Source of the DNA: an uncultured Actinomycetes bacterium | GTDB taxonomy: Bacteria > Actinomycetota > UBA4738 > HRBIN12 | Length of the DNA: 64,000 nt | Assembly (NCBI GenBank): GCA_963695975.1 | Contig: CAVOIB010000006.1 | Span: forward strand, 20,482 to 84,481 | Direction: 5' to 3' | In this document: one piece after another, positions 1 through 64,000 of the stretch | Layout of the letters: every line of letters begins with the position of its first letter | Numbering within the stretch: the first letter of the stretch is position 1 | Notes under the pieces: generated by a model | The model's input: only the letters and a program-made list of their open reading frames with translations | Database searches by the model: none | What the model was told of the DNA's origin: nothing | Translations under genes and position numbers: made by a program

Positions 1-857
1 AGGCCGCCACACGCGTTCCCGATCTCCAGGCAACGCTGCAAGGACTCGCCGTGCAGGTACGCGGCCACGAACCCCGCGTCGAACGAGTCGCCGGCGCCCG
101 TCGAGTCCACGACACGCAAGGAGCGCGCGGGCACCTCGACGAGCTCGCCCGCCTGGGTTCCGATCGCGCCGTGCGCGGCCGTCTTCACCACGACGGTCCC
201 GGCACCCGCCGATCGGAAGCGCGCCACCGCCTCTGCCAGCGAGGAGATCCGCGCGAGGCTCACGGCCTCTATCTCATTCGGCAGGAAGACGTCGACCTGC
301 GGGAGAAGCGCGAGCAGGCCGTCGTCCCACAGTCCTGACGGATCCCAGTTGGGATCGATCGAGGTCGTCACCTGGCGGGCCCGTGCCTCTTGGAGGAGCT
401 CGGGCAGCTCGGGTGCGAGCGATCGATGCAGGAAGTAGGAGCTCACATGGAGATGGCGCGTCCTGCGCAGCAGATCCGCGTCGATCAACGATCGGCGCAG
501 ATCGCCGATAGTCCCGGGGAACGTCAGCATCGCGCGGTCATCGCGACCCGAAAGGACCACCGTGAGACCGCTGGGCCGGTCGGGCAGCACCGTGACGGCG
601 CTGGTGTCGACGCCCCGCGCCTGCAGCTCCGCGCACATGAACCGGCCGAAGATGTCGTCGCCAACCACGGCCGCCAACGCGACGCGCAGGCCCAGACGCG
701 CCGCGCCGCAGGCGAATATCGCCCCGGAGCCGCCGATCACGAGTTGAGCGCCCTCGACGAGGCGCTCCGCTTGACCGAACGCCGGCTCGACCTCGTCGCC
801 GGACAGGACCAGGTCGGGGTTCGCGTCGCCGAGCACCACGATGTCGAAGCCGGACAT
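1..857 (-). CDS. PfkB family carbohydrate kinase (3' end outside window)
   Basis: Hand translation from ATG at 857: MSGFDIVVLGDANPDL...GGSGAIFACGAARLG...VDSTGAGDSFDAGF (PfkB signatures). Absent from the ORF track because it has no stop in the window. Confidence 0.9.
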   Translation of the reverse strand, partial: MSGFDIVVLGDANPDLVLSGDEVEPAFGQAERLVEGAQLVIGGSGAIFACGAARLGLRVALAAVVGDDIFGRFMCAELQARGVDTSAVTVLPDRPSGLTVVLSGRDDRAMLTFPGTIGDLRRSLIDADLLRRTRHLHVSSYFLHRSLAPELPELLQEARARQVTTSIDPNWDPSGLWDDGLLALLPQVDVFLPNEIEAVSLARISSLAEAVARFRSAGAGTVVVKTAAHGAIGTQAGELVEVPARSLRVVDSTGAGDSFDAGFVAAYLHGESLQRCLEIGNACGG

Positions 858-925
858 GCGCGGCAGCGTACTGCGCGCGACGGGCCGTCGTCGGCCGCAC
901 GACCAGCGCGACCTACCATGAACGC

Positions 926-1444
926 GTGACACGGATCGTGCTCGTGCAGGGCGATATCACGACACAGGATGTCGACGCGGTGGTGAACGCCGCCAATACC
1001 GCGCTGCGGCCGGGGGGTGGCGTGGATGGAGCGATCACGCGCGCGGCGGGACCCGAGGCGCTGGCCGATCGCGAACGCGTGATCGCGGATCGCGGCTCCC
1101 CTCCGCTCCCGACCGGCGAGGCTGTCGCCACGATCGGCGGCGCACTCGCCGCGCGATGGATCATCCACACCGCGGGGCCGGTCTACTCTGGCTCACCGGA
1201 CGATCCGCGGTTGCTGGCCAGCTGCCATGCAGCGGCGCTGCGCGTCGCTGACGAGCTCGGGGTTACGACGCTGGCGTTCCCGGCGATCTCGACCGGGATC
1301 TATGGCTACCCCTTGCACGAGGCGGCACGAGTCGCGATCGCCGCCGTGCGCAGCGCGGCGACGTCGGTCGAGGAGGTTCGCTTCGTGCTCTTCGACGAAC
1401 GCGCGCTCGAAACGTTCCGCCAAGCGGTCGCTTCAGCGGAGTAA
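926..1444 (+). CDS. Macro domain protein (O-acetyl-ADP-ribose deacetylase / YmdB-like)
   Basis: GDIT...DAVVNAAN...GGGVDGAI...FPAISTGIYGYP motifs. Confidence 0.92.
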   Translation: MTRIVLVQGDITTQDVDAVVNAANTALRPGGGVDGAITRAAGPEALADRERVIADRGSPPLPTGEAVATIGGALAARWIIHTAGPVYSGSPDDPRLLASCHAAALRVADELGVTTLAFPAISTGIYGYPLHEAARVAIAAVRSAATSVEEVRFVLFDERALETFRQAVASAE

Positions 1445-1475
1445 CCCGACCTCGCTGCTAGGATTTCGCACCTGC

Positions 1476-1811
1476 ATGTTGGAGATCCTGAGCACGCCAC
1501 GTGGGACGTTCGAGCACCTCGACGAGGTCCAGCTCGTGGACTGCCGTGAGCAGTACGAGTGGGACGCCGGCCGGGTGCAGGGCTCGATCCACCTGCCATT
1601 GAACGCGATCATGGCCGGCGCGGGCACCGATCTCGATCATTCGAAGCCCGTCGTCGTGATCTGTCGAAGCGGCAACCGGAGCGAGCTCGCGACCATGATG
1701 TTCCAGGCGCGTGGGTTCGTGGCCTACAACTTGGACGGGGGCATCGAGGCGTGGGCGCGTGAGGGTCTGCCCTACTCGGCGCCGGACGGCTCCCCCGGCC
1801 GAGTCGCCTGA
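1476..1811 (+). CDS. Rhodanese-like domain protein
   Basis: LVDCREQYEW...VVICRSGNRS...LDGGIEAW; ATG at 1476 inside ORF 1227..1811. Confidence 0.88.
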   Translation: MLEILSTPRGTFEHLDEVQLVDCREQYEWDAGRVQGSIHLPLNAIMAGAGTDLDHSKPVVVICRSGNRSELATMMFQARGFVAYNLDGGIEAWAREGLPYSAPDGSPGRVA

Positions 1812-2251
1812 CGCGCTCGCCATCGGCGGCGTTCGGTCTCATCCCCCACGTAGCTCGTCCCCAGCACCTCGTCAACGTTGAGCTCGAACAGCACGAGCTC
1901 GCGCCCGCTACCGGGGCCCTCGACCACGGCGATCGCCTCGATCCGCGCATCGGGGTCCTCGATCTCGGTCGCGCGGCCGGTCAACGCGAACTCGCCCCCG
2001 ATGCCGTCGTCGTTGTCCATCATCGAGTGGAGCGCGAACCGGGCATCGCGCCGTAGGTCGGCGGCCTTCGGTGAGGTCGGATACATGCGGACGTAGAGGT
2101 GTCCATCCGCGATCCACGGCGTGACGGGGTGCACTCGGGGGCCACCGTCGCTTCGAACCGTGGCGAGGAACGACACTCGTCGGTCGACCCGCTCCCGGCC
2201 GAACGAGGCCAGCTCCGTAGCCTGCGATCCGAACGCTCCCCACGTCACCAT
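1772..2251 (-). CDS. Pyridoxamine 5'-phosphate oxidase-like (split-barrel flavin/F420-binding) protein
   Basis: FLATVRSDGGPRVHPV...SPKAADLRRDARFAL. Confidence 0.8.
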   Translation of the reverse strand: MVTWGAFGSQATELASFGRERVDRRVSFLATVRSDGGPRVHPVTPWIADGHLYVRMYPTSPKAADLRRDARFALHSMMDNDDGIGGEFALTGRATEIEDPDARIEAIAVVEGPGSGRELVLFELNVDEVLGTSYVGDETERRRWRARQATRPGEPSGAE

Positions 2252-2274
2252 CTCGCGCCGCCTACCCTACCGGC

Positions 2275-3738
2275 ATGACCGACGTCGACGTCGCGCGCCG
2301 AGCGCTGGAAGCCGTGGTCGGTCCCGGCCAGGTCCTGTCCGACCCGCTCGCGCTGAAGCTGTACTCGCGCGACGCGTCCATGGTCGAGGGCGGGTGCGCA
2401 CTCGTCGCGCTCCCCAGCTCCGTCGAGGACGTGATCGCGTGCGTGACGATCGCGGCCGAGCGCGAGATGCCGATCGTCCCCCGCGGGAGCGGCACTGGCC
2501 TGGCCGGAGCCGCCACACCGGTCGGCGACTCGCTCGTGATCGCCACGACGAAGATGAATCGCATCCTCGAGGTCCGACCGGCGGACCGGCTGGCATGGGT
2601 CGAGCCCGGCGTCTTGAACCTCGACCTCGCCGACGCGGTGCGGCCGAGCGGGTTCACCTACGCTCCCGATCCGTCGTCGCAACAGACGTCCACGATCGGC
2701 GGCAACGTGAACACGAACGCCGGCGGGCCCCACTGCCTGGCCTACGGCGTCACCTCCGCACACGTGCTGGCGCTGGACGTCGTGCTGCCCGACGGGAACC
2801 TCATCCGTATCGGGAGCGAGGGACCGGAAGCGCCCGGCTACGACCTCCGCGGGGTGGTCGTCGGCTCGGAGGGAACGCTCGGTGTCGTGGTGCGCGCCTG
2901 TGTCCGGTTGGTCCCGCTCCCGTCGGCGATCCGCACGATGCTGTTGGACTTCACCTCGGTGGAGGATTGCGCCGCGACCGTCTCCGACATCATCGCGAGC
3001 GGGGTGGTGCCGGCTGCCGTCGAGATGATGGATCAGGGCATCGTGGTCGCGGCCGAGAACTTCGCCCACGCCGGCTACCCGACGGACGCGGCAGCGATCC
3101 TGATCGTCGAGGTGGATGGTCTCACCTCCGCGGTCGAGGCGCAGTGCCGCGAGGTCGAGGCCGCGGCGAACGCCAACCACGCACGGACGATCCGTGTGGC
3201 TGTCGACGACGCGGAGCGCGCGCTGATCTGGAAGGGGCGGAAGTCTGCGTTCGGGGCCGTCGCGCAGATCGCCCCCCACTACCACCTGCACGACTGCGTG
3301 GTGCCTCGGACCAAACTGGTCGAGGTGCTGTCGGGCGTCTACGCGATCGCCAAGCGCCACGACCTGATCGTGACGAACGTGTTCCACGCCGGAGACGGCA
3401 ACCTCCACCCGTTGCTGTCGTTCGACCGGAACGTGCCTGGAACCCTCGAGCGCGTGCTGCTCGCGAGCGAAGAGATCGTGCGCCTGTGCATCGACGCGGG
3501 CGGCGCGCTCTCGGGCGAGCACGGGATCGGCCTGGAGAAGCGCGACTTCATGCCGCTCGTGTTCACGGCCGAGGATCTCTCGGCACAGGCATGCGTCCGC
3601 GACGCGTTCGATCCAGCGCACCGGATGAACCCGCAGAAGGTCCTCCCGGCCGGTGCCCGATGCGGCGATTTCGCTATGGCGTACGGCCGGGACGCCGCAG
3701 AAGCGGCAGCGAACCTCCCGGGGGGCTCATGGATCTGA
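2275..3738 (+). CDS. glcD: Glycolate/D-lactate oxidase FAD-linked subunit GlcD
   Basis: PRGSGTGLAG, APDPSSQ..STIGGN..NAGGPHCL.YG, HAGDGNLHP, SGEHGIG. Confidence 0.9.
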   Translation: MTDVDVARRALEAVVGPGQVLSDPLALKLYSRDASMVEGGCALVALPSSVEDVIACVTIAAEREMPIVPRGSGTGLAGAATPVGDSLVIATTKMNRILEVRPADRLAWVEPGVLNLDLADAVRPSGFTYAPDPSSQQTSTIGGNVNTNAGGPHCLAYGVTSAHVLALDVVLPDGNLIRIGSEGPEAPGYDLRGVVVGSEGTLGVVVRACVRLVPLPSAIRTMLLDFTSVEDCAATVSDIIASGVVPAAVEMMDQGIVVAAENFAHAGYPTDAAAILIVEVDGLTSAVEAQCREVEAAANANHARTIRVAVDDAERALIWKGRKSAFGAVAQIAPHYHLHDCVVPRTKLVEVLSGVYAIAKRHDLIVTNVFHAGDGNLHPLLSFDRNVPGTLERVLLASEEIVRLCIDAGGALSGEHGIGLEKRDFMPLVFTAEDLSAQACVRDAFDPAHRMNPQKVLPAGARCGDFAMAYGRDAAEAAANLPGGSWI

Positions 3739-4775
3739 TCCATCCGCATGCGAAGCACGATGTCGCGGAGGCCCTCCGCGAGGCGTCTGCCCGCGGGACG
3801 CGGGTGCTCGTCGTCGGGGGCCGGATCCACATGGATCGTGGCGACACGTGTGAGACCGACGCCGAGCTCTGGACCACGATGCTCGACGAGGTCGCCGCGT
3901 ATCAACCGGCGGAGATGATCGCCATCGTCGAGGCCGGGATGCGGGTGGGCGACCTCCAGGCGATGCTGGCTGAGGGCCGACAGGAATGGCCGGTCGACGC
4001 TCCGCACGAGGCGACGGTGGGCGGCGTGATCGCCGCCGGTGTCTCGTCGTTCCGCCGCCTACGGGTCGGCCAGGTCCGGGACACCGTCGTCGAGATCGAG
4101 CTGATCACCGGCGACGGTCGCGCGATCCGGAGCGGCGCCCGGACCGTGAAGAACGTGACGGGATACGACATCCACCGGTTGGCCACGGGCTCGCTCGGCA
4201 CGCTCGGGGTGATCGTGCAGGCGGCGCTGAAGCTCCGCCCGCTTCCCCAGGCACGCCGGCGTATCACCGCCGACGGCGACGGCCTCGAACTTGCCGGGCG
4301 ATTCCTCGCTGCGGTGACCGGCGCGGCCGCCGTCCTCGCGGAGCCCGGGCGGGCGACGATCTGGCTGGAGGGCTGGGCCGGAGAGGTGGAGGAGCAGGTA
4401 GCGCTCGCTCGCGCAGTCACCACTGCGATCCACCTCGACGACGAACCCACGCCGTTCGACCCGCTGTCGATCGACACGCCGGTCGTCGCGGAGGCTTCGG
4501 TGCCGCCCTCCAGGATCGCCGACATCGTCGCCGGGCAGGACGGATGGACCGCCCTCCTCGGGGTGGGGCTCGTCTGGTTCGGGCTGCCCGAAGGCGAGGA
4601 GCCGCTGGAAGCGCTCCGGCGCGAGATCGCGGCGGGGGGCGGCATCGCACCCGTGATCAAGGGTGCGGGCGGGCTCGACGATGCCCCGTTCCCCGCGCCG
4701 GATGTTCAGCGAAGGCTGAAGGCATCGTTCGACCCCGCGGGGATCCTGGCGCCGGGTCGGCTGCCGCTAGTTTGA
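3729..4775 (+). CDS. glcE: Glycolate oxidase FAD-binding subunit GlcE
   Basis: ATVGGVIAAG, VKNVTGYDIHRLATGSLGTLG, LKASFDPAGILAPGR; start overlaps glcD end. Confidence 0.85.
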   Translation: MDLIHPHAKHDVAEALREASARGTRVLVVGGRIHMDRGDTCETDAELWTTMLDEVAAYQPAEMIAIVEAGMRVGDLQAMLAEGRQEWPVDAPHEATVGGVIAAGVSSFRRLRVGQVRDTVVEIELITGDGRAIRSGARTVKNVTGYDIHRLATGSLGTLGVIVQAALKLRPLPQARRRITADGDGLELAGRFLAAVTGAAAVLAEPGRATIWLEGWAGEVEEQVALARAVTTAIHLDDEPTPFDPLSIDTPVVAEASVPPSRIADIVAGQDGWTALLGVGLVWFGLPEGEEPLEALRREIAAGGGIAPVIKGAGGLDDAPFPAPDVQRRLKASFDPAGILAPGRLPLV

Positions 4776-4776
4776 A

Positions 4777-5940
4777 TCAGACTAGCTTTCGCAGCCGTTC
4801 GCCCGCGGCCTCGAGCGTGGCGAGCTGCTTGCAGAACGTGAACCGGAGCAGGTGCGCGCCCAGCTTCGGATCCGAGAAGAACGATGATCCCGGCACGGTG
4901 CCCACGCCTATCCGCTCCACCAGGTCGTGTGCCGCTGCGACGTCGTCGGCGTAGCTGAGATGCGAGATGTCGGCCATCACGTAGTAGGCGCCGCGGGGAG
5001 GGGATGCCTCGAAACCGGCGTCGGCCAGGATCCCCATGAGCGTCGCCCGTCGTTCGACGTACTCGGCAACCACCTCCGCGTAGTAGCTGTCCGGGAGGTT
5101 GAGCGCCGTGATGCCGGCGACCTGGAGCGGCGCGGGAGCGGCCACCGTCAGGAAGTCGTGCACCGTCCGGATCGCGTCCGTGAGCGTCGGAGTCGCGACC
5201 GCCCATCCCACGCGCCAACCGGTGACCGAGTAGGTCTTGGAGAGCGCGCTGATCGTCACGGTCCGGTCCTCCATGCCGGGGATGGTCGCGATCGGGACGT
5301 GGACCGCGCCGTCGTACGTCAGGTGTTCGTAGATCTCGTCGGTGATCGCGATCGCGTCGTATCGACCGCAGAGCTCGGCGATCAGCGAGAGCTCCTCCCG
5401 CGAGAACACCTTCCCCGTGGGGTTGTTCGGCGTGTTCACCACGATCGCGCGCGTTCGATCCGAGAACGCAGCCCGAAGCTCCGCCCCGTCGAACGTCCAA
5501 TCGGGCGGATGCAGCGTGACGAGCCGAGGCAGCGCTCCGGCGATGATCGAGTCGGGTCCGTAGTTCTCGTAGAAGGGCTCGAAGAGGACGACCTCGTCGC
5601 CGGCGTCGAGCAGCCCGAGCATCGTCGCGACCATCGCCTCCGTCGAGCCGCACGTGACGCAGATCTCGGTCTGGGGGTCAACGTGCATCCCATACGTGCG
5701 GTCGTACTTCGCCGCGATCGCCTCGCTGAACGCCGGCACGCCCCAGGTGACCGGGTACTGGTTGTGATCGTCCGCGATCGCCTGTCGCGCCGCCTCCTTC
5801 ACCACGTGGGGCGCGGGGAAGTCGGGGAACCCCTGCCCCAGATTGATCGCTCCGTGGAGGTCGGCGATGCGCGACATCTCCCGTATCACCGACTCGGTGA
5901 ACGAGGCGGCCTTGATCGAGATGCGGCGCGGCTCCGGCAT
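4777..5940 (-). CDS. PLP-dependent class I/II aminotransferase (YbdL/kynurenine aminotransferase-like)
   Basis: INLGQGFPDF, NTPNNPTG, DEIYEHL, SKTYSVTGWRVGW. Confidence 0.9.
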   Translation of the reverse strand: MPEPRRISIKAASFTESVIREMSRIADLHGAINLGQGFPDFPAPHVVKEAARQAIADDHNQYPVTWGVPAFSEAIAAKYDRTYGMHVDPQTEICVTCGSTEAMVATMLGLLDAGDEVVLFEPFYENYGPDSIIAGALPRLVTLHPPDWTFDGAELRAAFSDRTRAIVVNTPNNPTGKVFSREELSLIAELCGRYDAIAITDEIYEHLTYDGAVHVPIATIPGMEDRTVTISALSKTYSVTGWRVGWAVATPTLTDAIRTVHDFLTVAAPAPLQVAGITALNLPDSYYAEVVAEYVERRATLMGILADAGFEASPPRGAYYVMADISHLSYADDVAAAHDLVERIGVGTVPGSSFFSDPKLGAHLLRFTFCKQLATLEAAGERLRKLV

Positions 5941-5991
5941 GTCGTCGAAGCCTAGCCGCACGGGCCGGAGCGAGACGACCTCAGAAGGACC

Positions 5992-6375
5992 CTAGGCTCC
6001 GAGCAGCCCCTTGAGGAGGAGGTTGGCCGAGGCCGGGTTCGTCGCGAGCGGGATGTCGTGCACATCGCAGACCTTGAGGACAGCCTGGATGTCGGGCTCG
6101 TGGGGGTGAGCCGTGAGTGGGTCTCGGAAGAAGATCACCGCGTCGATGAACCCGTCGACGATCCGGGCACCGATCTGCAGGTCCCCGCCCTGCGGACCGC
6201 TCGCGACCGTGTCCACGTGGATCCCGACCGCCTCCCGCAGCAGGGTCCCGGTCGTTAGCGTGGCGACCAGGTGGCACCGGTTCAGCTGGTCCAGGTGCTT
6301 GCGGACGAACGCGATCAGGTCGTCCTTCTTCTCGTCGTGCGCGATCAGCGCGATCTCGTGGCGGCCGTCCAGCAT
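5992..6375 (-). CDS. mgsA: Methylglyoxal synthase
   Basis: IALIAHDEKK, AT.TTG, SGPQGGDLQIGA, FFRDPLTAHPHEPDI, IPLATN. Confidence 0.95.
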   Translation of the reverse strand: MLDGRHEIALIAHDEKKDDLIAFVRKHLDQLNRCHLVATLTTGTLLREAVGIHVDTVASGPQGGDLQIGARIVDGFIDAVIFFRDPLTAHPHEPDIQAVLKVCDVHDIPLATNPASANLLLKGLLGA

Positions 6376-6464
6376 GCATCCAGGCTACCGGCATCACGCG
6401 GCCGGCCCGTTACGCGCGGGTAACGGTTCGGGGAGTCCGACCCGGAGCGTGCGACGATAGACGC

Positions 6465-7751
6465 GTGTCCACCGACGAAGAGGTAGTGGCCGGTGCCGCG
6501 CTCGGCTCCGAGCTGCCGGACGGATTCCGGTTCATCGGGCCCGAGCCCGGCGCGCTGCCCGGCTGGGTCGGGGCCGACGCGCCGACCGACGCCGATCTTT
6601 CCTCCTGCGTTGCATGCGGCCTCTGCCTCCCGCACTGCCCGACCTACCGATTGACCGGCGAGGAATCCGCCTCGCCGCGCGGACGGATCGCAGCGATGCG
6701 CGCCGTGTCCGAGGGTGTGGCTGCCGTCGACGACACGTTCGCGTCGTTCATGGATCTCTGCTTGGTGTGTCGTGCCTGCGAAGACGTCTGCCCCTCGCAC
6801 GTGCCGTTCGGCCGGATGATGGAGCGGGCACGCGTCCAGGCGGAGCCGCTCCGCTCACGGCCGGCGAGGTTCCTTCGGTGGGTCGGCCTCGACGTCGTGC
6901 TGCCGCACCCGTTCGTCCTGCGGGTGGCGTCAGCGCTCCAGCCGATCGTGCGACCGTTCCTGCCGCGTCGCATGCGGGCCGTCGCTCCGCACCGGACGTC
7001 GCCGTTCGCTCGCCTCCCACGCGTCACCGAGCCGTCGGCTGACATCGAGCCCCGCGGGACGGTCGCGATTCTCGCCGGCTGCGTCCAGGACCGCTGGTTC
7101 CACGACGTGAACCGGGCCACGATCCGCGTCCTGGCCCGTAACGGCTGGCGGGTCGTCGTCCCTAGCGCCCAGCGCTGCTGCGGCGCGCTCGGCGCGCACA
7201 ACGGCCGGCTGACCGTGGCCCGGCGGCTGGCTCGCCGCAACGCCCAAGCGTTCGCCGGCATCGACCATGTGATCGTCAACTCGGCGGGCTGCGGGGCACA
7301 CATGAAGGCGTACGGCGAGCTTGAAGAGGGCACGGACCTGCCGGTCGTCGACCTGATGGAGTTCCTCGCCGACGGCGGACTGGTCGACCTGTCGATGCAA
7401 GCATCTGGCGAGGAACGGATCGCCTACCACGACGCGTGCCACGCGCTCCGTACCCAAGGGATCCGGACGCAACCGCGCGCGATCCTCTCGGCGATCCCCG
7501 GCGTCGAGGTTGTGGACATCGCGAACGGCGATCGCTGCTGCGGCGCCGCCGGTCTGTACAACGTGCTCGAACCAGCGATGGCGGGTGTGCTGATGCGCGA
7601 GAAGGCCGAGGCGATCCGCGATACCGGCGCGCGCGTGATCGCGAGCGCGAACCCAGGCTGTACGATGCAGATCGCCGCTGGCTTGCGGGAGCTCGGGGTT
7701 GACGCGGAGGTCGTTCACCCGGTCCAGCTGCTCGACCGTGCCTATCGATGA
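6465..7751 (+). CDS. glcF: Glycolate oxidase Fe-S subunit GlcF (CCG-domain oxidoreductase)
   Basis: CVACGLCLPHCPTY, SPRGRI, CLVCRACEDVCPS, two CCG motifs, SANPGC. Confidence 0.88.
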   Translation: MSTDEEVVAGAALGSELPDGFRFIGPEPGALPGWVGADAPTDADLSSCVACGLCLPHCPTYRLTGEESASPRGRIAAMRAVSEGVAAVDDTFASFMDLCLVCRACEDVCPSHVPFGRMMERARVQAEPLRSRPARFLRWVGLDVVLPHPFVLRVASALQPIVRPFLPRRMRAVAPHRTSPFARLPRVTEPSADIEPRGTVAILAGCVQDRWFHDVNRATIRVLARNGWRVVVPSAQRCCGALGAHNGRLTVARRLARRNAQAFAGIDHVIVNSAGCGAHMKAYGELEEGTDLPVVDLMEFLADGGLVDLSMQASGEERIAYHDACHALRTQGIRTQPRAILSAIPGVEVVDIANGDRCCGAAGLYNVLEPAMAGVLMREKAEAIRDTGARVIASANPGCTMQIAAGLRELGVDAEVVHPVQLLDRAYR

Positions 7752-7781
7752 TCCGCGCGATGGGCTGGTAGCGTCGAACCC

Positions 7782-8345
7782 GTGCGATATGTAGGGGTGG
7801 GCCGGCGGTTCGTGGCGATCTTCATCGACGGCCTGATCCTGTTGGTGATGGCCGGGCCGTTCGCCGAGATCACCCACGGCGACGGGTTCTACCGGATCGG
7901 CTGGCACGGCCGACACTTGTTCTGGCCCGGCGTGATCGGTCTCGTCTACTTCATCCTGTTGGAGGGCACCGCGGGAGCGACCATCGGGAAGTTCGCCGTG
8001 AGCATCCGCGTGGTCAACGAGGACGGATCGAAGCTGACCTGGACCGCGGCCGTCGTGCGGAACCTGGTGCGGTTCATCGACCTGATCCCCTACGTGCCCG
8101 CATACCTTGTGGCGGCGATCTCGGTCTGGAGTTCGCCGACCAAACAGCGATTGGGAGACCGCTGGGGTCACACCGTGGTCGTCACGAAGGAGTCCCTGCT
8201 CGCTCGTGGCTCGCTGACATACCCTCCCGCGGCCGTTGGGTCGTGGGGCTCGGCTCCTCCCCCACCCGGTCCCCCGCCAACAGTCGAGCCGTCGGGTGCG
8301 CCTTCCTTGCCGCCTCCGCCGCCGATGCCCCCGCCGGAGAGCTAA
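7782..8345 (+). CDS. RDD family membrane protein with Pro-rich C-terminal tail
   Basis: RRFVAIFID, GATIGK, QRLGDRWGHTVVV. Confidence 0.85.
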   Translation: MRYVGVGRRFVAIFIDGLILLVMAGPFAEITHGDGFYRIGWHGRHLFWPGVIGLVYFILLEGTAGATIGKFAVSIRVVNEDGSKLTWTAAVVRNLVRFIDLIPYVPAYLVAAISVWSSPTKQRLGDRWGHTVVVTKESLLARGSLTYPPAAVGSWGSAPPPPGPPPTVEPSGAPSLPPPPPMPPPES

Positions 8346-8368
8346 CCGCTCGTCACGACTGGGGGAAC

Positions 8369-8860
8369 GTGGGAAGTCCTCGGCGATACCCTCCACCCCA
8401 GATCCGTTCACTCGACCCCGTGAGTGACAGCGCCGCCTGCGATGCGATCGTCGCGTCGCTGCCCGACTGGTTCGGTCTGGAAGAGGGTATCCGCGAGTGT
8501 GCGGCGGCCGTGCGCACCCAACCTGGCCTAGTTGCGGAGGTCAACGGCCAGGTGGCCGGCTTCCTCACCCTCACCCGTCCCTATGCTCCAACACCGGAGA
8601 TCTCCTGGCTGGCGGTCCATGCGCGCGATCGCCGACGGGGCATCGGCAGGGCGCTGATGGTCGCCGTGAGCGACCAGCTTCGAACCCACGGCGACCGACT
8701 CGTGGTGGTGAAGACCCTTTCGGACCGAAGCGACCCGGGGCCCGAATACGCTCAGACTCGCGCCTTCTACCTCGCGATGGGTTTCGTGCCGGTGGCCGAG
8801 CTCGAACTCGACCCCCCCGACCCGAGGAACCCCATCCAGCTGCTCGCGCTGTCCCTCTAG
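8369..8860 (+). CDS. GNAT family N-acetyltransferase
   Basis: LPDWFG, LAVHARDRRRGIGRALM, TRAFYLAMGF; start (GTG 8369) uncertain. Confidence 0.8.
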   Translation: MGSPRRYPPPQIRSLDPVSDSAACDAIVASLPDWFGLEEGIRECAAAVRTQPGLVAEVNGQVAGFLTLTRPYAPTPEISWLAVHARDRRRGIGRALMVAVSDQLRTHGDRLVVVKTLSDRSDPGPEYAQTRAFYLAMGFVPVAELELDPPDPRNPIQLLALSL

Positions 8861-8876
8861 GCCTCTGGGCTACCGC

Positions 8877-9377
8877 CTACCACTGGCTCTCGGTCGCTAC
8901 GAGCGCCTCGCGTCCCGTGCACGCGCCGTCGGCGACCAGGTACAACGTGTCTTGCGCCGCCACCTGCTTCAGGTAAAAGCACGTTCCCTGCTGCGAGGGT
9001 GACGCCGCCGCCCACGTGTCGCCTGAGGAGTAGACGCTCACCGTCCCCGGCGCGGAGGCGGACTCGTCGGCACCCACGTACGTCCGCCCGATGTCGATCG
9101 CACCGAGGGTCTCGGCGTCGGCCGCCGAGAACGTTCCGCCATCGGCGAAGACCCGATCGGCGTTCCGCAGAGCGACCTTCAGATCGTGCTCGGTCCGCGA
9201 GATCGCGTTCACCATGGGCCGGTTCGCGAAGATCTCGACCATCAGCACGATGCCGCCGAGGACGATCGTGATCGCGACCATCCAGAATCCGCGGTTCGAG
9301 CGACGCATCGGCTCATGGAACGCCGGGTCGTCCAACTCCTGCTCGTACGCCTCGAGGATGTCGTCGTCGTCCGGCAT
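8877..9377 (-). CDS. Single-TM protein with pilin-like globular domain (paralog of 35273..35779)
   Basis: N-terminal TM helix after RRSNRGF, amphipathic helix, C-terminal WAAAS...GTCFYLK...ACTG..A...W with a Cys pair. Confidence 0.6.
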   Translation of the reverse strand: MPDDDDILEAYEQELDDPAFHEPMRRSNRGFWMVAITIVLGGIVLMVEIFANRPMVNAISRTEHDLKVALRNADRVFADGGTFSAADAETLGAIDIGRTYVGADESASAPGTVSVYSSGDTWAAASPSQQGTCFYLKQVAAQDTLYLVADGACTGREALVATESQW

Positions 9378-9410
9378 CGAGCAAGCCTACCCGGGCGCCG
9401 TAGAACGGTC

Positions 9411-10586
9411 CTAGGCGCCGAGCGCCTTCCCAAGTTGCTCCAGGCTCTCCAGGTTGTGACCCGACAGGAACACGTCGACCGAGGGCATCGCGGCCGCCAT
9501 CCCCCGAGCCAGGGGCTCGTAGCGCGGCGACCCCTTCAGCGGGTTCACCCAGACCACCCGGTGGGCAAGACGGCGCAGTCTCGCCATCTGCGCCTTCAAC
9601 AGTTCCGGATCGCCGCGCTCAAGCCCGTCGGAGCAGAGCACCACGACCGCGCCGCGGAGCGCAGCACGCTGGCTCCACCCATCGAGCAGCGTCTTCAGCG
9701 ACTCGCCGATCCTGGTGCCACCCTCCCAGTCGGCCACCTGCCGGCCTATCTCGTGGAGCGCTCGATCGGGGTCGCGTGCGCGGAGCGTGCGAGTGACGCG
9801 CGTCAAGCGCGTTCCGAACACGAACACCTCGACGCGACGGCCCGCCGCCATCGCCGCATAGGCGAACTGCATCAGCGCGCGCGCGTACGGCGCCATCGAC
9901 CCACTGATATCGAGGATCAAGACCAACGGGCGAGTGCGCGACTTCCGCTGCCGCCAAGCGCGCTCGAATGGCTCGCCCTGCGTGCGCAGCGACCGACGGA
10001 GCGTTCGCCGGATGTCGAACGCCGCCCCTTTGCTCGCCGCCCGCGTTCGTCGCGTTCGCTCGACAGGCACGACGACCGCCAGTCGGCGGATCATCGCGGC
10101 GACACGGGCACGTTCGTCGTCGCTCAGCTCCGGGAACGACTTCTCGCGCAAGACCTCCACACCGCTCGCCACGATCCGGATAGCGGTTTCGTCACCGGGT
10201 TCAGGCTCCTCGTCGCCCGCGTCGCGCCACATCGCTGCCGTCGAGCCCACCTGGATCTCGAGGTCCTCGGGTTGGTCGCCCCAGTCGGTCGGCGGCTCGT
10301 GATCGGTCCCCATCGGCAGGTTGAGCTCGATCCGGAGCGCGCCGGCACCGCTGAGCGCCCGGTACCACTCGTCGAACGCCTCGTCGTAGGCCTCGAAGTC
10401 CTCCTTGCGTCCGATCATCGCGGTCCGGCCGGCCCAGTAGAGCGAGTCACGATCGATGAGCCCGAGAGCGGCTACCGCTCGGCAGAAGGTCAAGATGCGC
10501 CCGGTCCCCACGGGGAGGCCGCGGGCACGCAGGTCGCGGCCGAAGGCGACGAGCGGCGCGATCGGTTCCGTGGTGGCTGCAGGCAT
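9411..10586 (-). CDS. coxE: CoxE-like VWA domain protein
   Basis: LILDISGSMAPY, FVFGTRLTRVT, WEGGTRIG, SDGLERGD, WVNPLK...YEPLARGM. Confidence 0.85.
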   Translation of the reverse strand: MPAATTEPIAPLVAFGRDLRARGLPVGTGRILTFCRAVAALGLIDRDSLYWAGRTAMIGRKEDFEAYDEAFDEWYRALSGAGALRIELNLPMGTDHEPPTDWGDQPEDLEIQVGSTAAMWRDAGDEEPEPGDETAIRIVASGVEVLREKSFPELSDDERARVAAMIRRLAVVVPVERTRRTRAASKGAAFDIRRTLRRSLRTQGEPFERAWRQRKSRTRPLVLILDISGSMAPYARALMQFAYAAMAAGRRVEVFVFGTRLTRVTRTLRARDPDRALHEIGRQVADWEGGTRIGESLKTLLDGWSQRAALRGAVVVLCSDGLERGDPELLKAQMARLRRLAHRVVWVNPLKGSPRYEPLARGMAAAMPSVDVFLSGHNLESLEQLGKALGA

Positions 10587-10832
10587 GACCCCATCCAACA
10601 GGTGCCGGATGAACGCCGTCAACGCTCGCGGGCGAACGGAGAAGGGAAGAGGGCCGGGACGGCCGCGCAACCGGCACCGATTCAGCGCCTCGCCAGGTTG
10701 CTCTATCGAGGCGGCCGAACGCAGCCAGCGTGCTCAGCGTGGATCTGCCCGGTACGCTCTCGTTCGGTGTGACATGCTCCGAGCAGACGGGTCCTTCCAC
10801 CGAGCCCGTACGTCCGGTTCAGGAGGCGTCCG

Positions 10833-11807
10833 ATGAAGGCGATCGTCCAGGACCGGTTCGGTCCGCCGGACGTCCTGCGGCTGGTGGATACCGACCCGCC
10901 CGAGGTCGGGGCCGACGACGTGCTGATCCGCGTGCTCGCAGCGGCGCTCAACCCGGCCGACTGGCACATCTTGCGCGGCGATCCGCTCGTCGCGCGGCTC
11001 ATGGGCATCGGCCTGACCAAACCGAAGACCCGCGTGGCCGGCACCGATGCCGCGGGCGTCGTGGAGGCGGTGGGCGCGAACGTACGTGATGTGCAGCCGG
11101 GCGAAGAGGTCCTCGGCTTCTTCCGGGGAGCGTTCGCCGAGTATGCGTGCGCGACCCCGAACATGGTGGTACCGAAGCCGGCGCGCCTCACGTTCGAGCA
11201 GGCGGCCGCGATCCCCATCGCGGCGACGACCGCCCTGCGCGGGATCCGCGACACGGGCGAGGTGAAGGCCGGTCAGCAGGTGCTCGTCAACGGGGCTGCT
11301 GGCGGGGTGGGCACCTTCGCGGTGCAGATCGCGGTCGCGATGGGGGCCGAGGTCACGGGGGTGTGCAGCACCCGCAACGTCGAGTTGGTTCGCTCGCTCG
11401 ACGCCGCGCACGTCATGGACTACACGACGGCAGACTTCACCGCCGGGCCGACGCGGTACGACGTGATCCTCGACAACGTGAGCAACCTGCCGCTCGCCCA
11501 ACTCCGCAGGGCGCTCACGCCGAAGGGGATCTTGGTGCTCAACGGGGGCGGTTCGCCAGGTCACGTGTTCGGACCGGTCGCCGGTCTCCTCAAGGCGGTC
11601 GTGGCCAACCTGTTCGTCTCGCAGCGGCTGCGCCCGCTCCCGTCGAAGCAGAAGCGGGAGGAGCTGCTCTCCATGAGCGAGCTCATCGAAGGTGAAAAGG
11701 TCACGCCGATCGTCGACCGGACCTATCCGCTTGCGGATACGGCCGAGGGCTTGCGCTATGTGGAGCAGGGGCACGCGCGTGGCAAAGTCGTTGTCACCAT
11801 GGCGTGA
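10833..11807 (+). CDS. NAD(P)-dependent MDR oxidoreductase (zinc-independent quinone oxidoreductase-like)
   Basis: LNPADWH, GTDAAGVV, VNGAAGGVGTFAVQIA, GHARGKVVV. Confidence 0.9.
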   Translation: MKAIVQDRFGPPDVLRLVDTDPPEVGADDVLIRVLAAALNPADWHILRGDPLVARLMGIGLTKPKTRVAGTDAAGVVEAVGANVRDVQPGEEVLGFFRGAFAEYACATPNMVVPKPARLTFEQAAAIPIAATTALRGIRDTGEVKAGQQVLVNGAAGGVGTFAVQIAVAMGAEVTGVCSTRNVELVRSLDAAHVMDYTTADFTAGPTRYDVILDNVSNLPLAQLRRALTPKGILVLNGGGSPGHVFGPVAGLLKAVVANLFVSQRLRPLPSKQKREELLSMSELIEGEKVTPIVDRTYPLADTAEGLRYVEQGHARGKVVVTMA

Positions 11808-11823
11808 GACGAGTACACGGCCT

Positions 11824-11943
11824 CTACCGGGCGGTGAACGGACGGGCATCTTCGGCGGCACGGGAGTCGACGATCTGTCCGTCCTCCAGAGGCTGCCGTA
11901 GTCCCTCGACGGCCTCGCGCCGGAACTCGGAGAACTCGTAGAG
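11824..11943 (-). pseudogene. Fragment of comM/YifB Mg-chelatase-like AAA ATPase
   Basis: Hand translation LYEFSEFRREAVEGLRQPLEDGQIVDSRAAEDARPFTAR* matches the YifB/ComM segment LDExxEFxRxxLExLRQPLEDG..V..SR....FPAR; no start codon, no upstream part. Confidence 0.75.
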
Positions 11944-11962
11944 TCAGTCGTTCGGGCCCTTC
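11934..11962. repeat. Direct repeat copy 1 (att-like)
   Basis: actcgtaGAGTCAGTCGTTCGGGccctt; 16 bp identical to 12480..12495 with similar flanks. Confidence 0.8.
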
Positions 11963-12014
11963 GGTATCTCATCCGGGCTCAGCCTCGCGCGTGGCTATCC
12001 ACCAGGTAGCGTCT

Positions 12015-12353
12015 CTACGCCATCACCCAGAACTTCTTGAAGCCGGGCCGCTCGCGCCAGGCACAGCGCACGCCCTTCCGGATCGACGCCATGTCCCCCG
12101 TTCGAAGTTCGAACGTCGGACCGTCCTCGATCTCGATTTCGACCGAGCCCTCCAGCACTAGGAAAGCCTCATCTTGGGGGAAGTCGAAGAACGCCGGTTG
12201 ACCAGGACCATCCGGTGCCCAGAACAGGCCCGCCTGCATCTTCTCGTCGTCTCGGAACACGTGCTGAACGATCCCACCTCCCACCTCCTCGTCCGGCTCG
12301 AACGCGTCGGTGTTGAGGTTTGAGCGGAAGACGCCATCAGCGATCTCGAACAA
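12015..12353 (-). CDS. Small cupin (EutQ/DUF861-like)
   Basis: DEAFLVLEGSVEIEIEDG..FELRTGDMASIRKG...W; GGAGG RBS then TTG at 12353. Confidence 0.8.
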   Translation of the reverse strand: MFEIADGVFRSNLNTDAFEPDEEVGGGIVQHVFRDDEKMQAGLFWAPDGPGQPAFFDFPQDEAFLVLEGSVEIEIEDGPTFELRTGDMASIRKGVRCAWRERPGFKKFWVMA

Positions 12354-12472
12354 AGGCCCTCCGATCCTGGAAACGGGCTGCGGGGAGCAAAGGCTAGCTC
12401 CGGACCACGACCCCCGTACAGCTTGCAGAGCACGTTGCGGATTGCTGGACATCTTTCGTAACGGCTTTCTCG

Positions 12473-12502
12473 ACTCATCGAGTCAGTCGTTCGGGGCCCT
12501 TT
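12473..12502. repeat. Direct repeat copy 2 (att-like)
   Basis: actcatcGAGTCAGTCGTTCGGGgccctt, 539 bp from copy 1. Confidence 0.8.
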
Positions 12503-12529
12503 CAATACCGCCGTCCGACTACTACATCT

Positions 12530-12751
12530 TCACGGCGCAAGTGTCGCGCCGGTCTTGGGTTCGAGGAGCGTGACGCCCTGAGCCTTCGCGGCCTTCAGGA
12601 TGGCGTCCACCAGGTCTTCCGGCCGGTTGAACATGATCGGCTCGTTGCCTATCGACCCGAGCGCATGTTCCGGGTTTGGGCGAAAGCTGACGTCGCCCTT
12701 GAACCAAGCGTGGCGGGGCTTCACGAAACTCGACTCGTCGGGGAACAGCAT
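12530..12751 (-). CDS. Small hypothetical protein or gene remnant
   Basis: MLFPDESSFVKPRHAWFKGD...LVDAILKAAKAQG has protein-like composition; 5' part unclear. Confidence 0.35.
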   Translation of the reverse strand: MLFPDESSFVKPRHAWFKGDVSFRPNPEHALGSIGNEPIMFNRPEDLVDAILKAAKAQGVTLLEPKTGATLAP

Positions 12752-13075
12752 GCCTCGCAGGGCGTGCTCCGATGACGCCAAACGCTGGAGTGTTTGCGTT
12801 CCTCTACAGCCCATCTGAGGTAGTCGGATTGACCAGGTTCGTCGTCGACACCAGCGCCACCCTCCACCTCGCGAGCGCTGGGATCGAGTCGCAGGCGCGC
12901 ACAAGCTCCTCGGACCGACGCTCCCACGCTCCCGAACGCTGTCGGCCCTGCACGCGGCCGTCCAGCGGGGCGGGATCCCGGTCGACGTCGCGCACGACCG
13001 GCTCGCTCTCAATCGGGAGGATGCCGATCAGGCTCCTCGGCGACCGCGACGATCGACGCGCTGCTAGGTCACGGC

Positions 13076-13519
13076 TCAGGCATGGATCGCGTCGAGGGTG
13101 ACACGGCGTGGATGGATCCGGCAGATGACCCGCGTCTCGCGCGAACGCTGGGCGACCGGGTAGATCCAGCCGTAGTAGGCGGGGTGGTTGGTGTACTTGC
13201 GGGTCAGCGCGTCGAGGTGGTCGAGCGCGCCGTCGGTGACGAGCTCCGCGTCGCCGCGGATCTGTATGAACCGAGCGGTGTTGTCGGGGTCGACGACGAG
13301 CAGGCTGAGCTTCGGGTTGGCGAGCAGGTTGCGACCCTTCCGCCGCTCGAGCGTCGTGTTGACCCGGGCGCACCAGCCATCCCAGTCGACCCACACCACG
13401 CTCGATTGAGGGTGGCCGTCGCCGCCCATCGTCGTGAGCACCCCGCAGATCGGTCTCGTCAGGAGGTCGAGGTGCGAGGCTGGGATCGGAGCCGTCCCGG
13501 ATCCGAAGAGCGTATTCAT
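13076..13519 (-). CDS. PPOX-class putative F420-dependent oxidoreductase
   Basis: IPASHLDLL, LTTMGGDGHPQSSVVW, RRKGRNLLANPKLSLLVVDP. Confidence 0.85.
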   Translation of the reverse strand: MNTLFGSGTAPIPASHLDLLTRPICGVLTTMGGDGHPQSSVVWVDWDGWCARVNTTLERRKGRNLLANPKLSLLVVDPDNTARFIQIRGDAELVTDGALDHLDALTRKYTNHPAYYGWIYPVAQRSRETRVICRIHPRRVTLDAIHA

Positions 13520-13998
13520 ACCGTTCCCTCCGTCCCTGTCGCGTCGAGCGCGATGACGTGGGTCGGCTTGATCCGACAAAGGACCGGGATCTCGGTCTTT
13601 GCGAAGCGTGCGGGGATGGCATCGCCGAAGTAGCAGATCGACCGACCCGCGTACTTCGAGGCGAGGTTGTCCAGGTGCTCGGCCGCCCCCACCTCCGTCA
13701 TCTCAACGATGGTGCCCCGGACCTCGAGGTAGCGGAGAGGCAGGCGCGGGTCGTAGCAGAGGAGCGTGACCAGCGGATCGCGGCGCATGTTCCGCTCCTT
13801 GGCGAAGCCACGCATCGTGTTGACGCGGACGCAGTCGCCGTCGAAGTCGCACCACACGACCGAGGTCTGCGGATAGCCATCGGACATGACCGTGGTGAGG
13901 GCGGCGACCGGCGGGCACTCGACCAGATCAAGGTGTGACGCCGGGATCTCGTCCGACTCGTGATCGCTGAGCAGTCCGACGGTTCGCACCGGTCTCAC
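13516..13998 (-). CDS. PPOX-class putative F420-dependent oxidoreductase (tandem paralog)
   Basis: IPASHLDLV, LTTVMSDGYPQTSVVW, KERNMRRDPLVTLL. Confidence 0.85.
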   Translation of the reverse strand: MRPVRTVGLLSDHESDEIPASHLDLVECPPVAALTTVMSDGYPQTSVVWCDFDGDCVRVNTMRGFAKERNMRRDPLVTLLCYDPRLPLRYLEVRGTIVEMTEVGAAEHLDNLASKYAGRSICYFGDAIPARFAKTEIPVLCRIKPTHVIALDATGTEGTV

Positions 13999-15572
13999 CC
14001 CTCCGCCTCATCGTCGTTGCCAAGTCGGTGAATGACGATCGTCGCGGCGCCCACCCCGAGCGTGGCAAGACCGCCGGCCACCCACCTCCTCGGGCTCATC
14101 GAGGCCGGTAGCTTCTGTAGCGTCAGTGGCATCAGATCGAGGTGGAGTCGCGTCGTCGCCCCTCCGGGGTCTTGACTGAACACCACCCTTGCCAGGCCGG
14201 TCCCGAACTCCGAGAGGTCGGTCCGGAAGATGTGGGGATCAGTGTCGTCGTCGGGATATAGGGGAAAGCCTCTGTAGAGCGCGGGTATCGGGCTCAGGCT
14301 CCGCAGCATGAGTTGGCCACGCCGAACGAAGACCTCGGCTCCGGCGCCGATCATCAGCCGGGCACGTGCATCCGTGAGCCGAGCGGAGAGCTGGTACCAA
14401 CCGCAGATATCCCGCCACACCCCGGGGTTTTGAGGGACATCGTTGCGGATCACATCGTCATGCGCTCCGAGCAGTTCCGTGAGCAGCCCGGCGAGCTCAC
14501 CGGGCAACCACAACATCGCCCGCCTCGCCCCGTTGGTGAACGCCATCACCCCGACCCCGTCGTCGGGGGCCGCGAAGAACTGGGAGTTGAAGCCAGGAAG
14601 GATCCCCCCGTGCTCGACAGCGAGATGCCCGCCCAGGATGACCCGGGAGAACGCCAGCCCAACTCCCGGAACTCGGGGATCGGGCTGGTATTGCGGCTCG
14701 AACATGCTTGCAAGCGCCGCCGGCTCGAGCACCGAGCCGTGCTCGTTGGCGCCACCGCCGAGGAGAGCCGCGACGTAGCGAGCCATGTCCCTGGGAGTCG
14801 AGTAGATGGAGGAGGCTCCCGCGGTCACCCACTCGCGGTCGATCACGGCTCTGGCGCCATCGGACCGCAGCGTGTAGCCCGTCGCCAGGCGGGACTCGAC
14901 CCGCTTGGATCGGACGAGGTCGGTATCGGCCATACCGAGAGGCTCGAAGATGTGGTCGCGCAGGTAGCCATCCAACGGCTTTCTGCTCACGTCCTCCACG
15001 ATCTGGCCGAGGGTGGCGAACCCGTGGTCGCTGTAGATGAACCTGGTGCCCGGGTCGGCACCCAGACGGATACCGCCGCGGTAATACTCCGCAAGCGTCG
15101 GCAGCTGTCCGAGCTTGAAGCTCTCCCCGAAGTCCGGCCTGAACGCGTCGGAGGTGCGCAGCTCCTCTGGGACCCCGGCCGTGTGGGTCAGTAGATGTCG
15201 CACCGTCGCGGGCTGGAAGCTGGCCTTCGCCGGGATCAGCCGATAGGCGCGCAGATAGTCGTTGGCGGGGGCATCGAGGTCGAGCAACCCTTGCTCCACC
15301 AGCTGCATCACGGCGATCGCCGTGAACGTCTTCGTGATGGAGGCGATGCGGAAGACCGTATCTTCGGTTATGGGTTTGTTCGAAGCGATGTCCGCCACGC
15401 CGTGTCCGTGGAAGAACTTCAGGGATCCGTCACGCACCACGCCGACCGCCAGCCCGACGGCAGGCCAGCGGTTCAGGATCCCGTCGACCTTCACCCGCAG
15501 ATCGGCCTCAGCGATCTCGGGCGTAGCTTGTTCTTGCGTCTCGGTTCGCCGACGTCTGCTGGTCGCGACCAT
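13995..15572 (-). CDS. Serine hydrolase, beta-lactamase/PBP-like family, with C-terminal extension
   Basis: FRIASITK (SxxK), LLTHTAG, FIYSD, HGG. Confidence 0.88.
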   Translation of the reverse strand: MVATSRRRRTETQEQATPEIAEADLRVKVDGILNRWPAVGLAVGVVRDGSLKFFHGHGVADIASNKPITEDTVFRIASITKTFTAIAVMQLVEQGLLDLDAPANDYLRAYRLIPAKASFQPATVRHLLTHTAGVPEELRTSDAFRPDFGESFKLGQLPTLAEYYRGGIRLGADPGTRFIYSDHGFATLGQIVEDVSRKPLDGYLRDHIFEPLGMADTDLVRSKRVESRLATGYTLRSDGARAVIDREWVTAGASSIYSTPRDMARYVAALLGGGANEHGSVLEPAALASMFEPQYQPDPRVPGVGLAFSRVILGGHLAVEHGGILPGFNSQFFAAPDDGVGVMAFTNGARRAMLWLPGELAGLLTELLGAHDDVIRNDVPQNPGVWRDICGWYQLSARLTDARARLMIGAGAEVFVRRGQLMLRSLSPIPALYRGFPLYPDDDTDPHIFRTDLSEFGTGLARVVFSQDPGGATTRLHLDLMPLTLQKLPASMSPRRWVAGGLATLGVGAATIVIHRLGNDDEAEG

Positions 15573-15746
15573 GCCGGCCACCTCCCAGTTGACGTTGCTC
15601 TCTCGTTGACAGGAGTAACGGAGGCGATTGTCCCGACATCGACGGGGCGAGCGTCCCCTATCCAGCCTGGAGGCGATGCTCAACCGGAGGCCAGTGGTCA
15701 TGTCCATGAGCCGCTGACCGGCGAGGATCCCCTGATCACACGGGCG

Positions 15747-16121
15747 TCACGATCCCTGGGGCGGCTCCCACAGTTCGAACCGATTGCCTTCGGGATCGGT
15801 CGCCCAACCGAAGCGGCCGAACTCCGAATCCTCGGTGCGATCGTCCACCCAGGTCCCGGCGTCCCGCAGCTGTTCGAGCATCCGATCGAGGTTCTCCACC
15901 CGGTAGTTGATCATCGAGCGCGCTTCGGTTGGTCCGAAGTAGATGGTGTCGTCGGGGAAGGCGGACCATACCGTGGTGCCCGGTTCGTGCCACCGGAACA
16001 CGGCAACGGCGTCCTGATCCGGCTCCAGTCCGAATCCCAAGTGATCCCGGTACCAGGCGGCCAGCTTCGCCGCGTCCTTCGCCTTGAAGAAGACACCGCC
16101 GATCCCCGTGACACGCTCCAT
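15747..16121 (-). CDS. VOC/glyoxalase family protein
   Basis: MERVTGIGGVFFKAKD, MINYRVENLD, GRFGWATDPEGNRFELWEP. Confidence 0.9.
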   Translation of the reverse strand: MERVTGIGGVFFKAKDAAKLAAWYRDHLGFGLEPDQDAVAVFRWHEPGTTVWSAFPDDTIYFGPTEARSMINYRVENLDRMLEQLRDAGTWVDDRTEDSEFGRFGWATDPEGNRFELWEPPQGS

Positions 16122-16409
16122 GTCTCCCCAGCCTAGCCCGAGCCGCGGGGACTTCCGGGACCACCAGCGCGGAGAACGAGCCGGTCGGCTCCACCAGGCA
16201 TCCGAGGCACGCGAGGCGCAGGCCGATGGGCCCCTCCCCAGTGCCGCTGACGTTCGAGGACCTCGTGACTGAGACTTGTGAGCCCCTTCGCTGCAAGACG
16301 CCCACGAGATCTTCAACCTCCGACGAGGCAACCAGCCAAAGATCCCTGGGTGGAAGGCCGATGGTAGCTTTGGTCGAGTCGAACCAGCGAACGAAGAACG
16401 GCGATGGAC

Positions 16410-16718
16410 ATGGCGGGCGATCGCGAGCGCAAGGATGACGAGCGTCTCTTGGCGCGCGCAGAGGAGGCGTTGACCGAGATCAAAGTGTCGACGGGCCTGT
16501 CCGAGCCGCACGCCGCGGTCTTGGCCGCGCTTCGCATCCGCTTGAAAGGCGATGCGGGCAAGAGCCTCGATGCCCTCTTGGCCGCGGCCGAAGACCCCGA
16601 TGGCCCGAAGCTCGACGACGTGCTCGCGCGATCGCAGGACAAACCCGCTCCGTCGATCGACGATCTTCTGTCGAAGGCCGAGCAGCAGAAGCGCTCACTC
16701 GACGACCTCCTAGGTTAG
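16410..16718 (+). CDS. Hypothetical helical protein with repeated (S/K)(L/I)D(D/A)(L/V)L motifs
   Basis: Plausible ORF directly upstream of the cyclase gene; SLDALL, KLDDVL, SIDDLL, SLDDLL. Confidence 0.6.
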   Translation: MAGDRERKDDERLLARAEEALTEIKVSTGLSEPHAAVLAALRIRLKGDAGKSLDALLAAAEDPDGPKLDDVLARSQDKPAPSIDDLLSKAEQQKRSLDDLLG

Positions 16719-16731
16719 GAACGCAACAGCA

Positions 16732-18099
16732 GTGGACATCCCAGAGACGCGCTATGCGACGACGGCAGACGGCGTCCACGTCGCCTACCAGGCGCTCGGC
16801 GACGGCCCGGTCGACGTCCTGTTCGTGCTCGGATGGGTCACCCATATCGAGAAGATGTGGACCGAGCAGAGGTTCGCGCGGTTCTTCACGCGCCTCGCGT
16901 CGTTCGCCCGGGTGATGGTGTTCGACAAACGCGGCGTCGGGCTCTCCGATCGCGTGTCCGAGGACCGCCTCCCGTCGCTCGAGGTGCGGATGGACGACGC
17001 CCGTGCCGTGATGGACGCCGCCGACTCCGAGCGCGCAGTGGTGGTCGGGGTATCGGAGGGCGGCCCGATGGCGATGCTGTTCGCCGCGACGTACCCCGAG
17101 CGCACGATCGCACTGGTGGTGTTCGGCACCAGCGCGTGCTGGAACAACGCGCCCGACTACCCGTACAGCGTGCCGAACGAGGATGTCGACCCGGAGGTCG
17201 TGGCGTTCCGAGAACGACGGGAGCGATTGTGGGGCACCAAAGAGCTCGCCCGGGAGTTCCTCGCGGAGTCGTTCGCTCCGGACCTCGCCGACGACGAACC
17301 GACGCAGGCATGGCTCGCCGACTACATGCGGAACGCCGCAAGCCCAGGAGCCGTGAACGCCCTCTCAACCATGAATCGCGCGATCGACGTTCGATCGGCC
17401 CTCCCGGCCATCCATGTGCCCACCTTGGTCCTCGCCCGAGACGGCGACCTCGACTACGGCGTGGAGGAGACGAAATGGATCGCCGACCAGATCCGGGGCG
17501 CGCGCTTCGTCTCGTTCCCCGGGAACGAACACCTCTTCGTCATGGGCCCACAGGACGACCTGCTCGACGAGATCGAGCGCTTCGTGGCCGAGGTACACGG
17601 CGATGAGGCCGATCTGGACCGGATGCTCGCCACGGTGATGTTCACGGACATCGTTGGCTCGACGGAGAAGGCGGCGGAGCTCGGGGACAGGGGATGGCGG
17701 GACCTGGTGGAGCGTCACCACGGGGTGGTGCGGGCGATGCTCGGGCGCTTCCGAGGCAAGGAGGTCGACACTGCCGGTGATGGCTTCTTCGCCACCTTCG
17801 ACGGGCCGGCGCGGGGTGTGCGCTGCGCCGAAGCGATCACCGAGGCCGTGAACGATCTCGGGATCGAGGTCCGGGCGGGCGTGCACACGGGTGAGGTGGA
17901 GATGATCGCCGGGAAGGTCGGCGGGATCGCGGTGAACGTCGGCGCTCGGATCGCGTCGCTGGCGGCGCCCTCGGAGGTGCTCGTGTCCCACACCGTCCAG
18001 GGACTCGTTTCCGGGTCCGGCCTGACGTTCGCAGACGCGGGTGAGCACGAGTTGAAGGGCGTCCCCGGCAGCTGGCACCTGTACCGGTTGGCCGGGTAG
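16732..18099 (+). CDS. Alpha/beta hydrolase - class III nucleotide cyclase fusion (LipJ-like)
   Basis: FDKRGVGLSD, GVSEGG; ATVMFTDIVGST, GDGF, RAGVHTGE, AVNVGARI. Confidence 0.9.
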   Translation: MDIPETRYATTADGVHVAYQALGDGPVDVLFVLGWVTHIEKMWTEQRFARFFTRLASFARVMVFDKRGVGLSDRVSEDRLPSLEVRMDDARAVMDAADSERAVVVGVSEGGPMAMLFAATYPERTIALVVFGTSACWNNAPDYPYSVPNEDVDPEVVAFRERRERLWGTKELAREFLAESFAPDLADDEPTQAWLADYMRNAASPGAVNALSTMNRAIDVRSALPAIHVPTLVLARDGDLDYGVEETKWIADQIRGARFVSFPGNEHLFVMGPQDDLLDEIERFVAEVHGDEADLDRMLATVMFTDIVGSTEKAAELGDRGWRDLVERHHGVVRAMLGRFRGKEVDTAGDGFFATFDGPARGVRCAEAITEAVNDLGIEVRAGVHTGEVEMIAGKVGGIAVNVGARIASLAAPSEVLVSHTVQGLVSGSGLTFADAGEHELKGVPGSWHLYRLAG

Positions 18100-18120
18100 T
18101 CCGGGAGCCTCAGCCGGGGA

Positions 18121-18996
18121 TCAGCCGTCGCCCTCCGCCACCAGCTCGGCGAGCCGCGGGACCACCAGCTCCTGATCCTCGTGATCCTTCACGACGGTCC
18201 CTAGCGTGTCTGCCGCGAGCGATCCGTCCAACCGCTCGGCGCCGAGGAACGCGAGCGCGTTCGCCCAGTCGATCGTCTCGGCGACCCCGGGGAGTTTGGC
18301 CAGGTCCATCTCGCGCAGACGAAGGACGGCCACCGCCACGTCGCGCGCGAGTGCCTCGCTCACATGCGGCGCACGAACGCGCACGATCTGCACCTCGCGT
18401 TCCAGATCCGGGTGATCGATCCAGTGGTAGAGGCAGCGTCGCTTCAACGCGTCGTGCAACTCGCGGGTACGGTTCGACGTGACGACCACGGCGGGAGGTG
18501 TCTCGGCAGCCACCCGTCCGATCTCGGGGATCGTCACCGCGAACTCCGACAACACCTCCAACAGGAACGCCTCGAATTCGTCGTCGGCGCGATCCAGCTC
18601 GTCGACCAGCAGGACGGCGCCCGATCCGGCGCGGATCGCGGCCAAGAGCGGTCGCTCAACAAGGAACTCGGGTCCGAACAGGTCCTGCACGTGCGTCTCG
18701 GCCGAGACGGCGTCCATCGCGCGGACGGCGATCAGCTGGCGCGAGTAGTTCCACTCGTAGAGCGCCTGGGAGGCATCGATGCCCTCGTAGCACTGCAGCC
18801 GGATCAGGCGGCGGCCCAGGAGCGACGAAAGGACCTTCGCGACCTCCGTCTTGCCGACGCCGGCCTCGCCTTCTAGCAACAGCGGCTTGTTCAGAGAAAG
18901 CGCCAGGTAGATCGCGGTCGCCAGGCCACGATCGGCCAGGTAGTCCTGTGATGCGACCGCCTCCTGGAGCTCTTCGACCGACGTCAGCTCGAACAT
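18121..18996 (-). CDS. coxD: MoxR/CoxD family AAA+ ATPase
   Basis: LLLEGEAGVGKTE, LQCYEGID, YEWNYSRQL, LVDELDRADDEFEA, SNRTRELHDALKRRC. Confidence 0.88.
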   Translation of the reverse strand: MFELTSVEELQEAVASQDYLADRGLATAIYLALSLNKPLLLEGEAGVGKTEVAKVLSSLLGRRLIRLQCYEGIDASQALYEWNYSRQLIAVRAMDAVSAETHVQDLFGPEFLVERPLLAAIRAGSGAVLLVDELDRADDEFEAFLLEVLSEFAVTIPEIGRVAAETPPAVVVTSNRTRELHDALKRRCLYHWIDHPDLEREVQIVRVRAPHVSEALARDVAVAVLRLREMDLAKLPGVAETIDWANALAFLGAERLDGSLAADTLGTVVKDHEDQELVVPRLAELVAEGDG

Positions 18997-19024
18997 GGAG
19001 GAAGCGTACCCGAGGCGCTGGCGA

Positions 19025-19849
19025 TCACGCTTCGAACCCGGTCGGCGGTGAACCGCCCATCGCCTCCCGGAGCGGCCCGAGCGCCGCGTCGAGTGCGGCG
19101 AGCGCGCGGAGGAGCATCGTTTCGACGTCTGCCTCGCTCGCATGTGCCGCGCCTGCGGTCGCCTCCCGCAACGCCAGGCCTTCACGGGTCTCGCCGAGAG
19201 CTCGAATCGTTTGCTCAACCGCCACGCGGGTGGACTCGTCCGATGGGGACACTCCCACCGTGCGCAGCGCGCGGTCCGCCTCCTCCACGAGCGCCTCGAG
19301 CTCCCCGGGGACGGCCGACGGGGCCGACACCTCCCGCGCCAGTCGATCGCGAACTGCCGCGGTGGCCCTGTACGCCTGCTGGACCGTGGCCGATGGACGT
19401 CGGCGGCTCCGGAGTATGACGAGCGCCACGATCGCCGCAACAGCCAGGATCCCGAGCACCCACCAGACCGCGGACGTGCCGGTGGAGGCCTCGCCACTAG
19501 GTGCCGACGTCGGGCTAACTGCTTCACTCGGCGTTGGCTGCTCGGTGGGAACTGGGGTCGGCGAGGGTTCCGCCGTGGTCGGCTCCGCGGTCGTGGGTTC
19601 CGCGGTGGTGGGTTCCTCGGTGGGCTCAGCGGTGCGCGACGGCTGGATGCTCGGCCCCTCGATCGAAGGCGATGGGATCCCAGCGCTCGGCAGCGAGATC
19701 GAGGGGGTTCCCGTGATCGCCGGCCGGCTCGGCGGGGATCCCGACACCAGGCTCGAGAGCGCGTCCTGCGCCTGTCCGTTGCAGCTCGCCACGAACACGA
19801 GTGAGAGCAGGCAAGACCCGATCAGCACCTTAGTCCTCATCCGATTCAT
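19025..19849 (-). CDS. Putative lipoprotein with Pro/Ser/Thr-rich stalk, second TM helix and C-terminal helical domain
   Basis: Signal peptide ending LVFVASC; EPTTA repeats; TM AVWWVLGILAVAAIVALVIL then RSRRR. Confidence 0.65.
   Translation of the reverse strand: MNRMRTKVLIGSCLLSLVFVASCNGQAQDALSSLVSGSPPSRPAITGTPSISLPSAGIPSPSIEGPSIQPSRTAEPTEEPTTAEPTTAEPTTAEPSPTPVPTEQPTPSEAVSPTSAPSGEASTGTSAVWWVLGILAVAAIVALVILRSRRRPSATVQQAYRATAAVRDRLAREVSAPSAVPGELEALVEEADRALRTVGVSPSDESTRVAVEQTIRALGETREGLALREATAGAAHASEADVETMLLRALAALDAALGPLREAMGGSPPTGFEA
19565..19630 (-). repeat. Coding tandem repeat (15-bp unit, EPTTA x3 plus degenerate copies)
   Basis: TAEPTEEPTTAEPTTAEPTTAEPS. Confidence 0.7.
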
Positions 19850-20745
19850 CCCCCCGTTGGGTTCGGGGCGATCACCGGGATCGGCGGAGCGACGACGCCG
19901 CGCTGCGAGAGCCGGTTGGTGGCTTGTTCGCGAAGAGAGCGCTCGACCTCCCATCGCTTCGAGGGGATCGTCTCGGCGACCACGCGCACGATCTGTGCAG
20001 CGTCGGTGAGTTGCACGACACCCAACACATCCGGTCCGTCGCGTAGCGCCCCTTCGAACGGAGGAACATCGCGGATCTCGTCGAAGAGCTCGGTGAGGAT
20101 ATCGCGGACCTTGTCGACGTCCTGGTCGTATGGGAGCCGGAGGTCGACGATCGCGCGCCCCCAGCCGCGGGTCTTGTTGCTCGTGACAAGGATGTTGCCG
20201 TTCGGCACGATGTTCAGCGTTCCGTCGAACGCACGGATCGTCGTGATCCGAAGCGTGAGCGCCTCGATCGTGCCCGACACGGGATCCGCCGACGTCTGAA
20301 GCTCCACGGTGTCGCCCACGTCGTACTGGTTCTCCGCCAGGATGAAGAAGCCCGAGAGCGTGTCCTTGACGATGGTCTGCGCGCCGAACCCCAGCGCGAC
20401 CCCTGCGATACCGGCGGTCGCGAGGAGTGGACCGAGATTCACGCCCACCGCCGAGAGAATCATCAGCACCACCACGGTCCACACGACGATCTGGAACGTG
20501 CTGAGGAGCAGGTTCGCAACGGTCGCCCGGCGGCGCGACTGCCGGAGCTTCTCCCGCTCGGTGCCCTCGGCCAGCGCATCGGCGCGCATCTCCAGCCGGT
20601 GAACGTACCGACGGGCCACCAAGTTCACGATCAGAGCGACGAGGAAGACGATCGCGAGCGAGATCCCGACCGTGAGCCACCACTCGGTACTGAACCGAGG
20701 AGGGTCGCTCTGTTGCGCGAGGACTCCCAACATCCGCACATCCAA
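19846..20745 (-). CDS. mscS: Small-conductance mechanosensitive channel family protein
   Basis: LLATAGIAGVALGFGAQTIVKDTLSGFFILAENQYDVGD, LRITTIRAFDG..IVPNG. Confidence 0.88.
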   Translation of the reverse strand: MDVRMLGVLAQQSDPPRFSTEWWLTVGISLAIVFLVALIVNLVARRYVHRLEMRADALAEGTEREKLRQSRRRATVANLLLSTFQIVVWTVVVLMILSAVGVNLGPLLATAGIAGVALGFGAQTIVKDTLSGFFILAENQYDVGDTVELQTSADPVSGTIEALTLRITTIRAFDGTLNIVPNGNILVTSNKTRGWGRAIVDLRLPYDQDVDKVRDILTELFDEIRDVPPFEGALRDGPDVLGVVQLTDAAQIVRVVAETIPSKRWEVERSLREQATNRLSQRGVVAPPIPVIAPNPTGG

Positions 20746-20805
20746 CTAGGAGGAGTGCGCCACGTCAAAGGTCCGGCGTTTCGGGTCCATGCCCGTCGAC
20801 GGGGA

Positions 20806-21405
20806 TCAGCCGCGGAAGCGTGGATCCGACGTCTGGCTGGGAGGGCCCGCACGCGAGAGACGACGAAGCCGCGATCCTTCGATCAGAAGAAGGCCCCCTC
20901 CGACGAGTCCCCAAGCCGCCAGCACGAACCTGAGCACGCGTATGTCGCCCTCCTCGGCGAAGAACAGAACGAGTCCGAGGACGAGCTCGACCGTGCCGAG
21001 GGCCAGTCCTCCGTAGGTCCACCGATGCCCGGTGCGACGTTCGACCTCGAAAGCACCGAGCAGCCTCAGCGACCCCGTGAGAACGGCAGCGAGCCCCAAC
21101 AGGCTGATGAGCGTGTTGGTGGACACCAGATGTTCGAGCGGCTGGCGGAACAACACGAGGAGCGCCGCGACGACGCTCACGCTTCCGGCCGCCAGGCCGA
21201 TCCGCGAGCCGCGCCGCCACCGGACGCTGACCGCCCATCTACACGTCACGAGCCCGCTGAGCAGCCAGTAGACGCCGATGAAGTTCGCGAGCATCCGGCG
21301 GTTGCCCTCTGATACCAGCACCGCGGTTCCCAGGAGCAGCGCGAAGCTCCCGCGGACGACCGGGATCCACCAGAAACGTGCCTGCCGGATGGGAGCGTCA
21401 TGCAT
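20806..21405 (-). CDS. HdeD/DUF308 family membrane protein
   Basis: WWIPVVRGSFALLLG followed by ~6 TM helices. Confidence 0.72.
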   Translation of the reverse strand: MHDAPIRQARFWWIPVVRGSFALLLGTAVLVSEGNRRMLANFIGVYWLLSGLVTCRWAVSVRWRRGSRIGLAAGSVSVVAALLVLFRQPLEHLVSTNTLISLLGLAAVLTGSLRLLGAFEVERRTGHRWTYGGLALGTVELVLGLVLFFAEEGDIRVLRFVLAAWGLVGGGLLLIEGSRLRRLSRAGPPSQTSDPRFRG

Positions 21406-21508
21406 CACACGATTATCCAGCGTGGGCGAGCTCGAACCTCGATGGGCAGATCGCTCCCAACGTGGCCCTCGAGAAGTTGGGGCAGTTATCGTCTTCTTCG
21501 CGTCGAGT

Positions 21509-21534
21509 TGTCGATTCCGCCGATCCCGTTCGTC
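21509..21534 (+). promoter_or_regulatory. ECF42-type promoter
   Basis: TGTCGA-N16-CGTC upstream of the YciI/ECF sigma pair, matching the ECF42 consensus (TGTCGA / CG(A/T)C). Confidence 0.75.
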
Positions 21535-21569
21535 TTGGGAGTGACGATCCTGAGGAGGAGGAGGAAGCG

Positions 21570-21929
21570 ATGAAGTACATGCTGTTGATCCATCAGGGCT
21601 CCACGCCGACACCGCGGTCGCCCGAGGCATGGGCGACCCTCTCGGAGGACGAGCAGAACGCCGTCTACGCGGACTACCAGGCGATCAACGAGAACCCGGG
21701 CGTCACCCCCGGCTTCGGGCTGGACGCCCCCGAGACGGCGACCACCGTGCGGGTGCAGGACGGCAAGACGCTTGTCACCGACGGGCCGTTCGTCGAGATC
21801 AAGGAGTCGATCGGCGGCTACCTATTGTTCGAAGCCGACGACCTCGACGCCGCGATCGAGCTGGCCGCGCGGATCCCGGCGGCGCGCCTGGGCGGTGCGG
21901 TCGAGGTACGTCCGATCGTGGAGTGGTAG
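21570..21929 (+). CDS. YciI family (DGPF) protein
   Basis: [33 protein letters not shown]; strong RBS. Confidence 0.92.
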
Positions 21930-23119
21930 CGATCCTCGAAGAGACCTTCCGCGAGCAGTGGGGACGCGTCCTCGCGGCGTTGATCGGCTTCCTCGGCGAC
22001 TTCGACCTCGCCGAGGAAGCCACGCAGGAGGCGTTCGCGATCGCTGCCGAACGCTGGCCGCGGGACGGATACCCCGCCAACCCCGGCAGGTGGCTCGTGA
22101 CGACCGCGCGCAACCGGGCGATCGACCGGATCCGGCGAGATCGCACGCTTGCCGCGAAGACTCCCCTGCTCCAGGTGCCGGCATCGGAGGAGGATCGCGT
22201 GGAACCGACCACGTTCCCGGACGAGCGACTCGAACTCATCTTCACCTGCTGTCATCCTGCGCTGGCAGTCGACGCTCAGGTCGCGCTCACGCTGCGGACG
22301 CTCGGCGGCCTGACCACCCTCGAGATCGCGCGCGCATTCCTGGTCCCCGAGCCGACGATGGCCCAGCGGCTCGTGCGGGCGAAGCGCAAGATCACGGCCG
22401 CGGGGATCCCGTTCCGCGTGCCTCCCGACCACCTGCTGCCCGATCGGCTCATCGCCGTGCTCGCGGTCGTCTACCTGATCTTCAACGAGGGTTACGGTGG
22501 TCGCGGAGAGCTGGCGGCCGAGGCGATCCGGCTCGGGCGGGCGCTCGTCGAGCTGATGCCCGACGAGTCGGAGGTCCACGGCCTCCTGGCGATGATGCTG
22601 CTGCTCGACGCCCGCCGCGAGGCGCGCTTCACGGGCGACGATCTGGTGTTGCTGGCCGACCAGGACCGTTCGCTCTGGGACGCGTCACAGATCATCGACG
22701 GGCGGGCGGAGCTCGACCGCGCCCTCGCGCTGCTCGGCCAAGGTCCCTACGTCGTGCAGGCGGCCATCGCTTCCCTGCATGCCGAGGAGCCGCGCGATTG
22801 GCCCCAGATCGCCGCCCTGTACGGTGAGCTCGCCCGTCTCACGGACTCGCCCATCGTCGAGCTGAGCCGGGCTGTCGCGGTCGCCGAGGCGCAGGGTCCC
22901 GAGGCAGGGCTCAGCATCGTCGAACGCCTCGATCTCGGCGGCTACCGATACCTGCACTCGACGCGCGGCGAGCTGCTCCGGCGTCTCGGTCGAACGGACG
23001 AGGCCCGCGACGAGTACCGACGTGCACTGACGTTGGCCCACGATGACGCAGAGCGGCGCCTGCTCGAACGCCGTCTAGCAGAGTTGGAGGGATCCTCCGC
23101 CGCAAGGGCCCAGGAGTAA
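21923..23119 (+). CDS. ECF sigma factor, ECF42 group (C-terminal TPR-like extension)
   Basis: [48 protein letters not shown]. Confidence 0.9.
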
Positions 23120-23149
23120 AGGAAGGACGGTTGGCATGCTCTCCCGCAA

Positions 23150-23386
23150 CCAGCACACCGCGCCAGGAACATGGAGGGGAAGGATGGCAACCCCCTCGAT
23201 GAGGTTCGGATCCTGTGCAGCTCCTTGCTGGACAACGGGGCGTCATGGTCGCGGACAGCAGATCAAGATGGATCCGGCCACATCGATCCCGGGGTATCAG
23301 GTCGGTGATGAGATCAGGCTGAGCGAAGTGGACTTCGTCCGACTGTCCAAGGCGTCTTCTCGAAGATCGAGAACACGTATCGATAG
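23150..23386 (+). pseudogene. Frameshifted 3' remnant of a hypothetical gene
   Basis: Stitching three single-base shifts gives HRARNMEGKDGNPLDEVRILCSSLLDNG/VMVAD/QIKMDPATSIPGYQVGDEIRLSEVDFVRLSKA/FSKIENTYR*. Confidence 0.55.
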
Positions 23387-23399
23387 GCATGGGAAGCTC

Positions 23400-23430
23400 T
23401 TGACTCTCCCCCGGGGAAGGGCCGTAGCGT
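23400..23430 (+). promoter_or_regulatory. MerR-type promoter/operator
   Basis: TTGACT-19 bp-TAGCGT with imperfect dyad (tccccc/ggggaa) in the spacer, 8 nt before the MerR ATG. Confidence 0.8.
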
Positions 23431-23438
23431 GCGCGTTG

Positions 23439-24284
23439 ATGGACCGCGATGCGCACCTGACGATCGGACAGCTGGCCCGGCTCTCGGGCCTCACCGTGAA
23501 GGCCCTGCGCCACTATGACCGGGTCGGACTGCTGTCCCCGGCATCGATCGATCGGGAGACCGGTTACCGGCGGTACGGACAAGAACAACTCGAGCGGGCC
23601 CGGGAGATCCGGAGCCTGCGTGACCTGGATGTGCCGCTCGCTGACATCCGGTCGGTGCTGAACGGCGACGCTCGGCTGAGCGAGGTGTTGGCGAGGCAGA
23701 GTGCGACCGTGGAGGCCGCGACGTACCGGCTGCAACGGATGGGCCATCGGTTGCGGATGTCGATCCGAGAAGAGACACGAGAACAGGAGGAGGGCCGAGC
23801 CATGGCATCAAGGAACGATCGAGACGACGTCATCACGTCCGAGGAAGAACGGGCACTGGCGGCGCAGCTCTTCAACCGGGTCTGGACCATGCTCGAGAAC
23901 CCGAACCGGTCGGTGGAGGACGACGACCGCATGGTGCACATGACCCACGCCTCCCGTTACCATTGGGGCGAGGTCGGAATGGCGGAACAGCTGGCCGTCG
24001 GAGAATGGCAGTGTTCCCGGGTCTACGCCGTGCTCGGGCGCGGCGAGCCCTCACTGCACCACGCACGGCGTGCGATGGCGATCGCCGAAGGGCCAGGGCT
24101 CCCGGACTGGCTGGCCGCCTCCGCGATGGAAGCGATGGCGAGAGCGTCAGCCGTGGCTGGTGACGAGGTGGAAGCGCGCCGGTGGGCGTCGGCCGCGAAG
24201 GCGGCCGCGGACGCGATCGAGGACGCCGAGGATCGGGAGGTCGTCATGGGCGACCTCGCCACCCTGCCGGTGGGTGCTCCCTAA
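23439..24284 (+). CDS. MerR family regulator with C-terminal helical (TPR-like) domain
   Basis: LTIGQLARLSGLTVKALRHYDRVGLLSP..ID.ETGYRRY. Confidence 0.9.
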   Translation: MDRDAHLTIGQLARLSGLTVKALRHYDRVGLLSPASIDRETGYRRYGQEQLERAREIRSLRDLDVPLADIRSVLNGDARLSEVLARQSATVEAATYRLQRMGHRLRMSIREETREQEEGRAMASRNDRDDVITSEEERALAAQLFNRVWTMLENPNRSVEDDDRMVHMTHASRYHWGEVGMAEQLAVGEWQCSRVYAVLGRGEPSLHHARRAMAIAEGPGLPDWLAASAMEAMARASAVAGDEVEARRWASAAKAAADAIEDAEDREVVMGDLATLPVGAP

Positions 24285-24327
24285 CACTATTGGCGTCGAT
24301 CGTGAACCGACCGCTATCGTCGGATGG

Positions 24328-25221
24328 GTGGAGCCTCCATCCGCGTCCGAGAAGCCGCCCGCGACGACGCTCGCGGCTCGGATCGCGAGGCGTCGCGAAG
24401 AGCTCGAGCGCAGCCGACGCGTCGGGCTCGCGCTCCTCACGTGGAAGCGCTTCGGCGAGATCGAAGGTGGAGACCTCGCCGTCCTGATGACGCTCAGCCT
24501 GTTCGTCGCGATGGTTCCGCTCGTGCTGATGGTCTTCTCTTGGGTTGCGGGGTTCAGTACGACAGCGAGCGCGGCAAATATCGTGATCCGCCAGTACGAC
24601 CTACACGGCGCATCGGCGATCGTCGTACGGGACACGTTCGCAAGCGCGAACGCGGGCCGAACCAACGCCACCGTGTTCGGCACGCTCAGCCTGCTGGTGG
24701 CGGGCTTCCCGGCCGCGGTCGCCGTGCAGAAGACGTTCGCCCGCGCGTGGCGGGCCCCCAACATGCCGCTGCTGCGTTCCTACCTCCGCGGGGGTGCATG
24801 GTTCCTGGTGTACCTCGCGGTGTACCTCGGGGCGGAGGCGGTGACGTGGATGCTCGTGCGAGGCCAGGTGCTGGCGGCCCTCGCGATCCCGGTAGGCGTG
24901 GGGCTCCTGTTCTTGCTGTGGATGGCGACACCGCATCTCTTGTTGGGCATGGATCTCGGCGGCTGGCGCGGACTCGTCCCGACAGCCATCGCGGGGACGA
25001 TCCTCTCGGTCGCGTTCCGCACCGCATCGTCGCTGTTGATGCCTCGGTGGCTGGCCTCATGGGCGATCCCGTTCGGGGCCGTCGGCGTGACGCTGGCGTT
25101 CCTCACCTGGGTCGGGTTCCTTATGTTGGGGTGGGTGATGGTCGCGTGCCTCGGCGCCGTCTACTGGGAGCGGATCGCCGACGAGAACGTCGTGCTCGAG
25201 GTGGAGACTCCCGATGATTGA
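24328..25221 (+). CDS. YihY/BrkB family membrane protein
   Basis: Multi-TM; LSLFVAMVPL, QKTFARAW, PFGAVGVTLAFLTW. Confidence 0.75.
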   Translation: MEPPSASEKPPATTLAARIARRREELERSRRVGLALLTWKRFGEIEGGDLAVLMTLSLFVAMVPLVLMVFSWVAGFSTTASAANIVIRQYDLHGASAIVVRDTFASANAGRTNATVFGTLSLLVAGFPAAVAVQKTFARAWRAPNMPLLRSYLRGGAWFLVYLAVYLGAEAVTWMLVRGQVLAALAIPVGVGLLFLLWMATPHLLLGMDLGGWRGLVPTAIAGTILSVAFRTASSLLMPRWLASWAIPFGAVGVTLAFLTWVGFLMLGWVMVACLGAVYWERIADENVVLEVETPDD

Positions 25222-25279
25222 ACGGCGGGCAGCCGTCGGCGAAGATAGCTAGCGAACCGTGACCGGTAAGGGGGATCGG

Positions 25280-25675
25280 ATGTCGGACAACAGGAGCGGG
25301 TGGGCCGTCGGCTGGACGTACTTCGCGGGCTTCATGATGTTGATGATCGGCTTCTTCGACATGATCCAGGGATTCGCCGCACTCTTCAAGAAGGACTTCT
25401 ATGCGGTGACTCCGAACTACGTCTTCCACTTCGACGTCTCGACCTGGGGATGGATCCATCTGCTCTTGGGTCTGGTCATCATGCTGGCGGGATTCGCGCT
25501 CTTCAGCGGAGCGGTGTGGGCTCGAACCATCGGCGTGATCATGGCGGTCGTCATCGCGATCACGAACTTCGCGTTCATCCCGATCTACCCGGTGTTCTCG
25601 ATCGTGATCATCGCGGTCTGCGTCTTCGTGATCTGGGCCCTCACGATGCACGGGCGCGACGTGGCGATGGAATAG
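25280..25675 (+). CDS. Four-TM actinobacterial membrane protein (DUF7144-like)
   Basis: GWTYFAGFMMLMIG, FDVSTWGWIHLLLG, WARTIGV, P.YP.FS. Confidence 0.75.
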   Translation: MSDNRSGWAVGWTYFAGFMMLMIGFFDMIQGFAALFKKDFYAVTPNYVFHFDVSTWGWIHLLLGLVIMLAGFALFSGAVWARTIGVIMAVVIAITNFAFIPIYPVFSIVIIAVCVFVIWALTMHGRDVAME

Positions 25676-25706
25676 TCGCCGACCACCGAACCTTCTTCTC
25701 CTCGCC

Positions 25707-26063
25707 ATGACGTACGAGGAACTGATGCGACGCGCGGTTCAATGGTTCGAGTTGATGGGCGTCGTCGTGCTCGCTGTGGGCTCGACCTTCGCGCTCGCTC
25801 GGTACGTGCTCGCACTCGCCCAGAGACGACGCGAAGGGGCGTTCCAGACCGTGCGCCGGAGCGTGGGGCGGGCGATCCTGCTCGGACTCGAGATCATGAT
25901 CATCGCCGACATCGTCCGTACGATCACGATCGCCACGACCTTCGAGAGCGTAGTCACGCTGGGCATCATCGTGCTCGTGCGGACGTTCCTCAGCTTCTCG
26001 CTCGAGATCGAGCTAGAGGGCGTGGTCCCCTGGCGCCGCGGGTCGGACACGCCTGCGGCTTGA
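25707..26063 (+). CDS. DUF1622 family membrane protein
   Basis: GRAILLGLEIMIIADIVRT, LGIIVLVRTFLSFSLEIE. Confidence 0.88.
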   Translation: MTYEELMRRAVQWFELMGVVVLAVGSTFALARYVLALAQRRREGAFQTVRRSVGRAILLGLEIMIIADIVRTITIATTFESVVTLGIIVLVRTFLSFSLEIELEGVVPWRRGSDTPAA

Positions 26064-26112
26064 CTCCATCAGCTTCGGCCGACACGAACGGTGTTCGGGT
26101 ATCGCGCGGTAG

Positions 26113-26140
26113 GATACAAACCGACCAGTCAGTTTGTATC
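26113..26140. promoter_or_regulatory. TetR-type operator (inverted repeat)
   Basis: GATACAAAC-cgaccagtca-GTTTGTATC, perfect 9-bp arms, 14 nt before the TetR start. Confidence 0.75.
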
Positions 26141-26154
26141 GCGAAAGGGCGGAT

Positions 26155-26751
26155 GTGCCGAAGCTGGCGGAAGAGGTGCGAACCGAGCGACGCCGAGCGC
26201 TGATCGATGCCGCCTGGCGCTGCATCTCTGGTCATGGCTTCAGCTCGATGACGGTGGACGACGTCTGCGCGGAGGCCGGTGTCAGCAAGGGAGCTTTCTA
26301 CACGTACTTCGCCGCGAAGGACGACCTGCTCCTGGCGCTCCTCGATGATGACGCTGAGGGGTTCGAGAAGCTGATGGACGAGCTTCAGGGGGTGCCGATC
26401 CGTAATGACGAGCGTGTCCGCCGGCTGGCCAGAGCCATGCTCGATCGCGGGGCCGATCCCTCTCGCCTCCAGGTGCGGGCCGACCTCTGGGCCGAGATGC
26501 AAGAGAACGAGGCGCTCCGAGCCCGTCTCGCCACCGTCGTCGTCCGCCAGCGAAGGAAGCTCCGATCATGGATCGAATCGAGCGTGCGAGCGGGAGAGTT
26601 GGTCGATGTTCCCGCGAACGCACTCGCGGCGATCCTGCTCGCCCTCGGCGACGGGCTGATGCTGCACGCACGGCTGGATCCGGAAGGCTTCCGATGGCGG
26701 AACATCGAGGTGGCCCTCGACGGACTCTTGCGGGGGATCTCCGAAGCGTGA
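26155..26751 (+). CDS. TetR/AcrR family regulator
   Basis: LIDAAWRC...GF..MTVDDVCAEAGVSKGAFYTYFAAKDDLL. Confidence 0.92.
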   Translation: MPKLAEEVRTERRRALIDAAWRCISGHGFSSMTVDDVCAEAGVSKGAFYTYFAAKDDLLLALLDDDAEGFEKLMDELQGVPIRNDERVRRLARAMLDRGADPSRLQVRADLWAEMQENEALRARLATVVVRQRRKLRSWIESSVRAGELVDVPANALAAILLALGDGLMLHARLDPEGFRWRNIEVALDGLLRGISEA

Positions 26752-26761
26752 GGGCCTGGCC

Positions 26762-28825
26762 ATGACCCGCCGGCGAAGTTGGAGGTCCCGCGGGCTGCAC
26801 GCAGCCTCCGCTTGGCTGGTGCGCGCGAGCTACCTGCGCCGATGGATCGTGCTGGGAGCCATCATCGGCGCCGTCGCCGGGATCGGCGCGATCGTCTTCA
26901 CCACGGCGCTGGAGTTAGCGACGCGGTTCTTCCTCGGGTGGATCGGCGGATACACGCCCCCGTCGCCGCTCGGAGAGGGCCTCACCATCGGCTCCGGCGC
27001 CCAGTTCACACGCGGCTGGGCGATCCCGCTCGTCGTGGCGTTCGGGGGACTGCTTTCCGGGATCCTGGTGTTCGGTATCGCTCCTGAAGCAGAGGGGCAC
27101 GGCACCGACGCGGCGATCTCCGCTGTGCATCACAACCCTCGCGGCATCCGAACGCGGGTGGCCCTAGTGAAGATCGTGGCATCGGCGATCACGATCGGAT
27201 CCGGCGGATCGGCCGGTCGCGAAGGTCCAACCGCGCAGATCAGCGCGGGGTTCGGATCGATGCTTTCCCGCTGGCTCGACCTCACGCCGACGGAGGCAAG
27301 GATCGCTGTCACGGTGGGGATCGGTTCAGGGATCGGCGCGATCTTCCGAGCTCCGCTGGGCGGAGCGATCCTCGGCACCGAGATCCTGTTCCGCGATGAC
27401 TTCGAAACGGATGCCCTGATCCCCTCGATCGTCGCCTCGATCGTGGGTTTCGCGATCTTCGCATCCGTCGAGGGATTCTCCCCCATCTTCGGTGTGCTCC
27501 GCGGCTATCGCTTCCGGCACCCCGGTGAACTCGTGTACTTCGCAGCGCTTGGCGTCGCTGCCGGTGTCCTCGGTCGCCTCTACGCCCGCTGGTTCTATGG
27601 CATCACCGACCTGTTCGGACGGATCCGGTTGCCCCGGATGATCCAGCCTGCGATCGGCGGGCTGCTGGTCGGGCTCATGGCCCTCGCCATCCCTCAGGTG
27701 CTGGGCACCGGATATGGCTGGGTGCAGGTGGCCATGGGACCCGGTCTCATGACGCTTCCGCTCTGGATCGTCCTTGCCCTTCCGTTCGCCAAGATCCTCG
27801 CCACCTCTCTGTCGATCGGATCTGGCGGGTCGGGTGGCATCTTCGGACCGGGGATGGTCATCGGGGGTTTCCTCGGGGCGGGCGCCTGGCGGCTGTTGTC
27901 GGGCATGCCTGGGGTACCGCACTCGCCCGCTCCGTTCGTCATCGTCGGCATGATCGCCTGCTTCGGAAGTGTGGCGCACGCCCCGATCGCCGTGATGTTG
28001 ATGGTCGCGGAGATGACAGGGAGTCTGGAGCTCCTGGCGCCCGCCATGTTCGCCGTGGGGTTGGCGACACTGCTCGTGGGAGACACGACCATATACCGGA
28101 GTCAGATCAAGGACCGGACCGCCTCCCCTGCCCATCGCATCCGCTTCGGATTGCCCCTTCTCGCGTCCCTCCCGATCGAGCACGCGATGCGAGCGCCGTC
28201 CGTCAGGCTTACCCCGGAGATGCTCGCAGGGGATACACTCGCACTCCTCCGACGAGCGAACCTTGATGAAGCTCCGGTCTGCGAGGCGGATGGCACGTAC
28301 GTGGGCTCCGTTGGCGTCGCCGACCTGGAGAAGGAAGCCGAAGGATCCGACAAGCGCATCGTCATCTCTTCCAGCGGAGCGGTGCCCCTCGATTCCACGC
28401 TGGAAGGTGCGATGGATGCCCTCGTCACCAACGAGGCAACCTGGTTGCCGGTGCTCGCGCCTGACCACACCCTTGCGGGTGTCGTGGCGACCGGCGACCT
28501 GATCGCAGCGTACCGGCGCGCGCTCGACGAGAGCCTTCGTCGCCTGAGCTCGTCCTTCCGCGATTCGGTGCTGGTCGACGTGGAGGTCGGAGCAAACTCG
28601 GCGCTCATCGGTCGAGCTGCTGCGCCGGGGCTGCCTCCGGGCACGGTCGTCGTGGCGATCCAGCGCGAGGAGCAGATGATCCTTCCATCGGCGGACCCCG
28701 TATTCCAGATCGGCGATATCGTCACGGTCCTGACGCCGGTCGCGCGAGGGTCGGAGGTACGTCGCTCGATCGAGGGGTCGACTTCGAACACCTCTCAGGC
28801 TGACGTCGATCCGCCGATGGTGTGA
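26762..28825 (+). CDS. ClC chloride channel/antiporter with CBS and TrkA-C domains
   Basis: GHGTD, GSAGREGPT, GGSGGIFGP, MVAEMTG; CBS-like and RCK_C-like tail. Confidence 0.9.
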   Translation: MTRRRSWRSRGLHAASAWLVRASYLRRWIVLGAIIGAVAGIGAIVFTTALELATRFFLGWIGGYTPPSPLGEGLTIGSGAQFTRGWAIPLVVAFGGLLSGILVFGIAPEAEGHGTDAAISAVHHNPRGIRTRVALVKIVASAITIGSGGSAGREGPTAQISAGFGSMLSRWLDLTPTEARIAVTVGIGSGIGAIFRAPLGGAILGTEILFRDDFETDALIPSIVASIVGFAIFASVEGFSPIFGVLRGYRFRHPGELVYFAALGVAAGVLGRLYARWFYGITDLFGRIRLPRMIQPAIGGLLVGLMALAIPQVLGTGYGWVQVAMGPGLMTLPLWIVLALPFAKILATSLSIGSGGSGGIFGPGMVIGGFLGAGAWRLLSGMPGVPHSPAPFVIVGMIACFGSVAHAPIAVMLMVAEMTGSLELLAPAMFAVGLATLLVGDTTIYRSQIKDRTASPAHRIRFGLPLLASLPIEHAMRAPSVRLTPEMLAGDTLALLRRANLDEAPVCEADGTYVGSVGVADLEKEAEGSDKRIVISSSGAVPLDSTLEGAMDALVTNEATWLPVLAPDHTLAGVVATGDLIAAYRRALDESLRRLSSSFRDSVLVDVEVGANSALIGRAAAPGLPPGTVVVAIQREEQMILPSADPVFQIGDIVTVLTPVARGSEVRRSIEGSTSNTSQADVDPPMV

Positions 28826-28837
28826 ACGGCGGGGCGT

Positions 28838-30016
28838 CTAGCTGACGCTCAAGTGGATCGGCGGAGCGGACGTGGTCTCGTCGACGCCAGGGTCAGGGGC
28901 GTCCACGTAGATGTTCGCCACGGTGCCACCGTCCAAACGAGGTCGGAGCTCGATCGAGCCGCCCAGGATCTCTGCCAACCTCGTCGCGGCGAAGAGGCCG
29001 AGCCCGAGCCCCGAACTCATCCGCGTCATGGACTGATCGCCTTGCGTGAATGGATCCCACCGCTTCAGGAGATCGACGTCGATCCCCGGACCACGATCCG
29101 CGACGCGGATGAGGAGCCGCCGCCCCTCCCGTTCGACCCCTACCTCAACCGGCTCATCCTGAGGTGAGAACTTCACGGCGTTCTCGATGATGTGCCGAAG
29201 GAGCTGGCTCAACATCTGACGATCACAGACCGCGAGCTCCGCGTGCCGATCGACACGGACGGTCAATCGATCGCGGGGGTTTCGGACGCCCAGCGTGTCG
29301 ATGACGCTATCCAGGAGGTCGCGCGTGACGATCGGTTCGGGTCGGAGGAAGGCGTCGTCGTGCTCCATCACAGCTCCGACCGTCGTCACCAGGTCGGTCA
29401 GGCGCTGGGCTGCGCCGGACAATCCCTGAAGGAGTTGTCCTCCCTCGGGAGAGACCATCCCGTGGAATTCGAGGGTCCTTGCGACCCCTGCGATCACCGT
29501 CAGGGGTGTCCGGAACTCGTGCGAAACCGTTGCGATCACCGCTGCCTTCCTGGTCGCCAGGTCGCGTTGCTCGTTGGCGAGCTCGACCTCCCGGCGAGCA
29601 AGATCTAGCTCCCGCCGGCGCGCGGCCTGGACCCGCTGGACCAACGCGGCCGTAACGATCCCGATGACGACGAACGTCAGGCCCCGTCCCAGCCAAACGC
29701 TTTGGGGCTGCGGGACCGCCATCTTCACGTCGAGCGGCATCATGGGACCTGCCAGGATCGCCGCCGCGATCGCCGTGAGGATCGCTCCGCGATACTGGAA
29801 CCGGGCGGCAGCGGGCAAGACCATCAGCGCGAACCACCCGGGCGCGACCGAAGAAGCGCCTCCCAAGCGGAACGTGATCACGTAGCAGAACAACAGCCCG
29901 AGCGCGACCAGGGTTCCCGCGAGGTACGCGGGGACCCGCGGACCCAGCAGGAGGAAGGTGTCTGTCCAGCGGCCCGAACGGTCCTCGACCAGCGCAGCGT
30001 TGGGCTCCGTTGCCAT
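28838..30016 (-). CDS. Membrane sensor histidine kinase (no adjacent response regulator)
   Basis: VSHEFRTPLT (H box), ENAVKFS, DRGPGI, GLGLGL. Confidence 0.9.
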   Translation of the reverse strand: MATEPNAALVEDRSGRWTDTFLLLGPRVPAYLAGTLVALGLLFCYVITFRLGGASSVAPGWFALMVLPAAARFQYRGAILTAIAAAILAGPMMPLDVKMAVPQPQSVWLGRGLTFVVIGIVTAALVQRVQAARRRELDLARREVELANEQRDLATRKAAVIATVSHEFRTPLTVIAGVARTLEFHGMVSPEGGQLLQGLSGAAQRLTDLVTTVGAVMEHDDAFLRPEPIVTRDLLDSVIDTLGVRNPRDRLTVRVDRHAELAVCDRQMLSQLLRHIIENAVKFSPQDEPVEVGVEREGRRLLIRVADRGPGIDVDLLKRWDPFTQGDQSMTRMSSGLGLGLFAATRLAEILGGSIELRPRLDGGTVANIYVDAPDPGVDETTSAPPIHLSVS

Positions 30017-30111
30017 CCCTCTCCCATCGGACGAGCCAGGCGACGGCTTGAACGAGACTCCTCTAGGTTCGCTCTGACCGACCGGGACTGTCCGCTGAGC
30101 AACCATCTTGG

Positions 30112-30151
30112 ACAGCTGGGAAGGCCTTGGAAAGGAACAGCTGGGAAGGCC
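30112..30151. repeat. 15-bp direct repeat, 25-bp period
   Basis: ACAGCTGGGAAGGCC at 30112 and 30137, upstream of the histidine kinase. Confidence 0.75.
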
Positions 30152-30172
30152 CTTGACAGACCGCCGCGCCGA

Positions 30173-30926
30173 TCAAAGCACCTGAGTCACGTCGCGGATC
30201 AACGCGACGAGTGAGACGAGCGTCACGCCGAGGAGCGCGGCTCGCCCGAGCCACACGATCGGCGTGGATCGCCAGAGGCCGGCCACCTCAGGCGCCAACC
30301 GATGGATGACGAACAGCATCGGCATCGCGGCGGTGATCACGAGCCCGAACGGTCCGGCGAGTGCCAACAGGATCAACGGAACGAGACCTACCAAGAACAT
30401 GCGCGACCCATCGGGACCGGCTTCGCTATTCAATCGGCGTTCGATCGAGCGGCTCATCGCCACGCCGTAGATCGCGGGAAGGACGATGAACATCACGATG
30501 GCCATTGGAAGCGGTTCTAAGAGCGTGAAGTCGATCCCGCCCGGTCTGATCACGGCGGCGCCGCCGGCGATCCCCCCGAAGATCCCCGTGAGTCCCGCCC
30601 GCCACGCGAAGGGGAGCCAGGACCGCACCGCCAGATAGAAGAGTCCCCCGAGCACCCCCAATGCGCAGGTCGCGATCAAGAGGAACAAGGTGGACGCGCT
30701 GAACACGCCGATCGTGAACCCGTCGTCGGTCTCCGTACCTTTCAGTGATGGGTCCGACGTGAGCCGCAGGACGAACATCGCGAGCTCGCCCGCCAACCCC
30801 ACCGATGAGGCCACCCATCGCCAGACCCGCCACGACGGCCGCCGACAGCCGGCGAGCCGAGGTCGCGAGATCCAGCTGCCAGCTCGACCCCGAGACGGCG
30901 CTCTCGACACCTGCAGCCGGTGGCAC
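30173..30926 (-). pseudogene. Multi-TM membrane protein split by a 1-nt frameshift near 30786 (or a sequencing error)
   Basis: MPPAAG...GGLIGGVGG in one frame continues as LAMFVLRLTSDP... in another. Confidence 0.65.
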
Positions 30927-30932
30927 CAGGAC

Positions 30933-31757
30933 CTATGCCATCGCTTCTTCGAGGGCGCGGCGGACCAGAACCTTGGCGAGCTCTCGGCGGTACTCGGCGC
31001 TGCCGAACGCGTCTGACGGCGGGCTCGTCCCCTCGTCGGCGCGCGCGGCCGCGGCGGCCGGATCCGAGCCGCCGCCGAGCGCCTCTTCCACGCCGGCTGC
31101 GCGCAGCGGCGTCTCCCCCATGTTGGTGAGTGCGACATGCGCGGCACCGTTAGACCGAACCGCGGCCACGCCGACCAGCGCCCAGTCCTGCGCGCGACGG
31201 TGGAACTTGATGTAGCTCCACCCAACGTCGTTCATCACCGGCACGCGCACCTCGACGAGCACCTCGTTCTCGGCGAGGTCCGGCGTGAACAACCCTTTGA
31301 AGAAGTCGCCGGCCGCCACGGTGCGCGACGCCCCACCGGCGCCGCGGACCACGAACTCCGCGCCGAGCGCCACCATCACGGTAGGCATGTCGGACGCCGG
31401 ATCCGCGTGGGCGATCGAGCCTCCGATCGTGCCCATATGACGCACCTGCGGGTCACCGATCTCACCCGCGGTGTGCGCCACGATCGGGCAGAGCTCCTGA
31501 AGCGTCTCGCTGTTGGCCACGTCGTGATGCCGGGCGAGCGCACCGATCGCGACCACGTCGTTGTCTTGCCGGATGTAGCCCAGGTCGCCGATCCGCCCGA
31601 TGTCCACCAGGGTCGAAGGCCGGGCTAGGCGGAGCTTCATCAGCGGCAGCAACGAGTGCCCGCCGGCCAGGATCTTCGCGTGCTCGTCGGCGGACAACAG
31701 CTCGATCGCGTGGTCGACGCTCTCGGCCCGCACGTACTCGAACGCTGCCGGGATCAT
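30933..31757 (-). CDS. Molybdo-hydroxylase FAD subunit (CoxM/CutM-like), form II cluster
   Basis: MIPAAFEY, ILAGGHSLLPLMKLRLA, QVRHMGTIGGS. Confidence 0.9.
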   Translation of the reverse strand: MIPAAFEYVRAESVDHAIELLSADEHAKILAGGHSLLPLMKLRLARPSTLVDIGRIGDLGYIRQDNDVVAIGALARHHDVANSETLQELCPIVAHTAGEIGDPQVRHMGTIGGSIAHADPASDMPTVMVALGAEFVVRGAGGASRTVAAGDFFKGLFTPDLAENEVLVEVRVPVMNDVGWSYIKFHRRAQDWALVGVAAVRSNGAAHVALTNMGETPLRAAGVEEALGGGSDPAAAAARADEGTSPPSDAFGSAEYRRELAKVLVRRALEEAMA

Positions 31758-34117
31758 GCGCCACCTCCCCGTGCGTCGCGGATCGCTCGCCAGACGCGCT
31801 CGGGCGTCGCCGGCTTGCCGATGTCGGTGACCCCGAGGTGACTCACGGCATCGATGACCGCGTTGACGACCGCCGGCGGCGCCGCGATGGTCCCGGCCTC
31901 GCCGATCCCCTTCACCCCGAGCCCGTTGGTCGTCGAAGGCGTGACGGTCCGGTCGAGGATGAACTCGGGCATCTCCACGGCCGACGGCACGAGGTACTGC
32001 GTCATCGAAGACGACATCAGGTTGCCCCGTTCGTCGTAGACCGCTTCCTCGTAGAGCGCTTCCGCGATGCCCTGCGCGACCCCCCCGTGCACCATCCCGT
32101 CCACGATCATCGGGTTGATCACGTTGCCGCAATCGTCCACGGCCACGTAGCGGAGGATGTCCGTGGCGCCGGTCTCGGTGTCGACCTCGACGACACAGAC
32201 GTGCGTTCCCGCCGGCCAGGTGAAGTTGGGCGGATCGAAGGCCGCCGTTCCCTCCAGCATCGGCTCGACGCCCGAGGGTAGGTCGTGCGCGTGCCAGGCC
32301 GATGCGGCAAGCTCCGGGATCGTCCGGGCCTTGTCCGGCGCACCCTTCACTCGGAACGCCCCGTCGACCCACTCGAGGTCATCTTGGGATACCTCGAGCT
32401 CGTGAGCTGCGATCGTGGCGGCCTTCTCGCGCACCCGCTCCACGGCCCGGCGCAGGGCTTCGCCACCCACCGCCGCGGAGCGCGACCCGTAGGTGTCCAT
32501 GCCCATCCTCGACACGGCCGTGTCTCCATGAAGCACGTCAACGTCTTCGGGCGTGACGCCCAGACCATCGGCGACGATCTGCGACCACGACGTCGCGTGC
32601 CCCTGTCCGTGCGGCGAGGTCCCGGTCCGCACGACGACCCTCCCGTCGGGACGACACTCGACCTCGGCCGCGTCCCACCCTCCGGCGGCGTAGCGGAGCG
32701 CTCCGAGGATGTTGGAGGGAGCCAGTCCGCACATCTCGATGTAGCTGGAGAGCCCGATCCCGATCTGCTTCACGTCGCCCGACTCACGCCGCGCGGTCTG
32801 CTCCTTGCGGAACTGCTGGTAGTCCACGAGCTCCAGGGCCCGACCGAACGTGGGCTCGTAGTTCCCGGAGTCCAAGTTCAGGCCCATGAGCGACGGCGTC
32901 GCCTCGTCGAACGGCGGGTGAAGATTCATCCGGCGCACCTCGGCCGGATCCTTGCCGATCTTGCGGGCGAACGCATCCACGAGCCGCTCGATCACGTACG
33001 TCGCCTCGGGCCGACCGGCCCCGCGGTACGCGTCGGTCGGCGTGGCGTTCGTCATGATGCCGGTGAACTCGTACCAGTAGGCCTCGGTCGCGTACGGGCC
33101 CATGTAGACCCATCCGCCCAACTCGGGGATCCCCGGCGTGAGCAGCTGGAAGTACGCGCCCATGTCGGCCAGCTCGACGAACTTCATCCCGAGGATCTTC
33201 CCGTCCTCGGTGCCTGCGAGCGTGCAGTCGTGGAGCACGCCTCGTCCGTGGATCGTCGCCACGTAGTTCTCTTGACGGCTCTCGATCCACTTGATGGGGC
33301 GGCCGAGGTTGCGCGTGAGAGCAAGCGCGAGCGCCTCCTCCGCGTATACGTCCAGCTTCGAACCGAAACCTCCCCCAACGTCTGGCGCGATGATGCGGAG
33401 CTTCGACTGCGGGATGCCGGTCGCGATGGAGAGTCCTACGCGACAGATGTGCGGGATCTGCGTGGCTGAAACCAAGGTGAACTCGCCGGCGGCGGGGATC
33501 CCGTACGCGAGGCACCCGCGTGGCTCGATGGCGTTGGGGATGAGTCGCGGCTGCGTGTAGCGCTCTTGCACGATCACCGGCGCCGACTCGAAGATCGATT
33601 GGTCCCCGGCTCCTCCGTGGCTCCAATGCACGACCTTGTTGGTTCCGAGGTCCTCATGGATCACCACCTCGTCCTTGGCCGCTTCCTCCAGATCGAGGAC
33701 GACCGGGAGCGCGGTGGCCTCCACGACGACGGCCTCCGCCGCATCCTCGGCCTGCTCGCGCGTCTCGGCGACGACCACCGCCACGGCGTCTCCCCCGAAC
33801 CGGATCTTGTCCTTCGTGAGCGGCCAGTGGGTGGGCACCTTGATGTCCTCGGTGATCGGCCACACCATCGGCAGGCTCGCGGGGAAGGCGTCCTCCAGGT
33901 CCGCCGCGGTGAGAACGGTGATCACGCCGGGCATCGACTTCGCGGCCGATGTGTCGATCCCATCGATCCGGGCGTGTACGTGGGGCGGGCGAACCAGCTC
34001 CATCCAGGCCATCCCCGCCATCGTCTGGTTATCGACGAAGGTGCCTTGTCCCGTCAGCAGCTTGGCGTCTTCTTTGCGGAGGACGGAGGATCCGATGTAG
34101 CTCTCGGTAGCGACCAT
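31754..34117 (-). CDS. Molybdopterin-binding large subunit, form II CoxL-like
   Basis: AYRGAGR at 33011..33031; DVGGGFGSK, HGQGH, KGIGEAG. Confidence 0.92.
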   Translation of the reverse strand: MVATESYIGSSVLRKEDAKLLTGQGTFVDNQTMAGMAWMELVRPPHVHARIDGIDTSAAKSMPGVITVLTAADLEDAFPASLPMVWPITEDIKVPTHWPLTKDKIRFGGDAVAVVVAETREQAEDAAEAVVVEATALPVVLDLEEAAKDEVVIHEDLGTNKVVHWSHGGAGDQSIFESAPVIVQERYTQPRLIPNAIEPRGCLAYGIPAAGEFTLVSATQIPHICRVGLSIATGIPQSKLRIIAPDVGGGFGSKLDVYAEEALALALTRNLGRPIKWIESRQENYVATIHGRGVLHDCTLAGTEDGKILGMKFVELADMGAYFQLLTPGIPELGGWVYMGPYATEAYWYEFTGIMTNATPTDAYRGAGRPEATYVIERLVDAFARKIGKDPAEVRRMNLHPPFDEATPSLMGLNLDSGNYEPTFGRALELVDYQQFRKEQTARRESGDVKQIGIGLSSYIEMCGLAPSNILGALRYAAGGWDAAEVECRPDGRVVVRTGTSPHGQGHATSWSQIVADGLGVTPEDVDVLHGDTAVSRMGMDTYGSRSAAVGGEALRRAVERVREKAATIAAHELEVSQDDLEWVDGAFRVKGAPDKARTIPELAASAWHAHDLPSGVEPMLEGTAAFDPPNFTWPAGTHVCVVEVDTETGATDILRYVAVDDCGNVINPMIVDGMVHGGVAQGIAEALYEEAVYDERGNLMSSSMTQYLVPSAVEMPEFILDRTVTPSTTNGLGVKGIGEAGTIAAPPAVVNAVIDAVSHLGVTDIGKPATPERVWRAIRDARGGGA

Positions 34118-34127
34118 CGATACCCCC

Positions 34128-34604
34128 TCAGGCCTTCGCGCCGCTCATGGATCCGGCGGCGTCGAGGATCGACTTGACGATGTTGTGGTAGCCGGTGCAA
34201 CGACAGAGATTCCCCTCCAGGGACTCCCGAACGTCTTCCTCGGTCGGTGTCGGGTTCTCCTTCAGGTAGCTCGCCGCGGCCATGATCATGCCGGGGGTGC
34301 AATAGCCGCATTGCAGTCCGTGGTTGCGATGGAAGGCGTCCTGGAGCGGGTGCATCTCTTCGCCCGATGCCATGCCCTCGATCGTCGTGATCTCGCGTCC
34401 GTCGGCCTGCGCCGCGAGGAGCGTGCACGACTTGACCGACTCGCCGTCGAGCAGCACGGTGCAACTGCCGCACGATGAGGTGTCACATCCCACGTTGGTG
34501 CCGGTGAGTCCGAGGGTCTCTCGGATGAGGTAGACGAGGAGCGTTCGAGGTTCGACGTCCGCCTCGCGCTTCACCCCGTTCACGGTGACGGCGACGTTCG
34601 TCAC
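34128..34604 (-). CDS. 2Fe-2S small subunit (CoxS/CutS-like), form II cluster
   Basis: [29 protein letters not shown]. Confidence 0.92.
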
Positions 34605-34693
34605 AAGTGACTCCTTTCGGACCGGAGCGGCAGGGGCCGTTCGATAGCGCCGGAGTGTAGTCCTGCCCGTCAGAACGCGCGAACCGAGGTGCG

Positions 34694-34927
34694 CTACTCG
34701 TCGTACGGACCTTCGCGGGGAGAGACCTGACCGATGCCCCGGAACCAGCCGAGAGCACCACCGATCAGTGCGCCGATGAAGGCACCGATGCCCACGGAGA
34801 GGCTTGTGCCTGCACTCCCGAAGACGAGCCCGACGAGCAGACCGATCCCCGCTCCGACCGCGAGGCCGATCAACGCCCCCATCGCCATCCGGGCGGCCAT
34901 GCCACCTGTCTCTTCCTCGAACGACAT
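34694..34927 (-). CDS. Small Gly-rich two-TM protein
   Basis: [17 protein letters not shown]...[10 protein letters not shown]; AGGAG RBS. Confidence 0.65.
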
Positions 34928-34928
34928 G

Positions 34929-35186
34929 TCAGCTCCTCGGTTCGTCGCCGGGATCCGGACTGTCCAGACTCGACATCCCCATCACCAACGCGCCCACCCC
35001 GGCCCCGAAGATCAGGCCCACCAGGAGGAAGACCAGCTCCCATCCGCTCGTGAAGCCGTAGAACACGCCACCCAAGATCGCGCCGAGGACCGCCCCGGCC
35101 GCCCCGCCGATGAGGAGCCCGCCGACCGTCCGCCGGCCCACTCGTCCCTCGGCCCCGCGTTCGCGTCTGTCGTTCGAGCCCTGCAT
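34929..35186 (-). CDS. Small Gly-rich two-TM protein (tandem with the previous gene)
   Basis: GLLIGGAAGAVLGAILG...GLIFGAGVGALV. Confidence 0.65.
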   Translation of the reverse strand: MQGSNDRRERGAEGRVGRRTVGGLLIGGAAGAVLGAILGGVFYGFTSGWELVFLLVGLIFGAGVGALVMGMSSLDSPDPGDEPRS

Positions 35187-35272
35187 CTTGGATCTCCAGT
35201 CCGCTGAGAGGAGGCATCGTATCCCGACCACGCGGAGGTCGGTGCAGACTCAAGGGAAGAGCGGAGTGTTGG

Positions 35273-35779
35273 CTACCAGCTGTGATCGTTCGCGGCCATC
35301 GCCGCCGCGCCCGTGCAGGCGGAGCCGGTGCCATAGGCGGGGAGACCCATCGCTGAGAGCTTGACCCAGTAACAGGTCCCCGACGGTCCGAGTACGGCGG
35401 CAGCCCATGCAGCTTGGCTGGATGCCACACTGACTACGGTGCCCGACGTCGAAGGTCCCGTCGTGTAGGTGAGCGTCGGATCCAGCAGGGACAATTGGTC
35501 GGGACCGACCGTGCCGTACCCGTTGGAAGCCTGGTACGCAGCCGATGCGGCCGACATCGCGATCCGCGCGTTCATCTTCGCCTGGATGTCCTGCGCCCGG
35601 TCTACCTGTTGCACGACCGAGACCTGATCGCTCGCGACCTCCTTGCCGCTCGCTCCCACGAACTGGAGGTACAGGGCAGCCACGGCGAACACCAGCACGA
35701 TGACGACGCCTCCCCACAGGAGCGTCCTCCCGTCGAGGCGGGGCCCACGCGAGGGCTTCCCCAGATTGAACGAGTCCAT
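35273..35779 (-). CDS. Single-TM protein with pilin-like globular domain (paralog of 8877..9377)
   Basis: TM LLWGGVVIVLVFAVAALYL; DRAQDIQAKMNARIA; WAAAV...GTCYWVK...ACTG..A...W. Confidence 0.6.
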   Translation of the reverse strand: MDSFNLGKPSRGPRLDGRTLLWGGVVIVLVFAVAALYLQFVGASGKEVASDQVSVVQQVDRAQDIQAKMNARIAMSAASAAYQASNGYGTVGPDQLSLLDPTLTYTTGPSTSGTVVSVASSQAAWAAAVLGPSGTCYWVKLSAMGLPAYGTGSACTGAAAMAANDHSW

Positions 35780-35863
35780 CTCCCATGCATCGACCGTCGT
35801 CGGCAGCCTCTTGAAGACGGCGTCGGTGTCGCTCGTTCTCGAGGGCTCCCGTACCATCGAGGG

Positions 35864-36997
35864 GTGAGCGAGATCACGGACGTCCTCGAGGCGATCGAGT
35901 CCCTCTCGGCGAAGGGCGAGAAGATGGCGCTCGCCACCATCGTCGCGGTCCGCGGATCGACCTACCGGCGGCCCGGCGCTCGACTGCTGGTGCCGGAGGA
36001 CGGAGCTCCGGTCGGCAATATCTCGGGCGGCTGTCTGGAGGGCGACGTCGCCGACATGGCGCGGATCGTCATGGAGGAGGGCCGCGCGCGGCTCGCGGGA
36101 TGGGACCTGACGGCCGACGACGACGAGGTCTGGGGTCTTGGCCTCGGCTGCAACGGCGCGATCGAGGTGTTCATCGAGCCGGCCGAGCGAGCCGCCGACG
36201 TGGCGGGCGCACTGCGGATGGCCCTGGAGGAAGAACGGCCGATCAGCGTCGTGACCGTGTTGGAGTCGATGCTCGACGCCGTGCCCTCCGGCGCCCGGAT
36301 CGTGGTGAAACCCGACGGCACGAGCGAGGGTTCGCTCGGGGACGCGGATCTCGACCGAGCGGCCATCGAGGCGGCGACCGAGCAGCTCGCGGCGCAGACG
36401 TCGGAGATCCGCGTTCTCCCCGGCGACATCCGCGCGTTCGTCGAGGTGCTGGAGCCCCCCCTCCGCCTGTTGATCTGCGGAGCGGGACACGACGCGATCC
36501 CGCTGGTAAAGGCCGCGTCGATCCTCGGCTGGAACGCGATCGTCGTCGACGACCGTCCTGGCTTCCTCACGGCCGAGCGCTATCCGGGCGCAGCGGGATT
36601 CGTTCCCGTCGAACGTCCGGCGGATGCCGCGAAGATCGCCATCGCGGACGAGCGCACGTTCGTCACCGTGATGACCCATAACTTCCTGCGGGACAAGGAG
36701 TACCTACGGTCGTTCCTGGGATCGCCCGCCACGTACATCGGGATGCTCGGACCCGCCGCCCGAACGCAACGCCTCCTGATGGAGCTGGCCGAGGAGGGGG
36801 TGATCATCTCCGATGACGACCGAGCCAGGATCCACGGCCCGGCGGGACTCGACCTCGGGAGCGAAGGACCGGAGGAGATCGCCGGGTCGATCGTGTCCGA
36901 GATCGTCGCGGTCCGCCGAGGACGCGCGGGTGGATTCCTCAAGGAGCGCCCCGGGCCGATCCACGACCGGCCCCGCCCGGGCGCCGAGGCCCGCTGA
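35864..36997 (+). CDS. XdhC/CoxI family Moco maturation protein
   Basis: LATIVAVRGSTYRRPGA, ISGGCLEGD, GLGCNG, CGAGHDA, MTHN, GPAGLDLG. Confidence 0.9.
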   Translation: MSEITDVLEAIESLSAKGEKMALATIVAVRGSTYRRPGARLLVPEDGAPVGNISGGCLEGDVADMARIVMEEGRARLAGWDLTADDDEVWGLGLGCNGAIEVFIEPAERAADVAGALRMALEEERPISVVTVLESMLDAVPSGARIVVKPDGTSEGSLGDADLDRAAIEAATEQLAAQTSEIRVLPGDIRAFVEVLEPPLRLLICGAGHDAIPLVKAASILGWNAIVVDDRPGFLTAERYPGAAGFVPVERPADAAKIAIADERTFVTVMTHNFLRDKEYLRSFLGSPATYIGMLGPAARTQRLLMELAEEGVIISDDDRARIHGPAGLDLGSEGPEEIAGSIVSEIVAVRRGRAGGFLKERPGPIHDRPRPGAEAR

Positions 36998-37000
36998 ACC

Positions 37001-37067
37001 TACATCGGTACCTGTCCGTACATCTGTCAGGTTGCCGGTTGCAGCCACGCGTGCGATAAACAGATGT
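37001..37067. promoter_or_regulatory. Repeated half-sites upstream of coxM
   Basis: TACATCGGT (37001), TACATCTGT (37019) and inverted ACAGATGT (37060). Confidence 0.45.
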
Positions 37068-37121
37068 CCGCCCGGACAGCGGGCGAAGGTTACCGCGCCA
37101 GTTGGAAGGAGATGCGCACCG

Positions 37122-37991
37122 ATGTTGCCCTCTCGCTTCGATTATCACCGGCCCGCGACGCTGGAAGAAGCCCTCGATCTTCTCGCCACCCACGGCGAGG
37201 ACGCGAAGGTGCTCGCCGGCGGCCAGAGCCTGATCCCCATGATGAAGCTGCGGTTCGCGTCGCCGGCCCACCTGATCGACGTGAACCGGATCGCGGGTCT
37301 GGACGGCATCTCTGACGGCGACGGCGGCCTGAAGGTCGGCGCGCTCGTGCGGCATAACCAGTTGGTGGCCTCCGACGTGGTGAGTGCCCGGTACCCCACG
37401 ATCGCCTCCGCCGCGCCGCAGATCGCCGACCCGCTCGTGCGCAACCTGGGCACGATCGGCGGCTCGCTCTCCCACGCCGACCCCTCCGGCGACCTCGGCT
37501 CGGTGATGCTCGCGCTCGGTGCGAGCGTCGTGCTGACGAGCGCGAACGGCGAACGAGAGGTCCCGATCGGCGAGTTCCTGGTCGACACGTTCCAGACGTC
37601 GATCGCGCCCGGCGAGATGCTCACCGAGGTCCACGTCCCGGCTCCGGGCGCCCGTTCGGGCGGCACCTACCTGAAGCTCGAGCGCAAGGTTGGCGACTAC
37701 GCCACCGTGGCGGCCGCGGTCTTCTTGTCGATGAGCAACGGATCGATCGGCGCGGCGGGTCTAGCGCTCACCTCCGTGGGGCTCACGAACATCAAGGCGA
37801 CGGCGGCCGAGGCAGCGCTCGTGGGCCAGGCGCCGAGCGAGGCCACGTTCGCCGAGGCGGCGCGTCTCGCCGCCGAGGCCTCCAGTCCGGTCACCGACGT
37901 CCGCGGGAGCGCGGACTACAAACGCCACATGGTCGACGTGTACGTTCGGCGCGGACTCGCGACCGCCGCCGAGATGGCCGGCGCGGCCTGA
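37122..37991 (+). CDS. coxM: CO dehydrogenase medium (FAD) subunit
   Basis: VLAGGQSLIPMMKLRFA, ADPLVRNLGTIGGS, KLERKVGDYA. Confidence 0.92.
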   Translation: MLPSRFDYHRPATLEEALDLLATHGEDAKVLAGGQSLIPMMKLRFASPAHLIDVNRIAGLDGISDGDGGLKVGALVRHNQLVASDVVSARYPTIASAAPQIADPLVRNLGTIGGSLSHADPSGDLGSVMLALGASVVLTSANGEREVPIGEFLVDTFQTSIAPGEMLTEVHVPAPGARSGGTYLKLERKVGDYATVAAAVFLSMSNGSIGAAGLALTSVGLTNIKATAAEAALVGQAPSEATFAEAARLAAEASSPVTDVRGSADYKRHMVDVYVRRGLATAAEMAGAA

Positions 37992-38011
37992 CCCGAGAGG
38001 AGACGCCAACG

Positions 38012-38497
38012 ATGGAAGTCACGGTCAACGTCAACGGAAGTGAGCGGACGGCCGACGTCGAACCCCGCCGGCTGCTCGTCCACCTCATCCGCGAAGACTT
38101 CGAGCTCACCGGCACGCACATCGGCTGCGACACGACGAGCTGCGGCGCGTGCACGGTTCTGCTCGACGGAACGCCGGTGAAGTCGTGCACGGTGTTCGGC
38201 GTCCAGGCCGACGGCCGCTCGGTCACGACCGTCGAGGGCCTGGCGACCGCGGCCGGGCTCAACCCGATCCAGGCCGCGTTCAAAGAAGAGCACGGCCTGC
38301 AATGCGGGTTCTGCACCCCCGGGATGATGCTCGTCGGATCCGCGCTCATCGCGGACAACCCCGACCCTACCGACGACGACGTCCGATGGGCGATCTCGGG
38401 GCAGATCTGCCGGTGCACCGGCTACATGAACATCGTGAAGGCGATCCAGGCCGCGGCGAGGGCGAAGGCCGAAGCCTCCGCGCCCGCCAACGCCTGA
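38012..38497 (+). CDS. coxS: CO dehydrogenase small (2Fe-2S) subunit
   Basis: GTHIGCDTTSCGACTV, QCGFCTPG, CRCTGY. Confidence 0.93.
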   Translation: MEVTVNVNGSERTADVEPRRLLVHLIREDFELTGTHIGCDTTSCGACTVLLDGTPVKSCTVFGVQADGRSVTTVEGLATAAGLNPIQAAFKEEHGLQCGFCTPGMMLVGSALIADNPDPTDDDVRWAISGQICRCTGYMNIVKAIQAAARAKAEASAPANA

Positions 38498-38517
38498 GCG
38501 GAAGGAGCTCGACGAAG

Positions 38518-40875
38518 ATGGTAGACACCGAAGAGATCCGCGGGATCGGACACAGCGTCCGTCGCGTCGAGGACGACCGGTTCATCCGCGGCGTAGGCAA
38601 CTACATCGACGACATCCACCTGCCCGGGATGCTTCACATGGCCATCCTGCGGAGTCCCTACGCGCACGCGAACCTGAAGAGCGTCGACGGTTCGAAGGCG
38701 CAGGCGCTCGACGGTGTGATCGCGGTCGTGACGGGCGAGCTGATGGCGCAACACGGCCTGGCGTGGATGCCGACGCTCTCGGGCGACACGGAGGCGGTCC
38801 TCGCGACCGACAAGGTGCGCTTCCAGGGGCAAGAGGTCGCCGCCGTGATCGCGACCGACCCGTACATCGCGAAGGACGCCCTCGAGCTGATCGAGGTCGA
38901 CTACGAGCCGCTGGATCCGGTCACCACCCCGCAGCAGGCGCTACGGGCCGACGCCCCGGTGATCCGCACCGACAAGGAAGGCCAGACGAACAACCACATC
39001 TACGACTGGGAGACGGGCGACAAAGAGGCGACCGACGCGGCGTTCGCCGCGGCCGACGTCGTGGTCTCGCTCGACACGTTCTACCCGCGGTGCCACCCAG
39101 CCCCGCTGGAAACCTGCGGCTGCGTCGCCGACATCAACCCCGCCACGGGTCAGGCGACGATCTACATGACGTCGCAGGCACCGCACCTCATCCGAACGGT
39201 GTTCGCGCTCGTCGCCGGACTTCCTGAGGAGAAGATCCGGATCATCTCGCCAGACATCGGGGGCGGCTTCGGGAACAAGGTGCCGGTCTACCCGGGATAC
39301 GTGGTCGCCACGGCGGCGTCGCTCCTGCTCGGACACCCCGTGAAATGGATCGAGGACCGCTCGGAGAACCTCATCTCGACCGGGTTCGCGCGCGACTATC
39401 ACATGTCGGGTTCCCTGGCGTTGAAGAAGGACGGGACCATGCTCGGCTTGCGGGCGTCGCTTCTGGCCGACGAGGGCGCGTTCTACGCCGACGCGCAGCC
39501 GTCCAAGTTCAAGGTGGGGCTGTTCCACATCGTGAGCGGGTCCTACGACCTGCCGGCGACCCACGTCACGGCCGAGGGCGCGTACACGAACAAGGCCCCG
39601 GGGGGCGTCGCCTACCGTTGCTCGTTCCGGGTGACGGAGGCCTCGTACCTGATCGAGCGTCTGGTGTCGAACGCCGCCTACGAGCTGGGGATGGATCCGG
39701 TGGAACTCCGGAAGAAGAACTTCATCCAGAAGGACCAGTTCCCGTACACGTCGTCGACGGGATTCGTCTACGACAGCGGCGACTATCAGGGGGCCATGGA
39801 CAAGGCGCTCGAAATGATCGGGTACGACGACCTGCGCAAGGAACAGGCGGAGGCGCGCGCCCAAGGCAGGCTGTACGGCATCGGCGTCGCGTCGTTCACC
39901 GAGGTCGTCGGGGCCGGCCCCGCGAAGGACTACGACATCATCGGTGTGAAGATGAACGACGGCGCCGAGCTTCGCATCCATCCGACCGGCAAGGCGATCC
40001 TCAAGATCAGCTGCCAGACGCAAGGTCAGGGGCACGAGACCACGTTCGCCCAGATCGTGGCCGGCGAGCTTGGCATCCAGCCTGAGGACATCAAGGTGAT
40101 GCACGGCGACACGGACAACACGCCGTACGGTCTCGGCACGTACGCCTCACGCTCCACGCCGACGTCGGGCGCCGCCACGGCCATGGTCGCCCGTCGCGTC
40201 CGCGAGAAGGCGATGAAACTCGCCGCGCACCTGCTCGAGGTCGCGGAGGAGGACGTCGAGTACGCCGATGGCAAGTTCTCCGTGAAGGGCGCGCCGGATC
40301 AGGTGAAGACGATCCAGGACGTGGCGTTCGCCGCCTACACCAACTTCCCCGAGGGCATGGAGGCCGGCCTGGAGGGCAACTACTACTACAACCCGCCGAA
40401 CCTGACGTTCCCGTTCGGGACGTACGTCGTCGCGGTCGAAGTTGACCCAGACACCGGCGTGTGGAAGGTACGGCGGATGGTCGCGGTCGACGACTGTGGG
40501 GTGCGGATCAACCCGATGATCGTTGAGGGCCAGATCCAGGGCGGGCTCACCGAGGGGTACGCGATCGCCGCGATGGAGCTGATCACGTTCGACGAGGTCG
40601 GCAACGCGATCGGCACGAACTTCACGGACTACCTGATCCCGACCGCGTGGGAGACGCCGAAGTTCGAGCTGGGCGAGACCGTCACGCCGTCCCCGCACCA
40701 CCCGATCGGCGCGAAGGGCGTCGGCGAGTCGGCCACCGTCGGCTCCCCCGCCGCGTACGTGAACGCCGTGATCGACGCGCTCTGGCCCGATGGTGTGAAG
40801 AACATCGACATGCCGGTCACCTCGGCGAAGGTGTGGGAGGCATTGGAGGCCGCGAAGGCGGGCTCCTCGGCGTGA
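38518..40875 (+). CDS. coxL: Aerobic CO dehydrogenase large subunit, form I (Mo-Cu)
   Basis: AYRCSFR at 39610..39630; AWMPTLSGD; M-S-L gene order. Confidence 0.96.
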   Translation: MVDTEEIRGIGHSVRRVEDDRFIRGVGNYIDDIHLPGMLHMAILRSPYAHANLKSVDGSKAQALDGVIAVVTGELMAQHGLAWMPTLSGDTEAVLATDKVRFQGQEVAAVIATDPYIAKDALELIEVDYEPLDPVTTPQQALRADAPVIRTDKEGQTNNHIYDWETGDKEATDAAFAAADVVVSLDTFYPRCHPAPLETCGCVADINPATGQATIYMTSQAPHLIRTVFALVAGLPEEKIRIISPDIGGGFGNKVPVYPGYVVATAASLLLGHPVKWIEDRSENLISTGFARDYHMSGSLALKKDGTMLGLRASLLADEGAFYADAQPSKFKVGLFHIVSGSYDLPATHVTAEGAYTNKAPGGVAYRCSFRVTEASYLIERLVSNAAYELGMDPVELRKKNFIQKDQFPYTSSTGFVYDSGDYQGAMDKALEMIGYDDLRKEQAEARAQGRLYGIGVASFTEVVGAGPAKDYDIIGVKMNDGAELRIHPTGKAILKISCQTQGQGHETTFAQIVAGELGIQPEDIKVMHGDTDNTPYGLGTYASRSTPTSGAATAMVARRVREKAMKLAAHLLEVAEEDVEYADGKFSVKGAPDQVKTIQDVAFAAYTNFPEGMEAGLEGNYYYNPPNLTFPFGTYVVAVEVDPDTGVWKVRRMVAVDDCGVRINPMIVEGQIQGGLTEGYAIAAMELITFDEVGNAIGTNFTDYLIPTAWETPKFELGETVTPSPHHPIGAKGVGESATVGSPAAYVNAVIDALWPDGVKNIDMPVTSAKVWEALEAAKAGSSA

Positions 40876-41798
40876 AGCCGGACGTCCTTGCGCTCGCGGC
40901 GGAGCTGTCGGGGCGAGGCGAGCCGTTCGTGCTGGCCACCGTCGTGTGGCGGCGCGCGCCTTCGTCGGGTAAGGAGGGCGCGACCGCACTGATCACGCCC
41001 GACCGGCGCGTGCGCGGATGGCTCGGCGGGGCGTGTGCCGAGCCGACCGTGGTGCGGGAGGCGCTTCGCGCGTTGGAGGAGGGCTCGCCACGTCTGCTCT
41101 TCCTCGGTTCGCCGGAGGAACTGGAGGGCCGTGCTCGTGACGGCGTCGTCACGGTCCCGATCGCGTGTCAGAGCGAAGGCGCACTGGAGGTCTACGTGGA
41201 ACCGGTCCTGCCGCAACCGCAGCTCGTGGCCATCGGACGTTCGCCCGCCGCCGCAGCGCTTGCGGCGCTGGCGACCGGCTTGGGCTGGCGCAGCGTCCTG
41301 ATCGAAGACAGCGGAGAGCTGGACGCCGACGTAGACGAACGCTCGTACGTCGTCGTGGCGACACAGGGGCACTTCGATGAGGACGCATTGGAGCACGCGC
41401 TCACGACGCCTGCGGCCTACGTCGGGCTGGTCGCGTCGCGCAAGCGGGCTCAGGCGGTGCTCGGGTACCTGCGGGACCGGGGCGTTTCCGACGATGCGCT
41501 CGCACGTGTGCACGCGCCCGCCGGGTTGGATCTCGGACACGTGGCCACCGATGAGATCGCGGTCGCGATCATGGCCGAGATCGTGCAGCTCCGAGCGGCC
41601 GGAGCGTTGGAGCCGGGAGCGGTCACGGAGGCGCCAGCTCGACACGAGGAGATCGATCCGGTCTGCGGCATGACCGTCGACGTGGCCGACGCGCGTTTCC
41701 GGACGGTGCACGACGGACAGACCTACTACTTCTGCTCAGCGGGATGCCTGGCATCGTTCACGAAGGACCCGGCCTCGTACCTGACGGTCGCTCCGTGA
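40872..41798 (+). CDS. XdhC/CoxF family protein with C-terminal YHS domain
   Basis: LATVVWRRAPSS, LGGACAEP, APAGLDLG; DPVCGMTV...YYFCSAGC. Confidence 0.88.
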   Translation: MKPDVLALAAELSGRGEPFVLATVVWRRAPSSGKEGATALITPDRRVRGWLGGACAEPTVVREALRALEEGSPRLLFLGSPEELEGRARDGVVTVPIACQSEGALEVYVEPVLPQPQLVAIGRSPAAAALAALATGLGWRSVLIEDSGELDADVDERSYVVVATQGHFDEDALEHALTTPAAYVGLVASRKRAQAVLGYLRDRGVSDDALARVHAPAGLDLGHVATDEIAVAIMAEIVQLRAAGALEPGAVTEAPARHEEIDPVCGMTVDVADARFRTVHDGQTYYFCSAGCLASFTKDPASYLTVAP

Positions 41799-41820
41799 CG
41801 GCGCCGGTAGGCTGACCGTC

Positions 41821-42423
41821 ATGCTGATCGAGAACGCGTTCACCGTGAAGGCGCCGGTTGACCTGCTCTGGAACTACCTGCTCGCCGTCGAGAAGATCGC
41901 GCCGTGTATGCCGGGCGCCGAGCTGACCGAGGTCATCGACGATCGCAACTGGAAGGGCAAGCTCAACGCGAAGTTCGGCCCGGTGAGCCTGTCGTTCGCC
42001 GGGACGGTGTTCATGGAAGAACGCGACGACGCGCTACATCGGGTTGCGCTGACGGCCAAAGGCATGGAGGCCAAGGGCAAAGGCGCTGCGAACGCGAAGG
42101 TGACGTCCTGGCTCGAGCCGGGTCCGAGCGAGGACACGACCACGGTGAAGATGTCGGCCGACATCACGCTCACCGGCGCCGCGGCGCAGCTCTCGCGGGG
42201 CTTGCTTCCCGAGATCACCAAGAAGCTCACGCAACAGTTCGCCGATTGCCTGGAAGCCTCGATGACGGCCGAGGGCGCGGAGGCCGCCGGTGCGGTTGCA
42301 GGACAGGCGGCTCGTCCGACGGCAGCCAAGCCGGTAGGCGGGATCGGGCTCGGGATCTCCGCGATCTGGTCGATGATCTCCGGCTTCTTCCGCAGACTGT
42401 TCGGGCTGAAGGCCAAGTCCTGA
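41821..42423 (+). CDS. coxG: CoxG (SRPBCC) quinone-shuttle/membrane anchor
   Basis: IAPCMPGAEL, FGPVSLSFAG, QFADCLE; amphipathic C-terminal helix. Confidence 0.88.
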   Translation: MLIENAFTVKAPVDLLWNYLLAVEKIAPCMPGAELTEVIDDRNWKGKLNAKFGPVSLSFAGTVFMEERDDALHRVALTAKGMEAKGKGAANAKVTSWLEPGPSEDTTTVKMSADITLTGAAAQLSRGLLPEITKKLTQQFADCLEASMTAEGAEAAGAVAGQAARPTAAKPVGGIGLGISAIWSMISGFFRRLFGLKAKS

Positions 42424-42433
42424 GGCGACGCAA

Positions 42434-43003
42434 GTGATCTCGGGTGTCGTCCTGGCGGCCGGCACCGGGACACGGTTCGGAGCGACGAAGCAGTTGGTCG
42501 TTGTCGATGGCAAACCCCTCGCGCAGCACGCGATCGACGCGTTGGTGGACGCCGAGGTGGACGAACTGATCGTGGTGACCGGCCACGACGCCGTCCGAGT
42601 GGCATCGGGACTCGCGCTCCCGCCCGACGCGCGCGTGGTCTACAACGCCGCGTACCGCGAGGGACAGTCGACGTCGCTCGGCGCGGCGCTGCACGCGCTC
42701 GGCGACGAGAGCGAAGCCACGGTCGTGCTGATGGCCGACCAGCCGGGCGTCACGGCCGAGGTCGTCCGCGCGCTGGTCACTCGCTTCCGCGCGACCCGCA
42801 AACAGATCGTGCGCGCGATGTATCGAGACGGCCCAGGTCCGACGCTGCTGTCACGCGAGATCTACGCCGAGGCAGGGCATCTACACGGAGACGTCGGAGC
42901 CCGGGTGTTGATCGCATCCAATCCCGAATGGGTGGAGGACGTCGCGATCGACACGCCAGCGCCCCACGACATCGACACTCCGGAAGATCTCGAGCGTCCG
43001 TAG
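42434..43003 (+). CDS. Molybdenum cofactor cytidylyltransferase-like nucleotidyltransferase (MocA-like)
   Basis: VVLAAGTGTRFGATKQL, GQSTSL, MADQP, GDVGAR, DIDTPEDL. Confidence 0.88.
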   Translation: MISGVVLAAGTGTRFGATKQLVVVDGKPLAQHAIDALVDAEVDELIVVTGHDAVRVASGLALPPDARVVYNAAYREGQSTSLGAALHALGDESEATVVLMADQPGVTAEVVRALVTRFRATRKQIVRAMYRDGPGPTLLSREIYAEAGHLHGDVGARVLIASNPEWVEDVAIDTPAPHDIDTPEDLERP

Positions 43004-43031
43004 ATCCACCGAGGACGTCGTCTCCGTCAGC

Positions 43032-43262
43032 ATGATCTACCCGCAGGTCCTCCCTCGGTTCCTCGACGACACGCTCGCCGCGTTCCAGCGAGCGAGCGAT
43101 CTCCTCACCGAGGCCGGGGGCAAGCACTACATCGCCGACTGGCTAGGTGACATGCGCCAGGAGGACTGTCGCCGGCACTTCGGATCCCACTACGACCGGT
43201 GGGTGGAGTCGAAGCAGATGTTCGATCCTGTCGGTGTCTTCTGCTCGCTCTTACTGTCCTGA
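43032..43262 (+). pseudogene. C-terminal remnant of an FAD-linked oxidase (VAO/cytokinin dehydrogenase-like tail)
   Basis: GGKHY...HFGSHYDRW...K.MFDP.GV resembles VAO-family C-termini; N-terminal domain absent. Confidence 0.45.
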
Positions 43263-43691
43263 TCCATCACCCTCCCGAGGGGGGCGAACCATCGTCCGGT
43301 CGTTCGCGGGCTCGAATCCGAACTTCGCGTAGAGCCCGTGGGCGTCGCGCGTGCCCAGATACCACTGGAGATCGCGATGCTCCGGATGCTCGACCGCCTC
43401 GCGCACCAGCTCTTCGCCGATCCCCCGGCCGCGATACTCGGTTAGCACGAACACGTCGCCCAGCCAGGCCACGCTTGAGCCATCCGAGACCACGCGACTG
43501 AACCCGACGAGCCGATCGCCGTCGTAGGCCGCAACCACGCGTGCCGACTCGCGAACCAACCGCTCGATCGTCTCGCGCGAACGACCTGGCACCCAATAGG
43601 CCTCTTCGCTCAGGTACCGATACACGGCGTCGACGTCGACACGGTTGCGATCGTCGTCGATCTCGATCCCTTCGGGCAGCGATCGTCGCAT
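43251..43691 (-). CDS. GNAT family N-acetyltransferase
   Basis: VGFSRVVSD, WLGDVFVLTEYRGRGIG, TRDAHGLYAKFGF. Confidence 0.9.
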   Translation of the reverse strand: MRRSLPEGIEIDDDRNRVDVDAVYRYLSEEAYWVPGRSRETIERLVRESARVVAAYDGDRLVGFSRVVSDGSSVAWLGDVFVLTEYRGRGIGEELVREAVEHPEHRDLQWYLGTRDAHGLYAKFGFEPANDRTMVRPPREGDGSGQ

Positions 43692-44506
43692 CAGCAGGTC
43701 AGCCCCAGCCGGCGATGTCGGAGTGCGGGCAACACCTGGCGGATCCGCCGCAGCTCCCCCATGTCCAGCTCGGCGAACCACACCCCGTCGCCCTCTTCGG
43801 GTGCACGCACGCTGATCCGTCCCCACGGATCGACGACCATCGAGTTCCCGAACGAGCGCCGGCCCTTTTCCGGCGGACCGAACGTGCCCCACTGCCCTGT
43901 CGCCACGACGTAGCACTGGTTCTCGATCGCCCGAGCGCGCAACAGGATCTCCCAATGGTCCTTGCCGGTCTCGTACTGGAACTGCGCCGGCACCGCGAGC
44001 ACCTCGGCGCCGAGCACCATGAGTCCCCGGTACAGCTCGGGGAACCGCAGGTCGTAACAGATCGACAGACCGATCCGCCCGACGTCGGTCTCGTGCGTAA
44101 CCAGCTGATCCCCCGGCGTGAACGTTGCCGATTCGCGGAATGGCGGCTGCCCCTGCAGTTCGACGTCGAACAGGTGGATCTTGCGGTACCGGGCCACGAG
44201 CTCGCCGTCGCGATCGAACAGCGGCGACGTGTTGTAGATGCGGTCGTCGTCACGCTCAAGGACGCTCCCGCCGATGATCCACATCGAACGATCACGTGCG
44301 ATCGTCGACAGCCGTTCCGTGATAGGGCCGGGGATCGACTCCGCAGCTTCGACGCGACCGGCCGCCGTACCGAGGTAGACGAAGGTCTCGGGTAGGGTCG
44401 CGACGTCCGCACCGCCGTCGGCGGCCTCGGTCAGCAGGCGTTCGGCGAGGACGACGTTGGCCTCGACCTCCTCACCCGACCGCATCTGGCATAGGGCGAC
44501 CCGCAT
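43691..44506 (-). CDS. Carbon-nitrogen hydrolase (Nit1-like amidase)
   Basis: LPE, YRKIHLFDV, ICYDLRFPE, ARAIENQ (E-K-C triad). Confidence 0.92.
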   Translation of the reverse strand: MRVALCQMRSGEEVEANVVLAERLLTEAADGGADVATLPETFVYLGTAAGRVEAAESIPGPITERLSTIARDRSMWIIGGSVLERDDDRIYNTSPLFDRDGELVARYRKIHLFDVELQGQPPFRESATFTPGDQLVTHETDVGRIGLSICYDLRFPELYRGLMVLGAEVLAVPAQFQYETGKDHWEILLRARAIENQCYVVATGQWGTFGPPEKGRRSFGNSMVVDPWGRISVRAPEEGDGVWFAELDMGELRRIRQVLPALRHRRLGLTC

Positions 44507-44517
44507 GGTCGCCCAGT

Positions 44518-47322
44518 CTAGGCGTGGCGGTCGGCGGCCGGGTCCCAGTCGGACAGGTCGTGGCGTCCCGCGATCTGGAGCTTGCGGTAGACGTGCGCCA
44601 GGTGGGATTCGACCGTCCGCTCCGAGAGATGGAGGCGTCCCGCGATCTGCTTCGTCGTGCTGCCCGCGCGGGCGAGCACGGCGACCTCCCGTTCGCGCGC
44701 CGTGAGCGCGCCGACCGACTGCGAGGCGCGGCGTCCCGCCGGGCCAACGGCGCGCAGTCGGGCGACCGCGCGCTCCTCGAACATCGGGGCCGGCAGGGCC
44801 GCGTAGATCCCCACGGCCTCCACGAGCGGCTCGATCGACTCGGCGCTCGGCACGACGCCGGCGAGCCTCCCGAGCGCCCGGGCCGCGATGAACGGCGCGG
44901 GGATCTTCTGGGCTTCGGTCGACGCGGTGGCGAGCGCCTCCGCCGCGCCGGCGCGATCGCCTCGCGCGTCGGCGACGAGACCCTCCACGTATCTCGCCGC
45001 GACACGAGCCAAGGGTGACTCGGTTCCATGGCCGGCGAGCCGCTCCGCCCAACGGCTGGCGTCGTGCAGGTCGCCAGCTTCGATCGAGGCCTCGACGACG
45101 TCGGGAAGGACGTGTGCCGATACCGGCGGCGAGTCAAGCTGAGTCGCCCACACGGCAGCCCGCTCGAGCCGAGCACGCCCCACGTCAAGGTCGCCGGCGA
45201 ACCATCGGGCGCAGCCGTACGCCCAGTCGTGCCAGCAGGAGAACGCATAGAAGCGCCGATCACCGTACGTCCGTTCCGCCTCGGCAAGGAAGGGTTCCGC
45301 GGCGCCCGCATGACCGGTGACGACGAGCAGCAACGCCGCGAGCGAGAGCGTCCACGCCGAATGGATCGACGGCATGGTGGGATGCATGGCCTGGATCGCT
45401 TTGCAGTCGGCAAGCGCGTCACCCCACCTTCCGAGGAACCAGTTCGCCCTGGCCCGGGTGAAGTAGGCGACATCGCTCGCGCCCAGTCCGGCCGCGATCA
45501 GCGGGTCGATGATGGCCGCGCCCTCGGCGGGCCGCCCGCCGAGCACGTACGCGTCGGTGAGGACGCCCGTGTGCCACGCGAGCTGCGCCCGCTCGTTCCG
45601 CTCCTCGGCGATCGCCATGCCGCGGCGGCCGGCGGTGATCGCCTCGTCCGTGCGACCCAGCAGGGCGAGGCCGTGTCCGTGTGCACCGAGCGCGTGCATC
45701 ACCGCGCCCGTGTCGCCCATGGTCTCCGCCTGGAGGATCGCCTCGCCGCTCATCCGCACCTGCTCGCGGAGGTCGCCACCCTCCCCGCGGATCCACGCGA
45801 GCTCGTTCAGGGCCGCGGGAACCCGGTCCATCGCGCCGCACGCTTCGAACAGCCGAACCGCGTCCTCGGCCGCTGCGCCAGCCGACGCCAGGTCGCCAGC
45901 TCCCGTCGCCAAGAACGACGCGAGCCGCATCTTCGTCGTGCCGAGGACGCTCTGGTCGTCGGCCACGAGCATGCTGAGCTCCTCCAGCGCGGGGATCCCC
46001 ACGCCGTGATCGGATGCCTCCGCCGCCTGCCAGGCGATCTCGTCGAGCAGCTCGATCCGACCCTCGACGGCGTCGGGAGGCGTGAGGGCCAGAGCCGCGC
46101 GGAGGTTGGCGAGCGCTTCTCGATGCGATTGGCGCTGTTCCTCCAACCGCGCCGCGTCCCGGATCACCCTGAGCGCTTCGTCGTCCCCGATCGTCGCGCC
46201 TCTGGCCGCGTGATAGGCACGAACGGTGATGTCACCCTCGCCGTAACGCGCCGCACGCCGGTGAAGCGCGGCGCGCCGAGCTGCGCCCATGTTCTCGTAC
46301 ACGGCCTCCTGCACGAGCGGGTGCACGAAGTCGTACCCGACCGCTCCTCCGACGACACGGTCCGTGAGGAATCCCCCGGCGACGAGCTCGTCCAGGCCCT
46401 CGGGCTCCCGCTCGACCAGGGTGGCCACCACGCGCAGTGAGAACGTTCGGCCGAGGACGGCGCACGCATCGAGCACGGCTCTCGGCTCGGGGTCGAGCGC
46501 CTCGACCGCGACACGCACGCGTTCCTTGACGCTGGCCGGAACCACACGGTTGTGCGTGTCCGCCGCCAGCTCCTCCAACAGCGCCACCGTGAAGAGCGCG
46601 TTCCCGCGCGAACGGCCGAAGAGCCACTCGGTGAGATCGACGGTCGCCTCCGTCGGACCGAGCGAGGCGACGGCGAGCTCGTCGACCGCCGCGCGTTCGA
46701 GCGGCGACAGCCTGAGTTCTTCCGCCAAGCCGTCCTTCCGGAGGGCATCGACGAGCCGACCGAGTTCGACATCCGATGCGAGCGAGGCCGTCCGGAGCGC
46801 CGCGACGACGAGCACAGGGGCGGCGAGCGGGCTGCGACCGACGTAGGCGAGCGCCTCCCACGTCGACGGGTCGGCCTGGTGCAGGTCGTCGAGCTCGACG
46901 ACGAGCGGGCTGCCGGCTGCGATCGCAACGAGGAGACCAGCGAACGCCTCGAGCAGCCCGAGACGAGACGACGGCCCATCGGGAGACGATCCCAGCGCCG
47001 CCGCCGCCGCCGGTAGCACCACGGCCAGATCCTGCAGACCGGATCCGCAGAGTTCCCGCACGGTCTCGACCGGGATGGTGCGGAGATGCGATTGGAGCGC
47101 CTCGGCCAGCACGGAGAACGGGACCGCGCTGGCCAGGGGCGAGCCACGGCCGACCAGGCACAGCGCCCGGCCCACTGAGCCGCGGAACTCCTCGAGCAAC
47201 CGCGTCTTGCCGATCCCCGGATCGCCGGTGACGAGAACGATCCGGCTCCGACCGGTCGAGGCGTCTCGGAACGCCGATCGGAGCCACCCGATCTCGATGT
47301 CTCTCCCAACGAACGGCGCCAC
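44518..47322 (-). CDS. Large ATP-binding LuxR family (LAL) regulator
   Basis: FVGR, GDPGIGKT, LDDLHQAD, C-terminal LTAREREV...LSERTVESHLAHVYRKL. Confidence 0.92.
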   Translation of the reverse strand: MAPFVGRDIEIGWLRSAFRDASTGRSRIVLVTGDPGIGKTRLLEEFRGSVGRALCLVGRGSPLASAVPFSVLAEALQSHLRTIPVETVRELCGSGLQDLAVVLPAAAAALGSSPDGPSSRLGLLEAFAGLLVAIAAGSPLVVELDDLHQADPSTWEALAYVGRSPLAAPVLVVAALRTASLASDVELGRLVDALRKDGLAEELRLSPLERAAVDELAVASLGPTEATVDLTEWLFGRSRGNALFTVALLEELAADTHNRVVPASVKERVRVAVEALDPEPRAVLDACAVLGRTFSLRVVATLVEREPEGLDELVAGGFLTDRVVGGAVGYDFVHPLVQEAVYENMGAARRAALHRRAARYGEGDITVRAYHAARGATIGDDEALRVIRDAARLEEQRQSHREALANLRAALALTPPDAVEGRIELLDEIAWQAAEASDHGVGIPALEELSMLVADDQSVLGTTKMRLASFLATGAGDLASAGAAAEDAVRLFEACGAMDRVPAALNELAWIRGEGGDLREQVRMSGEAILQAETMGDTGAVMHALGAHGHGLALLGRTDEAITAGRRGMAIAEERNERAQLAWHTGVLTDAYVLGGRPAEGAAIIDPLIAAGLGASDVAYFTRARANWFLGRWGDALADCKAIQAMHPTMPSIHSAWTLSLAALLLVVTGHAGAAEPFLAEAERTYGDRRFYAFSCWHDWAYGCARWFAGDLDVGRARLERAAVWATQLDSPPVSAHVLPDVVEASIEAGDLHDASRWAERLAGHGTESPLARVAARYVEGLVADARGDRAGAAEALATASTEAQKIPAPFIAARALGRLAGVVPSAESIEPLVEAVGIYAALPAPMFEERAVARLRAVGPAGRRASQSVGALTAREREVAVLARAGSTTKQIAGRLHLSERTVESHLAHVYRKLQIAGRHDLSDWDPAADRHA

Positions 47323-47434
47323 GGGCGCAGCTTCGCAGGTCCGCGAACCCGTAGCCAAATCCGTACCGATCCCGGATGTTCCGTCGGGGCGCCGCCCGCA
47401 GGCTGAGGTTGATCGAGACCGGAGGAGGTCGGTG

Positions 47435-48028
47435 ATGGGGTTCAAGGTGGAGGGCGATTACTTCGAGGCGTGCACGTGCGCGGTGAGCTGCCCGTGTGTC
47501 TTCCTCGCGCCTGCGACGGAGGATCGATGCGACCTGATCCTCGCGTGGCACGTGGAGAAGGGGCAGTCCGACGACGTCTCTCTCGACGGGCTGAACGCCG
47601 TCATGGCGGTGCACTCGCCGCAGCAGATGACCGACGGCAACTGGATAGTGGCGCTGTACCTGGACGAACGCGCGACGGCCGAGCAGTCCGAGGCGCTCGG
47701 GGGCGTCTTCAGCGGCGCCTCGGGCGGGCACCTCGCCAACCTCGGGCCGCTGATCGGACAGGTGGTCGGCGTGAGCACGGCGCCGATCGAGTTCTCCCGC
47801 GAGGGTGGAACGCGTCGCCTTCGCGTCGGTGACATCCTCGAGGCCACCGTCACGGAGACGACGGGCATGGACGGCGAGAACCCGTCGGTGATCACGAATC
47901 CGCTGCTCGGTGCGGTCACACAGCCGGTGCGCCAGGCGAAGTCGGAGCACGTCACCTTCGACGGGCACTTCACGCTCGACGTCATGGAGCGCAACGCGTT
48001 CATCACCGAGTTCACGTACGCGGGGTAG
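47435..48028 (+). CDS. DUF1326 domain protein (Cys-rich)
   Basis: GDYFEACTCAVSCPC...C, LYLDERAT.EQ..AL..FSG..GG. Confidence 0.88.
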   Translation: MGFKVEGDYFEACTCAVSCPCVFLAPATEDRCDLILAWHVEKGQSDDVSLDGLNAVMAVHSPQQMTDGNWIVALYLDERATAEQSEALGGVFSGASGGHLANLGPLIGQVVGVSTAPIEFSREGGTRRLRVGDILEATVTETTGMDGENPSVITNPLLGAVTQPVRQAKSEHVTFDGHFTLDVMERNAFITEFTYAG

Positions 48029-48032
48029 CGCC

Positions 48033-48773
48033 ATGAGCTCGATGACGATGGCCCTGCCGCTGTTCCTTCTGGCGTGGGTGCCGATGATGGCCGTGATGAT
48101 GGTTCCGTCGACGGCGCCGACGGCGATCCTATGGACGCGGACGATGGGGGGAAGGTCGCTCAGGCGCACGCGGCGCCTGAGCGCCTTCCTGACCGGGTAC
48201 CTGATCGCCTGGGCCGCATACGGAGTGGGCGCGTGGGTGCTCGTCGGCGCCGGCCACCGACTGATGATGTCGTCACCGCGCGAGGCGAACTGGCTGGGCG
48301 CGGGACTGTTCGTCGGCGCCGGGATCTACCAGTTGACGCCGATGAAGCAGGCCTGCCTGCGCAAGTGTCGAACGCCGTTCGGCCGGGTCGTGCTGTATTC
48401 GGGCTGGAGCGGGCCCGCTCGCGATCTGCGCGCCGGTCTGCAAGAAGGCGGGCTGTGCGTCGCGTGCTGCTGGGGGCTGATGATCGTCCTCGTCGCGGTC
48501 GGCACGATGAACCTGGCGGCCATGGCGGTGCTCGCCGTCGTCACCGCGCTCGAGAAGCTCTGGCGGCACGGGCCCGCGTTCGCCCGAGCGATCGGCGTGG
48601 GGTTCATCGCTATCGGCCTCGTGGCGCTCGTCCACCCGCAACTGTTGACCGGTTTCGGCACGCACCAGATGGTGGGCCAGATGTCCGGCGACATGTCGGG
48701 CATGTCCGGGATGGCCGCCTCTCCTGCCGTGCGGTGGATCTGCGAGATCACACGGATCGCCGGACGCGCCTGA
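48033..48773 (+). CDS. DUF2182 predicted metal-binding membrane protein
   Basis: WVPMMAVMMVPS, YQLTPMKQACLRKCRTP, CVACCWGLM, GTMNL, LEK. Confidence 0.88.
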   Translation: MSSMTMALPLFLLAWVPMMAVMMVPSTAPTAILWTRTMGGRSLRRTRRLSAFLTGYLIAWAAYGVGAWVLVGAGHRLMMSSPREANWLGAGLFVGAGIYQLTPMKQACLRKCRTPFGRVVLYSGWSGPARDLRAGLQEGGLCVACCWGLMIVLVAVGTMNLAAMAVLAVVTALEKLWRHGPAFARAIGVGFIAIGLVALVHPQLLTGFGTHQMVGQMSGDMSGMSGMAASPAVRWICEITRIAGRA

Positions 48774-48776
48774 CCG

Positions 48777-49544
48777 TCAACCGAGCTTCCGAGCCTTCCA
48801 GATCTCCTCGCTCGGCCAGCGGTTGGCCCAATCGGGAGAGACGAACCCGGCGCGAGTCGTCGCGCCCTCGGGAGCACGGATCTCGATCAGGTCCTCGACC
48901 TCGAAGCCACTCGAGCGGAGCAACCGGATCATGTCCCCGTATCCGAGGTGGAATTCGATCGATGGGTCGTCGGGCCAATCGAACCGATGGATCCCGAAGT
49001 AGTCACGGAGCAGCGTGTTCGACGCCGGGACGTTCTCGTCGTCCTCCGCGCAGAGCATGAGGATCGTCCCGTTCACCAGGAACGTCAAACGACCTCCCGG
49101 TCGAAGCACACGGGAGGCCTCGGGTATCCACCTGTACGGATCCGCCCAGATGCTCGCGCCGTACTCGGAGATCGCGAGATCGAAGCTTCCGTCGGCGAAC
49201 GGTAACCGTTCGGCGTCCGCCTGCAGGATCGGGAACCGCAGGTCGAACTCCTGCTGCAGTCGCCAGGCGGTCCGGAGTTGCTCCAAGGAGTTGTCGATAC
49301 CGATGACGCGGGCTCCTCGCCGTGCGAGCCACGCCGAGATGTAACCGGTACCGCACCCGAGCTCGACGCTCGCGAGGCCGTCCACATCATCGGGGAACAT
49401 CGCGACGTCCGACTCGGGCGCGTCCCACAGACCCCAGGAGGGCTCGTCTCGTGACCATGCCCGATGGCCGGCGTCCGCGTAATCAGTAGCCCACCCGTCC
49501 CAAGCGGCGCGGTTCCGCGCGACGTGATCGGACTCGTCGGTCAT
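48777..49544 (-). CDS. Class I SAM-dependent methyltransferase
   Basis: VELGCGTGY, GIDNS, ADAERLPFADGSFD, RVLRPGG. Confidence 0.9.
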   Translation of the reverse strand: MTDESDHVARNRAAWDGWATDYADAGHRAWSRDEPSWGLWDAPESDVAMFPDDVDGLASVELGCGTGYISAWLARRGARVIGIDNSLEQLRTAWRLQQEFDLRFPILQADAERLPFADGSFDLAISEYGASIWADPYRWIPEASRVLRPGGRLTFLVNGTILMLCAEDDENVPASNTLLRDYFGIHRFDWPDDPSIEFHLGYGDMIRLLRSSGFEVEDLIEIRAPEGATTRAGFVSPDWANRWPSEEIWKARKLG

Positions 49545-51493
49545 GGATCCCCCAAGATAGCGGCCGCACGGATCGCGTCGAGCGCCTCAGGGTTCTCGAG
49601 GCTCGACACGTCGCCCGGGTCCACGCCGATCGCCGCCGACCGGATCGCGCGCCGGACGATCTTCGCGGAACGGGTCCTAGGGAGCTCCTCGACGAACAGC
49701 ACCTTCGACGGCGCGAACGCCTTACCCAGGTGGTCGGCCACGACGGTCCGAAGCTCGATCGCCAGCGCGGCGGAGCGTTCGACTTCCGGCTTCACGACCA
49801 CGAAACACCAGATGACTTCCCCTTTCACCTCGTGTGGGACGCCGACCGCCGCCGACTCGGCGACCGCGGGATGCGACGCGAGCGCCGACTCCACCTCTGC
49901 GGGGCCCAGACGCTTCCCGGCGATGCTCAGCGTGTCGTCGCTGCGGCCGTGCAGGAACCAGAAACCATCTTCATCGATGGTCGCCCAGTCTCCGTGCACC
50001 CATACCCCAGGGAAGCGCCGCCAGTACGTGTCGAGGTAACGCTCGTCGTCGCCCCAGACCCCGCGCGTCATCGCCGGCCACGGCTGCTTGCAGACCAGCT
50101 CGCCCACTTGCCCGCGCGGAACGGGCAGACCGTCTGGTCCCCACACGTCGACGTCCATCCCGAGGGCCGGACCGCGGAGCGTGCACGGCTTCAGCTCAGT
50201 GATCGGGAGCGGCGAGAGGAAGCACGCCCCGACCTCAGTCCCGCCCGAGAGGTTGATGATCGGGCAGCGGGAGCGGCCCACCTCCTCGAACAACCAGCGG
50301 TACGGCTCGGGGTTCCACGGTTCGCCCGTCGACGCCAGGATCCGCACGCCGGTGAGGTCGTGCGCACGGACCGGTTCTACCCCCGATGGGATGAGCGCGC
50401 GGATCAGCGTCGGCGAGACGCCCAGCGTGGTCACTCCGTGCCGCTCGACGGTCGCCCACAGCCGATCCGGGCCGGGGAAGTTCGGCGCGCCTTCGGTCAG
50501 CAGCACCGTCGAACCGAGCGCGAGTGCGCCGACGATCTCGAACGGACCCATGATCCAGCCGAGATCCGTCACCCAGTGCAACACCTCGCCCCGATGCAGG
50601 TCGACCTGGTACGCGACCTCTTCGGCGATCTTCACGAGGAACCCACCGTGGACATGGAGCACGCCCTTCGGCTTGCCGGTCGTGCCGCTCGTGTAGCCGA
50701 TGAAGAGCGGATGCTCGCTCTCGAGCATCTCGGTGTCGAAACGGCCGGGCTGTGAGGCGATCAGCTCGTCCCAACGGACGTCCCGGGAAGGATCCCAGGG
50801 CACGCTCTCGGTATCTAGTCTGTTCCAGACGAGTAGGTGCTCCACGCACCCGGCCTCGTCGGCGGCGCGGTCGGCGATCGTCTTCATCGGGACGGGCTGG
50901 CCACGCCGGAACGAGGCGTCCGCGGTGATCAATACGTTCGCGTGCGCGTCGGACAGTCGCGCGGCAACCGCCTCGGGGCCGAACCCGCTGAAGATCGGGA
51001 CCCAAACGGCACCCAGCTTCGCGCATGCCATCACCGCTGCAACGATCTCGATCGCCATCGGCATGAAGATCCCCACGGTGTCGCGCTCACCCACACCGAG
51101 CGATCGAAGCCCGTGGGCGAGACGATCGGTCAGCTCGCGGAGCCCGCGATACGTGATCGCCCGGACGTCGCCGTCCTCGCCCTCCCAGATGACAGCGACC
51201 GCTTCCGGGGTGCGTTCGGCCCACAGGTCCACGCACTGGTGCGCGACGTTGGTCCGGCCGCCTACGAACCATGTGGCCCACTCGATCCCGGCCGACGTGT
51301 CCAGCACCCGCTCGTACGGGATGGGGAACGAGATGTCCAGGTCGGCGACCACGGCGTCCCAGAACCACGCGATGTCGCCCACTGAGCGCGCGACGAGCTC
51401 CTCGTAGGCATCGATGCCGTGCCCACGCATGAACCGGGTGACGTTCGCCCGCTCGACGTATTCAGGGGAAGGCGACCACACCACGTCGTGCAC
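49541..51493 (-). CDS. Acyl-CoA synthetase (acetate/acetoacetate-CoA ligase-like)
   Basis: YTSGTTGKPKG, STGEPWNPE, SGGTE, GRSDD, LPRTRSAKIVRR. Confidence 0.9.
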   Translation of the reverse strand: MHDVVWSPSPEYVERANVTRFMRGHGIDAYEELVARSVGDIAWFWDAVVADLDISFPIPYERVLDTSAGIEWATWFVGGRTNVAHQCVDLWAERTPEAVAVIWEGEDGDVRAITYRGLRELTDRLAHGLRSLGVGERDTVGIFMPMAIEIVAAVMACAKLGAVWVPIFSGFGPEAVAARLSDAHANVLITADASFRRGQPVPMKTIADRAADEAGCVEHLLVWNRLDTESVPWDPSRDVRWDELIASQPGRFDTEMLESEHPLFIGYTSGTTGKPKGVLHVHGGFLVKIAEEVAYQVDLHRGEVLHWVTDLGWIMGPFEIVGALALGSTVLLTEGAPNFPGPDRLWATVERHGVTTLGVSPTLIRALIPSGVEPVRAHDLTGVRILASTGEPWNPEPYRWLFEEVGRSRCPIINLSGGTEVGACFLSPLPITELKPCTLRGPALGMDVDVWGPDGLPVPRGQVGELVCKQPWPAMTRGVWGDDERYLDTYWRRFPGVWVHGDWATIDEDGFWFLHGRSDDTLSIAGKRLGPAEVESALASHPAVAESAAVGVPHEVKGEVIWCFVVVKPEVERSAALAIELRTVVADHLGKAFAPSKVLFVEELPRTRSAKIVRRAIRSAAIGVDPGDVSSLENPEALDAIRAAAILGDP

Positions 51494-51516
51494 GCGGACA
51501 CGGTATAACCCTCCGG

Positions 51517-52566
51517 ATGGAGCCGCGAGTCGGAGTGGTCGGGATCGGCTGGTCGGGCTTTTCCCCCACCACCCCCGGAGTCTCGTACAAGGAGCTGATG
51601 TTCGAGGCGGCGCGATCCGCGTACGCCGACGCCCAGGTTGACCCGCGCCGCGACATCGACTCGTTCGTGTGCGCCTCCGAGGACTTCGAGGAGGGCACGA
51701 GCATCTTCGACGAGTACCTGCCCGACCAGCTCGGCGCGGTGCAACGACCGGTCCACACGGTGGCCTCGGATGGGTTGTTCGCGATCGCGACCGCGGTCAT
51801 GTTGATCCGCTCTGGCGTGGCGACGGCCGTCGCCGTGGAGGCGCACTCGAAAGCCTCCGATGTCGTCTCGCACGGGCGGATCGACCGGTTCGCGTTGGAT
51901 CCGGTGCTGAACCGGCCTCTCGGGATCTCGACGCTCGCGGTCGCCGGGCTCGAGATGCGGCGGTACCTCCACGTGAGCGGCCGCACGGCCGAGGAGTGTG
52001 CGGAGGTCGCCGCGGTGAACCGAGCCCACGCGCGTTCGAACCCGCGAGCATCGCACGCGGACGCCACCGATGCCTCGCCGCTGTTCGACCCGCTCACGCG
52101 CGAGCAGGCGGCTCGAAGCGTGGACGGGTGTGTCGTGGTGGTCCTGCGCGGTGGTGCCGACGGCGCTGCGATCCTCCGGGGTGTTGGGTGGGGCCAGGAT
52201 GCGCCCAGCCTCGAATCGCGCTCCTGGGATGAGGCGGTGGCCGTGAAGACCGCGGGCGAGATGGCCTTCCGCCAGGCGGGGATCGGGCCTCGGGACGCGG
52301 ACCTAGCGGAGGTCGACGACACGTTCGCCTACAAACAGCTCCAGCACCTCGACGCCTTGGGACTGAGCGGGCTCAACGCCGCGCGCGTGAACCGCTCCGG
52401 TGGCGCGCTCGGCGAGGGCCACCTCCACGAGGCGAACGGTCTCGCTCGGTTCCTCGCGTGTGTCGAGCAGCTTCAGCGGGGTGATGGCAGGATCGGCATC
52501 GTGCAGTCGTGGCGAGGCGTGCCGAGCTCGTCCGCCGCGGTCGCCGTCCTGGAGGGAGTCGCATGA
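51517..52566 (+). CDS. Thiolase-like protein (SCP-x type, lacks the nucleophile Cys)
   Basis: RVGVVGIGW.GF.PTTP, DQLGAVQRPVHTVASDG, AEVDDTFAYKQLQH, VN.SGG.LGEG. Confidence 0.82.
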   Translation: MEPRVGVVGIGWSGFSPTTPGVSYKELMFEAARSAYADAQVDPRRDIDSFVCASEDFEEGTSIFDEYLPDQLGAVQRPVHTVASDGLFAIATAVMLIRSGVATAVAVEAHSKASDVVSHGRIDRFALDPVLNRPLGISTLAVAGLEMRRYLHVSGRTAEECAEVAAVNRAHARSNPRASHADATDASPLFDPLTREQAARSVDGCVVVVLRGGADGAAILRGVGWGQDAPSLESRSWDEAVAVKTAGEMAFRQAGIGPRDADLAEVDDTFAYKQLQHLDALGLSGLNAARVNRSGGALGEGHLHEANGLARFLACVEQLQRGDGRIGIVQSWRGVPSSSAAVAVLEGVA

Positions 52567-52922
52567 TCGGCCCGGCCGACCTCGTTTATCTGTTCGTGGC
52601 GGACATGGACCGGGCGATCGCGTTCTACGGGGACGTGCTCGGTCTCACGCTCGAATACCGGGCGGGCGATGAATGGGCGCAGTTCGGCGCCGGCCCGCTG
52701 AAGATCGGGCTGCACGGGACAGGCTCTGCCGGCCAGTCCCGCACCGGCGGCACGCTCGCGTTCACGGTCGCCGACCTCGACGCCTCGAAGACGAAGCTCG
52801 CAGAACGAGGCGTCGAGCTCGGCCACGAAGGCGGCGGCGAGCGACTTGGACCGAGGTTCGTCGAATTCGCCGATCCCGACGGGAACGTGCTCGCGCTCTT
52901 CGAGTACGAGGAGCACGAGTGA
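52563..52922 (+). CDS. VOC/glyoxalase family protein
   Basis: VADMDRAIAFYGDVLGL, FADPDGNVLAL. Confidence 0.88.
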   Translation: MIGPADLVYLFVADMDRAIAFYGDVLGLTLEYRAGDEWAQFGAGPLKIGLHGTGSAGQSRTGGTLAFTVADLDASKTKLAERGVELGHEGGGERLGPRFVEFADPDGNVLALFEYEEHE

Positions 52923-54623
52923 CGGGACGGCGTGTCGCGGTGATCGGCGCGGGGATGACGAAGTTCGTGCGGCGCGCGCAGGAGACGGGCAAGGAGCTCG
53001 CTTGGCAGGCCTCCGCCGCCGCGCTTTCCTCTGCCGAGATCAGCCTGGAGCAGGTCGACGCCGTCTGTGTGACGAGCGCGCCCGACGCGTTCGATGGGGT
53101 GCACCGCAAGGGCGATTACCTTGCCGACGGCGCGGGCGGGTTCGGCCGGCCTTACATCCGCACGTACGTCGGGGGCGGCAGCGGTGTGTTCACGGCGATC
53201 CAGGGCTGGTACACCGTCGCGTCGGGCATGGCCGACGTCGTGCTCTGCGTGGCCGAGGAGAAGATGTCGACCTGTCAGCCGCACCCGCAAGGCGCGTTCC
53301 TCACGATCTTCGACAACATCATCGAACGCCCGCTCGGACCCAACCTGCTGTGGATCTTCGCGCTCGAGATGAACCGCTACATGCATGCGTACGGGTTGGA
53401 CAAGCGCGACATCGCGACCGTCGCCGTGAAGAACAAGCGCAACGCGGCCGATCACCCGGCGGCCCTGCTCGGCCACGCCGACATCACCGTCGAGGACGTC
53501 CTCGCGTCGGAGGTCCTCGCGTGGCCGGTGCAACGCCTCGACGTCTCGCCGATCAGCGACGGCGCGGTCGCGGTCGTGATGGCCTCCGAGGAGGCGTCGA
53601 AGCGGTTGAGTGGCTCGCCCGTCTGGGTCGACGGGGTCGGCTGGAACCTCGACACCGCCTATTGGACGAATCGTGATCTCGCCTATCCCGAATACGTCGA
53701 GAACGCCGCCCGGATGGCGTACGACATGGCCGGCATCACCGAGCCGCGCAAGCAGATCCATATCGCCGAGCCGTACGACCCGTTCGACTACAAGGAGCTG
53801 CACCACCTGGAGGGCCTGCAGCTCTTCGACAAAGGGAAGGCGCCGGAGGCCGCGCGCGACGGCGTGACCGCACGCGACGGCGACCTGCCGTGCTGTCCCT
53901 CCGGCGGGCTGCTCGGCGTGGGGAACCCGATCGCCGCGGCCGGGCTGATGAAGATCGCTGAGCTCTTCTGGCAGCTGCGCGGCGAGGCCGGCGCTCGGCA
54001 GGTGCCCGGTACGCCGGAGCGCGGGGTCGCTCAGGCGTGGGGCGACCTGATGCAGGTGGGAACGGTCGTCGTGTTGGGGGCCGACGGGCGGCAGCGAAGC
54101 GGCGGCGGCGCGACCCCGCCTGTGTCCACGCTCGGTCCGACAGCGCTTTCCGACACCGGGTTCCACGGCGCGACCGGATGCGTCGACGACAGGTACGACG
54201 CCGAGTACGAGTGGGACGCGGGTGAGGCGATGGGCGCGTTCCTCGAGGGGGTTCGCGACGGGCGGGTCGTCGCGACCTACTGCTCCTCGTGCGAGCGGAC
54301 GCTCGTGCCGCCCCGCAAGTTCTGCGAGCGGTGCTTCCGACCGACGGACCGCTGGACCGAGGTCGAGGCGGTGGGCCGGGTTGAGACGTTCTCGATCTGC
54401 CATGTGACGTGGGACATGCGGCCGGTGGATCCACCCGAATTGCCGGCGGTGATCCGGCTGAACGATGCGAGCGAGGGCGGGTTCCTGCACAAGCTCGGCG
54501 AGGTGGCGCCCGACGACGTGCGGATCGGGATGGCAGGTCGAGGCCGTGTGGCGTCAGCTCGGGGACCGCACCGGCTCGATCCTGGATATCGCGTACTTCC
54601 GTCCACGAGGAGGCGAGGCGTAG
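52919..54623 (+). CDS. Thiolase-like protein fused in frame to a Zn-ribbon/OB-fold (DUF35) domain; 1-nt frameshift near 54537
   Basis: VAVIGAGMTKF, SAPDAFDG, EPYDPFDYKEL, SGGLLGVGNPIAAAG, then CSSC...PPRKFCERC; after the shift it reads VEAVWRQLGDRTGSILDIAYFRP..* ending at 54623. Confidence 0.8.
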
Positions 54624-55052
54624 ATGGCGCGCACGGTGCGCGGTGGGATGCCGGTGGGCTTCCACTACACACCTGGCGTGGGCAACACCACGTTCTTCGA
54701 AGCCCTCCGCGACCGCGGGGTTCTGCTCGGGTCGCGCTGCGCGGCGTGTGACTTCACCTACCTTCCAGCGCGGATCTTCTGCGAACGCTGCTTCGCGGGG
54801 CTGCAACCCGACACCGAGTGCGGCCCGGGCGGAACGCTCGAGTCATTCACGGTCGCCTACGTCGGCATCGACGGCGAACCACTCGAGGAGCCGGAGACGG
54901 TGGGCCTCGTGAGGCTCGACGGTGCGGACACGCTACTCATGCACCGCCTGATCGGCGACGGCCCGTGGGCGATCGCCGCACGGGTCGAAGCCCTACTCGC
55001 GGACGACCGCGCAGGCTCGATCCTCGACATCGTGGGATTCGGGTCGGCATGA
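54624..55052 (+). CDS. Zn-ribbon/OB-fold (DUF35) protein
   Basis: GSRCAAC..TYLPARIFCERC, VRLDGAD, GSILDI. Confidence 0.88.
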   Translation: MARTVRGGMPVGFHYTPGVGNTTFFEALRDRGVLLGSRCAACDFTYLPARIFCERCFAGLQPDTECGPGGTLESFTVAYVGIDGEPLEEPETVGLVRLDGADTLLMHRLIGDGPWAIAARVEALLADDRAGSILDIVGFGSA

Positions 55053-56206
55053 ACTTCGATCTCACCCCCGAGCAAGAGGAGTTCCGCAGGGTCGTCCGAG
55101 AGTTCGCGGACGAGGTCGTCGCGCCGCAGGCGGCCGACGCGGACCGAGAGGAGCGGTTCCCGCTCGACGTCGTGAAGCGGATGGGCACGCTCGGGCTCTT
55201 CGGTCTCCCGTTCCCCCAAGAGTACGGCGGCTCGGACGCTGATGCGATCACGCTCTGCCTGGCGATCGAGGAACTCGGACGCATCGACCAGTCCGTCGGC
55301 ATCACCCTTTCCGCGGCGGTCGGTTTGGCCGGCACGATGATCCACCGTTTCGGCACGAGTGAGCAGAAGGAGCGCTGGCTCGCCCCCCTCTGCCGGGGCG
55401 AGGCACTTGGTTCCTTCGCCCTCACCGAGCCGGATGCGGGTACCGACGCCGCGGCAGCCCGTACCACCGCTCGCCTGGAACGTGACGAGTGGGTGATCGA
55501 CGGCGCGAAGGCGCTCATCACGAACAGCGGCACGCCGCTCACGACCTTCCACGTGGTCGCCGCGGCAACCGAACCGGGCGGCGGACCCAAGGGGCTCTCG
55601 ACGATCGTTGCCCCAGCCGACACGCCAGGCGTCGTCGTGGAGCCGTCCTACCGCAAGCTCGGCTGGCATGCCAGCGACACGCACGGGCTCACGTTCGAAG
55701 GCTGCCGCGTCCCGGCGGACCACCTGCTCGGCGAGCGGGGCCGCGGCTTCCCGCAATGCCTGGAGATCCTCACGGGTGCGCGCATCTCGATCGCCGCCCT
55801 CGCCGTCGGCCTCGCGCAGGCCTGCTTGGATGCGAGCGTGGCGTACGCCAAGGAGCGCGAGGCGTTCGGCCGGCCCATCGGTTCGAACCAAGGCGTGCAG
55901 TTCACGATCGCCAACATGCGGACGAGAGTTGAGACAGCGCGCCTGGCGACCTACCACGCCGCGTGGCTGAAAGATCAGGAGCGGCCGCACCTCGCCGAGG
56001 CCTCGCTCGCGAAGCTCGTCTCCAGCGAGGCGGCCGTCGACTGTGCGCGCGACGCCATCCAGATCCACGGCGGGGCAGGTTTCATCGAAGAGTCACCCGT
56101 GGCGCGCTTCTACCGTGATGCGAAGGTCCTCGAGATCGGGGAGGGAACGAGCGAGATCCACCGGTTGATCCTCGCGCGCGACCTCGGTCTGCCGGACACG
56201 TTCTGA
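55049..56206 (+). CDS. Acyl-CoA dehydrogenase
   Basis: FALTEPDAGTD, R.AFGRPI..NQ, IQIHGGAGF, IGEGTSEI. Confidence 0.93.
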   Translation: MNFDLTPEQEEFRRVVREFADEVVAPQAADADREERFPLDVVKRMGTLGLFGLPFPQEYGGSDADAITLCLAIEELGRIDQSVGITLSAAVGLAGTMIHRFGTSEQKERWLAPLCRGEALGSFALTEPDAGTDAAAARTTARLERDEWVIDGAKALITNSGTPLTTFHVVAAATEPGGGPKGLSTIVAPADTPGVVVEPSYRKLGWHASDTHGLTFEGCRVPADHLLGERGRGFPQCLEILTGARISIAALAVGLAQACLDASVAYAKEREAFGRPIGSNQGVQFTIANMRTRVETARLATYHAAWLKDQERPHLAEASLAKLVSSEAAVDCARDAIQIHGGAGFIEESPVARFYRDAKVLEIGEGTSEIHRLILARDLGLPDTF

Positions 56207-56212
56207 GTACCG

Positions 56213-56764
56213 ATGCCCGAGGGCAGGTACACGGTCATCGGCAAGGACGGGGAGCCGGTGGGCACCGAGGTCTTCCGCTGCGCGCCTGGCCCGATGGGCT
56301 GGCGCTATTTCTCCGAGATCGACACGGCCGAGCACGGCCAACACCACGAGACCGTCGACGTCGTCGTCGACGAAGACTGGCGGATCGTCCGCCTTCGGAT
56401 CGATACCGGTGAGCACCGAGTGTTGATGGAGCCGACCGACGACGAGCATCTCGACTACCTCACTCCGGCGACCAACCTGATCACGACGAAGCGACTTGCC
56501 GACACGACCGACATCGACGTCATCTTCATCGAGCCGTTCTCGCTGGAGCAGACGCGCGACCGTCAGCGCTACGAACCAAGGGGTCCCGAGGTGGTGGAGA
56601 CGCCGGTCGGTCGGTTCAACGCTCTCCGATGGACGTACACATCGCTCGAGAGCGGCTGGACCTCGGACCTGTGGGTCGCGGGCGACGTCGTCGTCCGTTA
56701 CGACCACATCTTCGAGCTGGTGGCGTACGACCCGGGGGCGAGCGGGCCGCGCACGCTCTCTTGA
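56213..56764 (+). CDS. Hypothetical beta-rich protein (putative glycolipid-binding-like)
   Basis: Co-oriented ORF with typical composition; TPATNLITTKRL, QRYE motifs. Confidence 0.6.
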   Translation: MPEGRYTVIGKDGEPVGTEVFRCAPGPMGWRYFSEIDTAEHGQHHETVDVVVDEDWRIVRLRIDTGEHRVLMEPTDDEHLDYLTPATNLITTKRLADTTDIDVIFIEPFSLEQTRDRQRYEPRGPEVVETPVGRFNALRWTYTSLESGWTSDLWVAGDVVVRYDHIFELVAYDPGASGPRTLS

Positions 56765-56771
56765 GGTTGCG

Positions 56772-56806
56772 GAACGGCCGGCCCCACGGGCACGGGCCGG
56801 CCGTTC
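56772..56806. terminator. Stem-loop between convergent genes (likely bidirectional terminator)
   Basis: GAACGGCCGGCCC-9 nt-GGGCCGGCCGTTC perfect 13-bp stem. Confidence 0.75.
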
Positions 56807-56828
56807 GAGCCGAAGCGGAGAGGGGGTC

Positions 56829-57395
56829 TTACTCCGACTTCAGCAGCTCCACCTCGATCTCGAGGTCGACCTTCTTGCCCAGCAGCATGCCGCCGGTCTC
56901 GAGGGCCGCATTCCACGTGATGTCCCAGGCCTCACGGTCGACCGTGGTCTTCGCAGAGAATCCCAACACCGAGGCGCCCTGGGGGTTCACGGTCATCCCG
57001 GCGAACTCCCCGGCGAGCGTCACGGGCTTCGTGATCCCACGGATCGTGAGGTCCCCGTCCAGCTCGAACGCGTTGGCGCCGGTCGGACGCGCCTCCGTGC
57101 TGCGGAACGTGATCGTCGGGTACTCGTCCGTCAGGAAGAAGTCCCCGCTCTTGAGGTGGTTGTCCCGCATCTCCTGGTTCGTGTTCACGCTCGCGGCAAC
57201 GATGTCGACCTTGGCCGACGAGTCCTCGGGACCCTCGCCGATCACGACCTCGCCTCTGAACTCCGTGAACCGACCGCGCGCCTTCGAGAGCAGGTGGCGA
57301 ACCACGAACTCCACCGAGGAATGCGCCTGGTCGACCGTGTACGTCCCCGCGGGCGGGAGCTCGATGCCCTCGATCGTCCTGACTGCCTGTGCCAT
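56829..57395 (-). CDS. yceI: YceI family polyisoprenoid-binding protein
   Basis: YTVDQAHSSVEFVVRH, RDNHLKSGDFF, GDLTIRGITKPV. Confidence 0.92.
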   Translation of the reverse strand: MAQAVRTIEGIELPPAGTYTVDQAHSSVEFVVRHLLSKARGRFTEFRGEVVIGEGPEDSSAKVDIVAASVNTNQEMRDNHLKSGDFFLTDEYPTITFRSTEARPTGANAFELDGDLTIRGITKPVTLAGEFAGMTVNPQGASVLGFSAKTTVDREAWDITWNAALETGGMLLGKKVDLEIEVELLKSE

Positions 57396-57512
57396 CCGGT
57401 GCCTCCTTGTCGCTCCTGGCCGTCGCCCCTGCGTTGGCCGCCTACGCAGGTACTAACATAGGAATAGTTACCCAGTATTCCGGAGTTACTGAAGATATAT
57501 GATGAGGTTCGC

Positions 57513-57854
57513 ATGACACCGGAGAACGAGCACGTAGACGGCATCTGCCAGCACTTCCAGCGTGCCGCCGACCTGCTCGGCAAGCGCTGGAGCACCCTGA
57601 TCGTGAGCGCCATGATGGCCGGAGCCACGAGGTTCTCCGACATCGGCGACGCGGTGGCGCCCATCTCCGACACCCTGCTTTCCGAACGGCTCAAGCAGCT
57701 GGAGGCCGAGGGCATAGTCCGCCGGGACGTGACGCCGTCCACGCCGGTGCTGATCGAGTACCACCTCACGGATGAGGGCCGGGATCTCGAGCGCGTGATC
57801 GACGAGCTCCGCCGCTGGGCCGAACGCTGGGCTGACGCCCCGGCCACTCGCTGA
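57513..57854 (+). CDS. HxlR family winged-helix regulator
   Basis: C..FQRAADLLGKRWS, RFSDI, LSERLKQLE, EYHLT. Confidence 0.92.
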   Translation: MTPENEHVDGICQHFQRAADLLGKRWSTLIVSAMMAGATRFSDIGDAVAPISDTLLSERLKQLEAEGIVRRDVTPSTPVLIEYHLTDEGRDLERVIDELRRWAERWADAPATR

Positions 57855-57870
57855 CGCCAAGACCTCGGGA

Positions 57871-58752
57871 TCAGGCCTCGATACCACGCAGGTATTCGGC
57901 CACGGCGCTCAGATCGCGCCCTTCGAACCCCGCTGCGAGCGCTTGGCCGACCGTCTTCCGGTTCTGCGCCGCCTGGTCCATCCGCGCGCCGACCTCTCGG
58001 GCGAGGTCCAAGATCAGATCGAGGTCTTTCGCCATCAGCTCGAGCAGGAACGCCGGGGGGGTCTCATCCGGATGCTCGAACGCGGGACGCTTGTACAAAA
58101 CGAACGGCGCGGCGGCCGCACCCGCGGCGAAGACGTCGTAGGCCGCGCTCCGCTCGACCCCGGCCTTCTCCGCCAGGACCAGGGCCTCGGACAAGCCCAC
58201 GTCGATCGCGTGGACCAGAGCGTTCACCGCCAACTTGACCGTTGCGCCCGCGCCGCGCTCACCGACGTGGAATACCTTGACCGCGAGTGCATCGAGGACG
58301 GGCCGAGCCCGCTCGAGCGCCGCAGCGTCGCCGCCGACCATGATCGTCAGCTCGCCCCGTTCGACGACGGGCACACTCCCCGACACCGGGGCGTCCAGGA
58401 AGGCAGCGCCCCACGGGTCCACCGCCTCCCCAACGCGATGGACGGTGTCCGGCGCGATCGTGCTCATCTCGAGGATCACCTGACCCGACCGAGAGGCGGC
58501 CGCGGCCCCGTCGTCGCCGAGATAGGCCGCCAGCACGGCCGCATCGTCCGCCAGGCTGCTCAGCACCACGTCGGCGCCTTCGACCGCCGCCGCCGCGGTG
58601 GGCACCGACGCCGCCCCGTGCGCCGAAGCGACGGCCTCCGCGCGCGCGGACGTGCGGTTCCACACGATGACGTCGAACCCGGCACGCCGCAGCGTCCCCA
58701 CCATGGCTCCCGCCATGTTCCCCGCGCCTAGCACCGCGACGCCGGGAGTCAC
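57871..58752 (-). CDS. 3-hydroxyisobutyrate/tartronate semialdehyde dehydrogenase family oxidoreductase
   Basis: LGAGNMA, WNRT, EMSTI, LDAPVSGS, MVGG, VKLAVN. Confidence 0.9.
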   Translation of the reverse strand: MTPGVAVLGAGNMAGAMVGTLRRAGFDVIVWNRTSARAEAVASAHGAASVPTAAAAVEGADVVLSSLADDAAVLAAYLGDDGAAAASRSGQVILEMSTIAPDTVHRVGEAVDPWGAAFLDAPVSGSVPVVERGELTIMVGGDAAALERARPVLDALAVKVFHVGERGAGATVKLAVNALVHAIDVGLSEALVLAEKAGVERSAAYDVFAAGAAAAPFVLYKRPAFEHPDETPPAFLLELMAKDLDLILDLAREVGARMDQAAQNRKTVGQALAAGFEGRDLSAVAEYLRGIEA

Positions 58753-59447
58753 GTGAGCGACCAGCCCCCGTCGATACGGAGCTCGGTCCCGTGCATCGAG
58801 GGGTTCTCCAGCAGGAACACCGCCGCGTCGGTGACGTCGCGCATCTGGACCAGACGACCGGTGGGCGTCTTGGCGAGCGTGGCCTCGAGCGCCTCCGTCT
58901 TCGGCGCCCAGAAAGGACTGTCCGCCACGATCCCGGGATGCAAGGCGTTCACGCGGATCGGTGGCAGCTCCGCCGCCAACGTCCGAACCAACCCGTCAAC
59001 GCCGTGGTTGATCGTCGTGATGGTCGTGGAGCCGGGGTACGGACGGAGCTTGGCGAGCCCGCCGTAGATCACGATCGAGGCATCCGGCGTGAGCCGGCCG
59101 AGCAGCCTGTGGATCGTCTCGATGTACCCGACGAGCTTCAACGTGACGAGCCGGATCGCCTTCGCCACGTCGTAGTCGGCGACGCTGTTCAGGTCGCGGT
59201 CGAGGGCGGCGAGCGCGAGCCGGTCGACGGAGCCGATCGCTTCCAGTCCGGCCGCGATCGTCTCAGGCTCGGAGAGATCGAACGCGGCGCTGCCGACGTC
59301 GTCGCCGAGCTCGGCCGCCACATCGGAGGCGCGTTCCGCGTCCCGCCCCGTGATCACCACCCGGCGGCCGGCCTCCGCGTAATGGCGGGCAAGGTCCCGG
59401 CCGAGCCCTTGGGTCCCGCCGACCACCAAGACCGTGTGCTCATCCAT
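58749..59447 (-). CDS. Short-chain dehydrogenase/reductase (atypical active site)
   Basis: VVGGTQGLG, IRVNALHPG, IDGG; no canonical YxxxK. Confidence 0.88.
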   Translation of the reverse strand: MDEHTVLVVGGTQGLGRDLARHYAEAGRRVVITGRDAERASDVAAELGDDVGSAAFDLSEPETIAAGLEAIGSVDRLALAALDRDLNSVADYDVAKAIRLVTLKLVGYIETIHRLLGRLTPDASIVIYGGLAKLRPYPGSTTITTINHGVDGLVRTLAAELPPIRVNALHPGIVADSPFWAPKTEALEATLAKTPTGRLVQMRDVTDAAVFLLENPSMHGTELRIDGGWSLT

Positions 59448-59453
59448 CCGCGT

Positions 59454-60347
59454 TCATCCTTCCTCCGAGGTCGCGACCGTCAGGTACTCCCAGTCGCGGG
59501 CGAACCGGTACGAATGGCGCGAGGGCGGCTGCGGCGCCTGCGTCTCGAGCCACCGGACGATCCCGGGTCCCGGGTTCATGAACGCATGTACGCAGCCCAC
59601 GCCCGCCCACGCCACGTCGCCGGGCACCAGGTGGTACCGCTCGCCGTCGAACTCGGCGTCGACCTCCCCCTCGAGGATCAAGTAAGTCTCCTCGTACGCA
59701 TGGTCATGACGCCCGGCGACCCCGCGCGGCTCGTACTGCACCATGAACATCGTGAGCAGGTGAGCGCCCAGATCGGCATCGATCATCATCTTCACGGTGA
59801 TGCCGCTGTAGACGAGCAGCGCCGTGCGCATGCTGGCTGAGACCGCGAGCATGTCCTGCGTCTGCTTGCCGACCTCCATGTTCGCCGGGTCGATGTGCCC
59901 GAACGACCGCGTCCGGGGGTCGCGCACGTCGATCGCGACCGGCTCGCGCTCGGGAAGCGCCGGAACGGGATACGTGTCGCCCTGCACCCGCGCACGCGGC
60001 TGCGGCGCCACCATCTGCGCCCATCGGACGGGAGCGTCGGAGACGTTGCGGAGCGCGTGCGGCGCTCCGACCGGGGTCACGCCGTAATCGCTGGGGCGAA
60101 GCAGGTTCGCACCCTCGCCCGTGTCGACGACGACCTCGCCTTCCAGGACGAACAGGCTGTCCTCGAAGCTGTGCACATGCCACGGGATCCGGCCGCCGGC
60201 GTCCAGCTCGACGATGGTGAACCCGGTGTGGACGGCGCCGGGGAGGTGTTCGTCGATCACCGACCAACGCCGCAGGCCCATCGCGGGAGCGGGCGCCGCA
60301 ACGAACTGGAGCTCGCTCGCGGTGCGGACGACGTGTCGTGAGCTCAC
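59454..60347 (-). CDS. Bicupin protein
   Basis: Two cupin motifs: WHVHSFED..FVLEGE...H and HDHAYEETYLILEGE...CVH. Confidence 0.88.
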   Translation of the reverse strand: MSSRHVVRTASELQFVAAPAPAMGLRRWSVIDEHLPGAVHTGFTIVELDAGGRIPWHVHSFEDSLFVLEGEVVVDTGEGANLLRPSDYGVTPVGAPHALRNVSDAPVRWAQMVAPQPRARVQGDTYPVPALPEREPVAIDVRDPRTRSFGHIDPANMEVGKQTQDMLAVSASMRTALLVYSGITVKMMIDADLGAHLLTMFMVQYEPRGVAGRHDHAYEETYLILEGEVDAEFDGERYHLVPGDVAWAGVGCVHAFMNPGPGIVRWLETQAPQPPSRHSYRFARDWEYLTVATSEEG

Positions 60348-61708
60348 GAGGGCGGCGCCTCTGTCTTCTTCTTCGCGAGCGCCTCCTGCAGGAAGTCACT
60401 CGACGCGAGGAGCTTCTTCAGCGCCGATCCCCAATCCCCCGTTAGCTTGCCGTCGCGCTTGCGGATCGCGCCGCCGACGATCACCGTGTCGACGTTCGCC
60501 GTATCGGCCGCAAGCACGACGGTCCCGACCGGGTCGATCACCGGCGCCGTCCCCGGGGCGGTCCCGTCGATCACGACGATGTCGGCCTGCTTCCCGGGCG
60601 TGAGCGAACCGACGCGATCCTCCAACCCGGCCACGTGCGCGCCGTCGAGCGTCGCCATCGTGAGCATGTCGCGAGCCGTAAGGGCGTTCTCGGGCAGCGG
60701 CTCCTCGCTTTCCCACACGGAGTCGTTCGACTTCCAGCGATCTTCGGCGAACGCGCACCGCATCTCCGTGAACATGTCGCCGGGGACCGTGGTAACGACG
60801 TCGATCGACAGGCTCGGGCGGAGCCCGGCAGCTCTCGCCTTCATGAACGGCGGCCAGCCGTGCCCCATCTGCATCTCTACCTGGGGCGCGATCGAGATCG
60901 TGCCCTTGCTCTTGGCGACCAGCTCCCACTCCTCGTCCGAGAAGTAGCAGCAGTGGATGTAGGTCGTATCGGCGCCGAGTAGACCCAGCCCGTCGAGCTG
61001 CTTGACCATGCCCCACTTACCGGCAAGTTTCCCCATCGCGATGTGCACGGTGATCGGGATCCCAAGATCGCGGGCCATGCCCCACTCTTCGCGGACCACG
61101 TCGTCCTGGCAGAACCCGGGCCCGCGCGTGGCCAGCCCCATGGTGAGCAGGCCGTCGTTCGACGAGAAGTAGGTCGAGTGGATCCGCTCCACGTCGTCCC
61201 GCGGGATCGCGATCGAACTGCCGTACCAGTAGTCGACGAGCGAGGTGTTCGCGCTGCCGTAGGCGTAGAGCGCGCGGATCCCGGCCTCCTTCAAGCCCTG
61301 GATCGCCGCGTCGGGGTGGTCAGGGCTGTTGTTGATGTGCGACCAGTCGACGAGCGTCGTGATGCCGGCGTTGAGGCATTCCATCGCTCCCGCAAGGTCG
61401 CTGGCGTAGACGTCCTCGGGTCGGTACAGCGGGGCGAAGCTGTCGAGCACCTCGACGAAGTAGTCATCCAGCGTGGCGTTCGGCGCACAGCTGCGGATCG
61501 CCGCCTCCCACGTGTGACGGTGCGTGTCCACGAACCCTGGGATCACGATGCTCCCAGTGCAATCGATCACCTTGGCGTCGGCGGAGATGTCCTTGCCGAC
61601 CTGGACGATGGCCTCACCTTCGATGAGAACGTCGCCTCCGGCGATGTCCCCGAGCTGCGGATCCACGGTGAGCACATGGCCACCTCGTAGCAGGATCCGA
61701 TCCGCCAT
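60344..61708 (-). CDS. Metal-dependent amidohydrolase (deaminase/AtzA-like)
   Basis: PGFVDTHRHTW, TVHI, YIHC, SID, GSLTPGKQAD. Confidence 0.9.
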   Translation of the reverse strand: MADRILLRGGHVLTVDPQLGDIAGGDVLIEGEAIVQVGKDISADAKVIDCTGSIVIPGFVDTHRHTWEAAIRSCAPNATLDDYFVEVLDSFAPLYRPEDVYASDLAGAMECLNAGITTLVDWSHINNSPDHPDAAIQGLKEAGIRALYAYGSANTSLVDYWYGSSIAIPRDDVERIHSTYFSSNDGLLTMGLATRGPGFCQDDVVREEWGMARDLGIPITVHIAMGKLAGKWGMVKQLDGLGLLGADTTYIHCCYFSDEEWELVAKSKGTISIAPQVEMQMGHGWPPFMKARAAGLRPSLSIDVVTTVPGDMFTEMRCAFAEDRWKSNDSVWESEEPLPENALTARDMLTMATLDGAHVAGLEDRVGSLTPGKQADIVVIDGTAPGTAPVIDPVGTVVLAADTANVDTVIVGGAIRKRDGKLTGDWGSALKKLLASSDFLQEALAKKKTEAPPS

Positions 61709-61733
61709 GTTCTCCCCCTCCTTCCCTCTTCTC

Positions 61734-62708
61734 TCAGCTCACAGCGCGCCGAACACCCTCGACGATCCGATCCACGGACGGGATCGCGGCATCCTCGAGC
61801 ACCTCGGCGGCAGGTAACGGGATGTGCGGCGTCGTCACACGAACGATCGGTCCGTCGAGCGAGAAGAACCCCTCCTCTGCGACGATCGACGAGATCTCCG
61901 CTCCCCAGCCGCACAGACGCGGGTTCTCCTCGACGGTGACGAGGTGGCTGGTCCTGCCGACTGAGTCCAAGATCATGCTCACATCGAGCGGCACCAGCGA
62001 ACGGACGTCGATGACCTCGGCCGAGATGCCTTCGCCGGTCAGCAGTTCGGCGGCGGCGAGTGTCTTGGGGACCATGGCCCCGAGTGCGCAGATCGTTGCA
62101 TCGTCACCTGAGCGGAGCACCCGAGCGCTCCCGAGCTGATCCACGATCTCCCCGTCGGGAACATCACCTTTGGTCGAGTAGAGCACCTTCGGCTCGACGA
62201 CGATCACGGGATCCGGATCACGGACCGCGGCGGCGAACAGGCCGATCATGTCGGCCGGCGTGGACGGGACCACGACCTTCAGGCCGGGGATCGCCATCAT
62301 CCATGACTCCACGCTCTGCGAGTGCTGCGCGCCGAACCGTACACCGCCGCCGTTCGCGGTCCGGATCACCAGTGGCAGCGCGACCTGCCCGTTGGTCATG
62401 TACCTGGTCTTCGCGATCTGGTTCGCCACGATGTCCCAACAGACGGCGAAGAAGTCGCTGAACATCAGCTCGGCGATCGGGCGCAGGCCGTTCATCGCCG
62501 CACCCATCGCGGCACCGATGATCGCCTGCTCGCTGATGGGCGTGTCTCGCACACGGTCGGGGCCGAACCGATCAAGGAGTCCCTCGGTCGTCTTGAACAC
62601 ACCGCCGGCCGCCGCGACGTCTTCGCCGATGAAGCAGACGGTCGGGTCGCGCTCCATCTCCTGCGCGATCGCGCGCGCGACGGCCTCGCGGTAGGTCAGC
62701 TCCGCCAC
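61734..62708 (-). CDS. TPP-dependent 2-oxoacid/acetoin dehydrogenase E1 beta subunit
   Basis: GEDV..AGG.F, DTPISE, GAQHSQS, DVRSLVPLD. Confidence 0.92.
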   Translation of the reverse strand: MAELTYREAVARAIAQEMERDPTVCFIGEDVAAAGGVFKTTEGLLDRFGPDRVRDTPISEQAIIGAAMGAAMNGLRPIAELMFSDFFAVCWDIVANQIAKTRYMTNGQVALPLVIRTANGGGVRFGAQHSQSVESWMMAIPGLKVVVPSTPADMIGLFAAAVRDPDPVIVVEPKVLYSTKGDVPDGEIVDQLGSARVLRSGDDATICALGAMVPKTLAAAELLTGEGISAEVIDVRSLVPLDVSMILDSVGRTSHLVTVEENPRLCGWGAEISSIVAEEGFFSLDGPIVRVTTPHIPLPAAEVLEDAAIPSVDRIVEGVRRAVS

Positions 62709-63694
62709 GCGGATCCCCCGTCGGCCCACAGCTGCGTGTCGAGCGAGGCCACATCCGGCAGCGGTCCGGCTTTCGCCTCCTCCGTCGCACGCTCGACGGC
62801 CGCGATGACCTCGGCGTCGATCTCGTCCAGGACACCGGCCTCGATGCCTTCGCCAAGCAAGCGTTCTCGGTACATGGGGATCGGGTCCCGTCCCAGCCAC
62901 TCGGCCACCTCGTCGTCGGGCCGATACTTCCCGGGATCGGCGCGCGAGTGGCCGCCGTGGCGGTACGTCACGGCCTCCACCAGCGAGGGGCCGTCGCCGG
63001 CGCGCGCCCGATCGACCGCACGGCGCGCTGTCGCGTGTACGTCGTCGGGATCGTTGCCGTCGACCAGGATCCGCTCCAGGCCGTATGCGGCGGCTCGATC
63101 GGCCGCCGGATGCTCCACGGCCGTCACGTCGCCGATCGCCGTGTACTCCATGTAGAGGTTGTTCTCGCAGACGTAGACGACCGGCAGCCGCCAGACGACG
63201 GCGAGGTTCAGCGCCTCGTGGAACGCCCCGATGTTCGTGGTCCCGTCACCGAAGAAGCAGACCGTGACCTGCCCGGTGCCGCGCGCCTGAGCGGCCCACG
63301 CCGCCCCAGCCGCGATCGGCATGTGCGCGCCGACGATCGCGTACGAACCCATCGCGCCGTGCACGACGTCGGTCAGGTGCATCGACCCGCCCTTGCCGCC
63401 ACACACGCCGTTCTCCCGGCCCATCAATTCGGCCATCAGCGCCCCCATCGACGCCCCGCGAAGCAGCGTGTGGACATGGCCACGGTACGTGCAGAACACC
63501 AGGTCCTTCGGCTCCAGGACGGAAGCGAATCCGGCGGCAACCGCCTCTTGGCCCAGCCCCAGGTGCGAGGTCCCCTTCACGAGACCCTCCAGGAACAGGT
63601 CGTGCGCCCGCTTCTCGAACAGGCGCCCCTCCTGCATCTTCCGGTAGATGTCGAGCCGGACGGCCGGGTCCGGCAGCATCGTTGTATCCGTCAT
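62696..63694 (-). CDS. TPP-dependent 2-oxoacid/acetoin dehydrogenase E1 alpha subunit
   Basis: HLGLGQEA, TYRGH, GKGGSMH, FGDG...ENN, TYRHGGHSRAD. Confidence 0.92.
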   Translation of the reverse strand: MTDTTMLPDPAVRLDIYRKMQEGRLFEKRAHDLFLEGLVKGTSHLGLGQEAVAAGFASVLEPKDLVFCTYRGHVHTLLRGASMGALMAELMGRENGVCGGKGGSMHLTDVVHGAMGSYAIVGAHMPIAAGAAWAAQARGTGQVTVCFFGDGTTNIGAFHEALNLAVVWRLPVVYVCENNLYMEYTAIGDVTAVEHPAADRAAAYGLERILVDGNDPDDVHATARRAVDRARAGDGPSLVEAVTYRHGGHSRADPGKYRPDDEVAEWLGRDPIPMYRERLLGEGIEAGVLDEIDAEVIAAVERATEEAKAGPLPDVASLDTQLWADGGSAWRS

Positions 63695-63725
63695 CGCCAG
63701 CCTCGGCGTCCGTCTGCGTCCATAC

Positions 63726-64000
63726 TCAGTACTCGTTCGCGACCATCAGCTCTTCGCACGGGAACAGCGTGATCACGCGGCACCCGTCCGCGGTGACGAC
63801 GACCTCTTCTTCGATCCGCGCCGCCGAGCGTCCGTCCGCGGCGGGGCAGTAGGTCTCCAGCGCGAACAGCATGCCTTCCTTGATCTCCAGCGGATCCACG
63901 AAGGAGTTCAGGCGCGTGATGATCGGGCGTTCGTGGAGGCTGACCCCGACCCCGTGGCCGAACTGGAGCCCGAAAGCATCCATCTCGTCTTGGAACCCGA
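63726..64000 (-). CDS. M24 (Xaa-Pro peptidase/creatinase) family protein, 5' end outside window
   Basis: GHGVGVSLHERP, GM.FALET, RIEEEVVVT. Confidence 0.85.
   Translation of the reverse strand, partial: GFQDEMDAFGLQFGHGVGVSLHERPIITRLNSFVDPLEIKEGMLFALETYCPAADGRSAARIEEEVVVTADGCRVITLFPCEELMVANEY

Follow-up and report, generated by a model that had tools for sequence, protein, structure and literature searches.

A short direct repeat, termed R, brackets an intact cupin gene and adjoins a decayed fragment of comM (comM′) in a 64,000-nucleotide stretch of actinobacterial DNA, referred to here as the window. This arrangement is best explained overall as the inert scar of a one-off rearrangement, with the join at a 10-nt microhomology; we regard this reading as probable, if not strongly so. 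That the R, comM′ and cupin locus is an inert one-off scar of some kind is quite likely, and the microhomology or templated-copy route, taken specifically, has slightly less than an even chance of being correct. In this best reading nothing at the locus is mobile today, and the cupin gene would be an ordinary accessory gene equipped with its own promoter and ribosome-binding site. For a working mobile gene cassette we found no support. The source genome is a metagenome-assembled genome (MAG) of 14 contigs.

A comM remnant abutting the tail of a cyclase gene

On the minus strand, 11850..11943 holds comM′, 31 codons (94 nt) from the interior of a YifB/ComM AAA+ ATPase gene, now decayed. The minus-strand translation of 11943..11824 matches PF01078 (Mg_chelatase) with 26.3 bits and an E-value of 5.9e-6 (cut-off 20.3), its residues 2-33 aligning with profile positions 113-144 of 207, and in a PF01078 scan of the whole genome comM′ scores 22.8 bits. 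The tblastn match to ComM that the first-pass annotation had anticipated was found with the genome's intact ComM (contig C11, 525-aa frame) as query: 21 of 29 residues are identical, beginning at the Walker B codons, which read L-Y-E in comM′ instead of L-D-E. Lacking a start codon as well as the N- and C-terminal domains, comM′ is a pseudogene fragment. The annotation had let the ComM piece run from 11943 to 11824; its nature, strand and start at the Walker B codons stand, but comM sequence is confined to 11850-11943.

The adjoining bases, 11819..11849 on the plus strand, are a remnant of a class III adenylate/guanylate cyclase gene, namely its last 10-11 codons (HGLYRAVNGRA) with the stop codon lost. 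An earlier interpretation of the fragment end, F-T-A-R-stop, as the F-P-A-R of comM is thereby superseded, these bases being the cyclase-gene tail on the opposite strand. A 26-mer from this tail, with up to three mismatches allowed, ends cyclase genes in the relatives G263, G288 (two sites) and G023 and gave no control hits; in G023 the frame upstream of it carries PF00211 at 43.5 bits. A further relative, G003, has the same tail with a TAG stop and native downstream sequence, and diverges from the window exactly at 11849/11850, with no conserved att site reused there. In the window, the block from 11850 onward abuts the last codon of the cyclase-gene tail.

The resident comM lies intact on another contig (C11:184816-186390), and comM′ was not copied from it. 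Over 85 nt the identity of comM′ to this resident gene is 72.9%, as against 72-92% to the comM genes of other genomes, which favours import over local duplication. When 11808-12014 was compared by blastn with 294 genomes of the order, all comM matches began at query positions 72-87, corresponding to 11943-11928 of the window, and none extended 5′ of the fragment start.

comM as an integration target in the order

According to PMC10083194, Mg-chelatase/comM homologs are the commonest target of large serine recombinases, and PMC4774983 describes mobile elements in comM more generally. The annotation's statement that comM is a frequent integration target, including of large serine recombinase elements, thus agrees with PMC10083194 and is borne out in this order, in which relatives have comM split just before the Walker B codons. 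In G007, G013 and G139, the source of the three contiguous comM inserts examined, each insert encodes a large serine recombinase next to the junction. Orphan attR-like comM scraps also lie away from comM in G043, G115, G287, G284 and G292, each consisting of a recombinase arm and 20-240 nt of comM with arbitrary ends. The recombinase arm is kept in six of six orphan pieces examined and at the G160 junction, and is absent from comM′, whose start lies 13-25 nt 3′ of the recombinase junction (codons S-L-A-H-H/G-V) in relatives.

Given the splitting of comM by large serine recombinases in the same order, together with the target preference stated in PMC10083194, comM′ is plausibly a by-product of such an integration into a comM. 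Owing to the 13-25-nt offset, we infer rather than observe its link to those elements.

The direct repeat R

The two copies of R lie at 11934..11961 (R1) and 12473..12501 (R2). The last 10 minus-strand nucleotides of R1 (CTCTACGAGT) overlap the comM′ start, and R2 reads into ctc-gat-gag. The first-pass annotation was right that the non-comM arm recurs 539 bp away and there runs into an intact ctc-gat-gag, an exact 16-mer being present at 11941 and 12480. In register, R comprises 26 nt of 88% identity at a spacing of 539; allowing a single 1-nt indel lengthens it to about 28-29 nt (11934-11961 versus 12473-12501), the overall range being 26-31 nt. The exact core amounts to 16+5 nt and the flanks are noisier.

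R is a true duplication, not a chance likeness. A 40-mer over the junction scores 22 against its own neighbourhood, as compared to a mean of 13.2 (sd 2.5) for random 40-mers of the genome. A score of 22 was reached by 44 of 6000 random 40-mers, and most of the 40 listed sit in long exact tandem repeat stretches; none of 19,885 unrelated 3.9-kb segments reached even 20. A 12-nt direct repeat (11774/11986) and a 30-nt inverted repeat (11754/11982) also surround comM′ and R1, both attributable to chance by a rough estimate.

R2 forms the right half of a quasi-palindrome (12460-12491) with imperfect 12-14-nt arms and a 4-8-nt centre. The R2 region folds as DNA with a z-score of -2.3, 4 of 200 shuffles folding equally well, and the R1 region (z +0.98 on one strand, +0.84 on the other) folds no better than shuffles. 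Since the quasi-palindrome is found in R2 and absent from R1, R2 looks like the original and R1 like the copy. At the junction both copies are one base off the comM consensus CTCGACGAGT, which fits a shared 10-nt microhomology.

In its own genome R has two exact copies and otherwise nothing closer than 1-2 mismatches, at unrelated places. Searched with up to three mismatches, the family's 222 other genomes yielded none, and neither did the public collections genome_contigs, metagenome_contigs and viral_contigs, whose scans demanded an exact match to 19-26 specified bases and would miss diverged relatives of R. The 753-nt unit had no match among plasmids and phages. The genome (2.84 Mb, 98% completeness) holds no second cassette or second R site, and neither a third R nor a comM 5′ part that would mark the other end of an array. 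The search for R in the genome and its relatives, which the annotation had proposed, thus placed it nowhere else and never beside a recombinase.

The cupin gene between the repeats

The intact cupin gene occupies 12015..12353 on the minus strand, encodes 112 aa from a TTG at 12353, and matches Cupin_3 (PF05899) with 41.4-42.1 bits (cut-off 23.5). Its open frame continues to an ATG at 12452, but the V/M-F/Y-E-I-A-D-G with which its relatives begin points to the TTG at 12353, preceded by GGAGGG, as the likely start. That the two copies of R enclose one cupin gene with its own ribosome-binding site is a description that held up. TAGCCT at 12391..12396 on the minus strand, read by eye, is a possible -10 box of the gene and is GCTAGCCT-like in the relative loci L027 and L028 and in the window. 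Homology with cupin loci of other MAGs begins at 12400, about at this possible -10 box. A consensus scan returned no sigma-70 promoter site and a terminator scan no terminator.

Relatives of the cupin gene are 84-88% identical in their best tblastn segments and patchily distributed, and its GC3 is 0.75 versus 0.85-0.9 in neighbouring genes. In five related loci the shared stretch spans only 12400-11997 and R is absent; a search of metagenome_contigs added one partial, uninformative match. A comparison of contexts had been suggested as a check on the cassette, and it went against it: relatives of the gene occur in other contexts, without the repeat.

Two candidate relics upstream of the gene were rejected. 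The 33 codons between ATG 12452 and the cupin start, considered as the stump of a serine recombinase, contain R-A-L-Q-A-V-R-G-S, which resembles R-A-V-G-Y-V-R-V-S; they gave no Pfam hit at E<=10, and tblastn with three recombinases yielded nothing above noise, the best E-value (0.066) falling elsewhere in the region. Positions 12470-12380, following R2, were considered as a second decayed comM piece, as in a tandem R-comM′ duplication; their alignments with three comM sequences are no better than those of shuffles, 1317, 446 and 1477 of 2000 of which reach the observed score.

A patchwork within a variable island

The locus lies in a 7.5-kb variable island (10650..18110), flanked on one side by a CoxE-type VWA gene (9411-10670) and on the other by an AAA_5 ATPase gene (18121-19527), both assigned with Pfam. 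In G005 these two flanking genes lie about 570 nt apart and the island is absent; in G012 they are separated by about 15 kb of different sequence in which cyclase paralogs occur. Upstream of the cyclase tail is a plus-strand gene for a zinc-type alcohol dehydrogenase or quinone oxidoreductase (ADH; 10833..11807; ADH_zinc_N_2 82 bits, ADH_N 52.9 bits), the only part of the neighbourhood conserved in relatives. It is 80-85% identical in G003, G012, G005, G010, G023, G008 and G001, homology stopping at 11807-11849, and its flanks in six relatives show no synteny beyond the gene.

From here to the first intact gene past the debris, a minus-strand PNPOx-family gene (13076..13579; PNPOx_N 58 bits), the 1.2 kb at 11808-13075 is a patchwork of the cyclase tail (31 nt), comM′ (94 nt), the cupin gene, a small gene X and a broken PIN gene. 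Gene X (12530..12832, minus strand), whose stop codon lies 25 nt before R2, encodes a small protein of a rare unnamed family, with 65 conserved C-terminal residues and a divergent or damaged N-terminus. This family has seven matches at E<=0.001 among 1.84 billion representatives; gene X belongs to no Pfam family and was found in none of 40 related genomes and not in genome_contigs. The PIN-domain (VapC-like) pseudogene (12829..13044, plus strand) proved frameshifted and 3′-truncated in a six-frame reading; the genome also has an intact paralog (C2:867698-867936), with which the pseudogene shares 77% identity over 242 nt. A structured RNA or ribozyme was also considered and dismissed, an Rfam scan of 11500-13300 returning one sub-threshold snoRNA match (19.3 bits versus 38). 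No tRNA target occurs in the window or in seven related loci.

Recombinases and attachment arms

A search of the genome for serine recombinases (PF00239) came up empty, as did tblastn with three of the recombinases encoded by relatives. Tyrosine recombinases (PF00589) gave three hits, none on this contig: two full-length proteins, taken to be of Xer type, and one partial integrase. The hit 1.6 kb from comM is presumably XerC, as its gene order would suggest. No recombinase or transposase family appeared among the window ORFs scanned, and all of these scans are consistent with the initial remark that the window encodes no recombinase.

A profile of 11 recombinase att arms (of the ..GACAT..CGAACAC.. 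type) likewise gave no match at R1 or R2, its 37 hits in the window, at E-values up to 1000, all lying elsewhere. By eye, CGAAC..ACTG had hinted that R might be a decayed att arm of comM-targeting recombinases; the 11-arm profile refuted this. The comparison with comM-inserted elements proposed by the annotation therefore turned out negative: R is unlike their arms, and the junction is 13-25 nt off.

Competing explanations

The scar at a 10-nt microhomology draws on the uniqueness of R, on the surrounding debris (cyclase tail and PIN pseudogene) and on the variability of the island in G005 and G012. Some features sit less easily with it. A direct repeat bracketing one promoter-plus-gene unit beside an integration-target gene also resembles an att duplication, an exact R core with noisier flanks is as compatible with a conserved site as with a young copy, and the dyad of R2 resembles a recombinase core site. 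It is conceivable, if unlikely, that the locus is instead a fossil of an att duplication, in which a small circle with the cupin gene and R integrated into a pre-existing R-comM′ junction, either by a recombinase acting in trans, since lost or never resident here, or by RecA-dependent Campbell insertion via about 30-48 nt of identity. R would then be left on both sides, as in a cis-mobilisable remnant or an accretion array. Such a history would account for a non-chance direct repeat flanking one gene with a promoter, for the same non-comM arm plus 10-nt comM-like core in both copies (as expected of P-O-P′ beside P-O-B′), for the dyad symmetry in R2, and for the lower GC3 and patchy distribution of the cupin gene, all next to a fragment of a proven integration target in this order. 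However, R was not found elsewhere (own genome, 222 family genomes and exact-pattern collection scans) and is missing from the cupin relatives; neither a serine recombinase nor a spare integrase lies near the locus, and no recombinase remnant precedes the cupin gene; R is unrelated to the att arms of comM-targeting elements, with a junction 13-25 nt from theirs; and no comM 5′ part or third R closes the array. Hybrid att sites left by repeated integration, as the first-pass annotation had it, are hence unsupported, R being unique, its arms unlike and a serine recombinase lacking. Its 539-bp cassette mobilised in trans fares no better, as R does not recur and the cupin relatives are without it.

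An R-cupin unit of 539 bp still moved by a recombinase encoded elsewhere is the least credible of the readings, and we give it hardly any weight. The enzyme could, for example, be a host Xer, as in plasmid dif modules, or that of a co-resident element, and would have to be one of the three tyrosine-recombinase hits, as these are the only such hits of the genome. What speaks for it is anatomy, that is, near-identical direct copies of R and the dyad of R2, and the same negative searches count against it as against a fossil duplication. Furthermore, copy 1 is without the dyad and differs from copy 2 at two of the three bases of the central codon and by the indel, and no further cassette or site turned up in the nearly complete genome. 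It is also very improbable that R is the attachment site of unseen, enzyme-less promoter-plus-gene minicassettes which insert beside decayed comM scars, reuse the Walker B codons in their core, form arrays of the type X-R-cupin-R-comM′, and rely for their movement on a Xer-type enzyme of the host or on a recombinase brought by a visiting element, all of this taken jointly. A similarly slim prospect is that the likeness of the copies is due to chance, or that assembly of the MAG made a chimeric join at a short shared word. The exact core is merely 16 nt long, roughly 15-20 isolated exact 16-18-mers are repeated within 1 kb outside repeat-protein genes (a by-eye count), the case was chosen after the fact from many windows, and the assembly has 14 contigs. 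Yet the extended match scores 22, above anything in the unrelated segments, and one copy of R stops exactly at the pseudogene boundary. Assemblers usually mis-join at word sizes above 16-21 nt, and a repeat of that length falls below them.

A possible route to the probable scar

For the inert scar, a short series of steps can be envisaged. comM′ may once have been the 3′ part of a comM gene, displaced when a large-serine-recombinase element split that gene, an origin suggested by how common comM splits and orphan comM scraps are in the order; it would later have lost its recombinase-side end. One illegitimate event could then have produced the present junction through the 10-nt microhomology between CTCGATGAGT beside R2 and CTCGACGAGT, the Walker B codons of comM. 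In the same event the breakpoint would have received a copy of about 30 nt from 539 bp away, by way of a templated patch or of a tandem duplication with subsequent deletion. Such templated patches are known in bacteria.

Relation to known systems

Prophages and islands inserted in comM by large serine recombinases (PMC10083194; for mobile elements in comM in general, PMC4774983) share with the locus a separated 3′-side piece of comM beside foreign-looking DNA. Here, in contrast, the genome has no such recombinase and the locus no recombinase-side att arm, and comM′ is a 94-nt piece that starts further inside the gene while the resident comM is intact. The orphan attR-like scars of the order likewise preserve a short, stranded stretch of comM that comes from the same region of the gene and has arbitrary ends, but they keep the recombinase arm and begin at the recombinase junction, whereas comM′ has R and begins 4-8 codons later.

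The integrative ICESt elements of Streptococcus thermophilus provide known examples of cis-mobilisable elements and of accretion arrays. The locus resembles them in its att-like direct repeats around recombinase-less DNA and in an internal site with two element-type arms next to a hybrid site; unlike in those arrays, no cognate element, site recurrence or left array end was found. Integron attC cassettes and the dif modules of Acinetobacter plasmids are single-gene units with short sites whose enzyme is encoded elsewhere. A single gene bracketed by short sites is common to both and to our locus, but R is about 30 nt long, its two sites are direct rather than inverted, the cupin gene appears to have its own promoter, and there is no nearby integron integrase and no other cassette. 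A hairpin or dyad occurs in one copy only, the R2 region, so that R1 lacks the folding expected of integron attC sites.

Short-patch double illegitimate recombination and quasi-palindrome template switching are microhomology-mediated and leave templated patches. The locus shares with them a junction of 9/10-nt microhomology, tens of nucleotides copied from a few hundred bp away, a source copy within a quasi-palindrome, and the uniqueness of the event. R is longer than most patches known to us, and one sequence is not enough to prove this reading.

Implications

The locus itself is of little consequence. It is an example of how gene remnants (a cyclase tail, a comM scrap, a PIN pseudogene) accumulate at a plastic spot of a small actinobacterial genome, and it shows that a repeat at the edge of a pseudogene can be mistaken for att sites. 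If true, the cassette reading would amount to a new way of gene capture, and the minicassettes would give Actinomycetota an integron-like system for capturing genes, with comM debris as its base. The comparisons with relatives extend the comM target preference of large serine recombinases to a poorly studied, uncultured order of Actinomycetota, through whose genomes stranded attR-like comM scraps are scattered.

The comM fragment and its edges

Read on the minus strand from 11943, the window yields LYEFSEFRREAVEGLRQPLEDGQIVDSRAAED..., a piece of comM that matches PF01078 at profile positions 113-144 of 207 with 26.3 bits (curated cut-off 20.3) and has 21 of 29 residues identical to the genome's own ComM, starting at L-D-E. 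The resident comM lies intact on a separate contig (C11:184816-186390; 525-codon frame; PF01078 305.6 bits), and the fragment is thus an additional piece. Its DNA shares 72.9% identity with the resident gene across 85 nt; against comM from other genomes the figure is 72-92%. Among 294 genomes searched by blastn, 132, the source genome (G000) included, gave a match; all comM matches start at window positions 11943-11928 and none reaches sequence 5' of the fragment start, which places the beginning of homology at the Walker B codons, as the first-pass annotation had proposed.

The same annotation had carried the fragment on to 11824, and this edge has to be moved. The 26 bases at 11824-11849, searched with up to three mismatches in 223 family genomes and in controls, were matched in the source genome, in its relatives G003, G263 and G023, and twice in G288, with no control match. 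At the four sites beyond the source genome and G003, the motif makes up a gene's final nine codons, and TAG comes next; in G023 this gene is a PF00211 cyclase (43.5 bits). Since the motif ends cyclase genes and the window's plus strand reads HGLYRAVNGRA there, 11819-11849 is the tail of a cyclase gene on the opposite strand, which confines the comM piece to 11850-11943 (94 nt). Both the Pfam match (residues 2-33) and the ends of the blastn matches (11879-11853) agree with a stop at 11850. Comparison loci for the tail are L054, L055, L058 and L059.

The window and G003 have in common the end of a zinc-type alcohol dehydrogenase (ADH) gene (10833-11807, plus strand), the spacer and the cyclase tail (93% across 42 nt), the 31-nt class III cyclase tail beginning 12 nt past the ADH stop codon. 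G003, which is 75% complete and whose contig stops 1.3 kb beyond the junction, retains the TAG, and its downstream stretch resembles, by eye, that of a G288 cyclase gene. The two genomes part ways exactly at 11849/11850; relative to the G003 state, the window from 11850 onward is a later join. The ADH gene itself seems to stand where the body of a cyclase gene once was; the corresponding region of relatives contains cyclase-paralog arrays. The G003 contig (L025) also carries a small HTH_23 gene upstream of the ADH gene and, past the cyclase tail, ends in an open frame (L025:8835-9350) whose C-terminus is helix-turn-helix-like and which matches no Pfam family; both may be mobile DNA.

The whole locus analysis is based on a single assembly (2.84 Mb, 14 contigs, 68% G+C, completeness 98%), in which the window occupies C6:20482-84481. 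The gene content of the window is metabolic, and no recombinase or transposase family was found among its scanned ORFs (44 in one scan, others in further scans), consistent with the earlier statement that no recombinase is encoded there. A variable island of 7.5 kb (10650-18110) interrupts a pair formed by a CoxE-type VWA gene and an AAA_5 ATPase (CoxD-like) gene, which are direct neighbours in G005; in G012, about 15 kb of different DNA, rich in cyclase paralogs, occupies the same spot.

comM as an integration target in the order

PF01078 was found by profile scan in 142 of 151 genomes of the order, a tally that, like the 294-genome blastn tally, includes genomes flagged as unpublished, a status that G008 also has; the named key loci are all unflagged. 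Tn7-like AbaR islands reportedly reside in comM of Acinetobacter. That comM is an integration target of mobile elements, given as established in the first-pass annotation, holds in this lineage, where relatives carry split comM genes with large serine recombinase inserts. comM is interrupted at profile positions 102-109 in G007 (13.3-kb insert; L039, G007:C43:3500-19500), G139 (10.4 kb; L040, G139:C17:108000-121500) and G013 (4 kb; L041, G013:C19:111000-117800). In G133 (L042/L043) it is split across contigs at these same positions, and G064 (parts 1-95 and 103-206) and G083 (parts 1-173 and 98-206) show contig splits as well, and the comM 5' part of G160 has decayed. These split genes agree with two publications: of the site-specific large serine recombinases predicted in one, 12.4% target Mg-chelatase/ATP-dependent-protease homologs (PMC10083194), and the other reports mobile elements in comM of several species (PMC4774983).

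All three contiguous inserts encode a large serine recombinase of 466-469 residues no further than about 50 nt from a junction. The G013 and G139 proteins have Resolvase, Recombinase and Zn_ribbon_recom domains, the G007 protein is a full-length tblastn homolog, and pairwise identities are 35-41%. In G013 the recombinase gene is located at the comM-3' junction and reads away from comM; in G139 and G007 it is found at the comM-5' junction, reading with comM, so that elements seem to have inserted at the same site in both orientations. This junction falls at codons S-L-A-H-H/G-V, just before Walker B and 13-25 nt 5' of the start of the window's fragment. The G139 insert also has TerS, TerL (terminase) and HNH genes and, just inside its comM-3' end, a DprA-family gene (L040:10110-11204; DNA_processg_A 196.7 bits), and thus breaks one recombination-mediator gene while bringing another. 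An NgoMIV-type restriction-modification pair lies in the G007 insert, together with another recombinase, which is truncated.

Secondary matches in the 294-genome blastn search revealed short pieces of comM well away from the gene itself, in G043 (L046), G115 (L049), G287 (L050; two, about 875 nt apart), G284 (L051) and G292 (L053). All six, as well as the comM junction with a recombinase arm in G160 (L044), start at the recombinase junction and are preceded by the arm ..GG.GACAT..CGAACAC.., with 20-240 nt of comM after it. The piece in the window belongs, broadly, with these orphan attR-like scraps; unlike them, it is without the recombinase arm and the first 4-8 codons.

The repeat and its neighbouring genes

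The sequence fused to comM does recur 539 bp away, GAGTCAGTCGTTCGGG being present at 11941 and at 12480. The two copies of this direct repeat (R1 and R2) are 88% identical over 26 nt in register and, allowing a 1-nt indel, extend to 11934-11961 and 12473-12501; weaker likeness persists over roughly 17 further nt. The minus strand of each ends in a 10-mer differing by one base from the comM consensus CTCGACGAGT: CTCTACGAGT in R1, continuing into the comM piece, and CTCGATGAGT in R2, continuing into unrelated sequence. A 40-mer across the first junction scored 22 when compared with its own +/-2 kb. For 40-mers drawn at random from the same genome, scores averaged 13.2 (s.d. 2.5), with 44 of 6000 reaching 22, and most of the 40 listed high-scoring ones fall in stretches with long exact tandem repeats; the maximum against 19,885 unrelated 3.9-kb segments was 18. 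The repeat is beyond chance, a true duplication.

Between the copies lies, as first annotated, a single Cupin_3 gene, whose GC3 is 0.75 vs 0.85-0.90 for neighbouring genes. Five cupin loci of other MAGs (44-88% identity over the best tblastn segment) match the window only across 12400-11997, and their flanks differ. Since the proteins begin V/M-F/Y-E-I-A-D-G behind GGAG-type sites in three of the five, the TTG at 12353 is the probable start of the window's gene. One MAG has two cupin paralogs (L027, CAWFNS010000010.1; L029, CAWFNS010000008.1), each about 0.6-1.2 kb from a contig end, which may be coincidental or may indicate repeated DNA. To the 5' side of R2 is gene X (12530-12832, minus strand), encoding a small protein with the conserved core W-F-K-G-D-V-x-F-x-P-N..D-P-I-M-F-N-R-P-E-E-L. 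Its family is very rare, 1.84 billion representatives yielding 7 members at E<=0.001; the protein matched no Pfam family and had no relatives among 40 related genomes. A PIN (VapC-like) pseudogene follows (12829-13044, plus strand), frameshifted and 3'-truncated; its intact paralog (G000:C2:867698-867936) has no obvious antitoxin gene upstream.

Origin of the junction

The first-pass annotation had interpreted the two copies as hybrid att sites and the 539-bp unit as a cassette mobilised in trans. Only these two copies exist in the source genome. The 222 other genomes of the family yielded none when up to three mismatches were allowed, nor did genome_contigs, metagenome_contigs or viral_contigs in exact-pattern scans, which would miss diverged copies; the repeat-cupin unit likewise had no blastn match in plasmids or phages. 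A profile of 11 recombinase arms (nhmmer) matched the window weakly at 37 places, R1 and R2 not among them. The source genome has no PF00239 match, nor did tblastn with the relatives' recombinases find a serine recombinase there; its three PF00589 matches are all off the window's contig, one of them, 1.6 kb from comM, being by gene order presumably XerC. For the R2 region, folding is better than in shuffled sequences (z -2.3, equalled by 4 of 200), since R2 makes up one half of the quasi-palindrome at 12460-12491; no such advantage is seen for the R1 region (z +0.98). With a repeat that was not found elsewhere and does not resemble the recombinase arms, no serine recombinase in the genome and differing flanks around the cupin relatives, the cassette interpretation finds no support, and an active cassette is highly improbable. 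The strongest competing explanation would be a fossil att duplication, left by insertion of a small cupin circle; it accounts for the same anatomy but predicts recurrence of the repeat, which was not found, and we regard it as fairly unlikely. Next to R2, neither a recombinase-gene remnant nor a second comM piece was found.

The comM piece meets the DNA bearing gene X, R2 and the cupin gene at the point where CTCGATGAGT, next to R2, corresponds to the Walker B codons CTCGACGAGT; at its other end the piece abuts the last codon of the cyclase-gene tail. In the least demanding history, a 3' piece of comM would have been stranded by a recombinase element in a donor or ancestor and would later have lost its att end; in the joining event, about 30 nt from R2 may have been copied to the breakpoint; a templated patch would account for this, as would a tandem duplication that a microhomology deletion then trimmed. 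All the checks that were possible favour an inert, one-of-a-kind junction, lying in a zone of gene breakage and rejoining.
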